Of a DNA stretch of 64,000 nucleotides, positions 1-64,000 are shown in pieces; within the stretch, counting starts at the first letter, position 1; every line of letters begins with the position of its first letter. Both the position numbers and the translations under genes were made by a program. Location: contig CAVQBA010000004.1 of NCBI GenBank assembly GCA_963710605.1, positions 160,001-224,000 of the forward strand. The letters are read 5' to 3'. The DNA is from an uncultured cyanobacterium (lineage in GTDB: Bacteria > Cyanobacteriota > Cyanobacteriia > Cyanobacteriales > Cyanobacteriaceae). Under the pieces are notes generated by a model that worked only from the letters and a program-made list of their open reading frames with translations, made no database searches and was not told where the DNA came from.

Positions 1-3000
1 GAAATAGAATCAGTCTTAATTGGTTTGTCTTCTGGATTAGCTGATACCGAACAGTTAGATTTAGCCCTAAGGGCATCTCATTCGGTTAAAGGCGGTGCAG
101 GGATGATGGGTTTTATTCCCCTGAGTAATATGGCTCATCGAATAGAAGACTTTTTTAAAATTTTACGGGTTCGTTATCATTCCACGCAAATTGCAACACA
201 AGTCGAAACTTTATTACTCAAAAGTTTAGATAGCTTAAGACAAGTTAGTGAATTACATCGTCAGGGTGAAGACATTTCACAAGAGTGGCTAGATAGTAAT
301 GTTAATCCCATTTTTATTTCTTTGGTTGAACATTTAGGAGAAGTTCGAGACGAAGATGAAAATCAGTTATTAGGTGATAATGAAGACGATGATTCTCTGC
401 TTTTTTTGGTAGAAGAAGGTATGGAAACTATTGTTGATGAATTTGAACAAAAACACCATCAACTTCAAAACATCGAACTAGCTGAAGAATTAATGATGAC
501 GGCTGAAAAACTTCTGACTTTAGCTCGTATGGCAGATTTAGAACCTTTAATTCAATTATGCGAATCTATTCAAGAGCAAACTAAAATTGCTAGTGCCGAA
601 TTTTTACCTTCTTTGAGTCAACAATGTTTGAGTCTATGGCAACGATCGCATGGCTTAATAGTCAGGGGTAGTTTAGACAAACTTCCGTGGGACTTGGAGG
701 GGTTTGAAACATCTGAGGTTGAGCAAAATTGGGATAGCGAACTTGAGCAAGTAAACCTGACAACTGAATTAGAAATATCAGATATTGATATTGATCCTTT
801 GTTAGAAGAGCAGTTGAATCATTTAGAAGAATTTACTCAGTTGAATGAGATAGAGATACCAAAAGAAGATTTAGCTGATTTTTCCCCGATCGAATTTGAG
901 CCTGATTTATTAACTGATACCTCTTGGCAAAATGAAGATTTATTAGATTTACAAGCAGTTTTTGCTCAAGAAAATACTTTAGATGAAGAAACTATCAAAA
1001 AAGTAGTTACCCTTGAAGAATCTGTTAAAGATGTCTTTACTCCTGAAAAAGTCGTACCTGAAACTGTAATCGGTAAAATAGAGCCGAATAAAGTTAGTAA
1101 AACAATTAGGGTATCTGTTGAGCAGTTTCAGCAATTTAATGGTCTTTTTAGCCAATTAGTTTTAGAACGTAATCGAATTAACTTACGTTTAGAGCAACTC
1201 AAACGTTATACTACTTTAATGCGATCGCGTATGGATCGTTTGGAGTTATCTAACAATCAATTAAAAAACTGGTACGATAAAGCTTCGGTTGAAGGGATTT
1301 TATCGAATCAAACTATTAATAATAATTATTCTCTTCCTCTTCCTCTTTCTCTTCCTCTTGCTCAAAATTTAGTCGTATCTAATCCTAGCTTAGTTGTATC
1401 ACCTGAAAAAGGACGATTTGATGCTTTAGAAATGGATCGTTATAGCGATTTGCATTTAATATCTCAAGATCAAATAGAAACGATCGTGCAATTGCAAGAA
1501 GTAAGTACAGATATTGAAACTAGTTTACAAGAAATTAATCAGGTAGTACAAGAACTAAACCAAACTTCTCGTGCATTACAAGGTAATATTACTAGAACTC
1601 AAATGATTTCTTTTGCTGAAATAGTCAAACCTTTCCCTCGTTTGATTAGAGAGCTTAGTATGAGTTTTGACAAACAAGTTAACCTCAAAATTGAAGGTAC
1701 AGCCACATTACTCGATCGAGCAATTATTGAAACTTTAAATGCACCTTTAATGCACTTAATGCGTAATGCTTTTGATCATGGAATCGAAGATACAGCTACT
1801 CGTATTGCTAACAACAAATGGCCAGAGGGAACAATTACTCTGAATGCTGTTAACCGAGGTACACAAACTATTTTAACTATCAGTGACGATGGTGCTGGAA
1901 TTAATTTAGATAAAATAGCTGTTCAAATCAAAAAAATGGGGATTAGTGATGAGCAAATTAGTCAAATGTCACAATCTCAAATGCTTGATTATATTTTCCA
2001 ACCTGGATTTACTACCACCGATAAAGTAACTAAAATTTCGGGTAGAGGAGTAGGAATGGATGTAGTTAAAACTAGCATCAAAGAAGTTCGTGGAGACATT
2101 AGTATCGACACTAAAGCCAATCAAGGAACAACTTTCACCATTAAAGTTCCTTATACTCTTTCTATTTTACGGGTAATGTTAGTTGAAAGAATAGGCATGA
2201 TATTTGCTGTTCCTGTAAATAGTATTCGACAGGTTTTTCATTTAGAAGAAGAACATTTATCTACTTCTAATTTACCAGAGATTACTTGGCAAGATAAAAC
2301 AATTCCTCTGGTACAGATGGAAAAAAGCTTAACTTTTAATCGAGCTTACAAATCTTTTGAAATGGATGAAAATCCGATTATTGACAAACCGATGGCTTTA
2401 ATCGTCGGGGAACAAAATAATTGTTTAGGTGGTTTAAGAATCAATCGTTTTTGGGGCGAGCAAGAAGTTAGTGTCCGTCCGATTGATAGTATTATACCTT
2501 TACCTAAAGGATTTGTTAGTTCTATAATTCTTGGAGACGGTAGAGTAGTGCCTGTAATCAATCCAATCCAAATTTTGGAAACGTGCTTACAACAGCAACA
2601 GAATACTCATACTGAAAATGAAATTGACGGCAAGTTAACCAAAAATAATCTTTTAAATCTAGAAAATACAGTAATTGTTGAACAAACTAATAAAATTTTA
2701 ATTGTTGATGATTCAATTAATGTACGTCGTTATCTAGCATTAACTTTAGAAAAAGCAGGTTATGAAGTCGAACAAGCAAAAGATGGACAAGAAGCAGTAG
2801 ATAAAATATTGTCAGGGCTTTTAGTTCAAGCTATTATTTGTGATATCGAAATGCCGAGACTAGACGGTTATGGAGTTTTAGAAGAGATTAAAGGTAAATC
2901 AGAATTTGCTTCTCTTCCGATTGCGATGCTAACTTCTCGTAGTAATGAAAAACATCGTAAACTAGCAATGAATTTGGGTGCTGAGGCTTATTTTTCTAAA

Positions 3001-3054
3001 CCTTATGACGAACAAGATTTACTTGAAACAATAGAGCAACTAATCAACAAGTAA
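1..3054 (+). CDS. cheA: CheA-like hybrid chemotaxis/pilus histidine kinase (Hpt, HATPase, CheW, REC), 5' end outside window
   Basis: Hpt motif SHSVKGGAGMMG, N box HLMRNAFDHGIE, G box SGRGVGMDVV, CheW domain and C-terminal receiver. The frame is open from base 1 (EIESVLIGL...). Confidence 0.9.
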   Translation, partial: EIESVLIGLSSGLADTEQLDLALRASHSVKGGAGMMGFIPLSNMAHRIEDFFKILRVRYHSTQIATQVETLLLKSLDSLRQVSELHRQGEDISQEWLDSNVNPIFISLVEHLGEVRDEDENQLLGDNEDDDSLLFLVEEGMETIVDEFEQKHHQLQNIELAEELMMTAEKLLTLARMADLEPLIQLCESIQEQTKIASAEFLPSLSQQCLSLWQRSHGLIVRGSLDKLPWDLEGFETSEVEQNWDSELEQVNLTTELEISDIDIDPLLEEQLNHLEEFTQLNEIEIPKEDLADFSPIEFEPDLLTDTSWQNEDLLDLQAVFAQENTLDEETIKKVVTLEESVKDVFTPEKVVPETVIGKIEPNKVSKTIRVSVEQFQQFNGLFSQLVLERNRINLRLEQLKRYTTLMRSRMDRLELSNNQLKNWYDKASVEGILSNQTINNNYSLPLPLSLPLAQNLVVSNPSLVVSPEKGRFDALEMDRYSDLHLISQDQIETIVQLQEVSTDIETSLQEINQVVQELNQTSRALQGNITRTQMISFAEIVKPFPRLIRELSMSFDKQVNLKIEGTATLLDRAIIETLNAPLMHLMRNAFDHGIEDTATRIANNKWPEGTITLNAVNRGTQTILTISDDGAGINLDKIAVQIKKMGISDEQISQMSQSQMLDYIFQPGFTTTDKVTKISGRGVGMDVVKTSIKEVRGDISIDTKANQGTTFTIKVPYTLSILRVMLVERIGMIFAVPVNSIRQVFHLEEEHLSTSNLPEITWQDKTIPLVQMEKSLTFNRAYKSFEMDENPIIDKPMALIVGEQNNCLGGLRINRFWGEQEVSVRPIDSIIPLPKGFVSSIILGDGRVVPVINPIQILETCLQQQQNTHTENEIDGKLTKNNLLNLENTVIVEQTNKILIVDDSINVRRYLALTLEKAGYEVEQAKDGQEAVDKILSGLLVQAIICDIEMPRLDGYGVLEEIKGKSEFASLPIAMLTSRSNEKHRKLAMNLGAEAYFSKPYDEQDLLETIEQLINK

Positions 3055-3147
3055 TAAATCTAGTTATCCAGAATTAACTACCAACTAAATTACTCTGATT
3101 GCTTAGAGTGGTTATTAAAGCATAACTAGATCTAAAATACTTATCTA

Positions 3148-4500
3148 ATGATCAACTATTCACAAAAATATGACATGAGTGAACAAAATTTTCAACCAAT
3201 TAAAATTATTCAACACTTAGCTAAAAAAAATAGTAGTGGTAATTTATTAGTTAAAGCAAATTCTGTAAGTTGGGTAATCGGTTTATTTCGAGGAAAGTTA
3301 CAATACGCTTATTACTCTTTACAGTCTTTTAGAACTATTAAAAATATTTTACAACGTTACAATTTTAGTAGTACAGCTAAAACGATTCTCCAAAAAGGAA
3401 AAAATATTTTACAACAAAGTCACAAATCGGTTTTTTCTTTGGTTAATCAATTAGCGAAAGAAAATCTTTTAACTAATAATCAAAAACATATTCTGTATCA
3501 AGAAATAACTAAAGAGGCAATCGAATTTTTTTCTTGGTTAACTCAAGCAAAGTATCAATGGAAATCTTCGTCTGATAGTTTATCTTCGGATAATATTACC
3601 AATAATGTTCTGATTGGTGATGTTAGCTCTGTTTTCAAATTTCTGGAAAATAAATTACAAGTCTGGCAAAAATTTAGTTCGTTGGTTACTTCTCCCTATC
3701 AACGTTTGGTTTTTCCTAATCATAGTCTCTTAAAACAAAAGATTCCCAATGGTACTCTTGCCCCTGAACTATTAGTTAAATTAGCTAAAGCCATGAATGG
3801 AAGTACAATTAGCGAAATAGCAATCGCTTTAAAGCAAAATGAGTCAAGAGTTATACAACTTCTACTACCTTATCTTAAATACAAAACGATCGTTTTACAA
3901 CCACCTTCATCTCCTTTCGATAAATTACCAACAATTCCTTTACCTAGTGCTAATGTAACTAAAATTTCTTCCCCTACTTTTAACAAAGTATCTAAATCAG
4001 CTAATCCAATTAATAACTCTTCTGTTGTTACTACACCCATAACGATCGCCCCCGAAAACACAACTACGATCGCCGAACCTGCTGTGGTTGAACAACTAGA
4101 AGAAAAATCGACTGATTTTGTTGAAAATAAGTCAAAGGTTTATAAAATAGTTTCTATTGATGATAGTCCGGCAATGTTAGATGTAATTCGTAATTATTTG
4201 GGAACAGAAAAATATGAGGTTTGCACTTTAGAAAATGCCATGTTATCTTTAGGACCTATATTTGACATGAAACCTGATTTGATTTTAATGGATTTTTCAA
4301 TGCCTAAAATTAATGGTAATAAACTATGTCGGATTTTGAGAAAAAGTCATCTATTAGCTAAAACACCAATCATTATGGTTAGTGGTAGTTTGAAAATGAA
4401 TGATCAACAAAAACTTCAAGATAGTGGAATTACTGATTATTTGGCTAAACCTTTTACAAGAGAAAATTTACTTAATATCGTTGAAAAATACCTGAGATAA
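3148..4500 (+). CDS. PatA-family response regulator (N-terminal PATAN-like domain, C-terminal REC)
   Basis: C-terminal receiver (IDDS...DLILMD...LAKPF), long N-terminal domain, located next to cheA. Confidence 0.75.
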   Translation: MINYSQKYDMSEQNFQPIKIIQHLAKKNSSGNLLVKANSVSWVIGLFRGKLQYAYYSLQSFRTIKNILQRYNFSSTAKTILQKGKNILQQSHKSVFSLVNQLAKENLLTNNQKHILYQEITKEAIEFFSWLTQAKYQWKSSSDSLSSDNITNNVLIGDVSSVFKFLENKLQVWQKFSSLVTSPYQRLVFPNHSLLKQKIPNGTLAPELLVKLAKAMNGSTISEIAIALKQNESRVIQLLLPYLKYKTIVLQPPSSPFDKLPTIPLPSANVTKISSPTFNKVSKSANPINNSSVVTTPITIAPENTTTIAEPAVVEQLEEKSTDFVENKSKVYKIVSIDDSPAMLDVIRNYLGTEKYEVCTLENAMLSLGPIFDMKPDLILMDFSMPKINGNKLCRILRKSHLLAKTPIIMVSGSLKMNDQQKLQDSGITDYLAKPFTRENLLNIVEKYLR

Positions 4501-4572
4501 TTGATAATTGACAATTGATAATTGACAATTAATACTTGCTACTCCTTACTCATTACTCATTACTCCTTACTC
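4497..4572. repeat. Two short heptamer tandem repeat tracts (STRR-like: TGATAAT/TGACAAT and TACTCCT/TACTCAT)
   Basis: Read directly between the convergent patA-like and mutS2 genes. Confidence 0.85.
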
Positions 4573-4589
4573 AAAAAAACTGTTCCCTA

Positions 4590-7011
4590 TTATTTTAAAT
4601 AAGCAATCGTTACACCGCTACCTCCTTCATTTTGAGGAGCTAGTTCATGGCTACTAATTAGAGGATGAGATTTTAAAAACTGATGAACGCCTTCTCGTAA
4701 ACTACCTGTACCTTTACCATGAATAATCCATAATGTCCCAATTTCGATCGCATTATCGATCGCTTTTTCTAAGATGGGTTCAGCTAAATGTACCCGTTTA
4801 CCACGTATATCGACTGTATTTTGTGATGTACGTACTTTAATCGGTGATTGTTTAGTAACTGTTTTAGTCTGATTATGATTAGATTTGCTAGTTTTAGTAG
4901 TTGTATTGGAAGTTTTAGAAGTTTGTTCTTTTTCCCATCTTTTGCCATCTAAAGATTCAAGAATCATTAAAAGAAATCACCATTTTCATTAAACCAAAAC
5001 GAGCATTAACTTTTTTAGCGTTTTCATCTACATCTAAAACTTCGGCTGTTTGCCCAACACTTAGTATTCTGACTTTTTCTCCTACCTTCGGTTTATAGTT
5101 AACTTTTTGTTTAGCTTTTTGAATGGGGGTAACAAATCGATCGTTAATTTTAGTTAAGGTTTGGGTAGCTTCATGAGCATCTTGTGCTGTTGGATCACCT
5201 TTTTTTTGTAACTCCTTTATTACCTGAGCAATTTGACTTTTAGCATCTAAAAGCATTTTTTGTACTGCATCTTCTTGCTCTTTTTTTAAGTCTCTTTCTC
5301 GCTCTTGTAAAGATGTTGCTTTATCTTCTACTTGTCGATAAAATTGCTCTGTTTTTTTGAGTAATTCTTCAGCTTGTTGATGTTTGTCTTCTTGCTCTCT
5401 TCTTTGGTTTTCTAACGCTGAAATTAATTCGTTGATATCTTCAGAATAACCACCTACTAAATGTTGAGCCGATTCAATCACTTGTTCAGGTAACCCCAGT
5501 CTTTTAGCAATTGTAATCGCATTAGAACGCCCCGGTATCCCCCATAATAATCTATAGGTAGGTTGTAAGCTTACATCATTAAATTCAACAGAAGCATTCT
5601 CAAAACGATCATCACTGTATTTTAAACTTTTCAACTCTCCATAATGGGTAGTCGCAATAGTCAATAAATTATTAGCCGCTAAATTTTGTAAAATAGCGAT
5701 CGCAATTGCTGTACCTTCATTAGGATCTGTACCTGCACCTACTTCATCAAGTAGCACTAAAGATTTTCCTGATTTGATTTGTTCAAAAATACGGACAATC
5801 CGACAAATATGTCCGGAAAATGTTGACAAACTTTGTTCTAAAGACTGTTCATCACCTATATCGGCTAAGATACTATCAAACCAAGGTAAACGAGGAACTT
5901 CATTAGTCGGGATAAATAAACCAACTTTAGCCATCAAAGCCGCAATCCCGATCGTTTTCAATGTTACTGTTTTACCCCCAGTATTTGGTCCTGTTATCGC
6001 CACTACTTTAATTTGAGAATCGATTAAAACATCGATTGGTACTACCGAATTACCATCTTCGTGTTTTTCTTGCCAGATTAACAACGGATGTTTGAGTTGC
6101 TTTAACCTAATATTTTCACCAGCCACAAAATCAACCAATTCAGGGGCATAACCTTCAAACCAGACACTATAACGAGCTTTGGCTGTAGCTAAATCTAAAG
6201 CTGTAGCAACAGCTAAAAGTAACTCTAATTCAGTTTCATTTTCGGCAACTTTTTCACTCAGTTGACGTAATATTTTTTCTTCTTCTCTTTTTTCTTGATT
6301 ACGACTAGTCTGTAACTGATTACCCAAATTAATAATTTCTTTAGGTTCGATATATAATGTTGAACCTGTACTTGAGCTATCGTGAACTATTCCTTTTATT
6401 TGCCCACTACAAACTGATTTAACAGGCAAGACAAAACGATCGTTTCTTTGAGTAATTACAGTTTCTTGTAAAGCATTACCTTGACGCTGAACGATTGATT
6501 GTAACGTTTGTTGGATTTTTATTCGTAGAGATTTTAGTTTTTGCCGAATACTTGATAGTTGAGGGCTAGCTCTTTCGGTAACTTCACCACGATCATCAAT
6601 ACAATAATGTATTTCTTTTTCTAATTCAGGAAAAGTTTTAATTTCACTACAGATTTGTTGTAAAGTTACTAACTCTTCTTTATCTTCAATTATTCTTCTT
6701 AATTTTCTTACCCCAGCTAAGGTAGTCGCCAAATTTAGCAATTCTTCACCTTGCAAAAAACCACCAATACCCGCTCTTTGGATCGATTCTCCTACATCAT
6801 GAATTCCTGCAAAAGACCAATTACAATTCACATCTGTTTCTAACTGGCAAATTTCTTGGGTTTGAGCTAAAAGATCTTTACTTTCAGTTATTGTAGCAGG
6901 AATAGTTAAATTTCTCGATGCGATCGCCCCTAGCTTAGTGGATGCAAAAGTGGCAAGATGTTGACATAACCTTTGCCATTCTAATAAATTGAGAGTTTCT
7001 TGTTCAATCAA
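4590..7011 (-). CDS. mutS2: Endonuclease MutS2, split by one extra base near 4960 that separates the Smr domain
   Basis: Walker A TGPNTGGKT, LLDEVGAGTDP and TTHYGELK in the 684-aa ORF. The Smr motif IIHGKGTG lies in the overlapping 125-aa ORF. Confidence 0.92.
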
Positions 7012-7066
7012 AGCCTAATTATCGTCATCTACATACTGTTTTAATCTTCTCTAGTATATCAATTAA

Positions 7067-7420
7067 CTAAGAAAGTAAGGTATGTTCATAATTAGGTACT
7101 TGACTATCTGCCGATTTGATTTGATACTTAACCAAATTTGCTAATTCTTCTAACTGGTTAATTGCTTCTGCCCCTTCTAATTTCATCAATTCTCAATCGT
7201 CTTGCATCTCAGTCCAAGTAATACCATAATCAGAAACTAAGAAACGAATCAAATGATTATCACCTAAACTGACCATAAATGATGCACTATTCATTTGCGT
7301 TCCACAAGTGTAACAAGAAGCGATATAACCTCTTTTCTCTAGAACGATCGCTAATGCCTGTAGATTCATCACTAAATCTTTGACAAATTCTTGATATTGT
7401 TGTGCTAACCGAATAAACAT
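7067..7420 (-). CDS. DUF1815-like conserved cyanobacterial protein with an internal TGA at 7193-7195
   Basis: The frame continues past TGA (ELMKLEGAEAINQLEELANLVK...) to TAG at 7067. Context GAC GAT TGA GAA where CGA (Arg) is expected. Confidence 0.75.
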
Positions 7421-7810
7421 TTATACCTCCTTATGCACGTTACCTAATGGTTTAGACAATTCTTAATATTTTTTTAAGATTTTACCCTTAAATTATATGC
7501 TATCTTCAGATAAAAGTACAAAATTTATTTTCTGGTTTATCTTCACTTCTTACAAGGATAACCTAATTAATTAGAAAAGACATCCGCAATTATTTTTGGG
7601 TTAGTTATAGATAACACAATACCTAAAAAAAAGTCAACACGAAAACTAAAGTTACGGTATCTTCAATAGTAGTGTGCTGGCTAGTTACATCATGACTAAA
7701 TGAATTTATTAAAGCCAAAAAATAACGACAATATGATGACTAGCTGAGCGTGCTGTTTTGCTAATTGAAACATATTGCCGTAGTATTTAGTTTAAATTAT
7801 CGATTGATTA

Positions 7811-8312
7811 CTAACTGTCGTATCCTAAATCGAAAGTAATTTCACGAACACCAGGAATAGCTTTAATTGTTTCAACTAAATCTTTAGCTGCTTTCTTATT
7901 ACTAGTTTGTCCTGAAAGTCTGACTGAGCCACTAGCAACACCAACAACAATATCATCGCCGGCAGAAGACTGAACAGTTGCAGTTAAGCTTTCATCATCT
8001 ATAGTCTGCGCATTTGAACCCATTCGTTCAGGATATTCTAGAACCTGAATAATGATTACCACTAGGACTAGTTTTAAGCTCTTCTTCAAATTGTTTATTA
8101 TCCGCAGAAATAGCTGAATCTTTAGCCGCTAAAGCACCAAAGGTCACATCAGTAGTAGTCAAGGCAATAGCACTGTTAGAGTATCCCAACAAAATTATTC
8201 CTAACAACAAAGCTGTTAACTTGCTTAAAGAATTTCTTTTTTCTATCTTGAGGTAGGTAGTTACAGCTATACCTAAGATAGAGAGTGATACTAGTAATAT
8301 TGTAAGATCCAT
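7811..8312 (-). CDS. Membrane-anchored BON-domain protein, frameshifted near 8042
   Basis: Two overlapping ORFs join on removing one base (…NHYSG|LEYPERM…). Hydrophobic N-terminus and BON-like C-terminus (VRLSG…IKAIPGVREI). Confidence 0.7.
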
Positions 8313-8947
8313 TCGTGTGATTCTCCTTTTTTACAATTTTTTATTTGATTTTTTGAGAGTAGTTGTTTCTAACCACTGAACTACATCCTATAGAGTTCTA
8401 ATGGTTATTTACATCTTCCTCAAGATAGATTTTATTAGGTAAATACTCCTTAACGATAAAATCTTAATAATTAGAAATAATTGAGCGAAGTTATCATTTT
8501 CAATAATCATTTATCTGTTGATTAATAAAAATTAGATAATCTACTATTTTGAGTCCTGTTGATTAAACTATCTATTAGATAAACATGATCTGATACTTTA
8601 GCGATCGAGCTTTTTTTGATTAAAAGGAATCGTTATGTTACCTAAATTTCTGATTGAAAAGTCACTTTAAATAATTATCTGTATCAATAAAGTTATTCAT
8701 AAATAATTAATCATAATAAAAAAAATGATATTATCTAACTATTACTTAGTTTTTAACTACGGTAATTAAAATTAAAATTAAAATAATTAAATCTGGTTAT
8801 TTACACTATAAAAATTAGGTTGAACAATATTTATCCACATCAAAGTTATCTTCTTAAAAATATGTCTTTAGTTAGAGTACATTGGCTATCAATATCTAAT
8901 ATGATTAGAGACAGATAAGCACACATCTGAAAACATATAAATAATTT

Positions 8948-10012
8948 ATGAATAACTTAAGATACAAAAGAGCAGTGGGTCTATACAGAACCCGTGCCGA
9001 AGCCGAGAAAGTCATTCAAGCTCTTAAGAATGATGGCTACAATATGGATAGAGTATCTGTAATAGCTAAAGATAATGATAAGGTAGCAGGACATGCAACC
9101 ACCCAAACCAAAGACGTTGGTAACGAAGCTGATAAAGGTGCCGCTACAGGTGCATTAGCGGGTGGTACTCTAGGTGGTATTACAGGTTTACTCGTCGGAC
9201 TAGGACTTTTAGCTATTCCTGGTGTAGGTCCTATTTTATTAGCTGGTGCAGAAGCAACTACTATCGCTACAACTCTAGCTGGTGCCGGTATTGGTGCCGC
9301 AGCAGGTGGATTAGTTGGTGCTTTAATTGGTTTAGGTATTCCTGAAGAGAAAGCTAAGATTTACAGTGATGGTGTTTCTAACAACCAATTTTTGGTAATG
9401 GTAACAGGTACAGAAGCTGAAATTAACAAAATTAGCTCAATCATGCGTAATTATAACGTCAGTGATTTTGATATCTATGATGCCGCACCTCCAACAACAG
9501 CAACAACAGCAACAACAACAACAAATACTACTATGAATAACTACAATCCTGAATTACCTAAAACTACTAATATCGATCGTGATGTAACCACTACAGATCA
9601 AGAAAACATCAAACTTTACGAAGAACGTTTAGTAGTCGATAAGCAAAATCAAAAAGTAGGTGAAGCTACTATCGGTAAAAGAGTAGAAACCGAAACCGCA
9701 TCAGTTAATGTACCTGTCAGAAAAGAACGTCTTGTAATTGAGCGTAAAGATGTAGTAGATGGAACACCTGTAAATCCAAACACTGTTGACTTTGATGAGA
9801 ATAAAGTAGCGCGTGTTGAAATTTATGAAGAAACTGCTAACGTAAGCAAAGAAGCTTATGTACGTGAAGAAGTTGGTATCCGTAAAGAAGTAGAACAAGG
9901 TACTGTCCAAGCAAACGAAACTGTACACCGTGAAGAATTAGTTGTTGAAACTGACGAAACTGCGACTAGAAAAGTAAATCCTAACACACCAAACAACAGA
10001 AATTTGAGATAG
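8948..10012 (+). CDS. General stress protein (Gly-zipper membrane region) fused to a DUF2382/YsnF-AvaK domain
   Basis: GAATGALAGG…IPGVGPILLAG glycine zipper, then IKLYEERLVVDK…VETETASVNVPV…REEL. Confidence 0.8.
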   Translation: MNNLRYKRAVGLYRTRAEAEKVIQALKNDGYNMDRVSVIAKDNDKVAGHATTQTKDVGNEADKGAATGALAGGTLGGITGLLVGLGLLAIPGVGPILLAGAEATTIATTLAGAGIGAAAGGLVGALIGLGIPEEKAKIYSDGVSNNQFLVMVTGTEAEINKISSIMRNYNVSDFDIYDAAPPTTATTATTTTNTTMNNYNPELPKTTNIDRDVTTTDQENIKLYEERLVVDKQNQKVGEATIGKRVETETASVNVPVRKERLVIERKDVVDGTPVNPNTVDFDENKVARVEIYEETANVSKEAYVREEVGIRKEVEQGTVQANETVHREELVVETDETATRKVNPNTPNNRNLR

Positions 10013-10035
10013 TATCATCTCGATTTTATCTTAAT

Positions 10036-10078
10036 AGGTAATGAGTAAAATTATTATTAAATATTTTGCTTATTACCT
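10036..10078 (+). terminator. Stem-loop after the stress-protein gene
   Basis: AGGTAATGAGTAAAAT … ATTTTGCTTATTACCT inverted repeat. Confidence 0.5.
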
Positions 10079-10243
10079 GAACATAAAATATATAGTTACC
10101 AGAATTCTTTTTTTTTGAATTGAAAAATCAAATATTATCTTAGTTTAAAAGGTAAGTATCTTCAATTGAAAAAAAGTTTTAACTGGCTAATTTTAAAATA
10201 AAGTTATCAATACAAATAATAGTTAATAAAATAGAATCTAAAC

Positions 10244-10708
10244 ATGAATAAGAACAAATTAATCACATTAATATTAGGTAGTACTTTACTTTTTGGTGCA
10301 GTAGGTTGCGATAATGCTCGCACTAGTGTTGATGCACCTGAAACTGTCGATGGAGATGTTTCAGTAGATAATCCGGGTAATGTAGATGAAACTTTAGAAG
10401 ATGCAAACAAGGAAGTCCGTCAAGATCAATTAGATTCTGATATCCGTGCTAGAGAACAACGTAATGATATAGCTGGCGATCAAACTGAGAGAACCGATTC
10501 TGATCTTGAAAGTGAAGTTAGGGCAAAACTAGAAGCTAACATTCCTCGTGCTAAATTAACGATCGAAGCCGAAGAAGGTAATGTTATGATTGTCGGTGCT
10601 GTACCTAGTCAAAAAGAATACGATACTATTGAACCTTTAGCTAAAGAAATTCTAGGTGTTGAAACTGTAAATATGGATGTACAAGTTATTCCTCCAACAC
10701 AGTCGTAG
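10244..10708 (+). CDS. BON-domain lipoprotein
   Basis: Lipobox-like GAVGC, then DSDLESEVRAKLEAN…VMIVGAV…ILGVETV BON pattern. Confidence 0.8.
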   Translation: MNKNKLITLILGSTLLFGAVGCDNARTSVDAPETVDGDVSVDNPGNVDETLEDANKEVRQDQLDSDIRAREQRNDIAGDQTERTDSDLESEVRAKLEANIPRAKLTIEAEEGNVMIVGAVPSQKEYDTIEPLAKEILGVETVNMDVQVIPPTQS

Positions 10709-10765
10709 TTAATTTAATTTAATTTAATTTAATTTTTCTCTTTTCTCTCTACTCTCTAACAAGAT

Positions 10766-10815
10766 AAAAGCGATCGTTATTTGTGATTTAATTCATTAAG
10801 TAACGATCGTTTTTT
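10766..10815 (+). terminator. Probable intrinsic terminator
   Basis: AAAAGCGATCGTTA … TAACGATCGTTTTTT stem with a T tail. Confidence 0.55.
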
Positions 10816-10893
10816 ATTTGAGTTTATTTTAACCGTAGAGAACATACATATACATAGAGGTCAATCAGAATTGAGAATTACCTCTACCTGTCT

Positions 10894-10922
10894 GTAGAGA
10901 CGTAGCACTGCTACGTCCGTAC
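10894..10922. repeat. REP-like GTAG…TAC palindrome
   Basis: GTAGAGACGTAGCACTGCTACGTCCGTAC. Confidence 0.75.
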
Positions 10923-11121
10923 TAGGCTTGAAATAATGAATTAATTATTTTCTTATTTTCCTTTTTGATAATTAAACACTACAAAAGTTCACTGTTTAAA
11001 AAGAATTAAAATTAGGTAACATCGATCGAGTTTACTTAATCTTTCACCGCTAAAAAAAATCTTTCCAAATATTTTTACTTACTTAAAAGAAATGATTAGA
11101 AAGACTAATTGAATAAATTGT

Positions 11122-11171
11122 TTAGTGAAGGTATCTCATCAGCCATAATTACCGTTCGATATCTTCACTAA
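11122..11171 (-). terminator. Stem-loop 3' of ndhD2
   Basis: TTAGTGAAGGTATC … GATATCTTCACTAA. Confidence 0.5.
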
Positions 11172-11199
11172 TAGTTACAGATAAAACAAACTTTATTGA

Positions 11200-12849
11200 T
11201 TAAAACTTAATTGCGACATCAGACAACACAGGTGTAGTAGTAGTTTGAGCTACCTCAACATAAGATTGTCTCATTTCGTTATTAATCGCTACCGTTTTTA
11301 CATCATAAAGATTAGTCGCTAATTTAGGATAAAAACCAATCCCGACGATTAAGAAGAGAAAACACAAAGCAATAAAAACTTCTCTTGGTTTAGCATCATT
11401 ATAAACAGCCTCAGTTGGTAAAATACAATTTGTACCAAAACAAACAGCCGCATCATTAGTTGTAATTGGATTATCTTCTTCAGAAGTACCGATAAGACAT
11501 AAATCAGCTTTATTATTACCATAAAATAGTTGTCTTAACATTGACAGTAAATAAATCGGAGTAATAATCAAACCGACAGCACTAAGTATCACCATAAAAG
11601 TACGGAAATTAGAATCATAAATGTCGCTATTACTAAAACCAACAAAAACACTTAATTCACTAATAAAACCACTCATCCCTGGTAAAGCTAACGAAGCCAT
11701 TGCCCCGGCAGTAAACAGTGCAAATACTTTCGGCATTGCTTTACCGACATTACCCATTTCATCCAAAAACATTGTATGCGATCGATCGTAGGTAACACCA
11801 GCTAAAAAGAATAATAAAGCCGCAATCAAACCATGAGACAACATTTGTAACATCGCCCCACTAACTCCTAAATCAGAAAAAGAAGCAATACCTATTAGTA
11901 CAAATCCCATATGCGAGACTGAAGAATAAGCCAAACGCCTTTTCATATTAGTTTGAGCAAAAGAAGCAAAACCACCATAAACGATATTGACAACTCCAAG
12001 AATAACTAATACAGGAGCAAAATAAACATGAGCATCAGCGAGTAAACCCATATTTAGACGAATTAAACCATAACCACCCATTTTCAATAAAACGCCTGCC
12101 AAAATCATCGAGACAGGAGAAGATGCTTCACCATGGGCATCAGGCAACCATGTATGTAGAGGAAATATAGCTAACTTAACACCAAAAGCAATCAGCAATC
12201 CAGCGTAAAGAAACAATTCTAACCCAATCGGATATTCTCTTAAACCTAAAATGGCGATATCAAAAGTAACGCCTTCGTTACCATAAAGTGCCAAACCTAA
12301 ACCAGCAACTAAAATGAAGATAGAAGCCGCCGCTGTATATAACAAAAATTTAGTAGCGGCATAACGTCTTTTTTCGCCACCCCAAATCGAGACTAGTAAA
12401 TAAACGGGAACTAATTCTAATTCCCACATGATGAATAATAATAATAAATCTTGAGCGACAAATACACCTATTTGTGCTGAATATAATAATAATAATAAAC
12501 AATAAAATAAACGGGGTTTTCGATCGACTTGCCATGCAGAGAAAATAGACAAAGTCGTCACAAAACCAGCCAGTAAAACCAAAGGCATTGAGATACCATC
12601 AACAGATACAGCCCAACTTAACCCTAAAGGTTCAATCCAAGTATATTTTTCAACTAACTGAAAATTAGTATTACTAACATCAAAATTCTGGGAGAAAACG
12701 TAGCACATCAAGAAAAAATCAATCAAACCTACTGATAAAGCATACCATCTCAATGTTTTGCCTTCTTTATCCGGTATTATAGGAATCATTAGTGCCGCCA
12801 CTAGTGGGAAGACAATTATTGCGGTAAGCCAAGGAAATTGTTCCGCCAT
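11200..12849 (-). CDS. ndhD2: NAD(P)H-quinone oxidoreductase subunit 4 (NdhD2 type)
   Basis: [13 protein letters not shown] and [10 protein letters not shown] motifs. The C-terminal CFGTNC insertion fits the D2 paralogue; paralogue assignment is less certain than family. Confidence 0.85.
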
Positions 12850-13151
12850 AACTTTTAATTATTTTAATATTTGTTCTTATGATTAATTATCATACTATGT
12901 TTTGTTAACTTTTATTAACGTTTTGGTCATTTTCTACTGTTTAAAGATACTTATATTAGCTATAGCGATCGATCAAATTTAAAACCGCAAAAAATAGAGT
13001 AATAATTGTTAACCAAACCTTGAAACTGCTCCCTCAGAATATTTACTAACCTTTAGTGGAGCTTGAAAGTACCTTTTTTTTGATCAGATTAATTAGGATT
13101 GATTTTTTTAACTATTAACTATAGATAAAAGTAAATTTCAACTGAAATTAG

Positions 13152-14225
13152 TTAATCATCCATTTGCCAAGGCTCAGTTAGATTCCCCTCATCCAAGATT
13201 TTTTTCGGACGTAAAATTAATAATAATTGTCCGACAATTTTTTGTTCAGGCTCATTAGCAAACCAATCAAATTTGAGTTGGTTATCTTGCTCAACTAAAA
13301 AATAATGATTATTATCCCATTGTGTCGCTGTTAAATCAACAACAACCAACAACTCCTCTGACTTATTATTAGTTTCTTTAGGTAAATCTGTACTTTCACA
13401 GATAATAACTACTGGTTTTTCAGCTTGCAAAACAACTTGCCAAGTAGGAATACTAACTACTGAATGATTATCAGGAATAGTCGTTATGCCAAAAGGCTCA
13501 ACGGTAGATAAAACAGGTATATTTTGTAAACTTTCTGTACTAAGAGGAAAACTCCCTACTACAGGTAAAATACAAGGCAACTGCTCATCACTTTCAAAAC
13601 GATAAATTGGTAATAAAGGAGCATATTGAATTGGTGTTGCACTCATTTGAGTTAACAATTGTTCAATTTTTTGTCTGGCGGTAGCAGAATAAACATATTT
13701 TAAACCTTGAGCAATTAAACGTGCTTTATCAGCTAAATCTTTTTTTGGTTTCGCCAATTTCCAATATTGATATGCCACCGCATCACCAGGATGAATAGTA
13801 AAACCCGTTGGTGGTTGAGACATACGAGAAAAAACTTTAATCGCTTTAGCTACTTCTTTTGCACCATCCACATCTAATTGTTTTTCTTTAGCTAAAACAG
13901 CTCCAGAAAGTCTTTCTTCGTGATTTAATACTCTTAATTCATATAATACATCAGTACGAGGACCTTGATAATAAGTAAGTGTATTCTCATCGGCTTTTTG
14001 TTGCACCAAACTTTCATAGACTTGACTGGCGACTATGACTAAATTTTGTTGACTACGTTGTAATCCTGTGGTTTCAAAAATTTCGTCAGGATGTACTCCT
14101 GCTTGTTGCAATTTATAGCAAGCTTTACCCCAATCAACCCAACATCCTTGTTTTTTTAATAATGACTCGGTTAATTCTTCTTTTTCTACGGCACTTAGGG
14201 CATAATTATCGGTATTTTCTGTCAT
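13152..14225 (-). CDS. raf1: RuBisCO accumulation factor 1
   Basis: KQGCWVDWG, QQNLVIVASQVY, HPGDAVAY and the LRPKKILDE…PWQMDD terminus. Confidence 0.92.
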   Translation of the reverse strand: MTENTDNYALSAVEKEELTESLLKKQGCWVDWGKACYKLQQAGVHPDEIFETTGLQRSQQNLVIVASQVYESLVQQKADENTLTYYQGPRTDVLYELRVLNHEERLSGAVLAKEKQLDVDGAKEVAKAIKVFSRMSQPPTGFTIHPGDAVAYQYWKLAKPKKDLADKARLIAQGLKYVYSATARQKIEQLLTQMSATPIQYAPLLPIYRFESDEQLPCILPVVGSFPLSTESLQNIPVLSTVEPFGITTIPDNHSVVSIPTWQVVLQAEKPVVIICESTDLPKETNNKSEELLVVVDLTATQWDNNHYFLVEQDNQLKFDWFANEPEQKIVGQLLLILRPKKILDEGNLTEPWQMDD

Positions 14226-14282
14226 CTTTTCTTGTTAATTGCTTTTAATGATGATTAATCAACCAAAGATATTATACCGAAT

Positions 14283-14489
14283 TTACAAATCATCTTCGGA
14301 TAATTGAGCTATTTTCATAATTGATTTGAGAGTACCTATTTTTAAATCTTGATTGCGATGTACGGGAATAGAAATAATTTTATCTCGATCGTCTTTTTGA
14401 TAAATATAATGACTTCCTGTAATTTTTTTGAGTATCCAACCTTTTGTCTCTACTATTTTACAAAGTTTTTTGCCTGAAACCGACTTCAT
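14283..14489 (-). CDS. hicA: HicA-family toxin
   Basis: GW…ITGSH…IPVHRNQDLKIGTLKSI; overlaps the hicB stop. Confidence 0.88.
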   Translation of the reverse strand: MKSVSGKKLCKIVETKGWILKKITGSHYIYQKDDRDKIISIPVHRNQDLKIGTLKSIMKIAQLSEDDL

Positions 14490-14689
14490 ACTGCTATCTC
14501 TACTACTTTAGAATTAGCTTCAATTTTGGTTGATTCATTCGCTACTTCTAACCATCCTTGAATTGCATCCTGAAGATTTTTGACAACCTCTTCCATCGTA
14601 TCTCCTTCGGTGATACAACCTTCCAATGCTGGTACTTCAGCCCAATAACCACCTTCCTCTGCTGGATGAATAATTGCTTTTATTTTCAT
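14486..14689 (-). CDS. hicB: HicB-family antitoxin
   Basis: AEEGGYWAEVPALEGCITEGDT…AIQGWL. Confidence 0.9.
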   Translation of the reverse strand: MKIKAIIHPAEEGGYWAEVPALEGCITEGDTMEEVVKNLQDAIQGWLEVANESTKIEANSKVVEIAV

Positions 14690-14900
14690 GAATTTAAAAT
14701 TAGATGATTAATAATTGAAGACAATAAAGTATATGTTTATTATTTTACTTTAAATCAAATTAGGAATTTAATACTAACATTTATGATTTTTGACGTTGAA
14801 TACGATCGTATTGTTGTAGTTGGTATAAATAAGTAACGTTTATTGACTATGATTTTAGTAAGATTATATTTATATTTTGAGTTCAATTGTCAAATTAAAA

Positions 14901-15383
14901 ATGAAAAATAAAAATTTCAACATACAAATCAAATTAATTTTACTACTACTTTTTTTACTTTTAACAAAAAAAAGTATTGCTCAAAATACAATCACTAACA
15001 GTACGACAAGTCATAATTGTAATGTATCCAATGGTGTTGTTTCTGGATCTTGTAAACTCAAAACTGAAGATTTAATTGTTTCTGGATACGTGGAAGAAAA
15101 TAATGTTATTCCAAATATAACTGTGATGAATAATGGAATTCTTGTTTTCCAAGGAGTTTGTTTAGGTAATATAAATGTTCATAAAGGTGGACATTTGATC
15201 TTAAAAGGAAGCGTAGGAGGAGTAGTCACGAATGAAGGAGGTTTAGTTGAAATAAGAGGTATAGCACCTAATGTTTATGCAAAACAAGGAGAAACGATTA
15301 TTTATGGAATTGTTGATAATTTATTAGGTGATGGAAAAGTGATTAGAAAAAAAGGTGCAACGATATCAGGAATAGGATATTAA
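14901..15383 (+). CDS. Secreted hypothetical protein with Gly/Val-rich beta-repeat (beta-helix-like) region
   Basis: Signal-peptide-like N-terminus from ATG 14901; repeated xGxV/xGxI motifs. Confidence 0.55.
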   Translation: MKNKNFNIQIKLILLLLFLLLTKKSIAQNTITNSTTSHNCNVSNGVVSGSCKLKTEDLIVSGYVEENNVIPNITVMNNGILVFQGVCLGNINVHKGGHLILKGSVGGVVTNEGGLVEIRGIAPNVYAKQGETIIYGIVDNLLGDGKVIRKKGATISGIGY

Positions 15384-15398
15384 AAATTCGATCGTCTT

Positions 15399-15500
15399 TT
15401 AATATACTCGATCGTGAGAACCAATTACTGATAACAGAATCTCTTTTTCTTCTGATTCCAAAATTTCTAAAATTTTATCCTCAAAACTAACTTTTAGTTG
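15399..15500 (-). pseudogene. Remnant of a YafQ/RelE-type toxin (C-terminus)
   Basis: Manual translation FEDKILEILESEEKEILLSVIGSHDRVY*, resembling the …ILLxxIGxHDEVY end of cyanobacterial YafQ-type toxins. No start codon. Confidence 0.55.
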
Positions 15501-15618
15501 ACATTAACGATCGATTTTATATTGTTGCTATAACTTATGATAGGTTAATTAAGCCAAAAAGCAGTAGTTATTAACTATAACCTAAAAGCGAAACCCAGTA
15601 AATTTTAGCTCAATTAAT

Positions 15619-15690
15619 GATGGGTTACGGCACTCGTTATTAACGAAGAGTGCTTGAGTTATTTATGAATAAATGCCTAACCCATCCTAC
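15619..15690. repeat. REP-like long hairpin
   Basis: GATGGGTTACGGCA … TGCCTAACCCATCCTAC. Confidence 0.7.
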
Positions 15691-15761
15691 GACTAATAAC
15701 GATCGATAATTCTCAATTAATATTCGTTTACAATAGTTAATGGGAAATTGGGTTAAGTAAT

Positions 15762-17294
15762 ATGACAACGAAAACAGAAATAGTAATTATCGGTAGTGGT
15801 TTAGGTGGTTTATGTTGTGGAGCAATCCTCGCACGTTACGGGTATGACGTAATTATTTGCGAGAGTCATAATATTGCAGGTGGTGCAGCTCATGGTTTCG
15901 CTTATCAAGGTTTTAAATTTGATTCTGGACCATCTTTGTATTCTGGGTTATCCTATTCTCCTTCTAGTAATCCGTTACGTCAAGTACTAGATATTATAGA
16001 AGAAGATATTGAATGGAAAAATTATAATAGTTGGGGTTGTTGGTTGCCTGAAGGTTATTTTGATGTGGCTGTGGGTGCAGATAAATTTTATGAGTTGTTA
16101 GTTAATTTGAGAGGAAAAGAAGCCGGTAATCAATGGCGTAAGTTACAACAAGTGATGTTACCTTTAGGAAAAGCATCAATGGCGATACCTGTTAAGGCGG
16201 TTAGATATGATTGGGCGGCACTACTAACATTACCTCCTTTTGCTTTATCGATGCTTCCTTACGCTTTTAGTGCTAGTCAGTTAACTGGTAGTTTCGGTGA
16301 AATTATGGATGAGGTTGTTACTGATAAATTTGTTCGTAATTGGCTTGATTTATTATGTTTTATGTTATCTGGTTTACCTGCCCACGGCACTTCGGCGGCG
16401 GAAATGGCTTTTATGTTTGCTGAATGGTATCGCCCTGATGTAGTTTTAGATTATCCTGTAGGTACGACTGAATCGATCGTCAATGCTTTAGTCAAAGGTT
16501 TAACTAAATATGGTGGTGAGTTGCGTTTATCTACTCATGTGGAAGAAATTATCACTAAAAATAATGAGGCGGTAGGTGTAAGACTACGCAACGGCGAAGA
16601 AATTAGAGCTTCAAAAGCAGTAGTTTCTAATGCTTCTATTTGGGATACAGTTAAAATTATTCCCGATGGCGTTTTACCTAGTAAATATAGCACCGAAGTA
16701 GAGAATACACCGATGAATGATAGTTTTATGCACCTTCATTTAGGTATTGATGGTAAGGATATTCCTGCTGATTTACCTTGTCATCATATGATTGTTAATG
16801 ATTGGGATGCCGGAGTTACTGCCGAGCAAAATGTGGTGGCGGTATCAATTCCTTCTTTACTTGATGGTACTGTTGCACCTGAAGGAAAACACGGCATTCA
16901 TGTTTATACACCTGCAACTGAGCCTTATTCTTTATGGGCAAATCTTAAACGTAATACTCCTGAATATGAGGCTATGAAGGAAAAACGCTCACAGGTAATG
17001 TGGGAAGCATTAGAGAGATTTATTCCTGATATTAAGAGTCGTTGTGAAGTAACTTTAGTGGGTACACCTTTAACTCATGAGCGGTATTTAAGAAGATATA
17101 AAGGTACTTATGGGGCGGCGTGGAAAGCAGGTGAAGCGTTGTTTCCGACTTCTAATACTCCGATCGATAATTTATATTGTTGCGGTGATTCTACTTTTCC
17201 CGGTATTGGTGTACCAGCAGTGGCGGCTAGTGGTTTTATTACAGCGAATACGGTGGCAAGTGTAGATAAGCAACTGAAGTTATTATGGTCGTAG
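15762..17294 (+). CDS. FAD-dependent oxidoreductase, phytoene desaturase/carotenoid isomerase family
   Basis: GSGLGG Rossmann motif, FDSGPSL, GTPLTHERY, GDSTFPGIGVPAV. Confidence 0.8.
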   Translation: MTTKTEIVIIGSGLGGLCCGAILARYGYDVIICESHNIAGGAAHGFAYQGFKFDSGPSLYSGLSYSPSSNPLRQVLDIIEEDIEWKNYNSWGCWLPEGYFDVAVGADKFYELLVNLRGKEAGNQWRKLQQVMLPLGKASMAIPVKAVRYDWAALLTLPPFALSMLPYAFSASQLTGSFGEIMDEVVTDKFVRNWLDLLCFMLSGLPAHGTSAAEMAFMFAEWYRPDVVLDYPVGTTESIVNALVKGLTKYGGELRLSTHVEEIITKNNEAVGVRLRNGEEIRASKAVVSNASIWDTVKIIPDGVLPSKYSTEVENTPMNDSFMHLHLGIDGKDIPADLPCHHMIVNDWDAGVTAEQNVVAVSIPSLLDGTVAPEGKHGIHVYTPATEPYSLWANLKRNTPEYEAMKEKRSQVMWEALERFIPDIKSRCEVTLVGTPLTHERYLRRYKGTYGAAWKAGEALFPTSNTPIDNLYCCGDSTFPGIGVPAVAASGFITANTVASVDKQLKLLWS

Positions 17295-17465
17295 TCTTTG
17301 AAATTTAGAGGTGTTTGAGCAGTAACCTTTGTTCCCTTCTTTATTTCAAAAAGGAGGGGTTTGAATCTTGTAATTTACCTGAGAGGTTACGTTATCACTG
17401 TTTAGTTATGCCAAATTAGTTGTTTATTAGTTTAAAACGTTTAGATAATGTAGGTGAATCAGCTA

Positions 17466-17855
17466 TTATTTAACCGCTATACATTCAATTTCTACTAATA
17501 CATCTTTTGGTAATCTTGATACTTCCACACAAGCACGAGCGGGAGGTTGCTCAGCAAAATATTGAGCATAGATTTCATTCATAGCTGTAAAATCAGTCAA
17601 ATCTTTGAGAAAAACACTTGTTTTGACAATATTAGACCAATCTAAACCAGCTTCAGTTAAAACAGCTTCTATATTACTCATAACTTGCTTAGTTTGAGCT
17701 ACAACATCATTTTCGCCTTCGATTTTACCTGTACTAGGATTTAAGGCTATTTGTCCTGCTAAAAAGACCAATTCACCTTGAGATGCGATCGCTTGACTAT
17801 ATGGACCAACAGGTGCAGGTGCTCGATCGGTATAAATTACTCTTTTACTTACCAT
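17466..17855 (-). CDS. ridA: RidA/YjgF family enamine deaminase
   Basis: APAPVGPYSQA … PPARACVEVSRLPKDVLVEIE. Confidence 0.9.
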   Translation of the reverse strand: MVSKRVIYTDRAPAPVGPYSQAIASQGELVFLAGQIALNPSTGKIEGENDVVAQTKQVMSNIEAVLTEAGLDWSNIVKTSVFLKDLTDFTAMNEIYAQYFAEQPPARACVEVSRLPKDVLVEIECIAVK

Positions 17856-17949
17856 TCCAAAAACTTTTTAGTTCACTAATAAAAATAAACAACAAAAACC
17901 AACTGTCATCAAGAGTGACAACAGTTGTCAAAATATCATAAAAATATGA

Positions 17950-18249
<300 letters not shown>

Positions 18250-18750
18250 TTAACCGCAGTATATAATCTCAACAGCACTTTACGATATATAACTTTAAAC
18301 TCTGTAACAATTGACGATCGTCCATTGAGAGTTAACAATGTGATGACTATTTAAAAAACATAGTAATTAATTAAGAATTGAGAATTAAAAACCGAAGTCT
18401 ATCTTCTAATTTTTTCGGTGTCCAGTCAAAAATTTTTTTAATGAAGCGGCTTGTACTGTGATAGTTATAGTTAATCTAGTTACTAACGTTGTTGAAACTA
18501 CGATTTCTATTGTGCTGAGTTTAACTGAGCATTATTATTAGAACAACTTGAGTTTTGAAAAATCGGTTTGAACAACAACTTACGTAAACCGTTAATCTGC
18601 TTTATCCTGTCTAATAACAGATTCAAGTTACTCTATTTCAAATATGTGTTAATTATAGATATTTTTCAGTTAAAATCCCATTCTGATTTCCCAAGCTTAA
18701 TTAAAAATGAGATCGCTAACAAGTGATGATTAGTTAAACTGAGCCACAAA

Positions 18751-18779
18751 TTGTTTAGAAGTGCTTTTTTTGGTATAAT
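18751..18779 (+). promoter_or_regulatory. Candidate sigma70 promoter for rne-rnhB
   Basis: TTGTTT-N17-TATAAT with extended -10 (TGgTATAAT). Confidence 0.45.
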
Positions 18780-19579
18780 CTTGTTCATAACTAATACTAA
18801 GCGAGTATAGTTAAGAGAATAAAAGTATTGCTAATCGATTTTGATAAAACCGTGGTGAGATCGTATAGATAGATTGCCCGTAATTGTCCATCAAGATACA
18901 AAGAAAATTGTATTGGAGAAAAGTAAAAAGAGTGTAATTTAGTTATAGTTCGTTAAGAGCAAGACTAGTTTTTAAGTGTCAAAAGGCGATCGATCATTAA
19001 CAGATTAATATAGTTCAGTGAGAAAATAACACTGTTATTAAAATGTAACGATCCACAAGTAAGATTTATCAAAATACAGATTAATTAGAGATTAATAATT
19101 ATTTATTATCACAGGAAACGATCGATCATTATAAATGTTATCAAGTTTAAACCTAAAAATACATGAAAAAAAACTTCAGGAAAAACAGACAAAAGGTAAT
19201 TAGAATTGCTTCTATCCTGAATCCCATAAGTTGGGGAAAAGAATAAATATTAAGACTAAATTAGTAGATAAAAATTAGCAAAAAAAGAATTAAGATCGAG
19301 AAAATACAGACTAAAAAAATTAATATAAGACTGCTTTTAAAAATAATCTTTTCAAATACTTAATTTAAATAAACATCCGTAAATTAAGTAATAATATCGT
19401 GATAATCTTCTTTTATATAAAAATTATTTTAGGTTATTTGCAGTTAATATGTGCCTGAATTTAGCGTGTAATTTCTCCATCTAAATTAAATTTTTGGCTA
19501 CAAAAAAATGAATCTTATCTTTAAATATACAAACATTAAAGATTAACAACATCGTTAGACAATTTTTTGAGGTAAATGA

Positions 19580-21706
19580 ATGCCAAAACAAATAATAATC
19601 GCAGAAAAAAATCATATCGCCGCCGTATTTGAGCAAAATCAAATACAAGAATTAGTCGTTGCTACGGGAAATCAACAAGTAGGAGACATTTACTTAGGCA
19701 CAGTCGAAAATGTCATTTCAGGTATAGATGCCGCCTTTGTAAATATTGGTGATGCTGAGAAAAATGGCTTTATCCATATCACTGATTTAGGTCCGTTAAG
19801 ACGCAGAAGGAGTGCTGGTGCAATTACCGAATTGTTATCACCACAACAGCCTGTATTAGTTCAAGTGATGAAAGAACCAACAGGTTCAAAAGGTCCTCGC
19901 CTAACAGGTAATATCAGTCTTCCTGGACGTTATTTAGTTCTGATGCCTTATGGTAAAGGAGTTAGTTTATCTCGCCGAATAAAAAATGACAATGAGCGTA
20001 ACCGTTTACGAGCATTAGCTATTTTACTCAAACCCTCAGGAATGGGTTTATTAGTACGTACCGAAGCTGATGGTAAAGCAGAAGAAGCAATTATTGAAGA
20101 TTTAGAATTTTTACACAAACAATGGGAAAAGATTCAACAAGAAGCTAATTCTTTACGTCCACCTTCATTATTAAATCGTGATGATGATTTTATTCAAAGA
20201 GTCTTACGAGATATGTTCACCGACGAAGTGAATCGAATCGTGGTTGATTCAACTGAAGGGGTCAAAAATATTAAGAAACATTTAAGTAATTGGGGAGGAG
20301 GGCGACAACCTAATGGTGTTCAAATAGACAAACATCAAGAACCAACCCCGATTTTAGATACGTTTCGGATTAATATTGCTATTAAAGAAGCACTAAAACC
20401 GAGAGTAGAACTACCTTCAGGTGGTTATATCATCATTGAACCAACAGAAGCATTAACGGTGATAGATGTCAACTCAGGCTCTTTCACTCACTCAGCAACA
20501 TCAAGAGAAACAGTTTTATGGACAAATTACGAAGCGGCGATCGAAATTGCTCGTCAATTAAAGTTACGTAATATTGGTGGCGTGATTGTGGTTGATTTTA
20601 TTGATATGGACACTCGTGCAGATAAAATCAAATTATTAGAGCAGTTTAATCGTGTTTTACAAAGTGATAAAGCCCGTCCTCAAGTTGCTCAGTTATCTGA
20701 GTTAGGTTTAGTTGAGCTAACTCGTAAACGTCAAGGTAAAAACATTTATGAGTTGTTTGCTCAAATTTGTCCTCATTGCTTAGGTTTAGGTTTAGTAACT
20801 CAAATTACAGGTCATAATAATGAAGCAGAAAACATAGTCGTTAGTGCTTCTACCGCTCCGACTTTAGTGTCTAAAGCACCCGAAAAAATTAATCTAGACG
20901 AAAAATTTGCCAATATTAATAACGAGTATAATGTTGAAGATTTAACCCAAGACGATGAAGATAACATAGATCAAATAGATCAGAAAAAAAATAATAACCG
21001 CCGTCGTCGTCAAAATGGTTTGAAAGAAGAACCAATCTTAGTTAATAACAACGGTAATGGAAATAATGTAAATATCAATAATAATAATAATGAGATTGAA
21101 GTAAAACAAGAACGCAAAGAGCGTACTTTATTATCTCGTTCTTTACGAAGAGATGATAGTCAATGGGAAAAAGTCGTTGTGGAAATGACCGAGACAGAAC
21201 AAGATGTTTATGCTTTTATGGGTATTTCTCCATTGCTTCATTTGGAAACAGAAGTCAAAGATCCAAAATCTGTGTTAATTTATGTTCAATTACCAGAAGA
21301 AGGTAAAGCTAATCTTGAAGATGAGGAAGAGACAGATGCAATTTTGTCGGTAAATCCTGACTCTTCTAATATTGATGAAGAACAGACTGTTGAGCCTGAT
21401 ATTGAGTCTGATATTGAGTCTGATATTGAGCCTGGTATTGAGGTTGAGCTATCATCAAGTTTTGAAGAAGAAGACAAAGTTGAAGAGGAGGCTAAGCTGA
21501 CTATAGTAGAAGAAGATCAGCTAGAATTTGTTTCTGAGCAAGATACGATTGATGAGAATAAAGAAGTAACTGAAGAAACTCCAACCAAGACACAGATTCC
21601 TGATAAGTCTGAAACCATAGCTGAAGCGGCTATAAAAGAGGCTTTAGAGGGCGATCGACCTGTAGTACGGAGTCGTCGTCGTCGTCGTACTTCTGCTTCT
21701 TCTTAG
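19580..21706 (+). CDS. rne: Ribonuclease E
   Basis: S1 domain, ALTVIDVNSG, IVVDFIDM, CPHCLG zinc link, and the C-terminal RRRRRTSA motif typical of cyanobacterial RNase E. Confidence 0.96.
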   Translation: MPKQIIIAEKNHIAAVFEQNQIQELVVATGNQQVGDIYLGTVENVISGIDAAFVNIGDAEKNGFIHITDLGPLRRRRSAGAITELLSPQQPVLVQVMKEPTGSKGPRLTGNISLPGRYLVLMPYGKGVSLSRRIKNDNERNRLRALAILLKPSGMGLLVRTEADGKAEEAIIEDLEFLHKQWEKIQQEANSLRPPSLLNRDDDFIQRVLRDMFTDEVNRIVVDSTEGVKNIKKHLSNWGGGRQPNGVQIDKHQEPTPILDTFRINIAIKEALKPRVELPSGGYIIIEPTEALTVIDVNSGSFTHSATSRETVLWTNYEAAIEIARQLKLRNIGGVIVVDFIDMDTRADKIKLLEQFNRVLQSDKARPQVAQLSELGLVELTRKRQGKNIYELFAQICPHCLGLGLVTQITGHNNEAENIVVSASTAPTLVSKAPEKINLDEKFANINNEYNVEDLTQDDEDNIDQIDQKKNNNRRRRQNGLKEEPILVNNNGNGNNVNINNNNNEIEVKQERKERTLLSRSLRRDDSQWEKVVVEMTETEQDVYAFMGISPLLHLETEVKDPKSVLIYVQLPEEGKANLEDEEETDAILSVNPDSSNIDEEQTVEPDIESDIESDIEPGIEVELSSSFEEEDKVEEEAKLTIVEEDQLEFVSEQDTIDENKEVTEETPTKTQIPDKSETIAEAAIKEALEGDRPVVRSRRRRRTSASS

Positions 21707-21893
21707 ACTTATTTGAACCACTCTTAACCCCTTCCTAGTAAGAAGGGGTATTTGATAATCAATATCTATAAAATAATTTTTTGATTAGCTACTATATTTT
21801 AATCAGTTGGAAATAGCGATCGTAATATTACCTAAATAGATTTATTTTTTTGATAGTGTAAAAGAATTGTTAGATAATTAATTATTTATTGTT

Positions 21894-22559
21894 TTGTCTC
21901 AATCCTCTAGTTTACCGATTGATTTTATTCTTGAAGACTATCTTGATAATACTTCGGCTTTAATTGCAGGAGTAGATGAAGTAGGTAGAGGCTGTTTATT
22001 TGGTAGTGTAGTTGCTTGTGTTGTTGTTGTTAAATTATCACAAGTAAAAAGTTTGACTGAAATGGGTGTTGGTGATAGCAAAAAATTGAGTGCTAAAAAA
22101 AGAGCGAATTTAGTACCTCAAATAGAGAATTTTGTCGTCGATTGGCAAATAGCAGAAGTTGATAGCAAAACCATCGATCAAATTAATATTCTTCAAGCTT
22201 CTTTATTGGCGATGACAAAAGCGATTGATAGTCTATCTGTTTCTCCCAATTTATGTTTAATTGATGGCAATATGTTGTTGCCAAATATTTCTTACCGACA
22301 AATTGCCTTAGTAAAAGGAGATTTACGATCGCCAATTATTGGTGCGGCAAGTATTCTAGCTAAGGTGTGGCGTGATCAACAAATGAGCGATTATCATCAA
22401 CAATACCCGATGTATGATTTAGCTAAAAACAAAGGTTATGGTACTAAAAAACACACTGAAGCGATCGAGAAGTATGGGTTAACTCCTCAACACCGTCGAT
22501 CGTTTTCTCCGTGCAAAAATTATTTATCGAAGCAAACAGAATTATATTTTAATCGTTAA
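21894..22559 (+). CDS. rnhB: Ribonuclease HII
   Basis: AGVDEVGRG, DSKKL, AASILAKVWRD; follows rne as in other cyanobacteria. Confidence 0.95.
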   Translation: MSQSSSLPIDFILEDYLDNTSALIAGVDEVGRGCLFGSVVACVVVVKLSQVKSLTEMGVGDSKKLSAKKRANLVPQIENFVVDWQIAEVDSKTIDQINILQASLLAMTKAIDSLSVSPNLCLIDGNMLLPNISYRQIALVKGDLRSPIIGAASILAKVWRDQQMSDYHQQYPMYDLAKNKGYGTKKHTEAIEKYGLTPQHRRSFSPCKNYLSKQTELYFNR

Positions 22560-22847
22560 GAGAAATTAACAGATAAACATCGATCGATTTAAATTTTTTT
22601 GCGTATATTATTTTCAGTTGTCTTAGTTTAAATCGTTTTTACAGTTATTGCTGAATCTAATATTTAGTTTTTTAGATTATATTTTGCTTATTCTAAAGCT
22701 GATTATTTATTCCCCATAACCTTGTTTTGCTACTTGTTTAAAAATAAAATTTTTCGTAACGATATTTAATAACGCTTTTAAGCGTATCTTGAACCCAAAA
22801 AAGATAACAAACACAAACGAACTCATTAATATTTTAACTTTAGATTT

Positions 22848-23010
22848 TATAGTCATTTCAATTAAGATTAAGACAGTAAGAAGAATACTGAAACCAAAGT
22901 ATTAAACCCGCCTTGAACTGTCGTGCAAGGCTAATATTCTGTTCGTTTAATAAATTAAACTGAAATTTAGATTCATCACTAGTGTCTCATTTTTATTTGA
23001 AACAACTATA
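22848..23010. mobile_element. MITE family A, copy 1 (IS630/Tc1-mariner-type ends)
   Basis: Imperfect ~28-bp TIRs TATAGTCATTTCAATTAAGATTAAGACA / TGTCTCATTTTTATTTGAAACAACTATA with TA at both ends; homologous copies at 54724 and 57151. Confidence 0.85.
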
Positions 23011-23139
23011 TAAGTAGTAACGCAAAATTAATTGTGTATTTTGATTATGCTTTGACAACCATAAAACCTCAACTGAATCAAGGGTGCAAACCTTGCACCC
23101 CTACAAATAAATATACAAACAATTTTGTACAGGTACTTA
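23011..23139. mobile_element. MITE family B carrying a REP-like hairpin
   Basis: Ends TAAGTAGTAACGCAAAATT… / …AATTTTGTACAGGTACTTA; internal AGGGTGCAAACCTTGCACCCCTAC at 23081-23104. Confidence 0.6.
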
Positions 23140-23233
23140 TTTTATTTAAAAGTATATTTATCATATAATTGATAGATATCTAGTTTTTATAGATTTTCTT
23201 AAAATTAAAAAGTAAAAGAGGTAATAAATAACT

Positions 23234-23794
23234 ATGAAAAACTCTTCAAAGATAGGAAATTTTACTGTTTCTACACTGAAAAATTTATTTATTTTGAGTA
23301 CTAGTATTTTGTCTTTTAGCATACCTTTACAATTTAAAAACTCCGATGTTTTAGCTCAAAACGCTCAGGCATTTATTTATGATCCTCCTTCTAATGTAAA
23401 ATTTACTCCCAATGGGCGAATTCAATGTACTATCAAATTCACCACTTATATTACTACCTACGGTTATAACAACGGTTGGTACATTACTGATGTATGCGGC
23501 GAAACGGGCTATATTCATCAAAGTCAAATAACTTTTCCAAATTCTTCCCAAAATTCATCATCATCATCACAGGACGTGGATTGTTGGGTAACGAACATTC
23601 AAACTGGACAATTAGCAGTACGTAGTAGTCCTGGAGGAGCATCTATTGCCGGACTTAATAATAACAATACAGTGCAATATATAAAAGGAGATATACCTTG
23701 GTATTATATCAGAGTTATACAAGGTCCTAATAGTCAAGTTAGTGGGAAAACAGGATGGGTAAATGCTAATTATTTAGAGTGTTATTGGAATTAA
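23234..23794 (+). CDS. Secreted protein with two SH3b-like domains
   Basis: Signal peptide; DPPSNV…WY…GYIHQSQI and LAVRSSPG…WYYIRV…GWVNANYL. Confidence 0.7.
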   Translation: MKNSSKIGNFTVSTLKNLFILSTSILSFSIPLQFKNSDVLAQNAQAFIYDPPSNVKFTPNGRIQCTIKFTTYITTYGYNNGWYITDVCGETGYIHQSQITFPNSSQNSSSSSQDVDCWVTNIQTGQLAVRSSPGGASIAGLNNNNTVQYIKGDIPWYYIRVIQGPNSQVSGKTGWVNANYLECYWN

Positions 23795-24039
23795 TATCGA
23801 TCGACAGTTATACGATTAAAGTGAAATAGGATTAAGACTGTTAAATATTTTGGGTTGTCAGAAAAATTTTGATTAAATCTACAATTAAAATATGACTCGG
23901 AAGTAACTAAAGATAAATTACGAAGACAAGCTTAAAAAAGAAATACAACCTCGAAAAATACGATCGATCGCTAGAATGAATAATATATTGTCTAACATTA
24001 TTGTGACTGGTAATAAATTAATAATTCTGATTAAACAAG

Positions 24040-24207
24040 ATGAAATATGAAATTAAATTAATTCAAAGTGAGGAAGGATACGCAGTATGTTGTCCTCAAC
24101 TTAAAGGATGTTGGAGTGAGGGAAAAACAAAACCTGAAGCGATTGAAAATATCAAAGATGCAATTCAAGAATATTTACAAGCTAAAAAAGAAGATGAAAG
24201 CATTTGA
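24040..24207 (+). CDS. Short orphan HicB-family antitoxin (55 aa, not in ORF track)
   Basis: MKYEIKLIQSEEGYAVCCPQLKGCWSEGKTKPEAIENIKDAIQEYL…. Confidence 0.75.
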   Translation: MKYEIKLIQSEEGYAVCCPQLKGCWSEGKTKPEAIENIKDAIQEYLQAKKEDESI

Positions 24208-24439
24208 AACAACAGCAAAAGTAAATAAAAATGGTCAATTATTATTAAACGAGCCTTTAAATATTGATGAAGATAGCGAAGTAAAAGTAATTGTTTTAGT
24301 CTCAGAAAAATCTGAATACGAGCCTGATGATACACCAGTAGAAGAAATAAAAGCAAGTTTAAGAGTAGCTTTGCAAGAAGTAAAAGAAGGAAAAACTCAA
24401 CCTATCTCACAGTTATGGAAGGGAGTTAATGTTGAATAA
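24194..24439 (+). CDS. RelN-like type II antitoxin (true start probably ATG 24194)
   Basis: MKAFETTAKVN…LLLNEPL…VKVIVL…EEIKASLRVALQEVKEGKTQPISQLW. Confidence 0.65.
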   Translation: MKAFETTAKVNKNGQLLLNEPLNIDEDSEVKVIVLVSEKSEYEPDDTPVEEIKASLRVALQEVKEGKTQPISQLWKGVNVE

Positions 24440-24492
24440 TACTTCTTTTTTTCCTATTCACAAATGAATTTAAGAAAAATGTTTTTACTTAG
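24429..24492 (+). pseudogene. N-terminal stub of the cognate RelE/ParE-type toxin
   Basis: ATG overlaps the antitoxin 3' end. With one T removed from a T7 run it reads MLNNTSFFLFTNEFKKNV, then runs into the convergent gene. Confidence 0.4.
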
Positions 24493-24682
24493 AATGGCGT
24501 TTAACAAAATCCAAGTATTGATTTAAATCTTCTGGAGATTCTAAAGGTGGCATTTCCACCCAGTTTCCTTCTTCATGTAATTTATCTACATAAGCATAAA
24601 ATGCTTCTCGATCGTCTCGATGTGTCATAAAATAATTATGTAATTGCTGACGATTCATATTTTTAAAATTAGGTTTATTCAT
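24485..24682 (-). CDS. DUF6887-like small protein
   Basis: MNKPNFKNMNRQQLHNYFMTHRDDREAFYAYVDKL. Confidence 0.7.
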   Translation of the reverse strand: MNKPNFKNMNRQQLHNYFMTHRDDREAFYAYVDKLHEEGNWVEMPPLESPEDLNQYLDFVKRHSK

Positions 24683-24858
24683 TGGATATATCTCCACTTT
24701 CCATTGGGATAGATTTCAATAATATTTTCATCTCCTGCTAGGAGAAAAATATTACCTGTTCGATCGTCAAGACGAACTATATTAATTGGTAAATAAAGTT
24801 TGGTAAACCAACAGCATAATATATAACACTGGGTTTTTTGCTGTAACGTTGGAATAAT
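24679..24858 (-). CDS. DUF6888-like small protein (not in ORF track; no ATG, possible ATT start)
   Basis: IIPTLQQKTQCYILCCWFTKLYLPINIVRLDDRTGNIFLLAGDENIIEIYPNGKWRYIQ*; stop overlaps the next ATG (ATGA). Confidence 0.6.
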   Translation of the reverse strand: MIPTLQQKTQCYILCCWFTKLYLPINIVRLDDRTGNIFLLAGDENIIEIYPNGKWRYIQ

Positions 24859-24910
24859 ATTTCTCTTTTTCTCATTTTTAATTATAGGATTGTGAGTAAA
24901 AAATTGGCGA

Positions 24911-24952
24911 ATACGATCGTTTAAATTTTGATGTTAATACTAACTCTCTCAT
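24911..24952 (-). pseudogene. N-terminal stub of a YafQ-type toxin
   Basis: MRELVLTSKFKRSY begins in an ATGA overlap with the upstream antitoxin stop, then loses similarity just after CGATCG. Confidence 0.55.
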
Positions 24953-25173
24953 ACATCCTCATTTAGTGTTGCATCTAACTCACTAAGGATAAAATCAAAC
25001 GATTGCGATCGTAATTTACCTTGATGAAATAAAGCAATATTTTTTTTGGCATCTTCTGCTATTTCTTGACGGCTATTTTCTATTAGTTGATTTTTGACAA
25101 TTTCAATTAACATTTCTCTTTGTTCGATAGGAAGTTTATTTACCGTTAAAAGTGCTTCTTCTAATGTAGTCAT
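24949..25173 (-). CDS. Putative antitoxin (74 aa)
   Basis: TLEEAL…LPIEQREMLIEIV…RQEIAEDA pattern; coupled to a toxin stub. Confidence 0.6.
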   Translation of the reverse strand: MTTLEEALLTVNKLPIEQREMLIEIVKNQLIENSRQEIAEDAKKNIALFHQGKLRSQSFDFILSELDATLNEDV

Positions 25174-25236
25174 AGTATTTTAATCTAACTAGTTTTTTAT
25201 TTTTAGGATAGTATTATTAACAAAAGATGATACTTA

Positions 25237-25518
25237 TTAAGAAACTACTTCTATTTTTACTTCCATACCAGCTTTTGCTAACATATTTAATAATTTATCT
25301 ACACTAAAACAAGAAATATTACCATTGATTAAGTTGCTTATTTGAGATTGAGTTTCTTTAAAAAACACAGAAGCTTGTTTTTCAGTCCAACCTCAATCGA
25401 GAATAAAAGAACGTAACTCTAACATTAAATCTGCTTTGATTTTAAGATTCATTGCTTCATCAGGTGAAAAACCCAAATCTACAAAGACATTTTCATTACC
25501 AAAAGTTATTTCTGTCAT
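25237..25518 (-). CDS. HigA-like HTH/XRE antitoxin with internal TGA at codon 42 (not in ORF track)
   Basis: MTEITFGNENVFVDLGFSPDEAMNLKIKADLMLELRSFILD*GWTEKQAS…ISNLINGNISCFSVDKLLNMLAKAG. Confidence 0.75.
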
Positions 25519-25522
25519 ATTT

Positions 25523-25864
25523 TTATAGTTGCAATTCTTTTCTTATTTTAATCATTTGCTGATAGCGTTTTTTTCCTAATTCAATATCTTTTTTTGATGT
25601 TTTTTGAGTCTTTTTTCCAAAAGCATGAAGAATATAAACTGCTTCAGGAAATCTAGCAACATAAAAAACACGATAAGTATCTCCTGTCCAAATTCTAATT
25701 TCTTGTGTACCTTTACCAATAATGGATATTGATTTGAAATGGGTAGGTTTTTCTCCTTTTTGAATTGCTCTTAGTTCAAAACCTGCTTTACGTCTAGCTT
25801 CTTCAGAAAAATTACGTATATCTTCTTTTGATGTGCCAACCCAATGGATTGGTTTATCTTTCAT
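25523..25864 (-). CDS. HigB/RelE-like toxin (Gp49/DUF891 type)
   Basis: KPIHWVGTS…EIRI…YRVFYVARFPEAVYILHAFGKKTQKT. Confidence 0.85.
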   Translation of the reverse strand: MKDKPIHWVGTSKEDIRNFSEEARRKAGFELRAIQKGEKPTHFKSISIIGKGTQEIRIWTGDTYRVFYVARFPEAVYILHAFGKKTQKTSKKDIELGKKRYQQMIKIRKELQL

Positions 25865-26063
25865 TATTTTGTTTTTTAATCTGCTTGTGGTTACAATTTA
25901 GTTAGAGTCATAAATTTAAGATACCACTAAGCGATCGTGATTCTTATCTCTAAACACAGAAAAAATAGTTGAAATCGCAATTAGACATCGATCGTACTAT
26001 CTGAAAAAATATTTCTGATTATTCTTAATAACGTTTATGTTTATGTTATTTATATTATTGTTA

Positions 26064-26987
26064 TTAAAGCTCAGTATATATAGCAATTGGATCTATTACT
26101 ATTTCATTAGGCATTTTGCCACTAAATGATTCTTCAATATTTGCTAATATCTCTATCATATTAATAATAGCTTGTTTCGGTGTTTCTGCTTCAAATTCTT
26201 GATCTACAGTGAAGTTGCTTGTATTTATTGTTTTCTCCGAGGATTGAGTAATAATACCAAAAATAACTAATTCTTTTTCTGTTTTTCTAGAATATTTTCT
26301 AATTAAAATATCTTCATTTTCTCGCAAATAATCTCGCTTTAAAAGGGAAGAGAATGAAACCTTATCAACGTCTTGTCGTATTTCTAATTGATTTTGATAT
26401 CCATATTGAATTAATGAAGATAAGCTTTCCAAGATAGTTTCATTGTAGTGAAGACCATTTTTTTTAGCCTTTATTATAAGAGGATCATTTTTACCATTTG
26501 CCTTATTTGTTTTCCCCTGAAATCCTTTTTGCTTAGTATCTATAATTATTTTTTCGCAAAGTTGAGGATTTTGTATACAAGTAATGGCTTTTCCAAAAGA
26601 ATTAAAATTTTTTATTAAGTGATCCATTTTGTCAATATCATTAAAAGTAGCTTTAGCACTAACTTTGATAAAAGATTTCTTTTCTTCAAAATCTTTTTCT
26701 GAAATATTTGTTTTTGAATTAACTACCAAAACTTTTTCTTGCCCAATTAATTTTTCTTCAAATAATGAGTATGAATAATCATGAAGATATCTTTTTTCAG
26801 TTTTACTATTACTAGAATTTATTACATCTGCAACAATTCTACCACTCCCAATTTCTCCTTTTTGCGATTCAGATTTTTCTTCTTCTTTTTCATTTTTATT
26901 TAAAATATAGTCAGTAATCCCTTCAAAAATTTGAGATGATAATGAATACATTTTTGGTTCGTCCAAATATATTAAATTTTTTATCAT
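26064..26987 (-). CDS. DUF6414-like protein
   Basis: N-terminal IYLDEPKMYSLSSQIFEG and C-terminal IDPIAIY; family name recalled, not searched. Confidence 0.6.
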   Translation of the reverse strand: MIKNLIYLDEPKMYSLSSQIFEGITDYILNKNEKEEEKSESQKGEIGSGRIVADVINSSNSKTEKRYLHDYSYSLFEEKLIGQEKVLVVNSKTNISEKDFEEKKSFIKVSAKATFNDIDKMDHLIKNFNSFGKAITCIQNPQLCEKIIIDTKQKGFQGKTNKANGKNDPLIIKAKKNGLHYNETILESLSSLIQYGYQNQLEIRQDVDKVSFSSLLKRDYLRENEDILIRKYSRKTEKELVIFGIITQSSEKTINTSNFTVDQEFEAETPKQAIINMIEILANIEESFSGKMPNEIVIDPIAIYTEL

Positions 26988-27115
26988 TTTTTATTTCTTC
27001 TTCTATTTAAATATTCTTGATAATATTTTTTTCTAGTATCGTAAATTGACCAAACAAAAACACTAATACCAATAATAACGAATAAAGATGTAGTTATCAC
27101 AATAATTGTGTTCAT
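26984..27115 (-). CDS. 43-aa single-pass membrane peptide (not in ORF track)
   Basis: MNTIIVITTSLFVIIGISVFVWSIYDTRKKYYQEYLNRRRNKK*; ATGA overlaps with both neighbours. Confidence 0.8.
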   Translation of the reverse strand: MNTIIVITTSLFVIIGISVFVWSIYDTRKKYYQEYLNRRRNKK

Positions 27116-27528
27116 TTTCTTTCCTCATCAGTTGGTAAAAGTGAAATTCTATAGTAAATTGAAAAGCTAAGAAGAAGCGATACAAATGATGAGATTAAAC
27201 AGCAACAATCTAGATTTCTTGAATTAATTATAGAATTTACGTTTTCACTCAGTAATACTAAACAAAATAAAGCACTATAAAAAATTATAAAAGCTAATGA
27301 TATACCATTTTGTATTGTTTTCCAAGAAAAGTCTCTTGATTGAATGTGTTCAATTTCATTAATATTTGAAATATGTAATACTAAACCAAAAGTAATAAAA
27401 TCAGAAGCATTGATCAAACTAACAGTATCGTTTACTGTAACAAAATATATTATTAGTCTTAACAAAATAGGAATTAAACCAACAAGTACAGTGTAAATTA
27501 ACCATTTTATTATTTTGTTTTTTTTCAT
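27112..27528 (-). CDS. Hypothetical protein with about four transmembrane segments
   Basis: Four hydrophobic stretches in 138 aa; first gene of the coupled operon. Confidence 0.75.
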   Translation of the reverse strand: MKKNKIIKWLIYTVLVGLIPILLRLIIYFVTVNDTVSLINASDFITFGLVLHISNINEIEHIQSRDFSWKTIQNGISLAFIIFYSALFCLVLLSENVNSIINSRNLDCCCLISSFVSLLLSFSIYYRISLLPTDEERK

Positions 27529-27599
27529 TTGGGACTACTTTAAACTTTACTTTTTGGCATATTAGATATTTACAGCAAATGCACCATAAAATATACTTA

Positions 27600-30420
27600 T
27601 TAATCCTCTAAAATAATATTTTCACGATGAGCTTTAACTAGACTCAACTCTTCACTACTAACCTGTTCTAACATATAACATAACCTGTCGGGCGACAATA
27701 AAGAACCATCATTTTTAGCACTACCTGTATAAGTAATATTTACCTCACTTAACGCTTCATCACCTTTACTTAATAAAGAAACAGAACGTAAATTAGGTCG
27801 AATATTAATCATTTTCGTGCTACCACGTCGATGTCTTTTTATTCGGTTTCATTTTCTTCTCAAACATAATCTCATCAGTATTAATAACATCATCTATCCA
27901 TGACTGCCATTGAGAAGGAGTAAACGTATTTTCACCCGCCGAAATAGTTACGGTATATTCAGCAGTATCTAGAATTTGAGTTGCTTTCTGAGATTTGAGA
28001 GGTAATTCTTTGACTTCATAAATAGGTAAATCAGCAGGTATTTGAGCTTTTAATTTTTCGGTAAACTCATCTAAATTCATCCGAGTATGATTTTCAAATT
28101 CGACAATTTCGCCACTACTAGTCATACCTAATGATAAAGCTAAAGCGATCGAAATCTTTGGTTCATGGATGAAAACCACCTGTATAAGTAATCGGAATAC
28201 CCGCACGTCGAACAGCTCGATCGAACAAACGTGCTAAATCTAAATGACTCAGTAAAGCCATATCTCCTTGTTTACCAAACCAAACCCGAATTTTTTGAGC
28301 CTTTTCTTGATTCGGTTTAAAATCGCCCACATAATCGGGTATAGGCGGAGGAGTAACTACAATATTATGACCAAAAGCAGGTTCGCAAACACCACAACTA
28401 CTACAACCATCAAAAGCACAATCGGGCACAGTTGCCTCTTGTAACGCTCTTTCTAAATCGTCTTTTAACCATTGTTTATCAATACCTGTATCTAAATGAT
28501 CCCACGGTAACTTTATATCGTCTAACCTCACCCCTACCCTCTCCTTAGTAAGGAGAGGGAGTTCATTTGTAGAAGAATGATTAGCCTCAGCAGACTCCTC
28601 AAGTTTCCCTCCTTTCAAGGGGGGATTAAGGGGGGTTTGTGTTTCTCCTTCCAAGGGGGGTTGGGGGATTCTTCTATGGCTTGATTAAGGGGTTGGGGGG
28701 TTTGTTCGTCATTAGGGGTTTGTGGTTCAAAAATATTCCATTCACCACTCTCGACTAAACGGTATTTCCAAGTCAATCCTGCTTCATCGATCGCTGTCGC
28801 CCACGCACCATAAGCCTTATCTATACTTTCCCACCAAGAATCCATCCCCGCACCTAATTCCCATGCCCGACGCACTACAGAAGCTAAACGTCTGTCTCCA
28901 CGCCCGACAAAATCTTCGATCGCTGAGATACGCACATCAGTATAATTAACTTTAGTACCACGGATGTTGTAAAATTGCTCTCTCAATAAATCTTGTTTAC
29001 GCAAAAATTCCGAAGTTGAAACCGAATGCCATTGAAAAGGAGTATGAGGTTTAGGAGTAAAGTTTGAGATAGTGATATTAAAATTCAGACTTTTATTACT
29101 CAAATGATTACATTCTTGTCTTAACCACTTCACCGTCTCCGCAATACCGATAACATCTTCATCAGTTTCCCCTGGTAAACCAATCATAAAATAAAGTTTG
29201 ACTTGCTTCCAACCTTCTTTTACTGCGGTTTGGATACCTCTTAATAACTCTTCATTGGTTAAACCTTTGTTGATAATATCTCGCATTCTTTGCGTACCAG
29301 CTTCGGGGGCAAATGTCAACCCTGTTTTACGTGTACCGCCGATAATATTAGCAATATTTTCATCAAATCGATTGACTCTTTGACTCGGTAAAGATAAAGA
29401 TATATTTTCCCCTTGCAGACGATTTTTAATTTCAATCCCTACCGCAGGTAAAGATAGATAATCCGAGCAACTCAAAGATAATAAGGAAAACTCATTAAAA
29501 CCTGTTTCCTTCATTCCTTCAACGATACTTTCAACCACATCTTCAGGTTCGACATCACGGGCAGGACGAGTCAACATTCCTGGTTGACAAAAACGACATC
29601 CTCTGGTACAGCCTCTTCTAATTTCGACAGTTAAGCGATCGTGTACTGTTTCTACATAAGGCACTAAACCGATCGAATATGCAGGAATAGGTGTGGCAAC
29701 TCGACGCAAGATTCTTTTTGGCACATCATCACGATTACGTTTAACACTGCCATCGGATTGCATATCGTAAAATTGCGGTACGTAAACACCCGGCACTTGA
29801 GCCAAATCTAAGAGTAATTCTTCTCTGCTTAAACCATCTTTTTTACCTTCTTCAATCACAAAACCAATTTCGGGTAACAATTCCTCTCCATCACCCATGA
29901 CAACAAAATCAAAAAAGTCGGCATAAGGCTCAGGATTTGAGGTTGCTGTTTGCCCACCTGCAAAAATAAAAGGATAGTCAGTATTATTTCTTTCTCGCCA
30001 TGTTAAAGGAATATCAGCTATACTGAGCATTTCTAAGATATTAGTTGCCCCTAACTCGTAACTCAAGCTAAAACCTAAAATATCAAATTCTTTAACGTCT
30101 CGTTTTGATTCAAGGGCGAACAAGGGGGTATTTGTTTCCCTCATCTTTTGAGCTAAATCTGGTGCTGGTAAATACGATCGATCGCATAATTGATGGGGTT
30201 GAGCATTTAAGATGTTGTAAAGAATTATATGCCCTAAATTTGACGCACCCACTTCATACACTTCAGGATAAGTTAATACCCATCTGACGTTAGCCGATTC
30301 CCAAGGTTTATTTTTTGCTCCTAATTCATTGCCCAAATAACGGGCAGGTTTCATTATCTCTGGTGTGATTAGTTTGTCAGTTGCGATCAGAGCTTCGCTC
30401 TGCCATTTCATGCTCGTCAT
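27600..30420 (-). CDS. B12-binding radical SAM protein (TIGR03960 type) fused to a TIGR03936/DUF2344 domain, split by three frameshifts (~28650, ~28162, ~27838)
   Basis: KPARYLGNE, RGCTRGCRFCQPG, LPWDHLDTG, CAFDGCSSCGVC, SHLDLARLFDRAVRR…GGFHP and ALSLG across four consecutive ORFs. Confidence 0.88.
28526..28704. repeat. Cluster of small dispersed C/G-run repeats inside the coding linker
   Basis: CCTCACCCCTACCCTCTCCTTAGTAAGGAGAGGG (28526), TCCCTCCTTTCAAGGGGGGATTAAGGGGGG (28606) and two degenerate copies; related intergenic copies at 33412 and 59843. Confidence 0.8.
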
Positions 30421-30601
30421 ACTTATTCTTAGCTTGAGATAAAAGTTACTATCAGACTTTCTATTATAAGCTTTTGGACATAGATTAGATAGCTTGAATT
30501 TTGTTTAACATTATTGCTTATCATTGTTAAGGTTATTAAGTTCTATAGTTGATTTAATAAAGATGAATATAGTCACCACAATGTTTAAGATCAAACTAAA
30601 A

Positions 30602-31447
30602 TTAAACAGTAAGCTCAGAAAACTGTAAAAGTTTTGGTACTTGAAACTTATTCTCGCACTTAGGACAAACTCCTTTACCTAACATATATCTAACTTTTTG
30701 AGCAACAGAATCAAACCCTTTATCTTTTGAAATTTGATATAACGATCGAGGAATACCGGTTAAAAATTCTACTTTTATTGGTTCGATTATAGTTCGTTTT
30801 TTAGTTTTTAGTTTTTTAGGATAATGTAATGATTTGATATTTAGATTATCGTCTGTTTCAATTTCTATTTGAGCGATCGCACAATCATTATCATCAGCAC
30901 CAATTTCTATTTCGGTATTACAAGCAGTACAATATCCAATATATCCCCAAGATGAAAGTGCAAAGTATTCAAAAATATTTTGCCATAAGACATAACCATT
31001 AAGAACAATTAAATTTGAGAGAAGATAAGTAAAATCAGTATCTGATAAATTTGGCAATTGTAAACATTCCTTATTTAAGCGTAAAAGAGTTGTAATTTCT
31101 TCTAGATAGTGATTACGCATTGGTGAATCTAAATCGATACGAGTTTTGGTAGTAGGATTTGTATTATCTTTTCCTGGACGAGCTAAATTCTCTATATCTT
31201 CTCCACTAATAATAGAGACAGCTAAACTTAGGATTAACAATCTTTCATCGGGTTGCCATTGTTCTGCTATTTTAACTAAATAGGGTAAAGCAACAAAACT
31301 AGCTTCACACACTGAGCCTTGATGACATAATCTATCCCATAATTCGTATAAAACTTCTGAATCTTGAGTAGTTTCTAATTCTTTCAACAATTCGGGAATA
31401 TCTTCTGCTGAACCGAATATATCGTTAATATTTGACCAATCTATCAT
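30602..31447 (-). CDS. Hypothetical protein with helical N-terminal domain and two CxxC motifs
   Basis: WSNINDIFGSAEDIPELL…LCHQGSVCEASFVALPYL; CTAC and CPKC. Probable start at MIDW. Confidence 0.6.
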   Translation of the reverse strand: MIDWSNINDIFGSAEDIPELLKELETTQDSEVLYELWDRLCHQGSVCEASFVALPYLVKIAEQWQPDERLLILSLAVSIISGEDIENLARPGKDNTNPTTKTRIDLDSPMRNHYLEEITTLLRLNKECLQLPNLSDTDFTYLLSNLIVLNGYVLWQNIFEYFALSSWGYIGYCTACNTEIEIGADDNDCAIAQIEIETDDNLNIKSLHYPKKLKTKKRTIIEPIKVEFLTGIPRSLYQISKDKGFDSVAQKVRYMLGKGVCPKCENKFQVPKLLQFSELTV

Positions 31448-31530
31448 TCTCTTAATCCATTGTATAATAATCTTTAAAGTATGATAAACCAAGAAAAGAT
31501 ATAATATTTAGGATAAAATGTCTTGACTAA

Positions 31531-32085
31531 TTAATTAACGATCGTCAAATAACAAGTAGGAACACGATCGACTAACCAAACATTATTTGCTGATAAATAA
31601 AACTCAAATCCATCTTCAGTCATCTGACCAGTATTTATTTCTAATAGTAACAATTTACCATGTCTTTGTCCTACCTTTTTCGCCATTTGTTTATCTGCCG
31701 ATAAATGTACGTGATGACGATTCATCTTCAATAATCCCCGATCGAAAATTGCATCCTGAAATCTGGTAGCCGTACCATGATAAAGAATATCTGGAGGGGT
31801 TGTCGGTGTTAAATTTAACTCAATCGGAATAGAATGTCCTTGATTGGCCCTGATTCTGTTGGTTTTTTGGCAAATAGTAAATCTTTGTTTATCATTGGTA
31901 GATACGATCGATTCTAATTCAGGACGACTTATATTAACTCCTTTTGAAGCACATCCTGTTAGTAATTTATCGATCGATACCCAACCTTCTTCATCTAATT
32001 CTAGACCAGCTACTGAAGGCTGATGACGTAAGATTAAACTGAGAAATTTTGATTTTTTTGTATTTTGTTTATTCGTATTTTTCAT
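31531..32085 (-). CDS. kptA: RNA 2'-phosphotransferase (Tpt1/KptA)
   Basis: SKFLSLILRH, DKQRF, IRANQGHS, LYHGT, RHHVHLS, NNVWL. Confidence 0.95.
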   Translation of the reverse strand: MKNTNKQNTKKSKFLSLILRHQPSVAGLELDEEGWVSIDKLLTGCASKGVNISRPELESIVSTNDKQRFTICQKTNRIRANQGHSIPIELNLTPTTPPDILYHGTATRFQDAIFDRGLLKMNRHHVHLSADKQMAKKVGQRHGKLLLLEINTGQMTEDGFEFYLSANNVWLVDRVPTCYLTIVN

Positions 32086-32142
32086 ATTAATAATGTGGTA
32101 AAAAATGAGTAGGTTAAAAATATTTATGGTCTGTTATTATTA

Positions 32143-32172
32143 AACCGCAGAGTACGCAGAGTACGCAGAGAG
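32143..32172. repeat. Short dispersed repeat (ACGCAGAGT-type units)
   Basis: AACCGCAGAGTACGCAGAGTACGCAGAGAG. Confidence 0.6.
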
Positions 32173-32280
32173 TAAGAAAGAGAGAGTTTTTCTGTACTTA
32201 TTGATAATTTGAAGAATGAGAGTTTGTTAAAAGTGAGAGGTAGAGATAGAGCAAGTGGAATGAGCTTTTTAGTAATATTC

Positions 32281-32337
32281 AATTATTCATTGTTCATTAT
32301 TCAATTGTTCATTGTTCATTATTCATTGTTCATTATT
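32281..32337. repeat. Heptamer tandem repeat (ATTGTTC/ATTATTC)
   Basis: Read directly upstream of argF. Confidence 0.8.
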
Positions 32338-32391
32338 GAGACGGCTTAAGCTAAGATATGAAAATTATTCTTTGAGTATCAATGAAAGTAT

Positions 32392-33315
32392 ATGAGTAGT
32401 TTGACAGGAAGAGATTTTTTAGGTATTGCTGAATTTAACCCCTACGAAATAAGAACAGTTTTAGATTTGGCGAAGGATTTAAAAAGTGGGGCAAAACAAT
32501 TTAACTCTAATAAAACATTAGGATTATTATTTTATAAAGCCTCAACTCGTACTCGTGTTTCTTTTTCTGTAGCAATGTATCAGTTAGGTGGTAATGTTAT
32601 TGACTTGAATCCTAGTCGTACTCAAGTAGGAAGAGGTGAGCCACTAGAAGATACAGCTAGAGTTTTAGACCGTTATTTAGATATTTTGGCGATTCGTACT
32701 TTTGCTCAAGATGATTTAGAAACTTTTGCTAAATATAGCGATATTCCAATTATCAATGCCTTAACCGATTTAGAACATCCTTGTCAGATTTTAGCCGATT
32801 TACAAACGATTGAAGAATCTTTTGGTCAACTAGAAGGCATCACCATGACTTATTTAGGAGATGGTAATAATGTCGCTCATTCCCTACTTTTAGGCGGTGT
32901 TTTGATGGGAATGAATGTCCGTATTGCTACCCCCGAAGGATATGAGCCTGATTTAGATATAGTTGTAAAAGCTAAAGCCTTAGCTAAAAAACCTGAACAA
33001 GTTATCATTACCACTGATGTAGCAGAAGCGGTAGAAAATGCACAAGTATTATATACCGATGTCTGGGCAAGTATGGGGCAAGAAGAAGAAACGGCTCAAA
33101 GAGTACCTATTTTTCAACCTTATCAAATTAATCAATCTCTATTGGAGATAGCGGATAAAGACGCAATTGTTTTACATTGTCTCCCTGCCTATCGAGGAAA
33201 AGAAATCACCGAAAGTGTGATGGAAGGGAAACAATCTCGGATTTGGGATGAAGCCGAAAATAGAATGCACGCTCAAAAAGCTCTTATGGCTTGTCTTTTA
33301 GGTTTACCCGATTAA
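32392..33315 (+). CDS. argF: Ornithine carbamoyltransferase
   Basis: STRTR, HPCQ, DVWASMG, HCLP. Confidence 0.96.
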   Translation: MSSLTGRDFLGIAEFNPYEIRTVLDLAKDLKSGAKQFNSNKTLGLLFYKASTRTRVSFSVAMYQLGGNVIDLNPSRTQVGRGEPLEDTARVLDRYLDILAIRTFAQDDLETFAKYSDIPIINALTDLEHPCQILADLQTIEESFGQLEGITMTYLGDGNNVAHSLLLGGVLMGMNVRIATPEGYEPDLDIVVKAKALAKKPEQVIITTDVAEAVENAQVLYTDVWASMGQEEETAQRVPIFQPYQINQSLLEIADKDAIVLHCLPAYRGKEITESVMEGKQSRIWDEAENRMHAQKALMACLLGLPD

Positions 33316-33317
33316 TT

Positions 33318-33487
33318 GTAGGGTGAGGCACACCCCACCATATTTTTTAGCTTTAGGTGATTTCTAAATCATAAAAATACCAATTTTAGATTACCATAAG
33401 TTTTTTAAATACTCCCCTCTCCTTGAGGACGAGGGGCTGGGGGTGAGGTTGAAGTGTTCGAGAGAGTTTGGGGGATTTAGGGGGCTT
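33318..33487. repeat. REP-like and C/G-run dispersed repeats between convergent genes
   Basis: GTAGGGTGAGGCACACCCCACC (33318), CTCCCCTCTCCTTGAGGACGAGGGGCTGGGGGTGAGG (33412), GGGGGATTTAGGGGGC (33470). Confidence 0.7.
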
Positions 33488-33503
33488 AAAAAGTAATTAT
33501 TAA

Positions 33504-35997
33504 TTATTCATCATCAACTGCGATCGATTTTAGTAATATTCCCTGACTTTGAGACAGAGTTAAACCATTTAAGTCTTTAATATCTTCTACAGGAGGTAAA
33601 TCAGGAGTTGTCATCACCACTTCCCATTCTTCGACATTTAACTGTAACCAATCTAATAAAGTAATCTCTTTTGGCTCACCTTCTAAGTGAATTACCATCG
33701 CCATTTTTTCTTGCGGATTATCAGGATTAGTACGACTACCATAAACAATAGTTGTATCGTCTTCACTAATTTTGTTAAATCGATCGCTTGATTGTAGATT
33801 ACTATTTAACCAAGAATGTTGAGAACGAAATTGACGCATTGATAAATTGTGCTCCGTATTCTCATGATTAACTTGTTCTTCATAATGAGCTACATTACAG
33901 ACAGTATAACAATCTTGCATAAACATCAAAGCCCATAATTTAGATTTGTCACTATCAAGATATTTTAAAAATTGGTGCATTTCTGGATTTTTAAGAAAAT
34001 CAGCTACATCCATATCACAATAAGCACCTTCTACATCATGAAAACAAGCCTGACAAGCGGTGATAACTTCATCAAGATCATGATTTTTAGCTACCATCAC
34101 TTGATTTAAAGTGTTGATAAAATCTTTAAGTAATCTTAACTCGCTAAATCCCCACGATTTCATATTCAGAAAGACTTCTTCTTTATTATAAATATCTTCA
34201 GTTACTCGCCAATCGAGAAAACCTGCTTCTTCACAAACAACTTTAACTCCATATTGTTCATCAGTATTACGAAAAAACATCCACGGAACACGCAACAATA
34301 CATTAATAAAATCCATTGGTAAACCGGGGCTAAAACCATATACCCATAAAGATACCGCAGGATTATCGTAAGCATTATAAATAATTTCTACAGGAGTTTT
34401 ACCCAAATTCCAATTAAGGTTAGAACTAATCTTAATCTGATTACCACGACGAAAAGTATCATGATTACCACATCCTGTAATCCAGTTTTGCCCTTGATTC
34501 ATCACTTCACAAACACGATTCCACTTACGCTCCCAAAAACCTTTTAGTGCGGGTGTATTATGAGCAAAAATTAAAGGGCCCCATTGATAAGATTCAGGTT
34601 TGAGTTCAATTAAATCCATATAGGTTGATTTTTCTGCCCAACCTTCGTCTGGCCAAGGTCTGCCATCTTCGTAAACTGTAAATAATAGCCTTTTATTACC
34701 TTCTATGTTTTGTACAATATCGCTCATAGCCAACAAATATTGGTCATCTTGCTGGACAGTTCCTGTTAAAGGATTAAAAAAGCGAAAATCTTGTCCACCG
34801 TCGATTCTGATGCCATCTGCACCTGTATCCATTTTCCGTCTTTGCATTTCCAGAAGTAATGCTCTGACGATCGGCGATTGATGGTTTAAATCTTGCCCAT
34901 ACATATTTGGGCCTTTAAAATATTGACGATTAACTAATAATTCAGCTTGGTTATCTGCATGTCCATAAACCAAATCATAAATTAAATGGATAGGCTTGTT
35001 AGGGAAATTGTGTAATACACTGATAAAATCAATTAATTCATCAGGGCGTGATGTTCCTAAAAAAGTCGGATTAGTGGCATTAGAACCAATAATTGGTACG
35101 TCGTAGCCCCAGTTTTGTGTATTCGGTTTAGATAGTCTAACTTCGATCGTATAATTGGTGACTTCTCGATCTAAATTATCAACGTTAGTAACAAGATCAA
35201 ACATATTACTATCATCACTATAGTCTTTACGATACTCGATCGTTGGTTCTACAGGTAACAGTTGAATCGCATCATAACCAATATAGTTTTTTTCAATTGA
35301 TGATAAGGGTTCATTTTGACGAATTTTCTCAGCAATAGTACTATAAATACGAGTCAAGCCTTCAAATGTTCCTTCTTGACTTGCTGTACCTACGTGTAGC
35401 TGTAAAATATGTTGGGGCGTTTCAATTCTAGGTATTTCCTGATCATCAGTTACACCTGTAGCTTTAAAATACTCCAAATCTTTTCTTTGCTTTTGTAAGC
35501 TATTAAGATCATACAGTTCAGCACGAACCAAAAATACCATAAGGTAAAGAATAAGCCATTACATCACGGATAATTTCTACTTCTCCTGATGGGGCAATAT
35601 GTCTCAACCAATAAAAAGAACCTGATTTTTCTTTTGTACCACCTTGCATTCCTTCGACAACACCCCAGAAAAATTTACCTCGTCTTTTGAGGTAAACACA
35701 ATTGCGGCGAAAATTTATTTCTTGCAAACGTTGTCGCCAGTTAATTTCTTCGGTAGGAGTAAAAATTTCTAAGTAGATTTCTTTCGGGTGCATTACCTCT
35801 CGGATCAATTTAGGTGACCAAAATCCTACTTCTGTTAAGCCATCGCTACGATAATGTGCACCTAAACGAGTAGCAATAAGTTGGTTTTTTTCAAATATGG
35901 TTAAATCTGGTTTTTTTTCAACGTCAGCTATCCAATCAATAAATCTCTTGGTTTCTTCTTCATGTAAAGAAACTAAATTTTTGGTGGTGGTGATCAT
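33504..35997 (-). CDS. gghA: Glucosylglycerol hydrolase-like GH13 protein, frameshifted near 35525
   Basis: RLGAHYRSDGLTEVGFW, QLHVGTAS, NWGYDV, DLVYGHADNQ, DGIRIDGGQDF, EDGRPWP; two ORFs join at SLPYGIFG|xAELYD. Confidence 0.8.
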
Positions 35998-36338
35998 ATA
36001 TTTTTATACCTGATGGGAAAACAATTATAAGTAAAGTTAAAAGTCAAAAGTTAAACACAAAATTATCACGTTCAAGATGTTTTCATACTTTGACTGAAAA
36101 AAATTGGGATACAATCTTTATACTTTCAATTCATAAATAAGAAAAATTTACTCTTTAAATTTCAAGCCTTATTCTTTGAAGAAGAAGTAATTCTCACCGA
36201 ATAATTGCTTCGAGTAAAAATTTATCTCAATTCTCAATGACGGATCTTGATTAAATACTTTCCATATTATATTTAATTTTATGATCAATGTTATCTGTTT
36301 TTTAGCAATTCAGCATCAATTTGATCATTATCGATCAT

Positions 36339-36869
36339 TTAGCTCATTTTTTGATTCAAATATTCTTGATAACCCATCTTGTCTAATTCAGTTTGTTTAT
36401 CTTCTACCATTTCTCTAAGACTTTGGCTATAATCTTCAACTTTAGTCAGTAACTCCGGTTGTTGACTGGCTAAAATTCTAATGGCTAATAAACCAGCATT
36501 TTCGGCGTTACCAATCGCTACTGTAGCAACGGGTATTCCTCTAGGCATTTGTACGATCGAATATAAAGAGTCAACTCCTTGTAATTGTCTGGTAGTAACA
36601 GGTACACCAATCACAGGTAAAGGGGTCAAAGAGGCAACCATTCCGGGTAAATGAGCCGCTCCTCCCGCTCCAGCGATAATTACTTTTAAACCTCGTTTAT
36701 GAGCGTTTTGGGCATAATTTACCATTTTGGTAGGAGTCCGATGAGCCGAGACTATTTCTACTTCATAATTAACAGCAAATTTTTCGCAGATAACGATCGC
36801 ACTTTTCATGGTTGGTAAATCTGAATCGCTACCCATGATAATACCAATTTCTGGTTTGGTTTCGGACAT
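36339..36869 (-). CDS. purE: N5-CAIR mutase
   Basis: [22 protein letters not shown]. Confidence 0.97.
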
Positions 36870-36875
36870 TTTATT

Positions 36876-36907
36876 TAGGGAATAGGGAATAGGGAATAGG
36901 GAATAGG
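36876..36907. repeat. Heptamer tandem repeat (AATAGGG)
   Basis: About four copies directly upstream of purE. Confidence 0.8.
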
Positions 36908-36980
36908 AGAGGAAGGATGAAAGATGAGGGATGAGGGATGAGGAAGTAATAATTAATAATTAATTATTAATAGTTAGTTT

Positions 36981-38552
36981 TTACCTCTGCCCTTTTGACT
37001 GCAAACGCTCTAAAAGATGATCAGCAACTCTCAAAGCATTCGCCACAATAGTTAAAGTCGGGTTGACTGCGGCACTAGAACAGAAAAAACTACCATCTAC
37101 GACATAAAGATTCTCAATATCATGAGTACGACAATTAAGATCTAACACAGAAGTTTCTGGGTTTTCACCAAACTTACAAGTACCTACCTGATGGGCTACT
37201 GCCCCCAAAGGCATTTTATTATGAATGTAAAATTTAGGTTTGGCTGTATCTATTTTTTGAGGTAAGATATCTTCGATCGCACCTATATCTTTGAGAATTT
37301 CAATCCAACGTTTTTCTAATCGATCGTAAGCTTGAGAATTATTTTCTTGATATTGTAAAACAATTTGCTCATCATCAACTAAAATCCGATTTTCAGGATT
37401 TGGTAAATCTTCTGTCGTCAACCACCAATCTGTTGAGTGCATTGCTATTTGTTCAGCGGTTAAAGGAGTATAATCATCAATATCTTCTAACATTACAGGC
37501 AAAATTTTACCCGTAGTTTGGATTTGCCCCATGGGATAATCATAACCTTCCTCTCCCCAATAAAAATCTGTTACCGAAAGAGTTTTTTGAAATTTAGTTG
37601 GATTCAAGGTTTTAGAAATAGCAATCACCGAACCCAAAATATGCTTCATGAAATTACGCCCAACCAAATCTGAACTATTAGCTAAACCATTAGGATGTTG
37701 CTCATTAGCTGATTTTAAAAGTAATATAGGTGAATTTGCTGTGCCACAACATAAAGCAACGATATCCGCCGAAAAATGTTGTTTTTTTCCTTGTACATCA
37801 ACTAGTAAATCACTAATTTTTTTACCATCTGCTGTGGTATTTAATTTCAAAACCTTTGCTTGAGTTAAAAGAGTAACATTGTTATATTTCAAGCTCGGTA
37901 AAATACCTATCACCTCAGCATCAGATTTAGCTTTAATCAAACAAGGGAAACCATCACAAGTATCACAACGAATACAATGACTTAAAAACTTTTGTGATTC
38001 ATTAATATTGACTCCCATCGGCGTGTAATGAGGAGATAAACCTTTTTGCTCTTTTAATGCCGTAGCAATCTCTAACATTCTTGGCTCGTGAGCCACTGGA
38101 GGATGGAGATATTCATGACTACGACTAGGTTCGGTGGGATCATCACCGCTTTTTCCATGTACTTGGTATAGTTCTTCAGCTTCGTTGTAATATGGTTCAA
38201 AATCACTATATTTTAATGGCCACTCAGGAGAAATACCGTCTTGATGTTGATAAGCTTCAAAATCCTTTTCTCGCATCCGAAACAATGCCGCACCATAAAT
38301 CTTGGTATTACCACCTACATTGTAGTGCATTGTTGGTCGAAATTCTTTTCCCTGTGGGTCTTGCCAGAGTTCTTTTGTTCGATAACGTTCTTCATTAAAT
38401 ACGGCTTTTGCATCCCAATTTTCTTTTTCTGTAGGTAAAAAAGAACCTCTTTCTAAGATCAAAATTTTTTTTCCGCTAGATGCTAAGCGATAAGCTAATG
38501 TACTACCACCTGCACCTGTACCGACGATAATCAAATCATAATGTTGAGACAT
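36981..38552 (-). CDS. GMC-family oxidoreductase
   Basis: GTGAGG, VGGNTKIYGA, CIRCDTCDG, AHQVGTC, AVNPTLTI. Confidence 0.9.
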   Translation of the reverse strand: MSQHYDLIIVGTGAGGSTLAYRLASSGKKILILERGSFLPTEKENWDAKAVFNEERYRTKELWQDPQGKEFRPTMHYNVGGNTKIYGAALFRMREKDFEAYQHQDGISPEWPLKYSDFEPYYNEAEELYQVHGKSGDDPTEPSRSHEYLHPPVAHEPRMLEIATALKEQKGLSPHYTPMGVNINESQKFLSHCIRCDTCDGFPCLIKAKSDAEVIGILPSLKYNNVTLLTQAKVLKLNTTADGKKISDLLVDVQGKKQHFSADIVALCCGTANSPILLLKSANEQHPNGLANSSDLVGRNFMKHILGSVIAISKTLNPTKFQKTLSVTDFYWGEEGYDYPMGQIQTTGKILPVMLEDIDDYTPLTAEQIAMHSTDWWLTTEDLPNPENRILVDDEQIVLQYQENNSQAYDRLEKRWIEILKDIGAIEDILPQKIDTAKPKFYIHNKMPLGAVAHQVGTCKFGENPETSVLDLNCRTHDIENLYVVDGSFFCSSAAVNPTLTIVANALRVADHLLERLQSKGQR

Positions 38553-38590
38553 AAAAGGTAAATAATTGTTCGCATATTAATTATTCTTAA

Positions 38591-40063
38591 CTAATTATTA
38601 CTTGTTTTGTAGCCTAATTTATGATTTTTTTTTGATTTATGATTATTCAACGGCAGAAATATAGTTAAAACTTCACCTTGATCTGGTTTTTGTTTGATAG
38701 TTAATTTACCACCTAAAGTCTGAAAAAGATTTTTAGTAACATCATTGCTTAAAGACAAATTACCTGTTTCTGGTTGAAATAATAATAATTTACCTAAACA
38801 TTTACGATTACCTGACTGATAAAAATTAAACTCAGACAAAAATTGCAATTTAAGTTGATTACCTACAGGTAAAATGACCACTTTAAAATCGCCACCACTA
38901 GGAGAATTACGGATAAATCTTTCCATTAAACCACCTAATGCTTGACTTAAAATCTTTGGCTCACTTACAATTTGAGGTAGTTTTTTCGGTATAACAATAT
39001 CAAGAACGATATTTCTTCTTTGAGCTTGTTTTTTCCATTGAGCGATACTTTGGTTTAAAATATTTTCTAAACAAGTATTAACTAAATGTACTGTTGGTTT
39101 ATGATTCGGTTTTGATTCAAATTCGACTGCTTGAAAAATCAACTCCATACGGTTAATTTGTTCATTACATTCTTGCTCAATATTATCTAAATACTTGGTT
39201 AAATCTTCACTTAATTTTGCTTTTCTTTTAAGTAACCTTGTGGTTGTTTTGATTGTGGCTAAGGGTGTTCTAATTTCGTGAGTTAATGCTTGTAGTAATT
39301 CTAATTCTGGATAAGGTGGTAAAGGAGTTTTTTTAAGAGAAATACTATGGTTTTTGACTTTGGTTTCTTGATTAGATTTACTGGAAAATTCAGATGTTGA
39401 TTCTGATTGTTTTAATGCTTTTAATAAATGAGTAGTAAATTGACTAACAATTTTGTAACAAGGAATGCAAGGAGAAAATTTACTAACTAGTTTTTGAATA
39501 TAATTAAGATTACGATCGTTATCTCTAATTAATCTAGCTTTAAGTAGATACCAAGCTTTGTTGACGGTTTCTGGAGAGAAGGAAAAATAAAATTGATTAT
39601 CCTGATTCTCATTTTCTGTTTTAACAATGACGCAAGCAAATGTGTCAGTGAAAACTAAACAAAATTGCTCTTCTCGTAATATGTCATCACTTTCTAAAGA
39701 AATATTGATAAATGAAGATGGAGAGAGTGAATGATTTTGATAACTATTATCTTCACAGGGCATCAAAGCTTTATTTGTTTTTATTGGTGAAGAAAAAACA
39801 ACTGTTTCTAATTGAGAAACTAGTTTGATATCATTAATAATTGGTGTTGGTGAAGAGATGACAACTGCTTGCTTGATTTCAGGATTAATTTTTTCGGTAT
39901 TAATCGTTTTAGACAATAGTTTTTGTATCGCAACGATTGCCGCATTCCATTGCTGTTGTGCTTGAATAACAGAATTAGAGTTATCATCTTGCTCTAAACG
40001 ATTGTCCTCATCATTCTGGAGAATTTGACTTAGTTTAATTGATAAACATTCAGATACAATCAT
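38591..40063 (-). CDS. hik2: Hik2/CSK-like sensor histidine kinase
   Basis: LLQALTHEIRTPL H-box, GAF-like region (EQFCLVFT), FQPETGNLSLS degenerate ATPase region. Confidence 0.75.
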   Translation of the reverse strand: MIVSECLSIKLSQILQNDEDNRLEQDDNSNSVIQAQQQWNAAIVAIQKLLSKTINTEKINPEIKQAVVISSPTPIINDIKLVSQLETVVFSSPIKTNKALMPCEDNSYQNHSLSPSSFINISLESDDILREEQFCLVFTDTFACVIVKTENENQDNQFYFSFSPETVNKAWYLLKARLIRDNDRNLNYIQKLVSKFSPCIPCYKIVSQFTTHLLKALKQSESTSEFSSKSNQETKVKNHSISLKKTPLPPYPELELLQALTHEIRTPLATIKTTTRLLKRKAKLSEDLTKYLDNIEQECNEQINRMELIFQAVEFESKPNHKPTVHLVNTCLENILNQSIAQWKKQAQRRNIVLDIVIPKKLPQIVSEPKILSQALGGLMERFIRNSPSGGDFKVVILPVGNQLKLQFLSEFNFYQSGNRKCLGKLLLFQPETGNLSLSNDVTKNLFQTLGGKLTIKQKPDQGEVLTIFLPLNNHKSKKNHKLGYKTSNN

Positions 40064-40213
40064 TGTTAAATTATTACTTCATTTCTTCCCATGAATGTAA
40101 TAATAACTTGTTTGTTGTTATTAATTAAAGTGTTATAACCGTATATTTACATACTAGTTTTCACTATCTTTTGCTTTTTAGATTAACTTAGTAGTTAATG
40201 CGTCTAATTTGAT

Positions 40214-40822
40214 TTAATCTTCAATAATATTCAGATGAAACAAAATAAAATCAATAATTTCCGATAAACCTGTTTCGGTTTTCAAATTAGTCAAAATATA
40301 AGGTTTTGTTCCTCGCATTCTATTAGTATCTTCTCTCATTACTTCTAAACTAGCACCTACATAAGGAGCTAAATCAATTTTGTTGATCACTAATAAATCG
40401 GACTTTGTAATACCAGGACCACCTTTACGAGGTATTTTGTCCCCTGCGGCGACATCAATAACATAAATAGTTAAATCGACTAATTCTGGACTAAAAGTTG
40501 CCGCTAGATTATCACCTCCGCTCTCGACGAAGACTAAATCTAAATCACTGAATTTTTGTTCTAATTGCTCGATCGCTTCTATATTAATCGAGGCATCCTC
40601 TCGTATCGCTGTATGAGGACATCCTCCTGTTTCCACTCCCGCTATTCGATCGATCGGTAGTGCATTTGCTTTGGCTAAAAACTGAGCGTCTTCTTGGGTA
40701 TAAATATCGTTGGTAACTGCCGCAATTGAATAACTCGCTTTCATTTGTTGACACAAAGCGTTTAAAAGAGCCGTTTTACCTGAACCGACTGGGCCTGCTA
40801 TTCCGACACGAAAAGTACTCAT
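40214..40822 (-). CDS. ureG: Urease accessory GTPase
   Basis: [20 protein letters not shown]. Confidence 0.96.
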
Positions 40823-40890
40823 TTTAATCTATATTATATGCTAAGGATAATAACTAACTAAAGTTATTACCCTCAAAAAGCTACTAATGA

Positions 40891-41187
<297 letters not shown>

Positions 41188-41843
41188 TTATTTCCTTTGC
41201 TCAATAATTGATTAAAAATAAAGCTTACTACTAATGCAAGCCTCTATATGAATACTAAAGTATAAATGGCAATTATTCGATACAGATTAAAAATGAAATT
41301 GTTATCAGTAATTAATATAAGTTTTTTTTATAATATAAACAGAGCAAAACTATTGCTTAATATAAATATATATTTCTCTTATGAAAAGCCGATTATAGGT
41401 TTGTGAGTCTGTAATTATTTGCTCTAAAGGTAATTTCGCTCTTAACCTGTTATTAACAATACTTATATTTCGGAGGTCTATTAATATAACAAGTAAAGTT
41501 GATGACAATACAGTGTGGGTTGTAAGCAAGAATTTAAAAGTAAAAATATATTTATTTAAAAATCGATCTAAATACCTAATAAATAATTTGCTTGTAATAA
41601 CTGATCAACACTTTCAATATTATCTAAAACACGATCGTCAGGTTTTAAATCTTACTCTTTTTAAGTGATCACGTCAATGTAAAATATCGGTTCTCAAATT
41701 GAGAATTAATCCCCTTCTTTATGATTAATCTAGCAAGATAGTTTCAACAGATTAATTTTGGTTCATCGCTTCAAAGTAACTGAGATTGATATAATTTAAG
41801 TATAGATCTCAAATTTAAGATTTTAGATTAAAAAAAATTACTT

Positions 41844-42047
41844 ATGACACAAACAAACGTAAATTGTAAAGTTCAATGTGTTGATGGTTGTATTTTACCC
41901 GACAATTGTCCTAATCAAGAATATGTAGAAGAAACGACCAAATTTCTTGAAGATACATCTTTAGATAGAATAATTGAAATGGCTGAAATTGCCCGACTCA
42001 AAAAATTGAACGAACCACCTAAATGGGTGATTCCTGACGAAATTTAA
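41844..42047 (+). CDS. Small Cys-rich hypothetical protein
   Basis: 67 aa with CX3CX3CX5C; followed by a terminator. Confidence 0.7.
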   Translation: MTQTNVNCKVQCVDGCILPDNCPNQEYVEETTKFLEDTSLDRIIEMAEIARLKKLNEPPKWVIPDEI

Positions 42048-42055
42048 CCATCAAA

Positions 42056-42082
42056 AAAGGAGTAAGATTTTCTTACCCCTTT
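42056..42082. terminator. Likely bidirectional terminator
   Basis: AAAGGAGTAAGA-TTT-TCTTACCCCTTT between convergent genes. Confidence 0.6.
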
Positions 42083-42122
42083 ACTCTTATATATCAATTG
42101 TTAATTGAATTAGCTATTTGTT

Positions 42123-43121
42123 CTAACTAGCAATAATATATTCTTTGACGCTACCTCTTTTTTTACGTAGATGAGCTAACGCTTGTTGTTCTAACTGACG
42201 TACTCTTTCTCTACTAATGTTCATTCTTTGACCAATTTTGGCTAAAGATAATTCTTTACCATCTTCTAAACCAAACCTTAGTCTTACTACTTGTTGTTGT
42301 TGAGGTGTTAATTCACCGATCAATTTTTGTAAATCTTGACGCATCAACTCTTGAGTAATATATTTATCAGGAGATACACCTTGATCTTCTAGTAGTTCAG
42401 ATAGTTCTGTATCTTGGTTATCACCAACTCGTACATCTAAAGATATTGGTTGACGAGCTATCCTGAAATACTCACGTATTTGAGCTGGTTCAAGTTCTAA
42501 TTTTTCAGCAATCTCTACTGGTGTTGGGCTTCTACCTAATTCTTGAGATAATTCTCTTTGAGTTTTTTTGATCTTATTGAGTTTTTCGGTAATATGAATT
42601 GGTAAACGGATTGTTCTAGCTTGTTGAGCGATCGCACGAGTGATAGCTTGACGAATCCACCAATAAGCATAAGTAGAAAATTTAAATCCTTTGGTAGGGT
42701 CAAATTTTTCAACTCCTCTTTCTAAACCTAAACTTCCTTCTTGGATTAAATCCAAAAATTCCATATTTCTTTTTTGGTATTTTTTAGCGATAGCGACAAC
42801 TAAACGTAAATTCGCCTCAATCATCTTTTGTTTTGCTCTTTCGCCTTGATGAATGAGTTTTTTTAATTCGCTAGTTGTATTACCGACCTCTTTTGCCCAT
42901 TCTTCTAAGCTAGGCTCTTTTTCTAATTGTTTGGCTAATTTTTCTTTTTTCTTGTGCAAGGACATCATCTTTTGTACTTGTTTACCGAAGACAATTTCTT
43001 GCTCATGACTTAAAAGAGGAACTTTACCAATTTCTTGTAGATAGGTACGCACCATATCCACTGTATTCACTTTTCTTTTGTCAACTTCATTGATGTTGGC
43101 AATAATTTTAGCACTGGACAT
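42123..43121 (-). CDS. sigB: Group 2 RNA polymerase sigma factor (SigB type)
   Basis: [37 protein letters not shown]; paralogue inferred from sequence style. Confidence 0.8.
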
Positions 43122-43477
43122 AGAGCTTATTTTCTCCTAACTTCTGGTCAATATTTTTTTCAGTACAAGATTGATGGCGAGCCGCAACCTTAAAGGCTTT
43201 TGATCTTTTACAAACTTAAGACTGACTATTTATGGTCGAGTTCAACTACATATTTAGACTATCTTTGTTCGGCAAAAGTTCATTTATTTTAATAATTTAT
43301 AATAATTGTTCCCTAAAATGGAATAAAATCTGACCGATCGTGATAAAATTTTTGTTATCATGATAAGTTTTAGGGGTTGTTATATATTGCATTCCTTCTA
43401 TCATGACAAATTTCATGATATATTGATATCCGTCAAATTGAGTAATTACCGAACGTGATAGTTGGGGTTTCATCATT

Positions 43478-43520
43478 ACTCTATACTTTTGTTGATTAGA
43501 TTAGATGTATTTGAAGTTAC
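43478..43520 (-). promoter_or_regulatory. Candidate NtcA-activated promoter for sigB
   Basis: Minus strand GTA-ACTTCAAA-TAC, then N23, then TAGAGT (TAN3T). Confidence 0.5.
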
Positions 43521-43676
43521 GAAACTCTCGAATTTTGTAAAATACATAAAAATCACATTAGAGGTTAGCGATTGAGAATTAGGGGTTAAGAATTTTCACC
43601 GAATAATTGCGTAGCCGAACTTATTCATTGCAATTTTATATATCATCTGTACTCTGTTCACTGTTTTTTGCTTTGT

Positions 43677-44732
43677 TTAAACAATTGTGGCGGTTTTTTT
43701 TAAGCAAGAAGAAATTTGTAAGGAATGAAGATTTTGATTTCCTGTACAAAATAATACTGTTTTAATTTCGGCGTTAAGTAAATTGACAAGTTCGTCAACG
43801 GCTTGATTTGATTCTGTTACGGCTTTAAGAAAGGGATAAGCTAAACCGACTACATCTGCACCTAAAGCGATTAGCTTAGCTACTTCTAGCCCATTACGTA
43901 CGCCTCCTGAAGCAATTAAGGGTAAGTGGGGATATTGATAATTAATGTCTTCAATACAATCGGCTGTAGGAATCCCCCAATTTGCAAATGTTTTTCCTAA
44001 TTCAGTTTGCAGATTATTATTTGCTCTTTGACTTTCTACCATTGCCCATGATGTACCTCCTGCACCTGCTACATCGATCGCTTTTACACCTATATTAATT
44101 AATTTTTTTGCCATTCTAGCAGATATACCATTACCTACTTCTTTGACTATGACAGGTACAGATAATTTCTCACAAACTTGACCAATTTTACTTAATAAAT
44201 TTTTAAAGTTAGTATCTCCTTCTGGTTGAATACATTCTTGTAAAGGATTTAGATGTAATATCAAAGCATCGGCTGATAAGATATCAACTAGTTTTTGGCA
44301 TTCACGCCATGTGTAGCCGTAATTAAATTGTACCGCTCCAATATTAGCTAATAACAATATATCTGGTGCGATCGATCTTACTTGAAAGGTAGAAGCTACT
44401 TCAGGTTTTTCTAAGATAACACGTCCTGAACCAATACCCATAGCTAAACCATATTTTTGTGCTGTGGTGGCTAATTTGTGATTAATAATTTTGGCATTTT
44501 CTGTACCACCTGTCATTGAAGAAATCAAAATAGGAGAATTAAGTTTTTTGCCGAAAAAGGTAGTTGAAAGATCAATTTCTGGATAATCTAATTCAGGTAA
44601 ACAATAATGATCAAAATTATATTTTTCTAATCCGTTAGTAACTTGATTAAATTGAACTGTTTCATCTAAACAAATTTTTATGTGATCATCTTTTCTGTTT
44701 TGAGTATCAGTTAATCTTTCTTCGTAATTCAT
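43677..44732 (-). CDS. fni: Type 2 isopentenyl-diphosphate delta-isomerase
   Basis: [34 protein letters not shown]. Confidence 0.95.
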
Positions 44733-44838
44733 GGAGAATAGTTGATAGGTTTTTGAGTAAGGAGTAAGGAGGAAAAATAACTAACACCATTCCACCTAAC
44801 TTATAACTTATAGCTTACAGCTTACAGCTTATAATTAT

Positions 44839-46041
44839 TCATTGTTCGCTTTTAATAGTTTCAACTTGACTGATTTTTTGCTCAAAATAATCTTCTTTAT
44901 ATTTTAGTTCAAATGCGATCGCTCTTGCCATTCTAAAATAAGTTAAAGCCTTAAGATAATCTTGTTTTTGAGTATAAATAGTACCAATAAAATCATAAGT
45001 ATTCATTAAACCATAAAAATTATAAGAATTACTTTCAATTTTGACTAACTCTTGATAAACTAGCAAAGCTGAGTCAAATTGTTCGTATTTTTGATATAAC
45101 TGTCCTAATTGTTTTAAAGCATCACCAGCAATCGCAAATTGCTCTAAAGACAAAGCTAAAGCAAAAGCAGACTGATAAAATTCACTTGCTGATTGAGGAT
45201 TATCCAACGCTTGATAATCATTACCAATTGAAATTCTTAAACGTGCTAACTCGGATACATTACCATCATTTAAAAAATTTTGAGCTAATTGCTTTTTGTA
45301 ATCAACAGAATTATCAGGATTAACTAACGCCTGACTAATTTCGGCTAGTTTTTGTAAATAAATACTTTCGGATAAATAATCTTGATTACTACGAGCAATC
45401 TCTAATAATTTTTCGTAAATTGGTTGTGCTGAATAATAATCGAATTTAGCTAAATATAACTTACCTAGTTTTTCTGAAGTGCTTAAAACTAAATTATCAT
45501 CATTGTTAGCTTGAGCGAAAACTAAATTTTGTTGATGCAAAACGATCGATTTATCAATTGAATGTAAAACATCATAAGCTTTAATAAATAAAGGTAAAAC
45601 TTCAGGATTAAGTTGATTTTGTTGACTATTTTCTTGTTCTAAAATCAATAATCGTGCTTGTAAAAATTCTAAATCTTGACTACGTCTTTGCTCCCATGCT
45701 ACTGCCCCTGCTGTCATAATTGTTTCCATTTCAGTATTTAAATCAAGAAAGCGACTTAAATTAATTGCTTCATACCAGAAAACAAAAGCTTGATCGATAT
45801 TTTCATCAACTAATTCTTGTTTTGCCATCACATCTAACTCGGTGATTCTTTCTCTAACTCTTTTTTGTTCTAAAGGAGTTAAATTTCGTTTGATAGAAGG
45901 AAGTAGTTGATGTTCAAAATTATTATTTAAAGGATTAACAATCACATTTTCTTGAGCTAAAGAAAATTTAACTTGACCTAAAAACATTAAAGTACAAATA
46001 AGTAAGAAATTATTTATTTTTTTAAATTTGAAAAAAAGCAT
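44839..46041 (-). CDS. TPR-repeat protein with signal peptide
   Basis: Repeated helical LGxLY/A…Y TPR-like units. Confidence 0.75.
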   Translation of the reverse strand: MLFFKFKKINNFLLICTLMFLGQVKFSLAQENVIVNPLNNNFEHQLLPSIKRNLTPLEQKRVRERITELDVMAKQELVDENIDQAFVFWYEAINLSRFLDLNTEMETIMTAGAVAWEQRRSQDLEFLQARLLILEQENSQQNQLNPEVLPLFIKAYDVLHSIDKSIVLHQQNLVFAQANNDDNLVLSTSEKLGKLYLAKFDYYSAQPIYEKLLEIARSNQDYLSESIYLQKLAEISQALVNPDNSVDYKKQLAQNFLNDGNVSELARLRISIGNDYQALDNPQSASEFYQSAFALALSLEQFAIAGDALKQLGQLYQKYEQFDSALLVYQELVKIESNSYNFYGLMNTYDFIGTIYTQKQDYLKALTYFRMARAIAFELKYKEDYFEQKISQVETIKSEQ

Positions 46042-46239
46042 TTATTTTGCCAACAAGAGATTTTTTACTAATGATTAATTATTTCTTGCCAATTATTTAA
46101 TTATTAACTGTTGTCACTATTCTCGTCGATTTTAACAAATCCAGTTGAGAATAATGGTAATATTGCTATGCAATCGATCGCTAACACAAAATAATCTAAT
46201 CAGATTGCAAATATTACAGTAAAACATATCCTTAACAAT

Positions 46240-47838
46240 ATGGCAAAAGTTCTCGTATCTGATCCCATCGATCAAACAGGGATTAAAATTCTATCTCAAG
46301 TAGCCGAAGTAGATATAAACACAGGACTATCCCCTGAAGAATTAACAAAAATAATTGGTGAATACGACGCTTTAATGATTCGCTCTGGTACACAAGTTAC
46401 CGAAGAAGTCATCGAAGCCGCCACAAAATTAAAAATTATTGGTCGTGCAGGTGTCGGTGTAGATAATATAAATGTTCCTGCTGCTACTCGTAAAGGAATA
46501 GTAGTCGTCAATTCTCCAGAAGGAAATACGATCGCCGCCGCCGAACATAGTTTAGCCATGATGCTTTCGCTTTCTCGCCATATTCCTAGTGCTAACCAAT
46601 CGGTAAAAGCTGAAAAATGGGAACGTAAAAAATTCATGGGTACAGAAGTTTATAAAAAAACTTTGGGTGTCGTGGGTTTAGGCAAAATCGGTTCTCATGT
46701 AGCTAAAGCCGCCAAAGCAATGGGGATGAAAATCTTAGCATACGATCCCTTTATTTCCCAAGAAAGAGCCGCTCAATTAGGTTGTACCTTGGTCGATTTA
46801 GGCTTGATTTTCTCTGAATCTGATTATATTACTCTTCATGTACCCAAAACTAAAGATACAGCTAATCTAATTAACACTGAAGCATTAGCTAAAATGAAGC
46901 CTAATGCTAGAATTATTAACTGTTCTCGTGGTGGTATCATCGATGAAGACGCTCTTTATGAAGCCCTAAAAAATGGTCAAATTGCAGGTGCGGCTTTAGA
47001 TGTATTTGCTAGTGAGCCTTTAGGAGAATCTAAACTAAGAGAATTAGGTAGTAACGTCATTCTTACACCTCATTTAGGAGCTTCTACCGCCGAAGCACAA
47101 GTCAATGTCGCAGTTGATGTAGCCGAGCAAATTAGAGATGTTATCCTTGGTTTACCTGCCCGTAGTGCGGTTAATATACCTGGTTTAAGTCCAGATGTAA
47201 TGGAAAAATTACGTCCTTATATGGCTTTATCTGAAGTATTAGGTAATTTAGTTGCTCAACTAGCAGGAGACAGAGTCAAAAGTTTTAGTATCAGATTACA
47301 AGGAGATTTAGCCGAAGGAAGTAATAGTCAACCTTTAGTTGTCGCCGCAATCAAAGGTTTGTTATCTAAAGCTTTAAGAGAAAGAGTTAACTACGTTAAT
47401 GCCGCTATTGAAGCTAAAGAAAGAGGTATTCATGTTATTGAAACCAAAGATGCAAGTATTAATGACTATAGTAATTCTATTCATTTAGAAGCTACAGGTA
47501 CTAAAGGCACTCATACTGTGACTGGTGCTTTATTAAATGATGGCGAAATACGGATTATTAATTTAGATGGTTTCCCTGTTAATGTACCGCCTAATACCTA
47601 TATGTTATTTACTCTCCACCGAGATATGCCCGGAATTATTGGTAGAATTGGTTCTTTGTTAGGTAACTATAATGTCAATATTGCCAGTATGCAAGTGGGA
47701 CGTAAAATAGTTCGTGGTGATGCGGTTATGGTACTAATGATCGATGATCCTTTACCTGACGGTATTTTAGAAGAAATTCTTAATGTACCTAATGTGACCG
47801 ATGCTTATACAGTTAATTTGGCTTTGGATAACTACTAA
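46240..47838 (+). CDS. serA: D-3-phosphoglycerate dehydrogenase
   Basis: RAGVGVDN, GLGKIG, TPHLGAST, C-terminal ACT domain. Confidence 0.96.
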   Translation: MAKVLVSDPIDQTGIKILSQVAEVDINTGLSPEELTKIIGEYDALMIRSGTQVTEEVIEAATKLKIIGRAGVGVDNINVPAATRKGIVVVNSPEGNTIAAAEHSLAMMLSLSRHIPSANQSVKAEKWERKKFMGTEVYKKTLGVVGLGKIGSHVAKAAKAMGMKILAYDPFISQERAAQLGCTLVDLGLIFSESDYITLHVPKTKDTANLINTEALAKMKPNARIINCSRGGIIDEDALYEALKNGQIAGAALDVFASEPLGESKLRELGSNVILTPHLGASTAEAQVNVAVDVAEQIRDVILGLPARSAVNIPGLSPDVMEKLRPYMALSEVLGNLVAQLAGDRVKSFSIRLQGDLAEGSNSQPLVVAAIKGLLSKALRERVNYVNAAIEAKERGIHVIETKDASINDYSNSIHLEATGTKGTHTVTGALLNDGEIRIINLDGFPVNVPPNTYMLFTLHRDMPGIIGRIGSLLGNYNVNIASMQVGRKIVRGDAVMVLMIDDPLPDGILEEILNVPNVTDAYTVNLALDNY

Positions 47839-47839
47839 A

Positions 47840-47999
47840 ATGAGTAATGAGTAATGAGTAATAAGTAAGGAGTAATAGCCAATAACTAGACAGGCTAACC
47901 CTACTTTTTACCTATTACCTATTACCTATTACCTATTACCTATTACCTATTACCTATTACCTATTACCTATTACCTATTACCTATTACCTATTACCTAT
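47840..47999. repeat. Heptamer repeats: (ATGAGTA)n followed by (TACCTAT)x13
   Basis: Perfect 91-bp array at 47909-47999. Confidence 0.92.
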
Positions 48000-48009
48000 T
48001 ACTTAATAA

Positions 48010-48894
48010 ATGATTACTCGCTGGTGGGAAATTAAAGTTAATTATGTAGCCGAATTAGAAGATACAATTTTTTGGCGTTTACAAGAATTAGGTTGTCAGG
48101 GTACAGCTTTAATGGAAGAAGATCAAGTGTGGTATGTGAAAGGTTATGTACCCGCCTTAACAACAGAAAATCTGGATTTAGCGGCTTTGGCTTTGTTATT
48201 AAAACAAGATTTTACTGTACTCAATCAAGACATTCCTTCTGTTTCTTGGCAACTAATTGATGATGAGGATTGGGCAAGTAGCTGGAAAGAGCATTGGCAA
48301 CCGTTGATGATTGGTTCTAGGTTTGCTGTCTATCCTGTATGGATTGAAGTGCCTAGCGATTTGGATCGGTTGTTAATTCGTCTTGATCCCGGCTCTGCTT
48401 TTGGTACAGGTGTTCATCAAACAACTCAGTTATGTTTAGAAGCGTTGGAAATGAGAGTTGATGAAGATAGTGATGAATTAATGTTAGCTGATATAGGTTG
48501 TGGTACAGGAATTTTATCGATCGGTGCTAGGCTTTTAGGTGCAAAAGAAGTTTGGGCAGTGGATGTCGATATTTTAGCGGTGAATGCTACTATAGAAAAT
48601 AGTGAATTTAATCATGTCGATCGTATTGAGGTAATGCAAGGAAGTATTGAACAAATCAAACAGAAAGCTGATTTCAAATTTGACGGGCTAGTTTGTAATA
48701 TTTTGGCTGAAATTATTAAACCGATTATTCCTGATATGGGGGAGATTATTAAACCTCAAGGCTGGATCATTCTTAGTGGTATTTTAGTCGAGCAATCGAT
48801 CGATGTTACTAATATTTTAGAAGAACACGGCTGGATAATTTCTGCTCTTTGGAAGAAAGATGAATGGTGTTGTATCAACGCCAAACGAAAATAA
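48010..48894 (+). CDS. prmA: Ribosomal protein L11 methyltransferase
   Basis: DWASSWK, LDPGSAFGTG, DIGCGTGILS, ILSGIL. Confidence 0.93.
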   Translation: MITRWWEIKVNYVAELEDTIFWRLQELGCQGTALMEEDQVWYVKGYVPALTTENLDLAALALLLKQDFTVLNQDIPSVSWQLIDDEDWASSWKEHWQPLMIGSRFAVYPVWIEVPSDLDRLLIRLDPGSAFGTGVHQTTQLCLEALEMRVDEDSDELMLADIGCGTGILSIGARLLGAKEVWAVDVDILAVNATIENSEFNHVDRIEVMQGSIEQIKQKADFKFDGLVCNILAEIIKPIIPDMGEIIKPQGWIILSGILVEQSIDVTNILEEHGWIISALWKKDEWCCINAKRK

Positions 48895-48970
48895 TTAATT
48901 ATTAGGTGTCAGGTGTGGACATTCGGTGTCTTGTTCAGTATTCTGTCTGCTCAGGTATGCTTTTATCCAC

Positions 48971-49002
48971 AATTCTCAATTCTCAATTCTCAATTCTCAA
49001 TT
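48971..49002. repeat. Heptamer tandem repeat (AATTCTC)x4
   Basis: Directly before the cysS start. Confidence 0.85.
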
Positions 49003-49009
49003 ATTGAAT

Positions 49010-50446
49010 ATGGCTTTAACTTTATATAATACCCTGACCAAGCAAGAAGAAGAATTAAAATCTCTACAACCAAATCAAATATCTATGTATTGCTGTGGTA
49101 TTACAGCATATGATTATTGTCATTTAGGTCATGCTCGTACTTGCATTACATGGGATATAGTCAGACGTTACCTTACTTGGAGAGGATATAAAGTTAGATA
49201 TATCCAAAATTTTACAGATATTGACGATAAAATTCTTAACCGTGCTAGAAGAGAAAATAGCACCATGGAAGAAGTTGCCGATCGTTTTATCGATGCTTAT
49301 TTTGAAGATATGGATAATCTGAATGTCGAAAAAGCTGATTCTTATCCTCGTGCAACTCATACTCTTGATGGGATTAAAAAATTAATTTGGCAGTTAGAAG
49401 AAAAAGGATTTGCTTATCAAGCCCAAGGTGATGTTTATTATTCAGTCGCTAAATTTGCTGATTATGGTAAATTGTCAGGACGCAAATTAGATGATGTGCA
49501 AGTAGGAGCAAGTGGTAGGGTTGGTAGTAGTATAAATATCAAGCAGGAGTCCTCTGATTTTGCCCTCTGGAAAAGTGCGAAACCCGATGAACCAAGTTTT
49601 GAATCAAAATGGGGAAAAGGTCGTCCAGGTTGGCATATAGAATGTTCAGCAATGGTCAGAGAAGTATTAGGAGAAACGATCGATATTCACGTAGGTGGTA
49701 ATGATTTAGTTTTTCCTCATCACGAAAACGAAATTGCTCAATCAGAAGCAGTTACAGGTAAACCATTAGCTAATTATTGGTTACATAATGGGATGGTAAA
49801 AGTAGGTGGTGAAAAAATGTCGAAATCTTTAGGTAATTTTGTCACCATTCGTGATTTATTAGCTAAATATGATCCTATGGCGATACGTTTATTTATTTTA
49901 CAAGCGAATTATCGTAAACCGCTCGACTTTACCGATTCAGCTATGGAGGCGGTGACAAATGGTTGGCAAACTTTAGTAGATGGATTACTTTTTGCTAGTC
50001 AGTATGGTTCACAGCTCAAAATGCCACCAGAAAACCAGCTAGAACCTATTAAATCAGTTGTCGAACAATTTAGTCAAGTAGTCGATCGAGATTTTAATTT
50101 TTCATCGGGTTTAGCTATTTTATTTGATTTGGCTAAAGAATTACGTAAAGAAGCTAATGTTTTCACTCATGAAGGCAAAACAAATCTTTCGATTGAAGAA
50201 TTAGCCCAAAAATGGCAAACCCTTGTTCATCTTGCTTCTGTATTAGGTTTAGAAGCTCAAGATAATAATGAGCTAACTAGCAAATCTGATATGATTGATA
50301 GTGAAATTGAAAACTTAATTGAGCAACGTAATGCCGCTCGTTTAGCTAAAGATTACGCCCAAAGCGATCGAATACGTGATGTGCTAAAAGCTAAAGGCAT
50401 CACCTTAGTTGATAGTAAAGAAGGTACTAAATGGCATCATAATTAA
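49010..50446 (+). CDS. cysS: Cysteine-tRNA ligase (start revised to ATG 49010)
   Basis: HLGH, GRPGWHIEC, KMSKS. Confidence 0.96.
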   Translation: MALTLYNTLTKQEEELKSLQPNQISMYCCGITAYDYCHLGHARTCITWDIVRRYLTWRGYKVRYIQNFTDIDDKILNRARRENSTMEEVADRFIDAYFEDMDNLNVEKADSYPRATHTLDGIKKLIWQLEEKGFAYQAQGDVYYSVAKFADYGKLSGRKLDDVQVGASGRVGSSINIKQESSDFALWKSAKPDEPSFESKWGKGRPGWHIECSAMVREVLGETIDIHVGGNDLVFPHHENEIAQSEAVTGKPLANYWLHNGMVKVGGEKMSKSLGNFVTIRDLLAKYDPMAIRLFILQANYRKPLDFTDSAMEAVTNGWQTLVDGLLFASQYGSQLKMPPENQLEPIKSVVEQFSQVVDRDFNFSSGLAILFDLAKELRKEANVFTHEGKTNLSIEELAQKWQTLVHLASVLGLEAQDNNELTSKSDMIDSEIENLIEQRNAARLAKDYAQSDRIRDVLKAKGITLVDSKEGTKWHHN

Positions 50447-50486
50447 GAAATAAGAAAACGTAAATAACTAACAAAAGACTAAAACT

Positions 50487-53400
50487 ATGAAAGCTAATTT
50501 AAAATCAATTAACTTTTATTTATTATTATTAATTGCTTTAGCTTACTTAGGAAATTATTTTAAAGTCACTCTTTTCTTCGGAATTGACTTTATTTTTGGG
50601 AGTATTTTTGTTTGGATAGTCAGTATTTTATGGGGTAAATTTTGGGGAACTATAACAGGATTTGTTGGTTCTATTTATACCTATTTTTTGTGGGGACATC
50701 CTTATGCTATTGTAATTTTCACCTTAGAAGCTATTTTAGTTAATTATTATTATCCACAAAAAAATAGAAATATAATTTTAGTTGATATTTTTTATTGGCT
50801 GTTTGTTGGGATACCCTTAGGTTTTGTTTTTTATTATTTTGTTTTGAATATTTCTTTAATAGAAACTACTTTAATTGTTTTAAAACAACCAGTTAACGCA
50901 ATATTTAATGTTATTTTAGCCAATGTAATTATAAACTTACTAGCAGTAAGAAGCTTAACTTATTTTAAGAACAAAAACTTTGTCTTATCTTTTAAACAAA
51001 ACTTGTTTAATTTACTATTGATATTTATTTTTATTCCTACCTTGGCTATCACTGTCATTAATGGAAATAAAATAGCTGTTCAACAAGAAGCTGAAATTAT
51101 TCATGAATTAGAAGAGACAACTGAACACTTAAAATTGGATTTTGTTAGTTGGCAAAATCTACATTTTAATCTTTTAGATAAAATAGATGCTAATGATTTG
51201 AATAATCAAAGTTTATTAAATAACAAAATAGATAATTTAAATGGTATTTTAGTTGATATTGAGGTTATTTTTGTAGCTGATGCTCAAGGTGAAATAATTG
51301 CTTACGCTTCTACTCCTAATTATCCCATAACAAATATTATTGGTCAAAATATTAGTGGGAGTGAAGAATTTGAAACAATTAAACTGGAAAATCAAAAGAG
51401 AATTTACGATTTTAATTCAGATAAAATCTTTACCCGAAAGCACGTATCAATACTTAAGCCTTTAATTGATGAAGATAGTAATTTTCAAGGGGTATTTTAT
51501 GCCGTAATTTCTCAAGATAAAATTGAGCAGTTTCTTAATTATCACGAAGATGAAGAAGACGTTAATATATCACTTTTAAATAATAATAATGAAGTGATTA
51601 CGAGTAACCAAAAAAATAAAGATACAACAGTAATAAATTGGAATAATACTCAAGTAAAAAAGGAGATAATAACTAACAATATCGAGCATTTGTTACCAAT
51701 TAATCCTAGTCTTCCGATTATGAAGATATGGAGCGAATCGGTATATATTAAAAAAACAAAATTATCTCCCCAAATACCTTGGAATATTGTTGTTCAAGTT
51801 CCGGCAAAACCTTATATAAAAGAGTTGAGTAAAAGTTATGCCGAGTCTCTTTCTCTCTTATTTATTACTACGATGGTAGCATTTTGGTTAGCTGAAAAAT
51901 ATAGTGATAAATTAGTTTTACCGTTAAAATATTTGGGAGAAAATACAACTAATTTACCGAAAAAAATATTGTATGAGCAAGAAGAATTTGTTTGGCAAGG
52001 GACTAATATACAAGAAATAGAATTATTAGTCGAAAATTATCGATCGATGATTGGGGCATTAAAAGAAAAATTTGATCAAATCAATCAATCAAGACAAAGT
52101 TTAACTCTACAAGTAGAAGAAAGAACAAAAGTTTTACAACAACAAATAGAAGAAAAAAGAGAGATTGAAAAATTACTTAGAGAAAGAGAACAAAGATACG
52201 AATTAGCAGTTTCAGGTACTAATGATGGACTTTGGGATTGGAATTTAAAAAACAATCATGTTTATTATTCCCCTGCTTGGATGCGTATTTTAGGTTATCA
52301 AGCAAATGGTTTACCACCAATAATCGAATCTTGGTTTCACCGTATTCATGAAGAAGATTTAGAAGATAATTTACAAGCAATACACTCTTATACCAACAAA
52401 GAAACAGATTTATATCAAAGTATTCATCGTATTCAACATTCGGATGAGCATTATCTTTGGATTTTAGCTAAAGGTAAAATGGATCAAGATGAGCAAGGGA
52501 AAGTTTATCGTCTAGTAGGTACTATCACCGACATTACCGAAAAAATTAAAACAGAACAAGAAATACAATTAGCAATTGAAGAAGCAGAAGCGGCAAATAG
52601 AGCTAAAAGTGATTTTTTAGCAACTATGAGTCACGAAATTAGAACACCGATGAATGCTGTTATAGGTATGACAGGATTACTATTAGATACACCTTTAAAC
52701 AACGAACAAAAAGAATTTACCGAAATAATTCGTACTAGTGCTGATAGTCTGCTAACTATTATTAATGATATTCTTGATTTTTCTAAAATAGAGTCAGGTA
52801 AACTAGAACTAGAATGTCAAAATTTTTCTTTAATTAGTGTGGTTGAGGAATCTTTAGATTTAATTGCACCTAAAGCAAGTAGCAAAAATATCGAATTAGC
52901 CTATTTTATTGATATAGATGTACCAGTAAATATTAATGGTGATATAACTCGTTTAAGACAAATTTTAGTTAATTTACTCACTAATGCGGTTAAATTTACG
53001 CCAACTGGTGAGGTAGTCATTCAAGTAAAGGTTATCAATCAAAAAATAATTAAGGAATATTTAAATGAATATGAATTAATTTTTACCGTCACTGATACAG
53101 GTATTGGTATTCCCGAAAGTAGGATGGATAGATTATTTAAAGCTTTTTCTCAGGTAGATGCTTCAACTACTCGTAATTATGGAGGTACAGGTTTAGGTTT
53201 AGCTATTTGTACTCGCTTGATTAAAATGATGAAGGGCAAAATATGGGTAGAAAGCCAAGGTAAAATCAGTGGCGATTATCCTGAGTATTGGCAAGTATCT
53301 TCTACTACAGATGATTTGGGTTCAGTTTTTGGCTTTACGGTAAAAACAAAAATTAGTAATATTTTACCTCAGTTAGAAATTCCTCATCCCACTGAGTTAA

Positions 53401-54647
53401 AAAATAAATCCGTCTTAATTGTTGATGATAATGAAACTAATCGACAAGTATTGATTATTCAATGTCAGAAATTAGGGATGAAGACAATTGTTGCATCTTC
53501 AGGGAAAGAAGCTTTGTTGATGTTGAAAAATAAGTACCAAAAAACTGAGGTTGCTATTTTAGATATGCAGATGCCTGCTATGGATGGTGTTACTTTGGCT
53601 AAACAAATTCATTCAATTCCTGATTTTCATAGTTTACCTTTGATTTTACTAAGTTCGATTGGTCAATTAGAAAATAATAATTATATTCGACAAGTTAATT
53701 GGCACACAATTATCAATAAACCAATTAAACAATCTCAACTATCGGACATTTTGATCAACGTTTTTAGTTCTAAATCAGGACAAGATAATTCTTTTGTGGT
53801 TCAAAATAACGTACATTCTCAATTTGAAGATATTGCTAGTGTTACACCATTAAAAATTTTGATTGCTGAAGATAATATTGTTAACCAAAAAGTTATCACC
53901 AATATTCTTAAGCGTTTGGGTTATCGTGCTGATGTGGTAGCTAATGGTTTAGAAGTTTTAGAGACATTACGTCGTCAATCTTATGATTTAATTTTAATGG
54001 ATGTACAGATGCCAGAAATGGATGGCTTGACTGCAACTAGACAGATTCGCACTTTATGGCACTCTCCTAATAGTAATTTTCAAGGTAATCCTCCTTCTAT
54101 CATAGCGATGACGGCTAATGCCATGGAAGGCGACAGGGAAAACTGTTTAGCGGCAGGAATGGATGATTATTTATCTAAACCTGTACGGATTAATCAATTG
54201 ATGTCAAAATTAAAAAATTTAAAATCTAATTATCCCATTTCAGAAGATAATCATAAAATAGAAGAAAGTAAAAAAGAACCAGCACAAGTTGTGAATTTAG
54301 ATTCTCAGGCAATTTTGGAATTAAAAGATATGATTGGCGAAGAAGATTTTGTGGCGGTTTTTACCGAACTAGTAGAAACTTATCTAGAAGATAGCCCTAA
54401 TTTAATTCAGGCTTTGATTATTGGGGCTAAAAATCAAAATATAGAAGAGGTTAAAATTAATGCCCATAGCCTCAAATCTAGTAGTGCCACTTTAGGAGCG
54501 ATGACATTTTCGCAAATCTGTAAACAAATAGAATCTTACTGCATTAAGGGAAAATTAGTTGAAGCACGGGCTTTGATACCTCAATTAGAAGATAATTATC
54601 AACAAACTCAAGTTTTGCTCAACCGTGAAATTGAAAAGTTATCTTAA
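50487..54647 (+). CDS. Membrane hybrid sensor kinase (multi-TM, Cache-like, PAS, HisKA, HATPase, 2 REC, Hpt)
   Basis: GLWDWN PAS, MSHEIRTPMN, GGTGLGL, two receivers, AHSLKSSS Hpt. Confidence 0.9.
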   Translation: MKANLKSINFYLLLLIALAYLGNYFKVTLFFGIDFIFGSIFVWIVSILWGKFWGTITGFVGSIYTYFLWGHPYAIVIFTLEAILVNYYYPQKNRNIILVDIFYWLFVGIPLGFVFYYFVLNISLIETTLIVLKQPVNAIFNVILANVIINLLAVRSLTYFKNKNFVLSFKQNLFNLLLIFIFIPTLAITVINGNKIAVQQEAEIIHELEETTEHLKLDFVSWQNLHFNLLDKIDANDLNNQSLLNNKIDNLNGILVDIEVIFVADAQGEIIAYASTPNYPITNIIGQNISGSEEFETIKLENQKRIYDFNSDKIFTRKHVSILKPLIDEDSNFQGVFYAVISQDKIEQFLNYHEDEEDVNISLLNNNNEVITSNQKNKDTTVINWNNTQVKKEIITNNIEHLLPINPSLPIMKIWSESVYIKKTKLSPQIPWNIVVQVPAKPYIKELSKSYAESLSLLFITTMVAFWLAEKYSDKLVLPLKYLGENTTNLPKKILYEQEEFVWQGTNIQEIELLVENYRSMIGALKEKFDQINQSRQSLTLQVEERTKVLQQQIEEKREIEKLLREREQRYELAVSGTNDGLWDWNLKNNHVYYSPAWMRILGYQANGLPPIIESWFHRIHEEDLEDNLQAIHSYTNKETDLYQSIHRIQHSDEHYLWILAKGKMDQDEQGKVYRLVGTITDITEKIKTEQEIQLAIEEAEAANRAKSDFLATMSHEIRTPMNAVIGMTGLLLDTPLNNEQKEFTEIIRTSADSLLTIINDILDFSKIESGKLELECQNFSLISVVEESLDLIAPKASSKNIELAYFIDIDVPVNINGDITRLRQILVNLLTNAVKFTPTGEVVIQVKVINQKIIKEYLNEYELIFTVTDTGIGIPESRMDRLFKAFSQVDASTTRNYGGTGLGLAICTRLIKMMKGKIWVESQGKISGDYPEYWQVSSTTDDLGSVFGFTVKTKISNILPQLEIPHPTELKNKSVLIVDDNETNRQVLIIQCQKLGMKTIVASSGKEALLMLKNKYQKTEVAILDMQMPAMDGVTLAKQIHSIPDFHSLPLILLSSIGQLENNNYIRQVNWHTIINKPIKQSQLSDILINVFSSKSGQDNSFVVQNNVHSQFEDIASVTPLKILIAEDNIVNQKVITNILKRLGYRADVVANGLEVLETLRRQSYDLILMDVQMPEMDGLTATRQIRTLWHSPNSNFQGNPPSIIAMTANAMEGDRENCLAAGMDDYLSKPVRINQLMSKLKNLKSNYPISEDNHKIEESKKEPAQVVNLDSQAILELKDMIGEEDFVAVFTELVETYLEDSPNLIQALIIGAKNQNIEEVKINAHSLKSSSATLGAMTFSQICKQIESYCIKGKLVEARALIPQLEDNYQQTQVLLNREIEKLS

Positions 54648-54723
54648 ATCCTTATTTTTTTAGCTCGATAATTGATAATTAGATCTATTTATCATTCGCT
54701 ACTGGTTATTTGCTACTAATTGA

Positions 54724-54888
54724 TATAGTCATTTTAATTAAGTTTGAGACAGTATAAATCATCGTAAAAATGTGATCAGCAAACCCGCCTTGGGTATAAA
54801 TCTCCATTACGCTAATAGAATCCGTTTAATAAATTAAACTAAAAAAAATAATCCTTAAATTGTCTCATTCTTATTTTAATTAACTATA
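54724..54888. mobile_element. MITE family A, copy 2
   Basis: TATAGTCATTTTAATTAAGTTTGAGACA … TGTCTCATTCTTATTTTAATTAACTATA; shares AAACCCGCCTTG and CGTTTAATAAATTAAACT with copy 1. Confidence 0.85.
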
Positions 54889-55092
54889 AGTGACAAGATA
54901 GTTATATTTACTATGTTTTTAATTTGGCAGATTAAACTCAAGAATATAAGAAATCGATGATTATAAGACTCAGTTAAAAAGGATAGAAGCTAAAAAAATA
55001 AATTTAATTCTCGCTAGAACAAAAATAAAGAGACAAAAACTGTTATCTTAACGTAAGAAATTTATTCAGATCATCATTATAGGCAACAAAAA

Positions 55093-55815
55093 ATGACTTA
55101 CCAAAGGATTTTACTCAAAGTGAGTGGGGAAGCATTAATGGGAGATTTAGGCTATGGTATTGATCCAAAAGTAGTTGCTGAAATAGCAGAAGAAATAGCA
55201 GAAGTAGTCAAATTAAATGTTCAAGTTGCTATCGTCGTTGGCGGTGGCAATATTTTTCGTGGTGTTAAGGCTTCTGCTGACGGAATGGATCGAGCTACGG
55301 CTGATTATGTAGGTATGATTGCAACTGTAATGAATGCCATGACTTTACAGGATGCTTTAGAGCGGATTGATATTCCCACTAGAGTGCAAACTGCGATCGC
55401 TATGCAAGAAGTAGCTGAACCTTATATTCGTCGTAAGGCAATTCGTCACCTAGAATTAGGTAGAGTTGTTATTTTTGGTGCAGGTTCAGGTAATCCATTT
55501 TTTACCACTGATACTACAGCGGCATTGAGGGCGGCTGAAATTGATGCCGAGATTATTTTTAAGGCAACTAAAGTTGATGGGGTATATGATTGTGATCCTG
55601 TCAACAATCCGAATGCTCGTCTTTATCAGAGTTTGAACTATGCTCATGTTTTAACTCAAGACTTACGAGTTATGGATGGAACGGCGATCGCATTATGTAA
55701 AGAAAATAATATTCCCATTATTGTCTTTAACCTTTTTGAGCGTGGTAATATTATTCGAGCAGTCAAAGGTATAAAAGTAGGAACCATTGTAGGAGGTTTT
55801 TGTGAAGTTAACTGA
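55093..55815 (+). CDS. pyrH: UMP kinase
   Basis: [24 protein letters not shown]. Confidence 0.97.
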
Positions 55816-56353
55816 AGAAGTTCAAGGTAGTATGCAAAAAAGTGTGGATAGTACACAGCAAGATATGAATACTATCCGTACAGGTAGAGCAAATACTAGT
55901 TTGTTGGATAACGTAATGGTCAATTATTATGGTGCAGATACTCCGATTAAATCTTTAGCGAGTATAACTGTTCCTGATGCGACGACAATTATGATTCAAC
56001 CTTTTGATAAGGGTAGTGTTAGTGATTTAGAACGGGCAATTTCGATGTCTGATTTGGGTTTAACTCCTAATAATGATGGAAATGTTATTCGTTTAAATAT
56101 TCCGCCTTTAACAGCCGAACGTCGTCAAGAATTTGTAAAAGTAGCGGGTAAATATGCCGAAGAAGGTAAAGTCGCTATTCGCAATATTCGTCGTGATGCG
56201 ATCGATAAAGTTCGTAAACAAGAAAAAAGTAGCGATGTTTCTGAAGATGAGTCGAGAGATTTACAAGACGAAATACAACAAATTACTGATAAATATACTA
56301 ATAAAATTGACGCTATTTTTAAATCCAAAGAAAAAGAATTAACCAAAATGTAA
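55802..56353 (+). CDS. frr: Ribosome recycling factor
   Basis: [24 protein letters not shown]; overlaps pyrH. Confidence 0.96.
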
Positions 56354-56426
56354 TTAGCAATTTTTTTAAGGTAATAAAATTAATGCAATTGGTGCATAAG
56401 TTATCTTTTAATATTCCTGATTAATA

Positions 56427-56449
56427 GTAGAGGCGATTTTTGTCTCTAC
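56427..56449. repeat. Degenerate REP-like palindrome
   Basis: GTAGAGGCGATTTTTGTCTCTAC. Confidence 0.55.
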
Positions 56450-56564
56450 ATTTTTTATCTTTAAAAAACTCGTTAAATAATTAATTGATAAATCAACCCT
56501 TGACTAGATAAGAACCTTTTTTCGGTAAAATACGATCGAAGAGCAAAAATAAACTCAAGTAGAT

Positions 56565-57131
56565 ATGAAAGATATTGTTAGAGGATTAAATGTATATTTA
56601 ATTGGCATGATGGGTGCGGGTAAAACTACGGTAGGAGAATTACTTGCTCAAAAATTAGAATATCGTTTTCTGGATACAGATCAACTAATTGAAACCGTTA
56701 CTAACCAAAGTATTAGTGATCTTTTTGCTCAAATGGGAGAAGAGGCTTTTCGTAATCTAGAAACAAGTGTATTAAACCAAGCATCAGCTTATATACGCAC
56801 AGTTGTTTCCACGGGAGGAGGTATTATTTTACGCTCAGGTAATTGGAGTTATTTACAAAATGGGATGGTAATTTATTTGGATGTCCCGATCGAATTATTA
56901 GTTAAAAGATTAACAGACGATCGAACTCGCCCTTTATTACAAAACAACGATTTAACCACCAAACTGACTCAATTAGATCAAGAAAGAAAATCATTGTATC
57001 ATCAAGCCGATATCATCATAACCGTTAGCGAAGATGATTGTGTTGAGGATGTTGTCGCTGAGATTATTAAACAAATTCCGACAAAAGTCAAACAACCATT
57101 TGACATTGAATCGATCGCTATTAACAATTAA
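56565..57131 (+). CDS. aroK: Shikimate kinase
   Basis: GMMGAGKT, STGGG, RPLL. Confidence 0.95.
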   Translation: MKDIVRGLNVYLIGMMGAGKTTVGELLAQKLEYRFLDTDQLIETVTNQSISDLFAQMGEEAFRNLETSVLNQASAYIRTVVSTGGGIILRSGNWSYLQNGMVIYLDVPIELLVKRLTDDRTRPLLQNNDLTTKLTQLDQERKSLYHQADIIITVSEDDCVEDVVAEIIKQIPTKVKQPFDIESIAINN

Positions 57132-57150
57132 TAAAAAGAAAAACATATCA

Positions 57151-57252
57151 CCCGCCTTACAATAAATTGTCAAGGCTAACAGATACCGTTTAATAAATTA
57201 AACTCAAAGAAAGAATCCTCAAATTGTCTGATTCTTATTTTAATTAACTATA
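57151..57252. mobile_element. MITE family A, copy 3 (left end missing)
   Basis: CCCGCCTT…CAAGGCTAA…CGTTTAATAAATTAAACT…TGTCTGATTCTTATTTTAATTAACTATA. Confidence 0.8.
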
Positions 57253-57423
57253 AATTTTAAATTGTCCTTTTCCTTATTACTGAGGGTAATCCATTTATTG
57301 ATTTTATTATTCTAAGACGATCGAAAAAACTTCACGTCCATAAAATGTCATAATAGAAAATAAAAGACGATTAGTAATTATCAATTGTCAACTGTCAATT
57401 GTCAATTGACCTTAGAAATAGAT

Positions 57424-57933
57424 ATGAAAAATATATTAATCCCCCAATTGCTCAAGATGCCGCAACAAACGTATCAATTTGAGCTTAATGATTACATAAA
57501 AGAATTGGAAACTTTAACCCCAATTAAAGGAATTTTTCAAGTTAGTCATCGTCATAATTTTTTGGAAGTTACTTTACTCGCCGATACGATTTTAACTCTC
57601 AGATGCGATCGTTGTTTACAGACATTTAATCATCGCTTAAGAGTTAACACCAGCGAAATCATTCTTTTACAATATGCTTTTGATGAATCCTTATTACCTG
57701 TAGAAAGAGAAATTCTGAGCGAAGATTTATCAGAAACTTTACCTCCTAATGGTGAATTAGATGTTAAAGCATGGATTTATGAACAACTATCTTTGGCAAT
57801 GCCATTAAAAAATATTTGTGAAAATGACTGCAAACCGCCACAAATACAAGAAAAGCAACAAACGAATCAATCAGCTAAAACCGATAATAGATGGTCAGCA
57901 TTAGCTAATTTAAAGTCATTAATTCAAGAATAA
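57424..57933 (+). CDS. YceD/DUF177 family protein (start revised to ATG 57424)
   Basis: CDRCL, EQLSLAMP…C…C, DNRWSAL. Confidence 0.88.
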   Translation: MKNILIPQLLKMPQQTYQFELNDYIKELETLTPIKGIFQVSHRHNFLEVTLLADTILTLRCDRCLQTFNHRLRVNTSEIILLQYAFDESLLPVEREILSEDLSETLPPNGELDVKAWIYEQLSLAMPLKNICENDCKPPQIQEKQQTNQSAKTDNRWSALANLKSLIQE

Positions 57934-58002
57934 AGAATATAACTAATCAATTGAAAAAAGAGAATCTTGCTTAATTCTTAATCAGCAAAAATCAACTTTA
58001 AT

Positions 58003-59517
58003 ATGAATCAATTTAATCAAGAATTTGCCTTATTATTAAGGGCTTGTTATCCTTTAATCTATATTCCTAGTCAAGAAGAAGAAAGAGTTGAGAAAACTAT
58101 TAAGCAAATCGGGCAAGATTTAGGTAATCGCCAAGTCTATATTTGGGATTTTGTTGATGGTTATCAAGACAATCCTAATAATAAAAATATTGGTCGCCGA
58201 AATCCTTTACAAGCTTTGGAATATATTGAAAAATTACCCAGTAATTCGGGTGGTGTTTTTATTTTACGAGACTTTCATCGTTTTATTGAAGATATTTCTA
58301 TTTCTCGTAAATTACGTAACCTTTCACGTACTCTTAAAGCTGAACCAAAAAACATCATCATTATCGCCCCTTCTATCAGTCTGCCTGATGAATTAAAAGA
58401 AGTTTTTACTATCACTGAGTTTCCTTTACCTCAAGCTGAAGAAATTAAAAATGAAGTTACACGCTTAATCTCTGCTACTAGACAATCTCTTGATGACCAA
58501 TTTTTAGATGAATTAGTTCGATCGGCTCAAGGATTATCTCTAGAACGAATCAGAAGGGTACTAGCAAGAGCGATCGCTCAAAATGGCAAAATAGAACCAG
58601 ATGATGTCGAACTTATCTTAGAAGAGAAAAAACAAAGCATACGACAAACACAAATACTAGACTACTACCCGACTAAAGAACAAATCTCCGATATTGGTGG
58701 TTTGGATAATTTAAAAGAATGGTTACTCAGACGAGGTAGTGCTTTTAGTGAATCTGCTCGTGCTTATGGATTGCCTTATCCACGGGGGTTATTGCTTGTA
58801 GGAATACAAGGTACAGGTAAATCTTTAACCGCAAAAGCGATCGCTCATCATTGGCATTTACCCTTATTAAGATTAGATGTCGGCAGACTATTTAGTGGTT
58901 TAGTCGGCGAATCGGAATCTCGTACCCGTCAGATGATTCAATTAGCCGAAGCCTTGTCACCTTGTATTTTATGGATAGACGAAATTGATAAAGGTTTTGC
59001 CGGTGCTGATGGTAGAGGAGACTCAGGTACAACTAGTCGTGTATTTGGTACTTTTATTACTTGGTTAGCGGAAAAACAAAGCCCTGTGTTTGTAGTCGCT
59101 ACTGCTAATAATATCCAAAGTTTACCAGCCGAGATGTTACGCAAAGGAAGATTTGATGAAATATTTTTTGTTGGTTTACCTAGTCAAGAAGAAAGAGAAG
59201 CAATTTTTAATGTCCATTTAAGTCGATTACGCCCTCATAATCTAGGTAATTATCAAACTAAAAGACTTGCTTATGAAACTCCTGAATTTTCGGGGGCAGA
59301 AATTGAGCAAACAATCATCGAGGCGATGCACTTAGCTTTTAGCCAAAATCGTGATTTTAATACCGATGACATTTTAACAGCGGCTAGTCAAATCATACCT
59401 TTAGCTCGTACGGCAAAAGAGCAAATAGAATTTTTACAAACTTGGGCATCTTCAGGAAAAGCACGTTTAGCTTCTCGTAATCAATTGATAAATAACTATC
59501 CTAATTCTTCTAATTAA
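58003..59517 (+). CDS. ycf46: Ycf46-type AAA ATPase
   Basis: GIQGTGKS, WIDEIDK, RKGRFDEIF. Confidence 0.88.
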   Translation: MNQFNQEFALLLRACYPLIYIPSQEEERVEKTIKQIGQDLGNRQVYIWDFVDGYQDNPNNKNIGRRNPLQALEYIEKLPSNSGGVFILRDFHRFIEDISISRKLRNLSRTLKAEPKNIIIIAPSISLPDELKEVFTITEFPLPQAEEIKNEVTRLISATRQSLDDQFLDELVRSAQGLSLERIRRVLARAIAQNGKIEPDDVELILEEKKQSIRQTQILDYYPTKEQISDIGGLDNLKEWLLRRGSAFSESARAYGLPYPRGLLLVGIQGTGKSLTAKAIAHHWHLPLLRLDVGRLFSGLVGESESRTRQMIQLAEALSPCILWIDEIDKGFAGADGRGDSGTTSRVFGTFITWLAEKQSPVFVVATANNIQSLPAEMLRKGRFDEIFFVGLPSQEEREAIFNVHLSRLRPHNLGNYQTKRLAYETPEFSGAEIEQTIIEAMHLAFSQNRDFNTDDILTAASQIIPLARTAKEQIEFLQTWASSGKARLASRNQLINNYPNSSN

Positions 59518-59578
59518 AAAAAGAAGACGTTTTGAGAGATAATTTATTCAAGAAGCGTCAACAAAGGGCAAAGGTAGT

Positions 59579-59616
59579 GAGTAAGGAGTAAGGAGTAAGG
59601 AGTAAGGAGTAAGGAG
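59579..59616. repeat. Heptamer tandem repeat (GAGTAAG)x5
   Basis: Read directly. Confidence 0.85.
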
Positions 59617-59669
59617 AAATGAAATAACACCTTGACTACCATTAAAATCCAATACGCCTATCAATGGAG

Positions 59670-59920
59670 TATCCCCCCCATCCTTACGCAGGGCTGTTTC
59701 ATTCAAAGGAAGAAGAAGATAGCTATTTGCTCAAAATAAATAGCTAGAAGCTATTACTACATACAATACGATCGATCGAGAGTGGTTACATTATATTTTT
59801 ACTATAGCAGTAAACAAGTTGTTTTGAATAGTTGAATGAAGTTCCCCCTCCTTTGAAGGAGGAGGGGCTGTCATCTGAATTTATTTCAGATGCTTGTAAG
59901 CCCCGTGGGTTAGGGGTGGT
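59670..59920. repeat. Composite of IS-end-like sequences, a C/G-run repeat and a nested hairpin
   Basis: GGGCTGTTTCATTCAA (59691) … TTGAATGAA (59832); TCCCCCTCCTTTGAAGGAGGAGGGG; CATCTGAA-TTTAT-TTCAGATG hairpin; GGGTTAGGGGTGG. Confidence 0.5.
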
Positions 59921-59929
59921 TGAAACGTC

Positions 59930-62077
59930 CTAAACTTCCTTCATCGATAAACCAATTCTTTTCAACTTCTCATTTATCTCCAATACCTTCACTTTTACAA
60001 CTTGCCCTACTTTTACAACTTCATTAGTATCACTAACAAATCGATCGGCTAATTGAGAAATATGTACTAACCCATCTTGATGTACACCAATATCGACAAA
60101 CGCACCGAAGTTAACGACATTAGTCACAACACCTTCTAATATCATCCCCTCTGTTAAATCGGTTATCTCGTTAATTCCTTCTTTGAAAGTAGCATAAGTA
60201 AACTCAGCACGGGGATCTCTTCCGGGTTTTTCTAGCTCTTGAACAATATCCTGTAATGTAGGTAAGCCAATAGTTTCGGTAACATACTGTTTCAGTTCAG
60301 TTTGTTGTAAATGAGAACTAATTTGCGAAATTTGCGATAAGGGAATATCTAATGATTTAGAGATTGATTTAACTACAGAATAACTTTCAGGGTGAACTGC
60401 TGTATTATCTAAGGGATTATCGCCGTCACGAATACGTAAAAATCCTGCGGCTAATTCAAAAGTTTTCGCACCAAGTTTTTTGACTTTCAATAATTCCTTA
60501 CGAGTTTTGAAAACACCTTTTTGGTTACGATATTCTACTATATTATTAGCGATCGTGGGACTTATTCCAGAGATGAAAGTCAATAACTCTTGAGAGGCAG
60601 TATTCAAATCTACACCGACATAATTAACACAACTTTCGACAGTATCAGTAAGTTTTTGTTTGAGTAATTTTTGATCGACATCATGTTGATATTGCCCGAC
60701 ACCGATCGACTTTGGATCTATTTTAACCAATTCTGCTAAAGGATCTTGTAATCTTCTACCGATACTAATTGCCCCTCTCACAGTAATATCTAAATCAGGA
60801 AATTCATCAATCGCTACTTGACTAGCTGAATAAATAGAAGCACCAGATTCGTTTACCATTACCTTCAGAGGTTTATCAGTTAAATGAGTAAAAACTTGAT
60901 TCATAAACTCATCTGTTTCTCTTGATGCCGTGCCATTACCGATCGCAATTAACTCAATCTGGTATTTTTTTATTAGTTTGACAATAGTTTCTAAAGCTTT
61001 CGCCCTTTGATTATTTCCTGAATGAGGAAAAATAGCTTGATATTCTAAAAATTGCCCCGTCTGCGACAATACCGCTACCTTACAACCTGTACGAAAACCG
61101 GGGTCAAGTGCTAAAGTAGGTTTCATACCCGCAGGTGCAGACAACAACAACTCTCTCAAATTAGCTTCAAAAGTATTAATCGATTCAATATCCGCCCAGC
61201 GTTTTTTTTCCGCCCTTACTTCCCTAAGTAACGCAGGTTTGAGCAAACGATTAAAACAGTCTTGAAGCATAGTCTGATAAAAATCTCTTACCTGACTATT
61301 TTTAGTTTTAATTACCTTTGATTGTAGATAATTTATCACCCGTGACTCATCAAATGCAATCTCCACTACGATGATTTTCTCCGCTTCTCCTCTGAATAAA
61401 GCTAAAACATTATGAGGGGCAATATTAGTTAGTTTATTTTCAAAATGACGATACATTTCGTACTTAGTGCTACCTTCAGGATAATCGTCTTTCACCTTAG
61501 AAACAAAAATGCCATTAGCCAAGAAAAAATCACGTAAATAAGCTCTCAATTCTGCTTTTTCGGCTACTTCCTCAGCGAGGATATCAGACGCACCATTAAA
61601 CGCATCTTCGATCGTTTCTACTTCTGTGGTTAAATATTTTTGGGCTTCTTTACTCAGTGCTATTGCCTGAGATTGAGGATTATTAAAACTTTTAATTGTC
61701 TCAGCAAGAGGTGTCAAACCTTTCTCTTTAGCGATCGTTGCTCTGGTACGTCTTTTGGGTTTAAATGGTAAATAGAGGTCTTCTAGCTCATTTTTCTGAC
61801 GACAGCTAACGATTTTGGCTTGAAGTGCATCAGTTAATTTATTTTGAGAAGCGATCGATTCTAAAATAACCTGTTGACGTGCTTGTAACTCTTCTAAATA
61901 AGTAAAACGCTCTTGAATATCTCTCAATTCTATCTCATTTAAAGAGCCTGTCAATTCCTTACGATAACGAGCTACAAAAGGAATAGTTGAGCCTTCGGCA
62001 AATAAATCCAAGGCACTTTTAACACGATCTAAATTTAAAGATAATTCTGTCGCAATTACTTGAGCAATATCAAACAT
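59930..62077 (-). CDS. tex: Tex-family RNA-binding transcription accessory protein
   Basis: IPFVARYRKE, LDPGFRTGCK, GVGQYQHD, C-terminal S1 domain. Confidence 0.95.
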   Translation of the reverse strand: MFDIAQVIATELSLNLDRVKSALDLFAEGSTIPFVARYRKELTGSLNEIELRDIQERFTYLEELQARQQVILESIASQNKLTDALQAKIVSCRQKNELEDLYLPFKPKRRTRATIAKEKGLTPLAETIKSFNNPQSQAIALSKEAQKYLTTEVETIEDAFNGASDILAEEVAEKAELRAYLRDFFLANGIFVSKVKDDYPEGSTKYEMYRHFENKLTNIAPHNVLALFRGEAEKIIVVEIAFDESRVINYLQSKVIKTKNSQVRDFYQTMLQDCFNRLLKPALLREVRAEKKRWADIESINTFEANLRELLLSAPAGMKPTLALDPGFRTGCKVAVLSQTGQFLEYQAIFPHSGNNQRAKALETIVKLIKKYQIELIAIGNGTASRETDEFMNQVFTHLTDKPLKVMVNESGASIYSASQVAIDEFPDLDITVRGAISIGRRLQDPLAELVKIDPKSIGVGQYQHDVDQKLLKQKLTDTVESCVNYVGVDLNTASQELLTFISGISPTIANNIVEYRNQKGVFKTRKELLKVKKLGAKTFELAAGFLRIRDGDNPLDNTAVHPESYSVVKSISKSLDIPLSQISQISSHLQQTELKQYVTETIGLPTLQDIVQELEKPGRDPRAEFTYATFKEGINEITDLTEGMILEGVVTNVVNFGAFVDIGVHQDGLVHISQLADRFVSDTNEVVKVGQVVKVKVLEINEKLKRIGLSMKEV

Positions 62078-62305
62078 TGGTTTAAATAATGAATAATTAA
62101 TAATTAATAATTAATAATTCACTATAGTAACACCCGCCCAAAACTTAATCACTGTAAGAATATTTATCTTAAAGTCTTTTTCCTCAATATTAAATAAGAT
62201 TAAAAATTGTACTAATTGTCAATTACTAAAACTAAATCTCAACAAATAGAAAAATGATCTAAGATGAGGTTTGGTATCTTGTTAGTTCAATCAATATTTT
62301 ACTTA

Positions 62306-63430
62306 ATGGAAAATACTCTCAAAAAATCAGATTTCGTCTTAAAACCTTACATGAAAAGTAATGATTGGAAAGCAACCTATCAAGTGCTTAATACATTAGT
62401 TCCATATTTACTTTTATGGTTTTTAGCTTATAAAGCCGCTCAAATATCTTTTTTATTATTACCGCCAATTATTATTTTGCTCGTTCTTTTTTCCTTACGT
62501 AGTTTTTCTTTAATGCACGACTGCGGACATTATTCGTTATTTCGATCGAAAAGAGTTAACCGTATTGTCGGTTTTATTTTTGGTTTAGTTAATGCGATGC
62601 CCCAATATTGGTGGGCAAAAGATCATGATTTTCATCACAAAACTAATGGTGATTGGGAAAGATACAGAGGGATTGGTGATTTTTTATCTACTGAAGAATT
62701 TGACAATTTAACACCATTAAAACAAAAAATGTACGCTATTTTTACCCATCCTTGGATTATTTTTCCTGGTGGTTTTTTCTATTTAGCGTTTAAACCACGA
62801 TTAATCTTGATTACAGGTGGAATTGATTTTATCAAACATATCGTTTCTTGTTTAAAAAAAGACAAGTCAATGACTATCAAAGAAATTATCTATTCACACG
62901 ATTCTATTTATTGGTTTTCTGAAGCTGAATTTTGGGATGTACTTTTTAATAGTATTTTTGTCGTCGCCGGATGGATTTGGTGTTGTCAAGCGATGGGTAC
63001 ATTTTTCTTTTTGAGTGTTTATAGTATTGTTTTAACTTTAGCCGCCGCCTTTTTTGTCGCTATCTTTTTTGTGCAACATAACTTTGAAGGTGCTTATGCT
63101 AATACAACTGAAGGTTGGGATTATTTGACTGGGGCAATTGAGGGTAGTAGTTTTTTAGAAATGCCCGCTATTTTACGTTGGTTTACTGCTGATATTAGCT
63201 ATCATAATATTCATCATCTTTCAGCTCGGATTCCTAACTATAATCTCAAGGCTTGTCATTATAAAAATGCTCATTTACTTAACCAATCAAGTACATTGTA
63301 TTTGAGCGATATTGGTGATTGTGCTAAATATGTGTTGTGGGATAATGTTAATAATAAATTAGTTTCAATCGCATCACACACCCAAAAACAACCTAACTAC
63401 AATTTATCTGCTCAAGGAATTAAAACCTAA
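62306..63430 (+). CDS. Membrane fatty acid desaturase (start probably ATG 62306)
   Basis: His boxes HDCGH, HDFHH, HNIHH, plus QHNFE. Confidence 0.88.
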   Translation: MENTLKKSDFVLKPYMKSNDWKATYQVLNTLVPYLLLWFLAYKAAQISFLLLPPIIILLVLFSLRSFSLMHDCGHYSLFRSKRVNRIVGFIFGLVNAMPQYWWAKDHDFHHKTNGDWERYRGIGDFLSTEEFDNLTPLKQKMYAIFTHPWIIFPGGFFYLAFKPRLILITGGIDFIKHIVSCLKKDKSMTIKEIIYSHDSIYWFSEAEFWDVLFNSIFVVAGWIWCCQAMGTFFFLSVYSIVLTLAAAFFVAIFFVQHNFEGAYANTTEGWDYLTGAIEGSSFLEMPAILRWFTADISYHNIHHLSARIPNYNLKACHYKNAHLLNQSSTLYLSDIGDCAKYVLWDNVNNKLVSIASHTQKQPNYNLSAQGIKT

Positions 63431-63440
63431 TCGTAGAGTT

Positions 63441-63466
63441 AGGGCTTAGTAATACTAAGCCCCTAC
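63441..63466. repeat. REP-like palindrome
   Basis: AGGGCTTAGTAATACTAAGCCCCTAC. Confidence 0.7.
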
Positions 63467-63590
63467 AATAATAATTGGCGAATTTTTGATGATCGATTAT
63501 CCATCATCTTGTTGTTAATTTATCGCTTATTGAAAGTAAAATAAATGAAGTCGTTACAGATAGGTTTTTATAATCAGTTTATTTTATTTT

Positions 63591-64000
63591 ATGAATTATC
63601 AGACTTTACCAGGTAAAACATATCCTCTTGGTGCAAAAGTGGAAGGAAAAGGCGTTAACTTTTGCCTTTATTCTAAACACGCTCAAAGTATAGAATTGTT
63701 ACTCTTTGATGATGTTGCTCAAAATCCTAGTCAAGTTATTAAATTAGACTCTAAAATTAATCGAACCTATCATTATTGGCATATATGGGTAGAAGGAATT
63801 ACGAGTGAACAAATATATGCTTACCGAGTGTATGGAGATTATAAACCAGAAGAAGGACTCCGTTTTGATGGGAGTAAAGTATTATTAGATCCTTATTCTA
63901 AAGCCGTTGTCGGAGATGATATTTACGATCGTCAGATGGCAAAAAGATATGGAGTCGATAACTGTCTTCGTAGTATGAAATCTGTCGTTGTCGATACTAG
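63591..64000 (+). CDS. glgX: Glycogen debranching enzyme, partial (runs off the window)
   Basis: Manual translation MNYQTLPGKTYPLGA…GVNFCLYSKHA…YWHIWVEG…YAYRVYG…LLDPYSKAV. Confidence 0.9.
   Translation, partial: MNYQTLPGKTYPLGAKVEGKGVNFCLYSKHAQSIELLLFDDVAQNPSQVIKLDSKINRTYHYWHIWVEGITSEQIYAYRVYGDYKPEEGLRFDGSKVLLDPYSKAVVGDDIYDRQMAKRYGVDNCLRSMKSVVVDT

Follow-up and report, generated by a model that had tools for sequence, protein, structure and literature searches.

In the Kiwa system, a small multi-pass membrane protein with four transmembrane (4-TM) helices, KwaA, has a soluble partner of ~300 amino acids, the DUF4868 protein KwaB. Dodola was reportedly described by Millman et al. in 2022. According to bioRxiv 10.1101/2024.10.26.620412 and PMC11514479, it is a tested system in which DolA is a DUF6414 protein and DolB a ClpB-like ATPase. 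A 4-TM protein is also at work in the RexAB-type system of Pseudomonas putida prophage P1, where RexBpp was experimentally shown to damage membranes (PMC12894663). The literature that we searched mentions PF19952, the Pfam family of DUF6414, nowhere, and the matches listed for Dodola from 2023 onward include no mechanistic paper.

Here we describe a cassette of three genes, A, B and C (Table 1), that combines a DUF6414 protein with a 4-TM protein and a micropeptide. It lies in a stretch of 64,000 nucleotides from contig CAVQBA010000004.1 of an uncultured cyanobacterium (the window). It is virtually certain that these genes form a genuine, conserved operon. We put at roughly 60% the probability that it would act against phages as a RexAB-like module for abortive infection or exclusion, one that has no name yet.

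Table 1. Coordinates, within the window, of the cassette genes, the adjoining spacers and the toxin-antitoxin (TA) array.
Feature	Position	Strand	Description
Gene A	27528-27112	-	138-aa ORF, four TM helices
Gene B	27115-26984	-	43-aa ORF, one TM helix and basic tail
Gene C	26987-26064	-	307-aa ORF, Pfam DUF6414
71-nt spacer 5' of gene A	27529..27599	-	presumed promoter region
199-nt spacer 3' of gene C	25865..26063	-	ahead of Gp49/HigB-like gene
TA array	24040-25864		HicB-like, DUF6887, HTH_37 and Gp49/HigB-like genes (Pfam)

The original prediction was of an operon in which a hidden 43-aa ORF fills an apparent 124-bp gap. Gene B does occupy that gap, at 26988-27111 between A and C. Both junctions, A/B and B/C, are ATGA stop-start overlaps in the window, and the three genes are, to judge from the sequence, translationally coupled. 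The genome neighbours of gene C are the peptide and 4-TM genes upstream and the Gp49/HigB-like gene downstream. Low GC had been estimated from sampled lines, and the full count agrees: the trio is the lowest-GC stretch of the window (0.251 vs 0.330 for the window as a whole), with 2 of 626 sliding 1465-nt windows equally low. The motif CGATCG, said to be missing from the operon, is absent from 25989-28146, with 2.8 copies expected in the trio (Poisson P0 ~ 0.06, a post-hoc test). The TA array that was placed next to the operon is real. The MITEs that were also placed there find no support at the spacer 3' of gene C, which matches itself alone genome-wide, and a repeat search returned low-complexity AT-rich matches and nothing else. 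A consensus scan of the 71-nt spacer ahead of gene A found no minus-strand promoter-like site; across the region the scan gave 13 sites, with 12.8 expected by shuffling, and is uninformative in such AT-rich DNA. The terminator scan of the region gave 0 sites, and the 199-nt spacer holds no terminator-like hairpin.

Gene A encodes a predicted inner-membrane protein. Its four helices appear both in a hydropathy scan and in the AF2 model (pLDDT 91.6; helices 2-30, 41-61, 67-96 and 103-130), and its N-terminus is basic, with four K/R among eight residues. The predicted cytoplasmic end of helices 2 and 3 carries a conserved polar patch, H-I-S-N-I-N-E-I-E-H followed by W-K-T-x-Q-N-G. The family comprises 629 clusters (90% identity) at E<=1e-3, which range from cyanobacteria to Bacteroidota, Chloroflexota and prophages of Vibrio and Pseudomonas and carry hypothetical-protein names, except for a few that are mislabelled. 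Mean column identity is 50% in the gene A alignment (A2), and the host genome has a single copy. Gene A has no Pfam match, its model has no Foldseek match in the PDB at E<=1e-3, and a PDB search with the sequence profile of alignment A2 returned nothing above chance level.

The peptide had been proposed as a genuine gene, and it indeed belongs to a conserved small-protein family. Its conservation goes beyond chance, because both the reading frame and the motif are kept across phyla. The hydropathy scan and the AF2 model agree on one helix, followed by a predicted cytoplasmic tail that is basic (8 K/R in 19 residues) and aromatic (D-T-R-K-K-Y-Y-Q-E-Y). Across an alignment of 64 homologous small ORFs the family motif reads W-S-x-x-D-T-R-K-K-Y-Y. 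When 1.84 billion representatives were searched with a profile, 260 matched at E<=1e-3, 47 of them at E<=1e-10, and nearly all of the best 150 of the 260 are 40-65 aa long. In Vibrio phage 10N.286.54.E4_PE001 (PQ189350.1) one homologue carries a CDS annotation. Gene B is probably essential to a multi-protein machine, and it provides a clean example of a conserved ~43-aa micropeptide gene that is easily overlooked in annotation. Two long ORFs, of 345 and 628 aa, start with a B-like helix and match no Pfam family; they may be read-through artefacts, and nothing here is built on them.

Gene C matches PF19952 over nearly the whole profile (2-283 of 283; E 3.7e-25, 89.7 bits, cut-off 25; 89.1 bits in a whole-genome Pfam scan). 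Its N-terminal block, Y-L-D-E-x-K-M-Y-S / S-S-Q-I-F-E-G, is close to invariant in alignments A1 and A4. The 366 homologues come from many phyla, with identities of 41-54% among the best 120. The protein lacks a hydrophobic window and is read as soluble, and its AF2 model (pLDDT 71.9) has a beta core plus helices. The modelled fold provides no functional clue. Foldseek found 0 matches at E<=1e-3 in the PDB and 0 in BFVD at the same threshold, and a PDB search with the sequence profile of alignment A4 likewise returned nothing above chance level. The best row of a wide VIA search was 3f1z (Z 5.8 over 105 aligned residues, at rmsd 3.5); many OB folds came next, with Z 4-5.4, where Z 8 is the guide value for noise. 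The ESM Atlas offers DUF7019 (0.91, 163 shared features) as a weak lead, the recognition value of 1391 being below the guide of 2300. The gasdermin family was considered because one relative has a CHAT protease upstream of C. The ESM Atlas score to gasdermin clusters is 0.75, under the lead threshold, and none appears in the Foldseek or VIA lists for the gene C model, an absence that excludes nothing.

The three genes are inherited together, as expected of the operon that was predicted. In a search from gene C, A, B and C are collinear on one strand in 68 of 80 genome loci, the remainder being four with BC, one with AC and seven with C only. Among viral contigs the full set is present in 45 of 49 (one BC, at a contig edge, and three AC). 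The HMMs A2-A4 were built from the window and 29 of the 80 genome loci, and the other loci form the independent part of this result. A search of metagenomes from gene A yielded 80 loci, 52 with ABC, 24 with AB and four with A only. All four of the last are at contig ends, and B comes after A in every one of the 76 testable cases. The stop-start overlaps recur, mostly at 4 nt for A/B and at 4 or 8 nt for B/C, and the flanks of 64 loci contain no conserved fourth gene. Genes A and B occur without C in 22 of the 72 metagenome loci that have downstream room, ~14 of them in one lineage where the pair is fixed beside radC-argS. The membrane pair can thus be retained without the supposed sensor, which counts against the defence-module reading.

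Trio loci come from ~12 phyla, and near-identical C proteins are found in different phyla or families. Horizontal acquisition, as originally suggested, appears to have taken place: in addition to the low GC of the trio, PF19952 is present in 1 of 40 host relatives, and the trio DNA has no match in the five nearest genomes. Profile A2 matched 4 of 401 genomes of the host's phylum, strongly in only two. The flanking rne-rnhB and radical-SAM genes are non-adjacent in the five nearest genomes, so the insertion boundaries are undefinable by synteny. As we read it, the cassette is widespread, self-contained and horizontally mobile, and the window contains an intact copy.

The genomic settings of the cassette are varied. 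We surveyed the 119 ORFs that lie nearest to the cassette at 64 loci (raw counts; PADLOC cut-off E<=1e-10), of which 22 match PADLOC models. Five of these are housekeeping-like (PolA, MutY twice, adenosine deaminase and RmuC). The 17 that are left include LmuB, type IIG/ISP restriction-modification (twice), methyltransferases, PDC-S20 (three times), PDC-S57, PD-Lambda-1, PD-T4-4 A and B, SngC/BrxH, Vsr, an Aga-type REase and PDC-S32. Of the remaining ORFs, 11 encode integrases, CI repressors, a resolvase or a transposase, and four encode HepT, PemK or PIN toxins (PIN twice). Many loci are flanked by plain housekeeping genes (alaS/lysC, polA, ylqF/mutY, leuS and rne), a point against the defence reading. 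In six loci the cassette is directly 3' of a CI repressor gene and co-oriented with it, and in the Vibrio phage mentioned above the gene order is apl, cI, A, B, C, int. Phage lambda rexA-rexB (RexB 144 aa, RexA 279 aa) has the same place relative to cI. Some copies belong to the cI-int lysogeny operon of prophages, both P2/186-like and lambdoid, and many others lie outside prophages. The defence-type setting proposed for the window copy is matched elsewhere, with copies in defence islands and in prophage lysogeny regions.

The partners of gene C can be exchanged. In a tree of C proteins, made as a quick search, one clade (SH-aLRT 90, inner node 97) is nested within the ABC radiation. In three loci of this clade, the gene that overlaps the C start encodes an Mrr_cat nuclease-like protein. 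In one further locus that gene encodes a CHAT protease (PADLOC 'chat', 9e-19), and in another it encodes a different small protein. The 4-TM protein with the micropeptide is by far the commonest form of partner in the subfamily of C. From this partner swapping we infer the division into a soluble sensor and a membrane effector. Soluble C would serve as sensor or switch, the part that stays constant. When a phage infects, C may act by way of B's cytoplasmic tail and A's conserved cytoplasmic patch, opening or disrupting the A/B membrane assembly, whereupon membrane integrity would collapse and phage growth would stop. This specific route from sensor to membrane is tentative, and we give it distinctly less than an even chance. 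More generally, a defence function, the sensor and killer roles and any physical contact among A, B and C are what we infer from comparative sequence analysis.

A broader proposal is that DUF6414/DolA may be the constant hub of a large unnamed modular defence family with an interchangeable effector slot, filled by the 4-TM protein and micropeptide, an Mrr-like nuclease, a CHAT protease or a ClpB-like ATPase. The A-B-C form, present in ~12 phyla and many prophages, would then represent a new Rex-like system of abortive infection at the membrane, with the micropeptide as an essential tether or gate between sensor and pore. We consider this possible, at a little under even odds.

Could the cassette instead be a toxin-antitoxin or addiction module? 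A and B would then form a holin-like membrane toxin and the DUF6414 protein would be an antitoxin or regulator of broad specificity, able to counter Mrr-like nucleases and CHAT proteases as well, with the stabilisation of prophages and islands, rather than phage arrest, as the main role. The pairing of a constant C with unrelated, potentially toxic upstream genes fits such a role, as do the position of the window copy within a TA array, the HepT, PemK and PIN neighbours elsewhere and one AB locus with a SocA/Panacea protein encoded after it. Antitoxins with a Panacea domain have many toxins as partners. However, A and B persist without C throughout the radC-linked lineage, which is hard to square with an unguarded toxin, and no relative of C was found among 72,556 plasmid records, which is unexpected for an addiction module. 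DUF6414 is, moreover, reported as a required component of Dodola. We regard the addiction module as unlikely; many TA modules are themselves abortive-infection systems, so it overlaps with the reading that we prefer, a RexAB-like abortive-infection or exclusion module.

Superinfection exclusion of the Sie type would have A and B block phage DNA entry or receptor function at the envelope, with no killing and with C as an accessory or assembly factor. Small membrane proteins are typical of Sie, and two of the three products here are predicted small inner-membrane proteins, in some cases encoded within lysogenic cI-int operons. Yet close relatives of C swap the membrane pair for an intracellular nuclease-like or protease gene, which argues for an intracellular response and not a block to entry, and many copies are not in prophages; we judge such exclusion without killing to be quite unlikely. 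The idea that the trio has a membrane function unrelated to conflict (envelope stress, transport or an accessory role in phage lysis timing) and merely hitch-hikes in variable regions would account for the many loci between housekeeping genes, the AB-only version fixed beside radC-argS and the lack of any match to a known defence model. It sits poorly with the very patchy, cross-phylum distribution and atypical GC, the placement at prophage moron sites, the defence genes that make up 17 of the 119 neighbours (a raw count) and the swapping of partners with a nuclease and a protease, and we consider it very improbable. A compact module acting against phages, RexAB-like in its effect, is the reading that we retain.

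If phage protection proves true, the cassette would be a compact and very widespread addition to the defence catalogue, and would offer a tractable context for the uncharacterised DolA/DUF6414 family. DUF6414 proteins with a membrane module, nuclease, protease or ATPase form a natural domain-swap series that could reveal which part senses and which part kills. With three profiles the trio is now identifiable; otherwise it is labelled as three hypothetical proteins or, in some JGI records, mislabelled 'Cmr3'.

How does the cassette compare with named systems? The original prediction recognised none with this layout. That stands in so far as none of the three proteins matches PADLOC 2.0.0, but it calls for a correction, because DUF6414 is reported as DolA of Dodola. 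The likeness to Kiwa is one of architecture, a small multi-pass membrane protein with a soluble partner of ~300 aa. None of the three proteins has a Pfam DUF4868 match or a PADLOC KwaA/KwaB match at E<=1, and the KwaA chain 9mrg_A appears as a noise-level Foldseek row for the gene C model (E 1.1) and is absent for the gene A model. The fold searches showed no KwaB match either, an absence that excludes nothing.

With RexAB the cassette shares a ~140-aa 4-TM membrane protein and a soluble protein of ~280-310 aa. Its relatives in prophages, unlike the window copy itself, are placed just 3' of cI and co-oriented, as described above. The order of the cassette is reversed, however, with the membrane gene first, and it contains an extra conserved micropeptide gene that has no counterpart in Rex. 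Sequence profiles do not link the two: hhalign gave a probability of 0.2% for A4 vs lambda RexA and 0.1% for A2 vs lambda RexB, there is no Pfam RexA match at E<=1 and no Pfam RexB match, and the 50 best VIA rows for the gene C model do not include RexA, which by itself excludes nothing.

The comparison with Dodola centres on gene C, which belongs to PF19952, the family reported for DolA. The window C protein and eight other DUF6414 variants have no DolA match in PADLOC-DB 2.0.0 at E<=10, in a library that may hold no such model and under HMMER filters that drop weak hits. Because no PADLOC model matches, the link to Dodola rests on the Pfam membership and on one review statement. No ClpB-like or other ATPase gene is in or beside the window cassette, and none of the 119 nearest flanking ORFs of the 64 loci has a ClpB/Clp-type Pfam match. 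The partners of C in the cassette are instead the 4-TM protein and the micropeptide, both encoded upstream of it. The cassette resembles Dodola in being a small mobile operon that occurs in defence-type contexts, and it is best read as a putative membrane-effector variant built on the DolA family.

The cassette comprises three minus-strand genes, encoding a 4-TM membrane protein (A), a 43-aa single-pass peptide (B) and a DUF6414 (DolA-family) protein (C). The ORF listing bears out all three positions in the original prediction. As it had also held, both junctions read ATGA, the stop and the next start sharing four bases, and the small ORF exactly fills the 124-bp gap between the two larger genes. 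Gene C belongs to PF19952 over its full length (Pfam E 3.7e-25; 89.7 bits, cut-off 25), and genes A and B match no family in Pfam, NCBIfam or PADLOC, a catalogue of defence models. The gene A product is modelled with high confidence as a four-helix bundle (pLDDT 91.6); the positive-inside rule predicts a cytoplasmic position for the basic N-terminus, the C-terminus and a conserved polar stretch from the end of helix 2 to the start of helix 3. The peptide has the expected single hydrophobic helix and a basic tail in which 8 of 19 residues are K/R. All three genes are intact and retain every invariant column of alignments in which the window sequence is itself a row.

Coordinates of the cassette, its neighbours, partner genes at related loci and other features (positions without a locus or genome prefix are those of the window)
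Feature	Position	Strand	Remarks
Gene A	27528-27112	minus	138 aa, ORF
Gene B	27115-26984	minus	43 aa, ORF
Gene C	26987-26064	minus	307 aa, ORF; Pfam DUF6414 (PF19952)
Radical-SAM/DUF2344 gene	27600-30420	minus	ORFs 28615-30420, 28163-28654, 27820-28206, 27600-27812
Gp49/HigB-like toxin gene	25523-25864	minus	
HTH_37 antitoxin gene	25393-25518 + 25237-25368	minus	apparently split; follows the toxin gene
Mrr_cat partner genes	L040:3406-4005, L029:3367-3993, L056:3411-3992		upstream, overlapping C
CHAT protease partner	L038:2974-4005		upstream, overlapping C
Small partner protein	L039:3697-4005		upstream, overlapping C
AB-only high-GC lineage	L188-L192, L202-L212, L216		metagenome contigs; 4-TM gene and degenerate peptide gene
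Distant 4-TM homologue and following gene (L219)	G159:C15:50929-53631		
Low-GC stretch	50200-52300		
Hybrid histidine kinase gene	50487-54647		1386 aa
4Fe-4S protein gene	17950-18195	minus	81 aa

The trio is strongly conserved. A search with gene C returned 366 homologues, the best 120 of which come from many phyla and share 41-54% identity with the window protein. Eighty genome loci were retrieved and their gene C sequences aligned. A first heuristic, which sought a one-helix ORF ending at the gene C start and a multi-helix ORF before that, recovered the small ORF at 64, and both partners at 56, of the 74 loci where gene C is intact. With HMMs made from the window and 29 loci, A, B and C were collinear and on the same strand in 68 of the 80 genome loci, in agreement with the proposed three-gene operon; the others were four BC loci (one at a contig edge, three with a gene B remnant), one AC locus and seven with gene C only. 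Viral contigs gave a similar picture (n = 49: 45 ABC, 1 BC at an edge, 3 AC). The reciprocal search from gene A in metagenomes yielded 80 loci (52 ABC, 24 AB and 4 with A only), and since all four A-only loci have < 220 nt of downstream sequence, gene B follows gene A wherever this is visible. Where at least 400 nt lie downstream (72 metagenome loci), 50 are ABC and 22 AB only.

The 4-TM proteins are better conserved than the small ORFs, with a mean column identity of 50% in the gene A alignment. Aligned small ORFs share a hydrophobic helix ending in G-x-x-V-x-x-W-S, followed by D-T-R-K-K-Y-Y-x-E-Y-L-x-R-K-R. Against 1.84 billion representative proteins, the gene B profile has 260 matches at E ≤ 1e-3, of which 47 reach E ≤ 1e-10, and the best 150 of the 260 are nearly all 40-65 aa long. 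Gene B thus represents a genuine family of small proteins, one that gene callers often predict, and a GenBank phage record annotates it as a CDS. Among 4-TM family members (P0128, P0146, P0156, P0230 and P0232), some JGI records bear the name ‘CRISPR/Cas system CMR-associated protein Cmr3’, which seems misapplied to a 137-aa membrane protein, and some members carry a precomputed DUF2178 tag.

Partial versions show what else can accompany gene C. In three C-only loci (L029, L040 and L056) its start is overlapped by the gene for a Mrr_cat nuclease-like protein of ~200 aa, in L038 by that for a 343-aa CHAT protease (PADLOC ‘chat’ match, 9e-19) and in L039 by that for a 102-aa protein with a weak EAD9 match. 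The C proteins of these five loci form one clade inside the ABC radiation (SH-aLRT 90, inner node 97), so the membrane pair was replaced there by other potentially lethal enzymes, and differing partners are borne by closely related C proteins. These pairs look like further unnamed two-gene modules based on DUF6414. Three Poribacteria loci (L001, L034 and L044) lack the 4-TM gene; there a peptide remnant and DUF6414 are preceded by a DUF2321 + DpnII/MboI-type REase gene, and type ISP restriction enzymes adjoin. The converse state, A and B without C, is found in ~14 metagenome loci of one high-GC lineage, where the pair is fixed beside radC and argS (an arginyl-tRNA synthetase-like gene) and the DUF6414 gene is absent. 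The aromatic tail motif of gene B occurs in 46 of 52 ABC but only 5 of 24 AB metagenome loci, the latter being mostly one lineage and thus not independent; this hints, no more, that the tail may be kept for gene C.

There is no conserved fourth gene around cassette loci. Among the 119 nearest flanking ORFs of at least 110 aa from 64 loci, 22 match PADLOC models at E ≤ 1e-10. Setting aside five housekeeping-like matches (PolA, two MutY, an adenosine deaminase and RmuC) leaves 17 defence or candidate-defence neighbours: LmuB, two type IIG/ISP enzymes, methyltransferases, three PDC-S20 KAP NTPases, PDC-S57, PD-Lambda-1, PD-T4-4 A and B, SngC/BrxH, Vsr, an Aga-type REase and PDC-S32. Another 11 neighbours are six integrases, three CI-type repressors, a resolvase and a transposase, and four more are HepT, PemK or PIN toxins. 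The defence-type neighbours are suggestive as raw counts, not as a statistic, and many cassette copies are flanked by ordinary housekeeping genes. More telling is the prophage context. The cassette begins right behind a co-oriented repressor gene in L089, L090 and L133 and likewise in L031, L057 and L066; some of these loci are the same elements as viral contigs. The lysogenic operon of Vibrio phage 10N.286.54.E4_PE001 reads apl, cI, A, B, C, int. In L121, L131 and L091 the cassette is a moron in a prophage tail or head module. Gene C matches phrog_9699 (E 3.3e-10), a PHROG of unknown function.

A quick maximum-likelihood tree of gene C (86 rows: the window, genome loci with an intact C of at least 250 aa, and 17 of the 49 viral loci, picked to exclude near-duplicates) places near-identical proteins in different phyla or families, pairing Vreelandella with Arcobacter and Aliiglaciecola with a Piscirickettsiaceae genome. 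In this tree, the closest relative of the window protein is from Spirulina (50% identity). PF19952 occurs in 1 of 40 relatives of the host genome, the sole same-genus genome among them being only 67% complete, and in none of 19 from the host family. The gene A profile matches 4 of 401 sampled genomes of the phylum: strongly in the host and G256, which has the full trio, distantly in G159 and marginally within a 415-aa ORF. None of the five nearest genomes matches the DNA of the trio. At 25.1% GC versus 33.0% for the window, the trio is the lowest stretch for its length (2 of 626 sliding windows reach so low a value). Horizontal acquisition, part of the original prediction, is thus supported by rarity among relatives, the lack of a DNA match in those genomes and the GC dip. 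The insertion boundaries are not definable, as the flanking genes are non-syntenic in those five genomes. In the G159 locus (L219), the distant 4-TM homologue (E 3e-11) precedes a ~160-aa protein starting with one TM helix; the pair comes after a long ORF that is still open where the locus begins, and it is flanked by two near-identical copies of another gene's 5' end (same N-terminal peptide, at 1334 and 2349). The arrangement suggests an insertion with duplication of its target.

CGATCG is indeed absent from the trio and occurs 123 times across the window; with 11 copies of GCGATCGC, that number fits a cyanobacterial host. The only other window stretch with GC < 0.27 lies in the N-terminal sensor part of an ordinary-looking hybrid histidine kinase. 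Elsewhere in the window is a protein of PsaC-like size with two 4Fe-4S motifs. The adjoining toxin-antitoxin array was confirmed (HicB-like, DUF6887, HTH_37 and Gp49/HigB-like genes). The supposed adjacent MITEs were not, the tested spacer beside the operon occurring once in the genome. DNA homologous to the Gp49/HigB-like and HTH_37 module lies elsewhere in two related genomes. The host genome is 84.9% complete in 7 contigs, and several genes neighbouring the cassette look split, which could reflect assembly indel errors or real decay. Just upstream, a radical-SAM (Radical_SAM_N2 + Radical_SAM)/DUF2344 gene is spread over four ORFs in differing frames, and relatives match this stretch as two adjacent blocks.

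What might the cassette do? Conflict systems built from a sensor or switch and an effector usually show themselves by one constant protein whose membrane, nuclease or protease partners can be exchanged. The swapping around gene C fits this pattern, and the cassette parallels RexAB, the lambda exclusion pair. RexB-type proteins damage membranes once activated, as was shown for the P. putida system (PMC12894663). On this basis we propose abortive infection triggered by gene C. On detecting infection, the C protein would act on an A/B assembly by way of two cytoplasmic elements, the tail of B and the conserved patch of A; membrane integrity would then be lost, and the infection would abort. Structure and profile searches with the gene C fold gave no functional clue. 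An addiction or toxin-antitoxin module with gene C as the antitoxin is an unlikely reading, and a non-lethal block to entry seems slightly less probable again. We consider a membrane function outside conflict improbable.

The trio is well supported as a candidate defence cassette; its micropeptide is conserved and its function putative. No PADLOC-DB 2.0.0 model matches it, and our literature search found no description of the trio; among the papers searched, DUF6414 appeared only in a review preprint and PF19952 nowhere. Supplementary tables of discovery screens may list the cassette under another name. The locus belongs to the DUF6414/DolA protein family as judged from its sequence, but it lacks the ClpB-like ATPase that defines Dodola alongside DolA and so is not a Dodola system. 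Homology to Rex is excluded as far as profile comparison reaches (hhalign probability 0.2% against RexA and 0.1% against RexB). The likeness to RexAB is one of layout: a ~140-aa 4-TM protein and a ~300-aa soluble protein are expressed from a lysogenic operon, and lambda rexA-rexB directly follow cI, the place that the cassette takes in the Vibrio phage. Although a member of neither RexAB nor Kiwa, the cassette is like both in design and genomic position.
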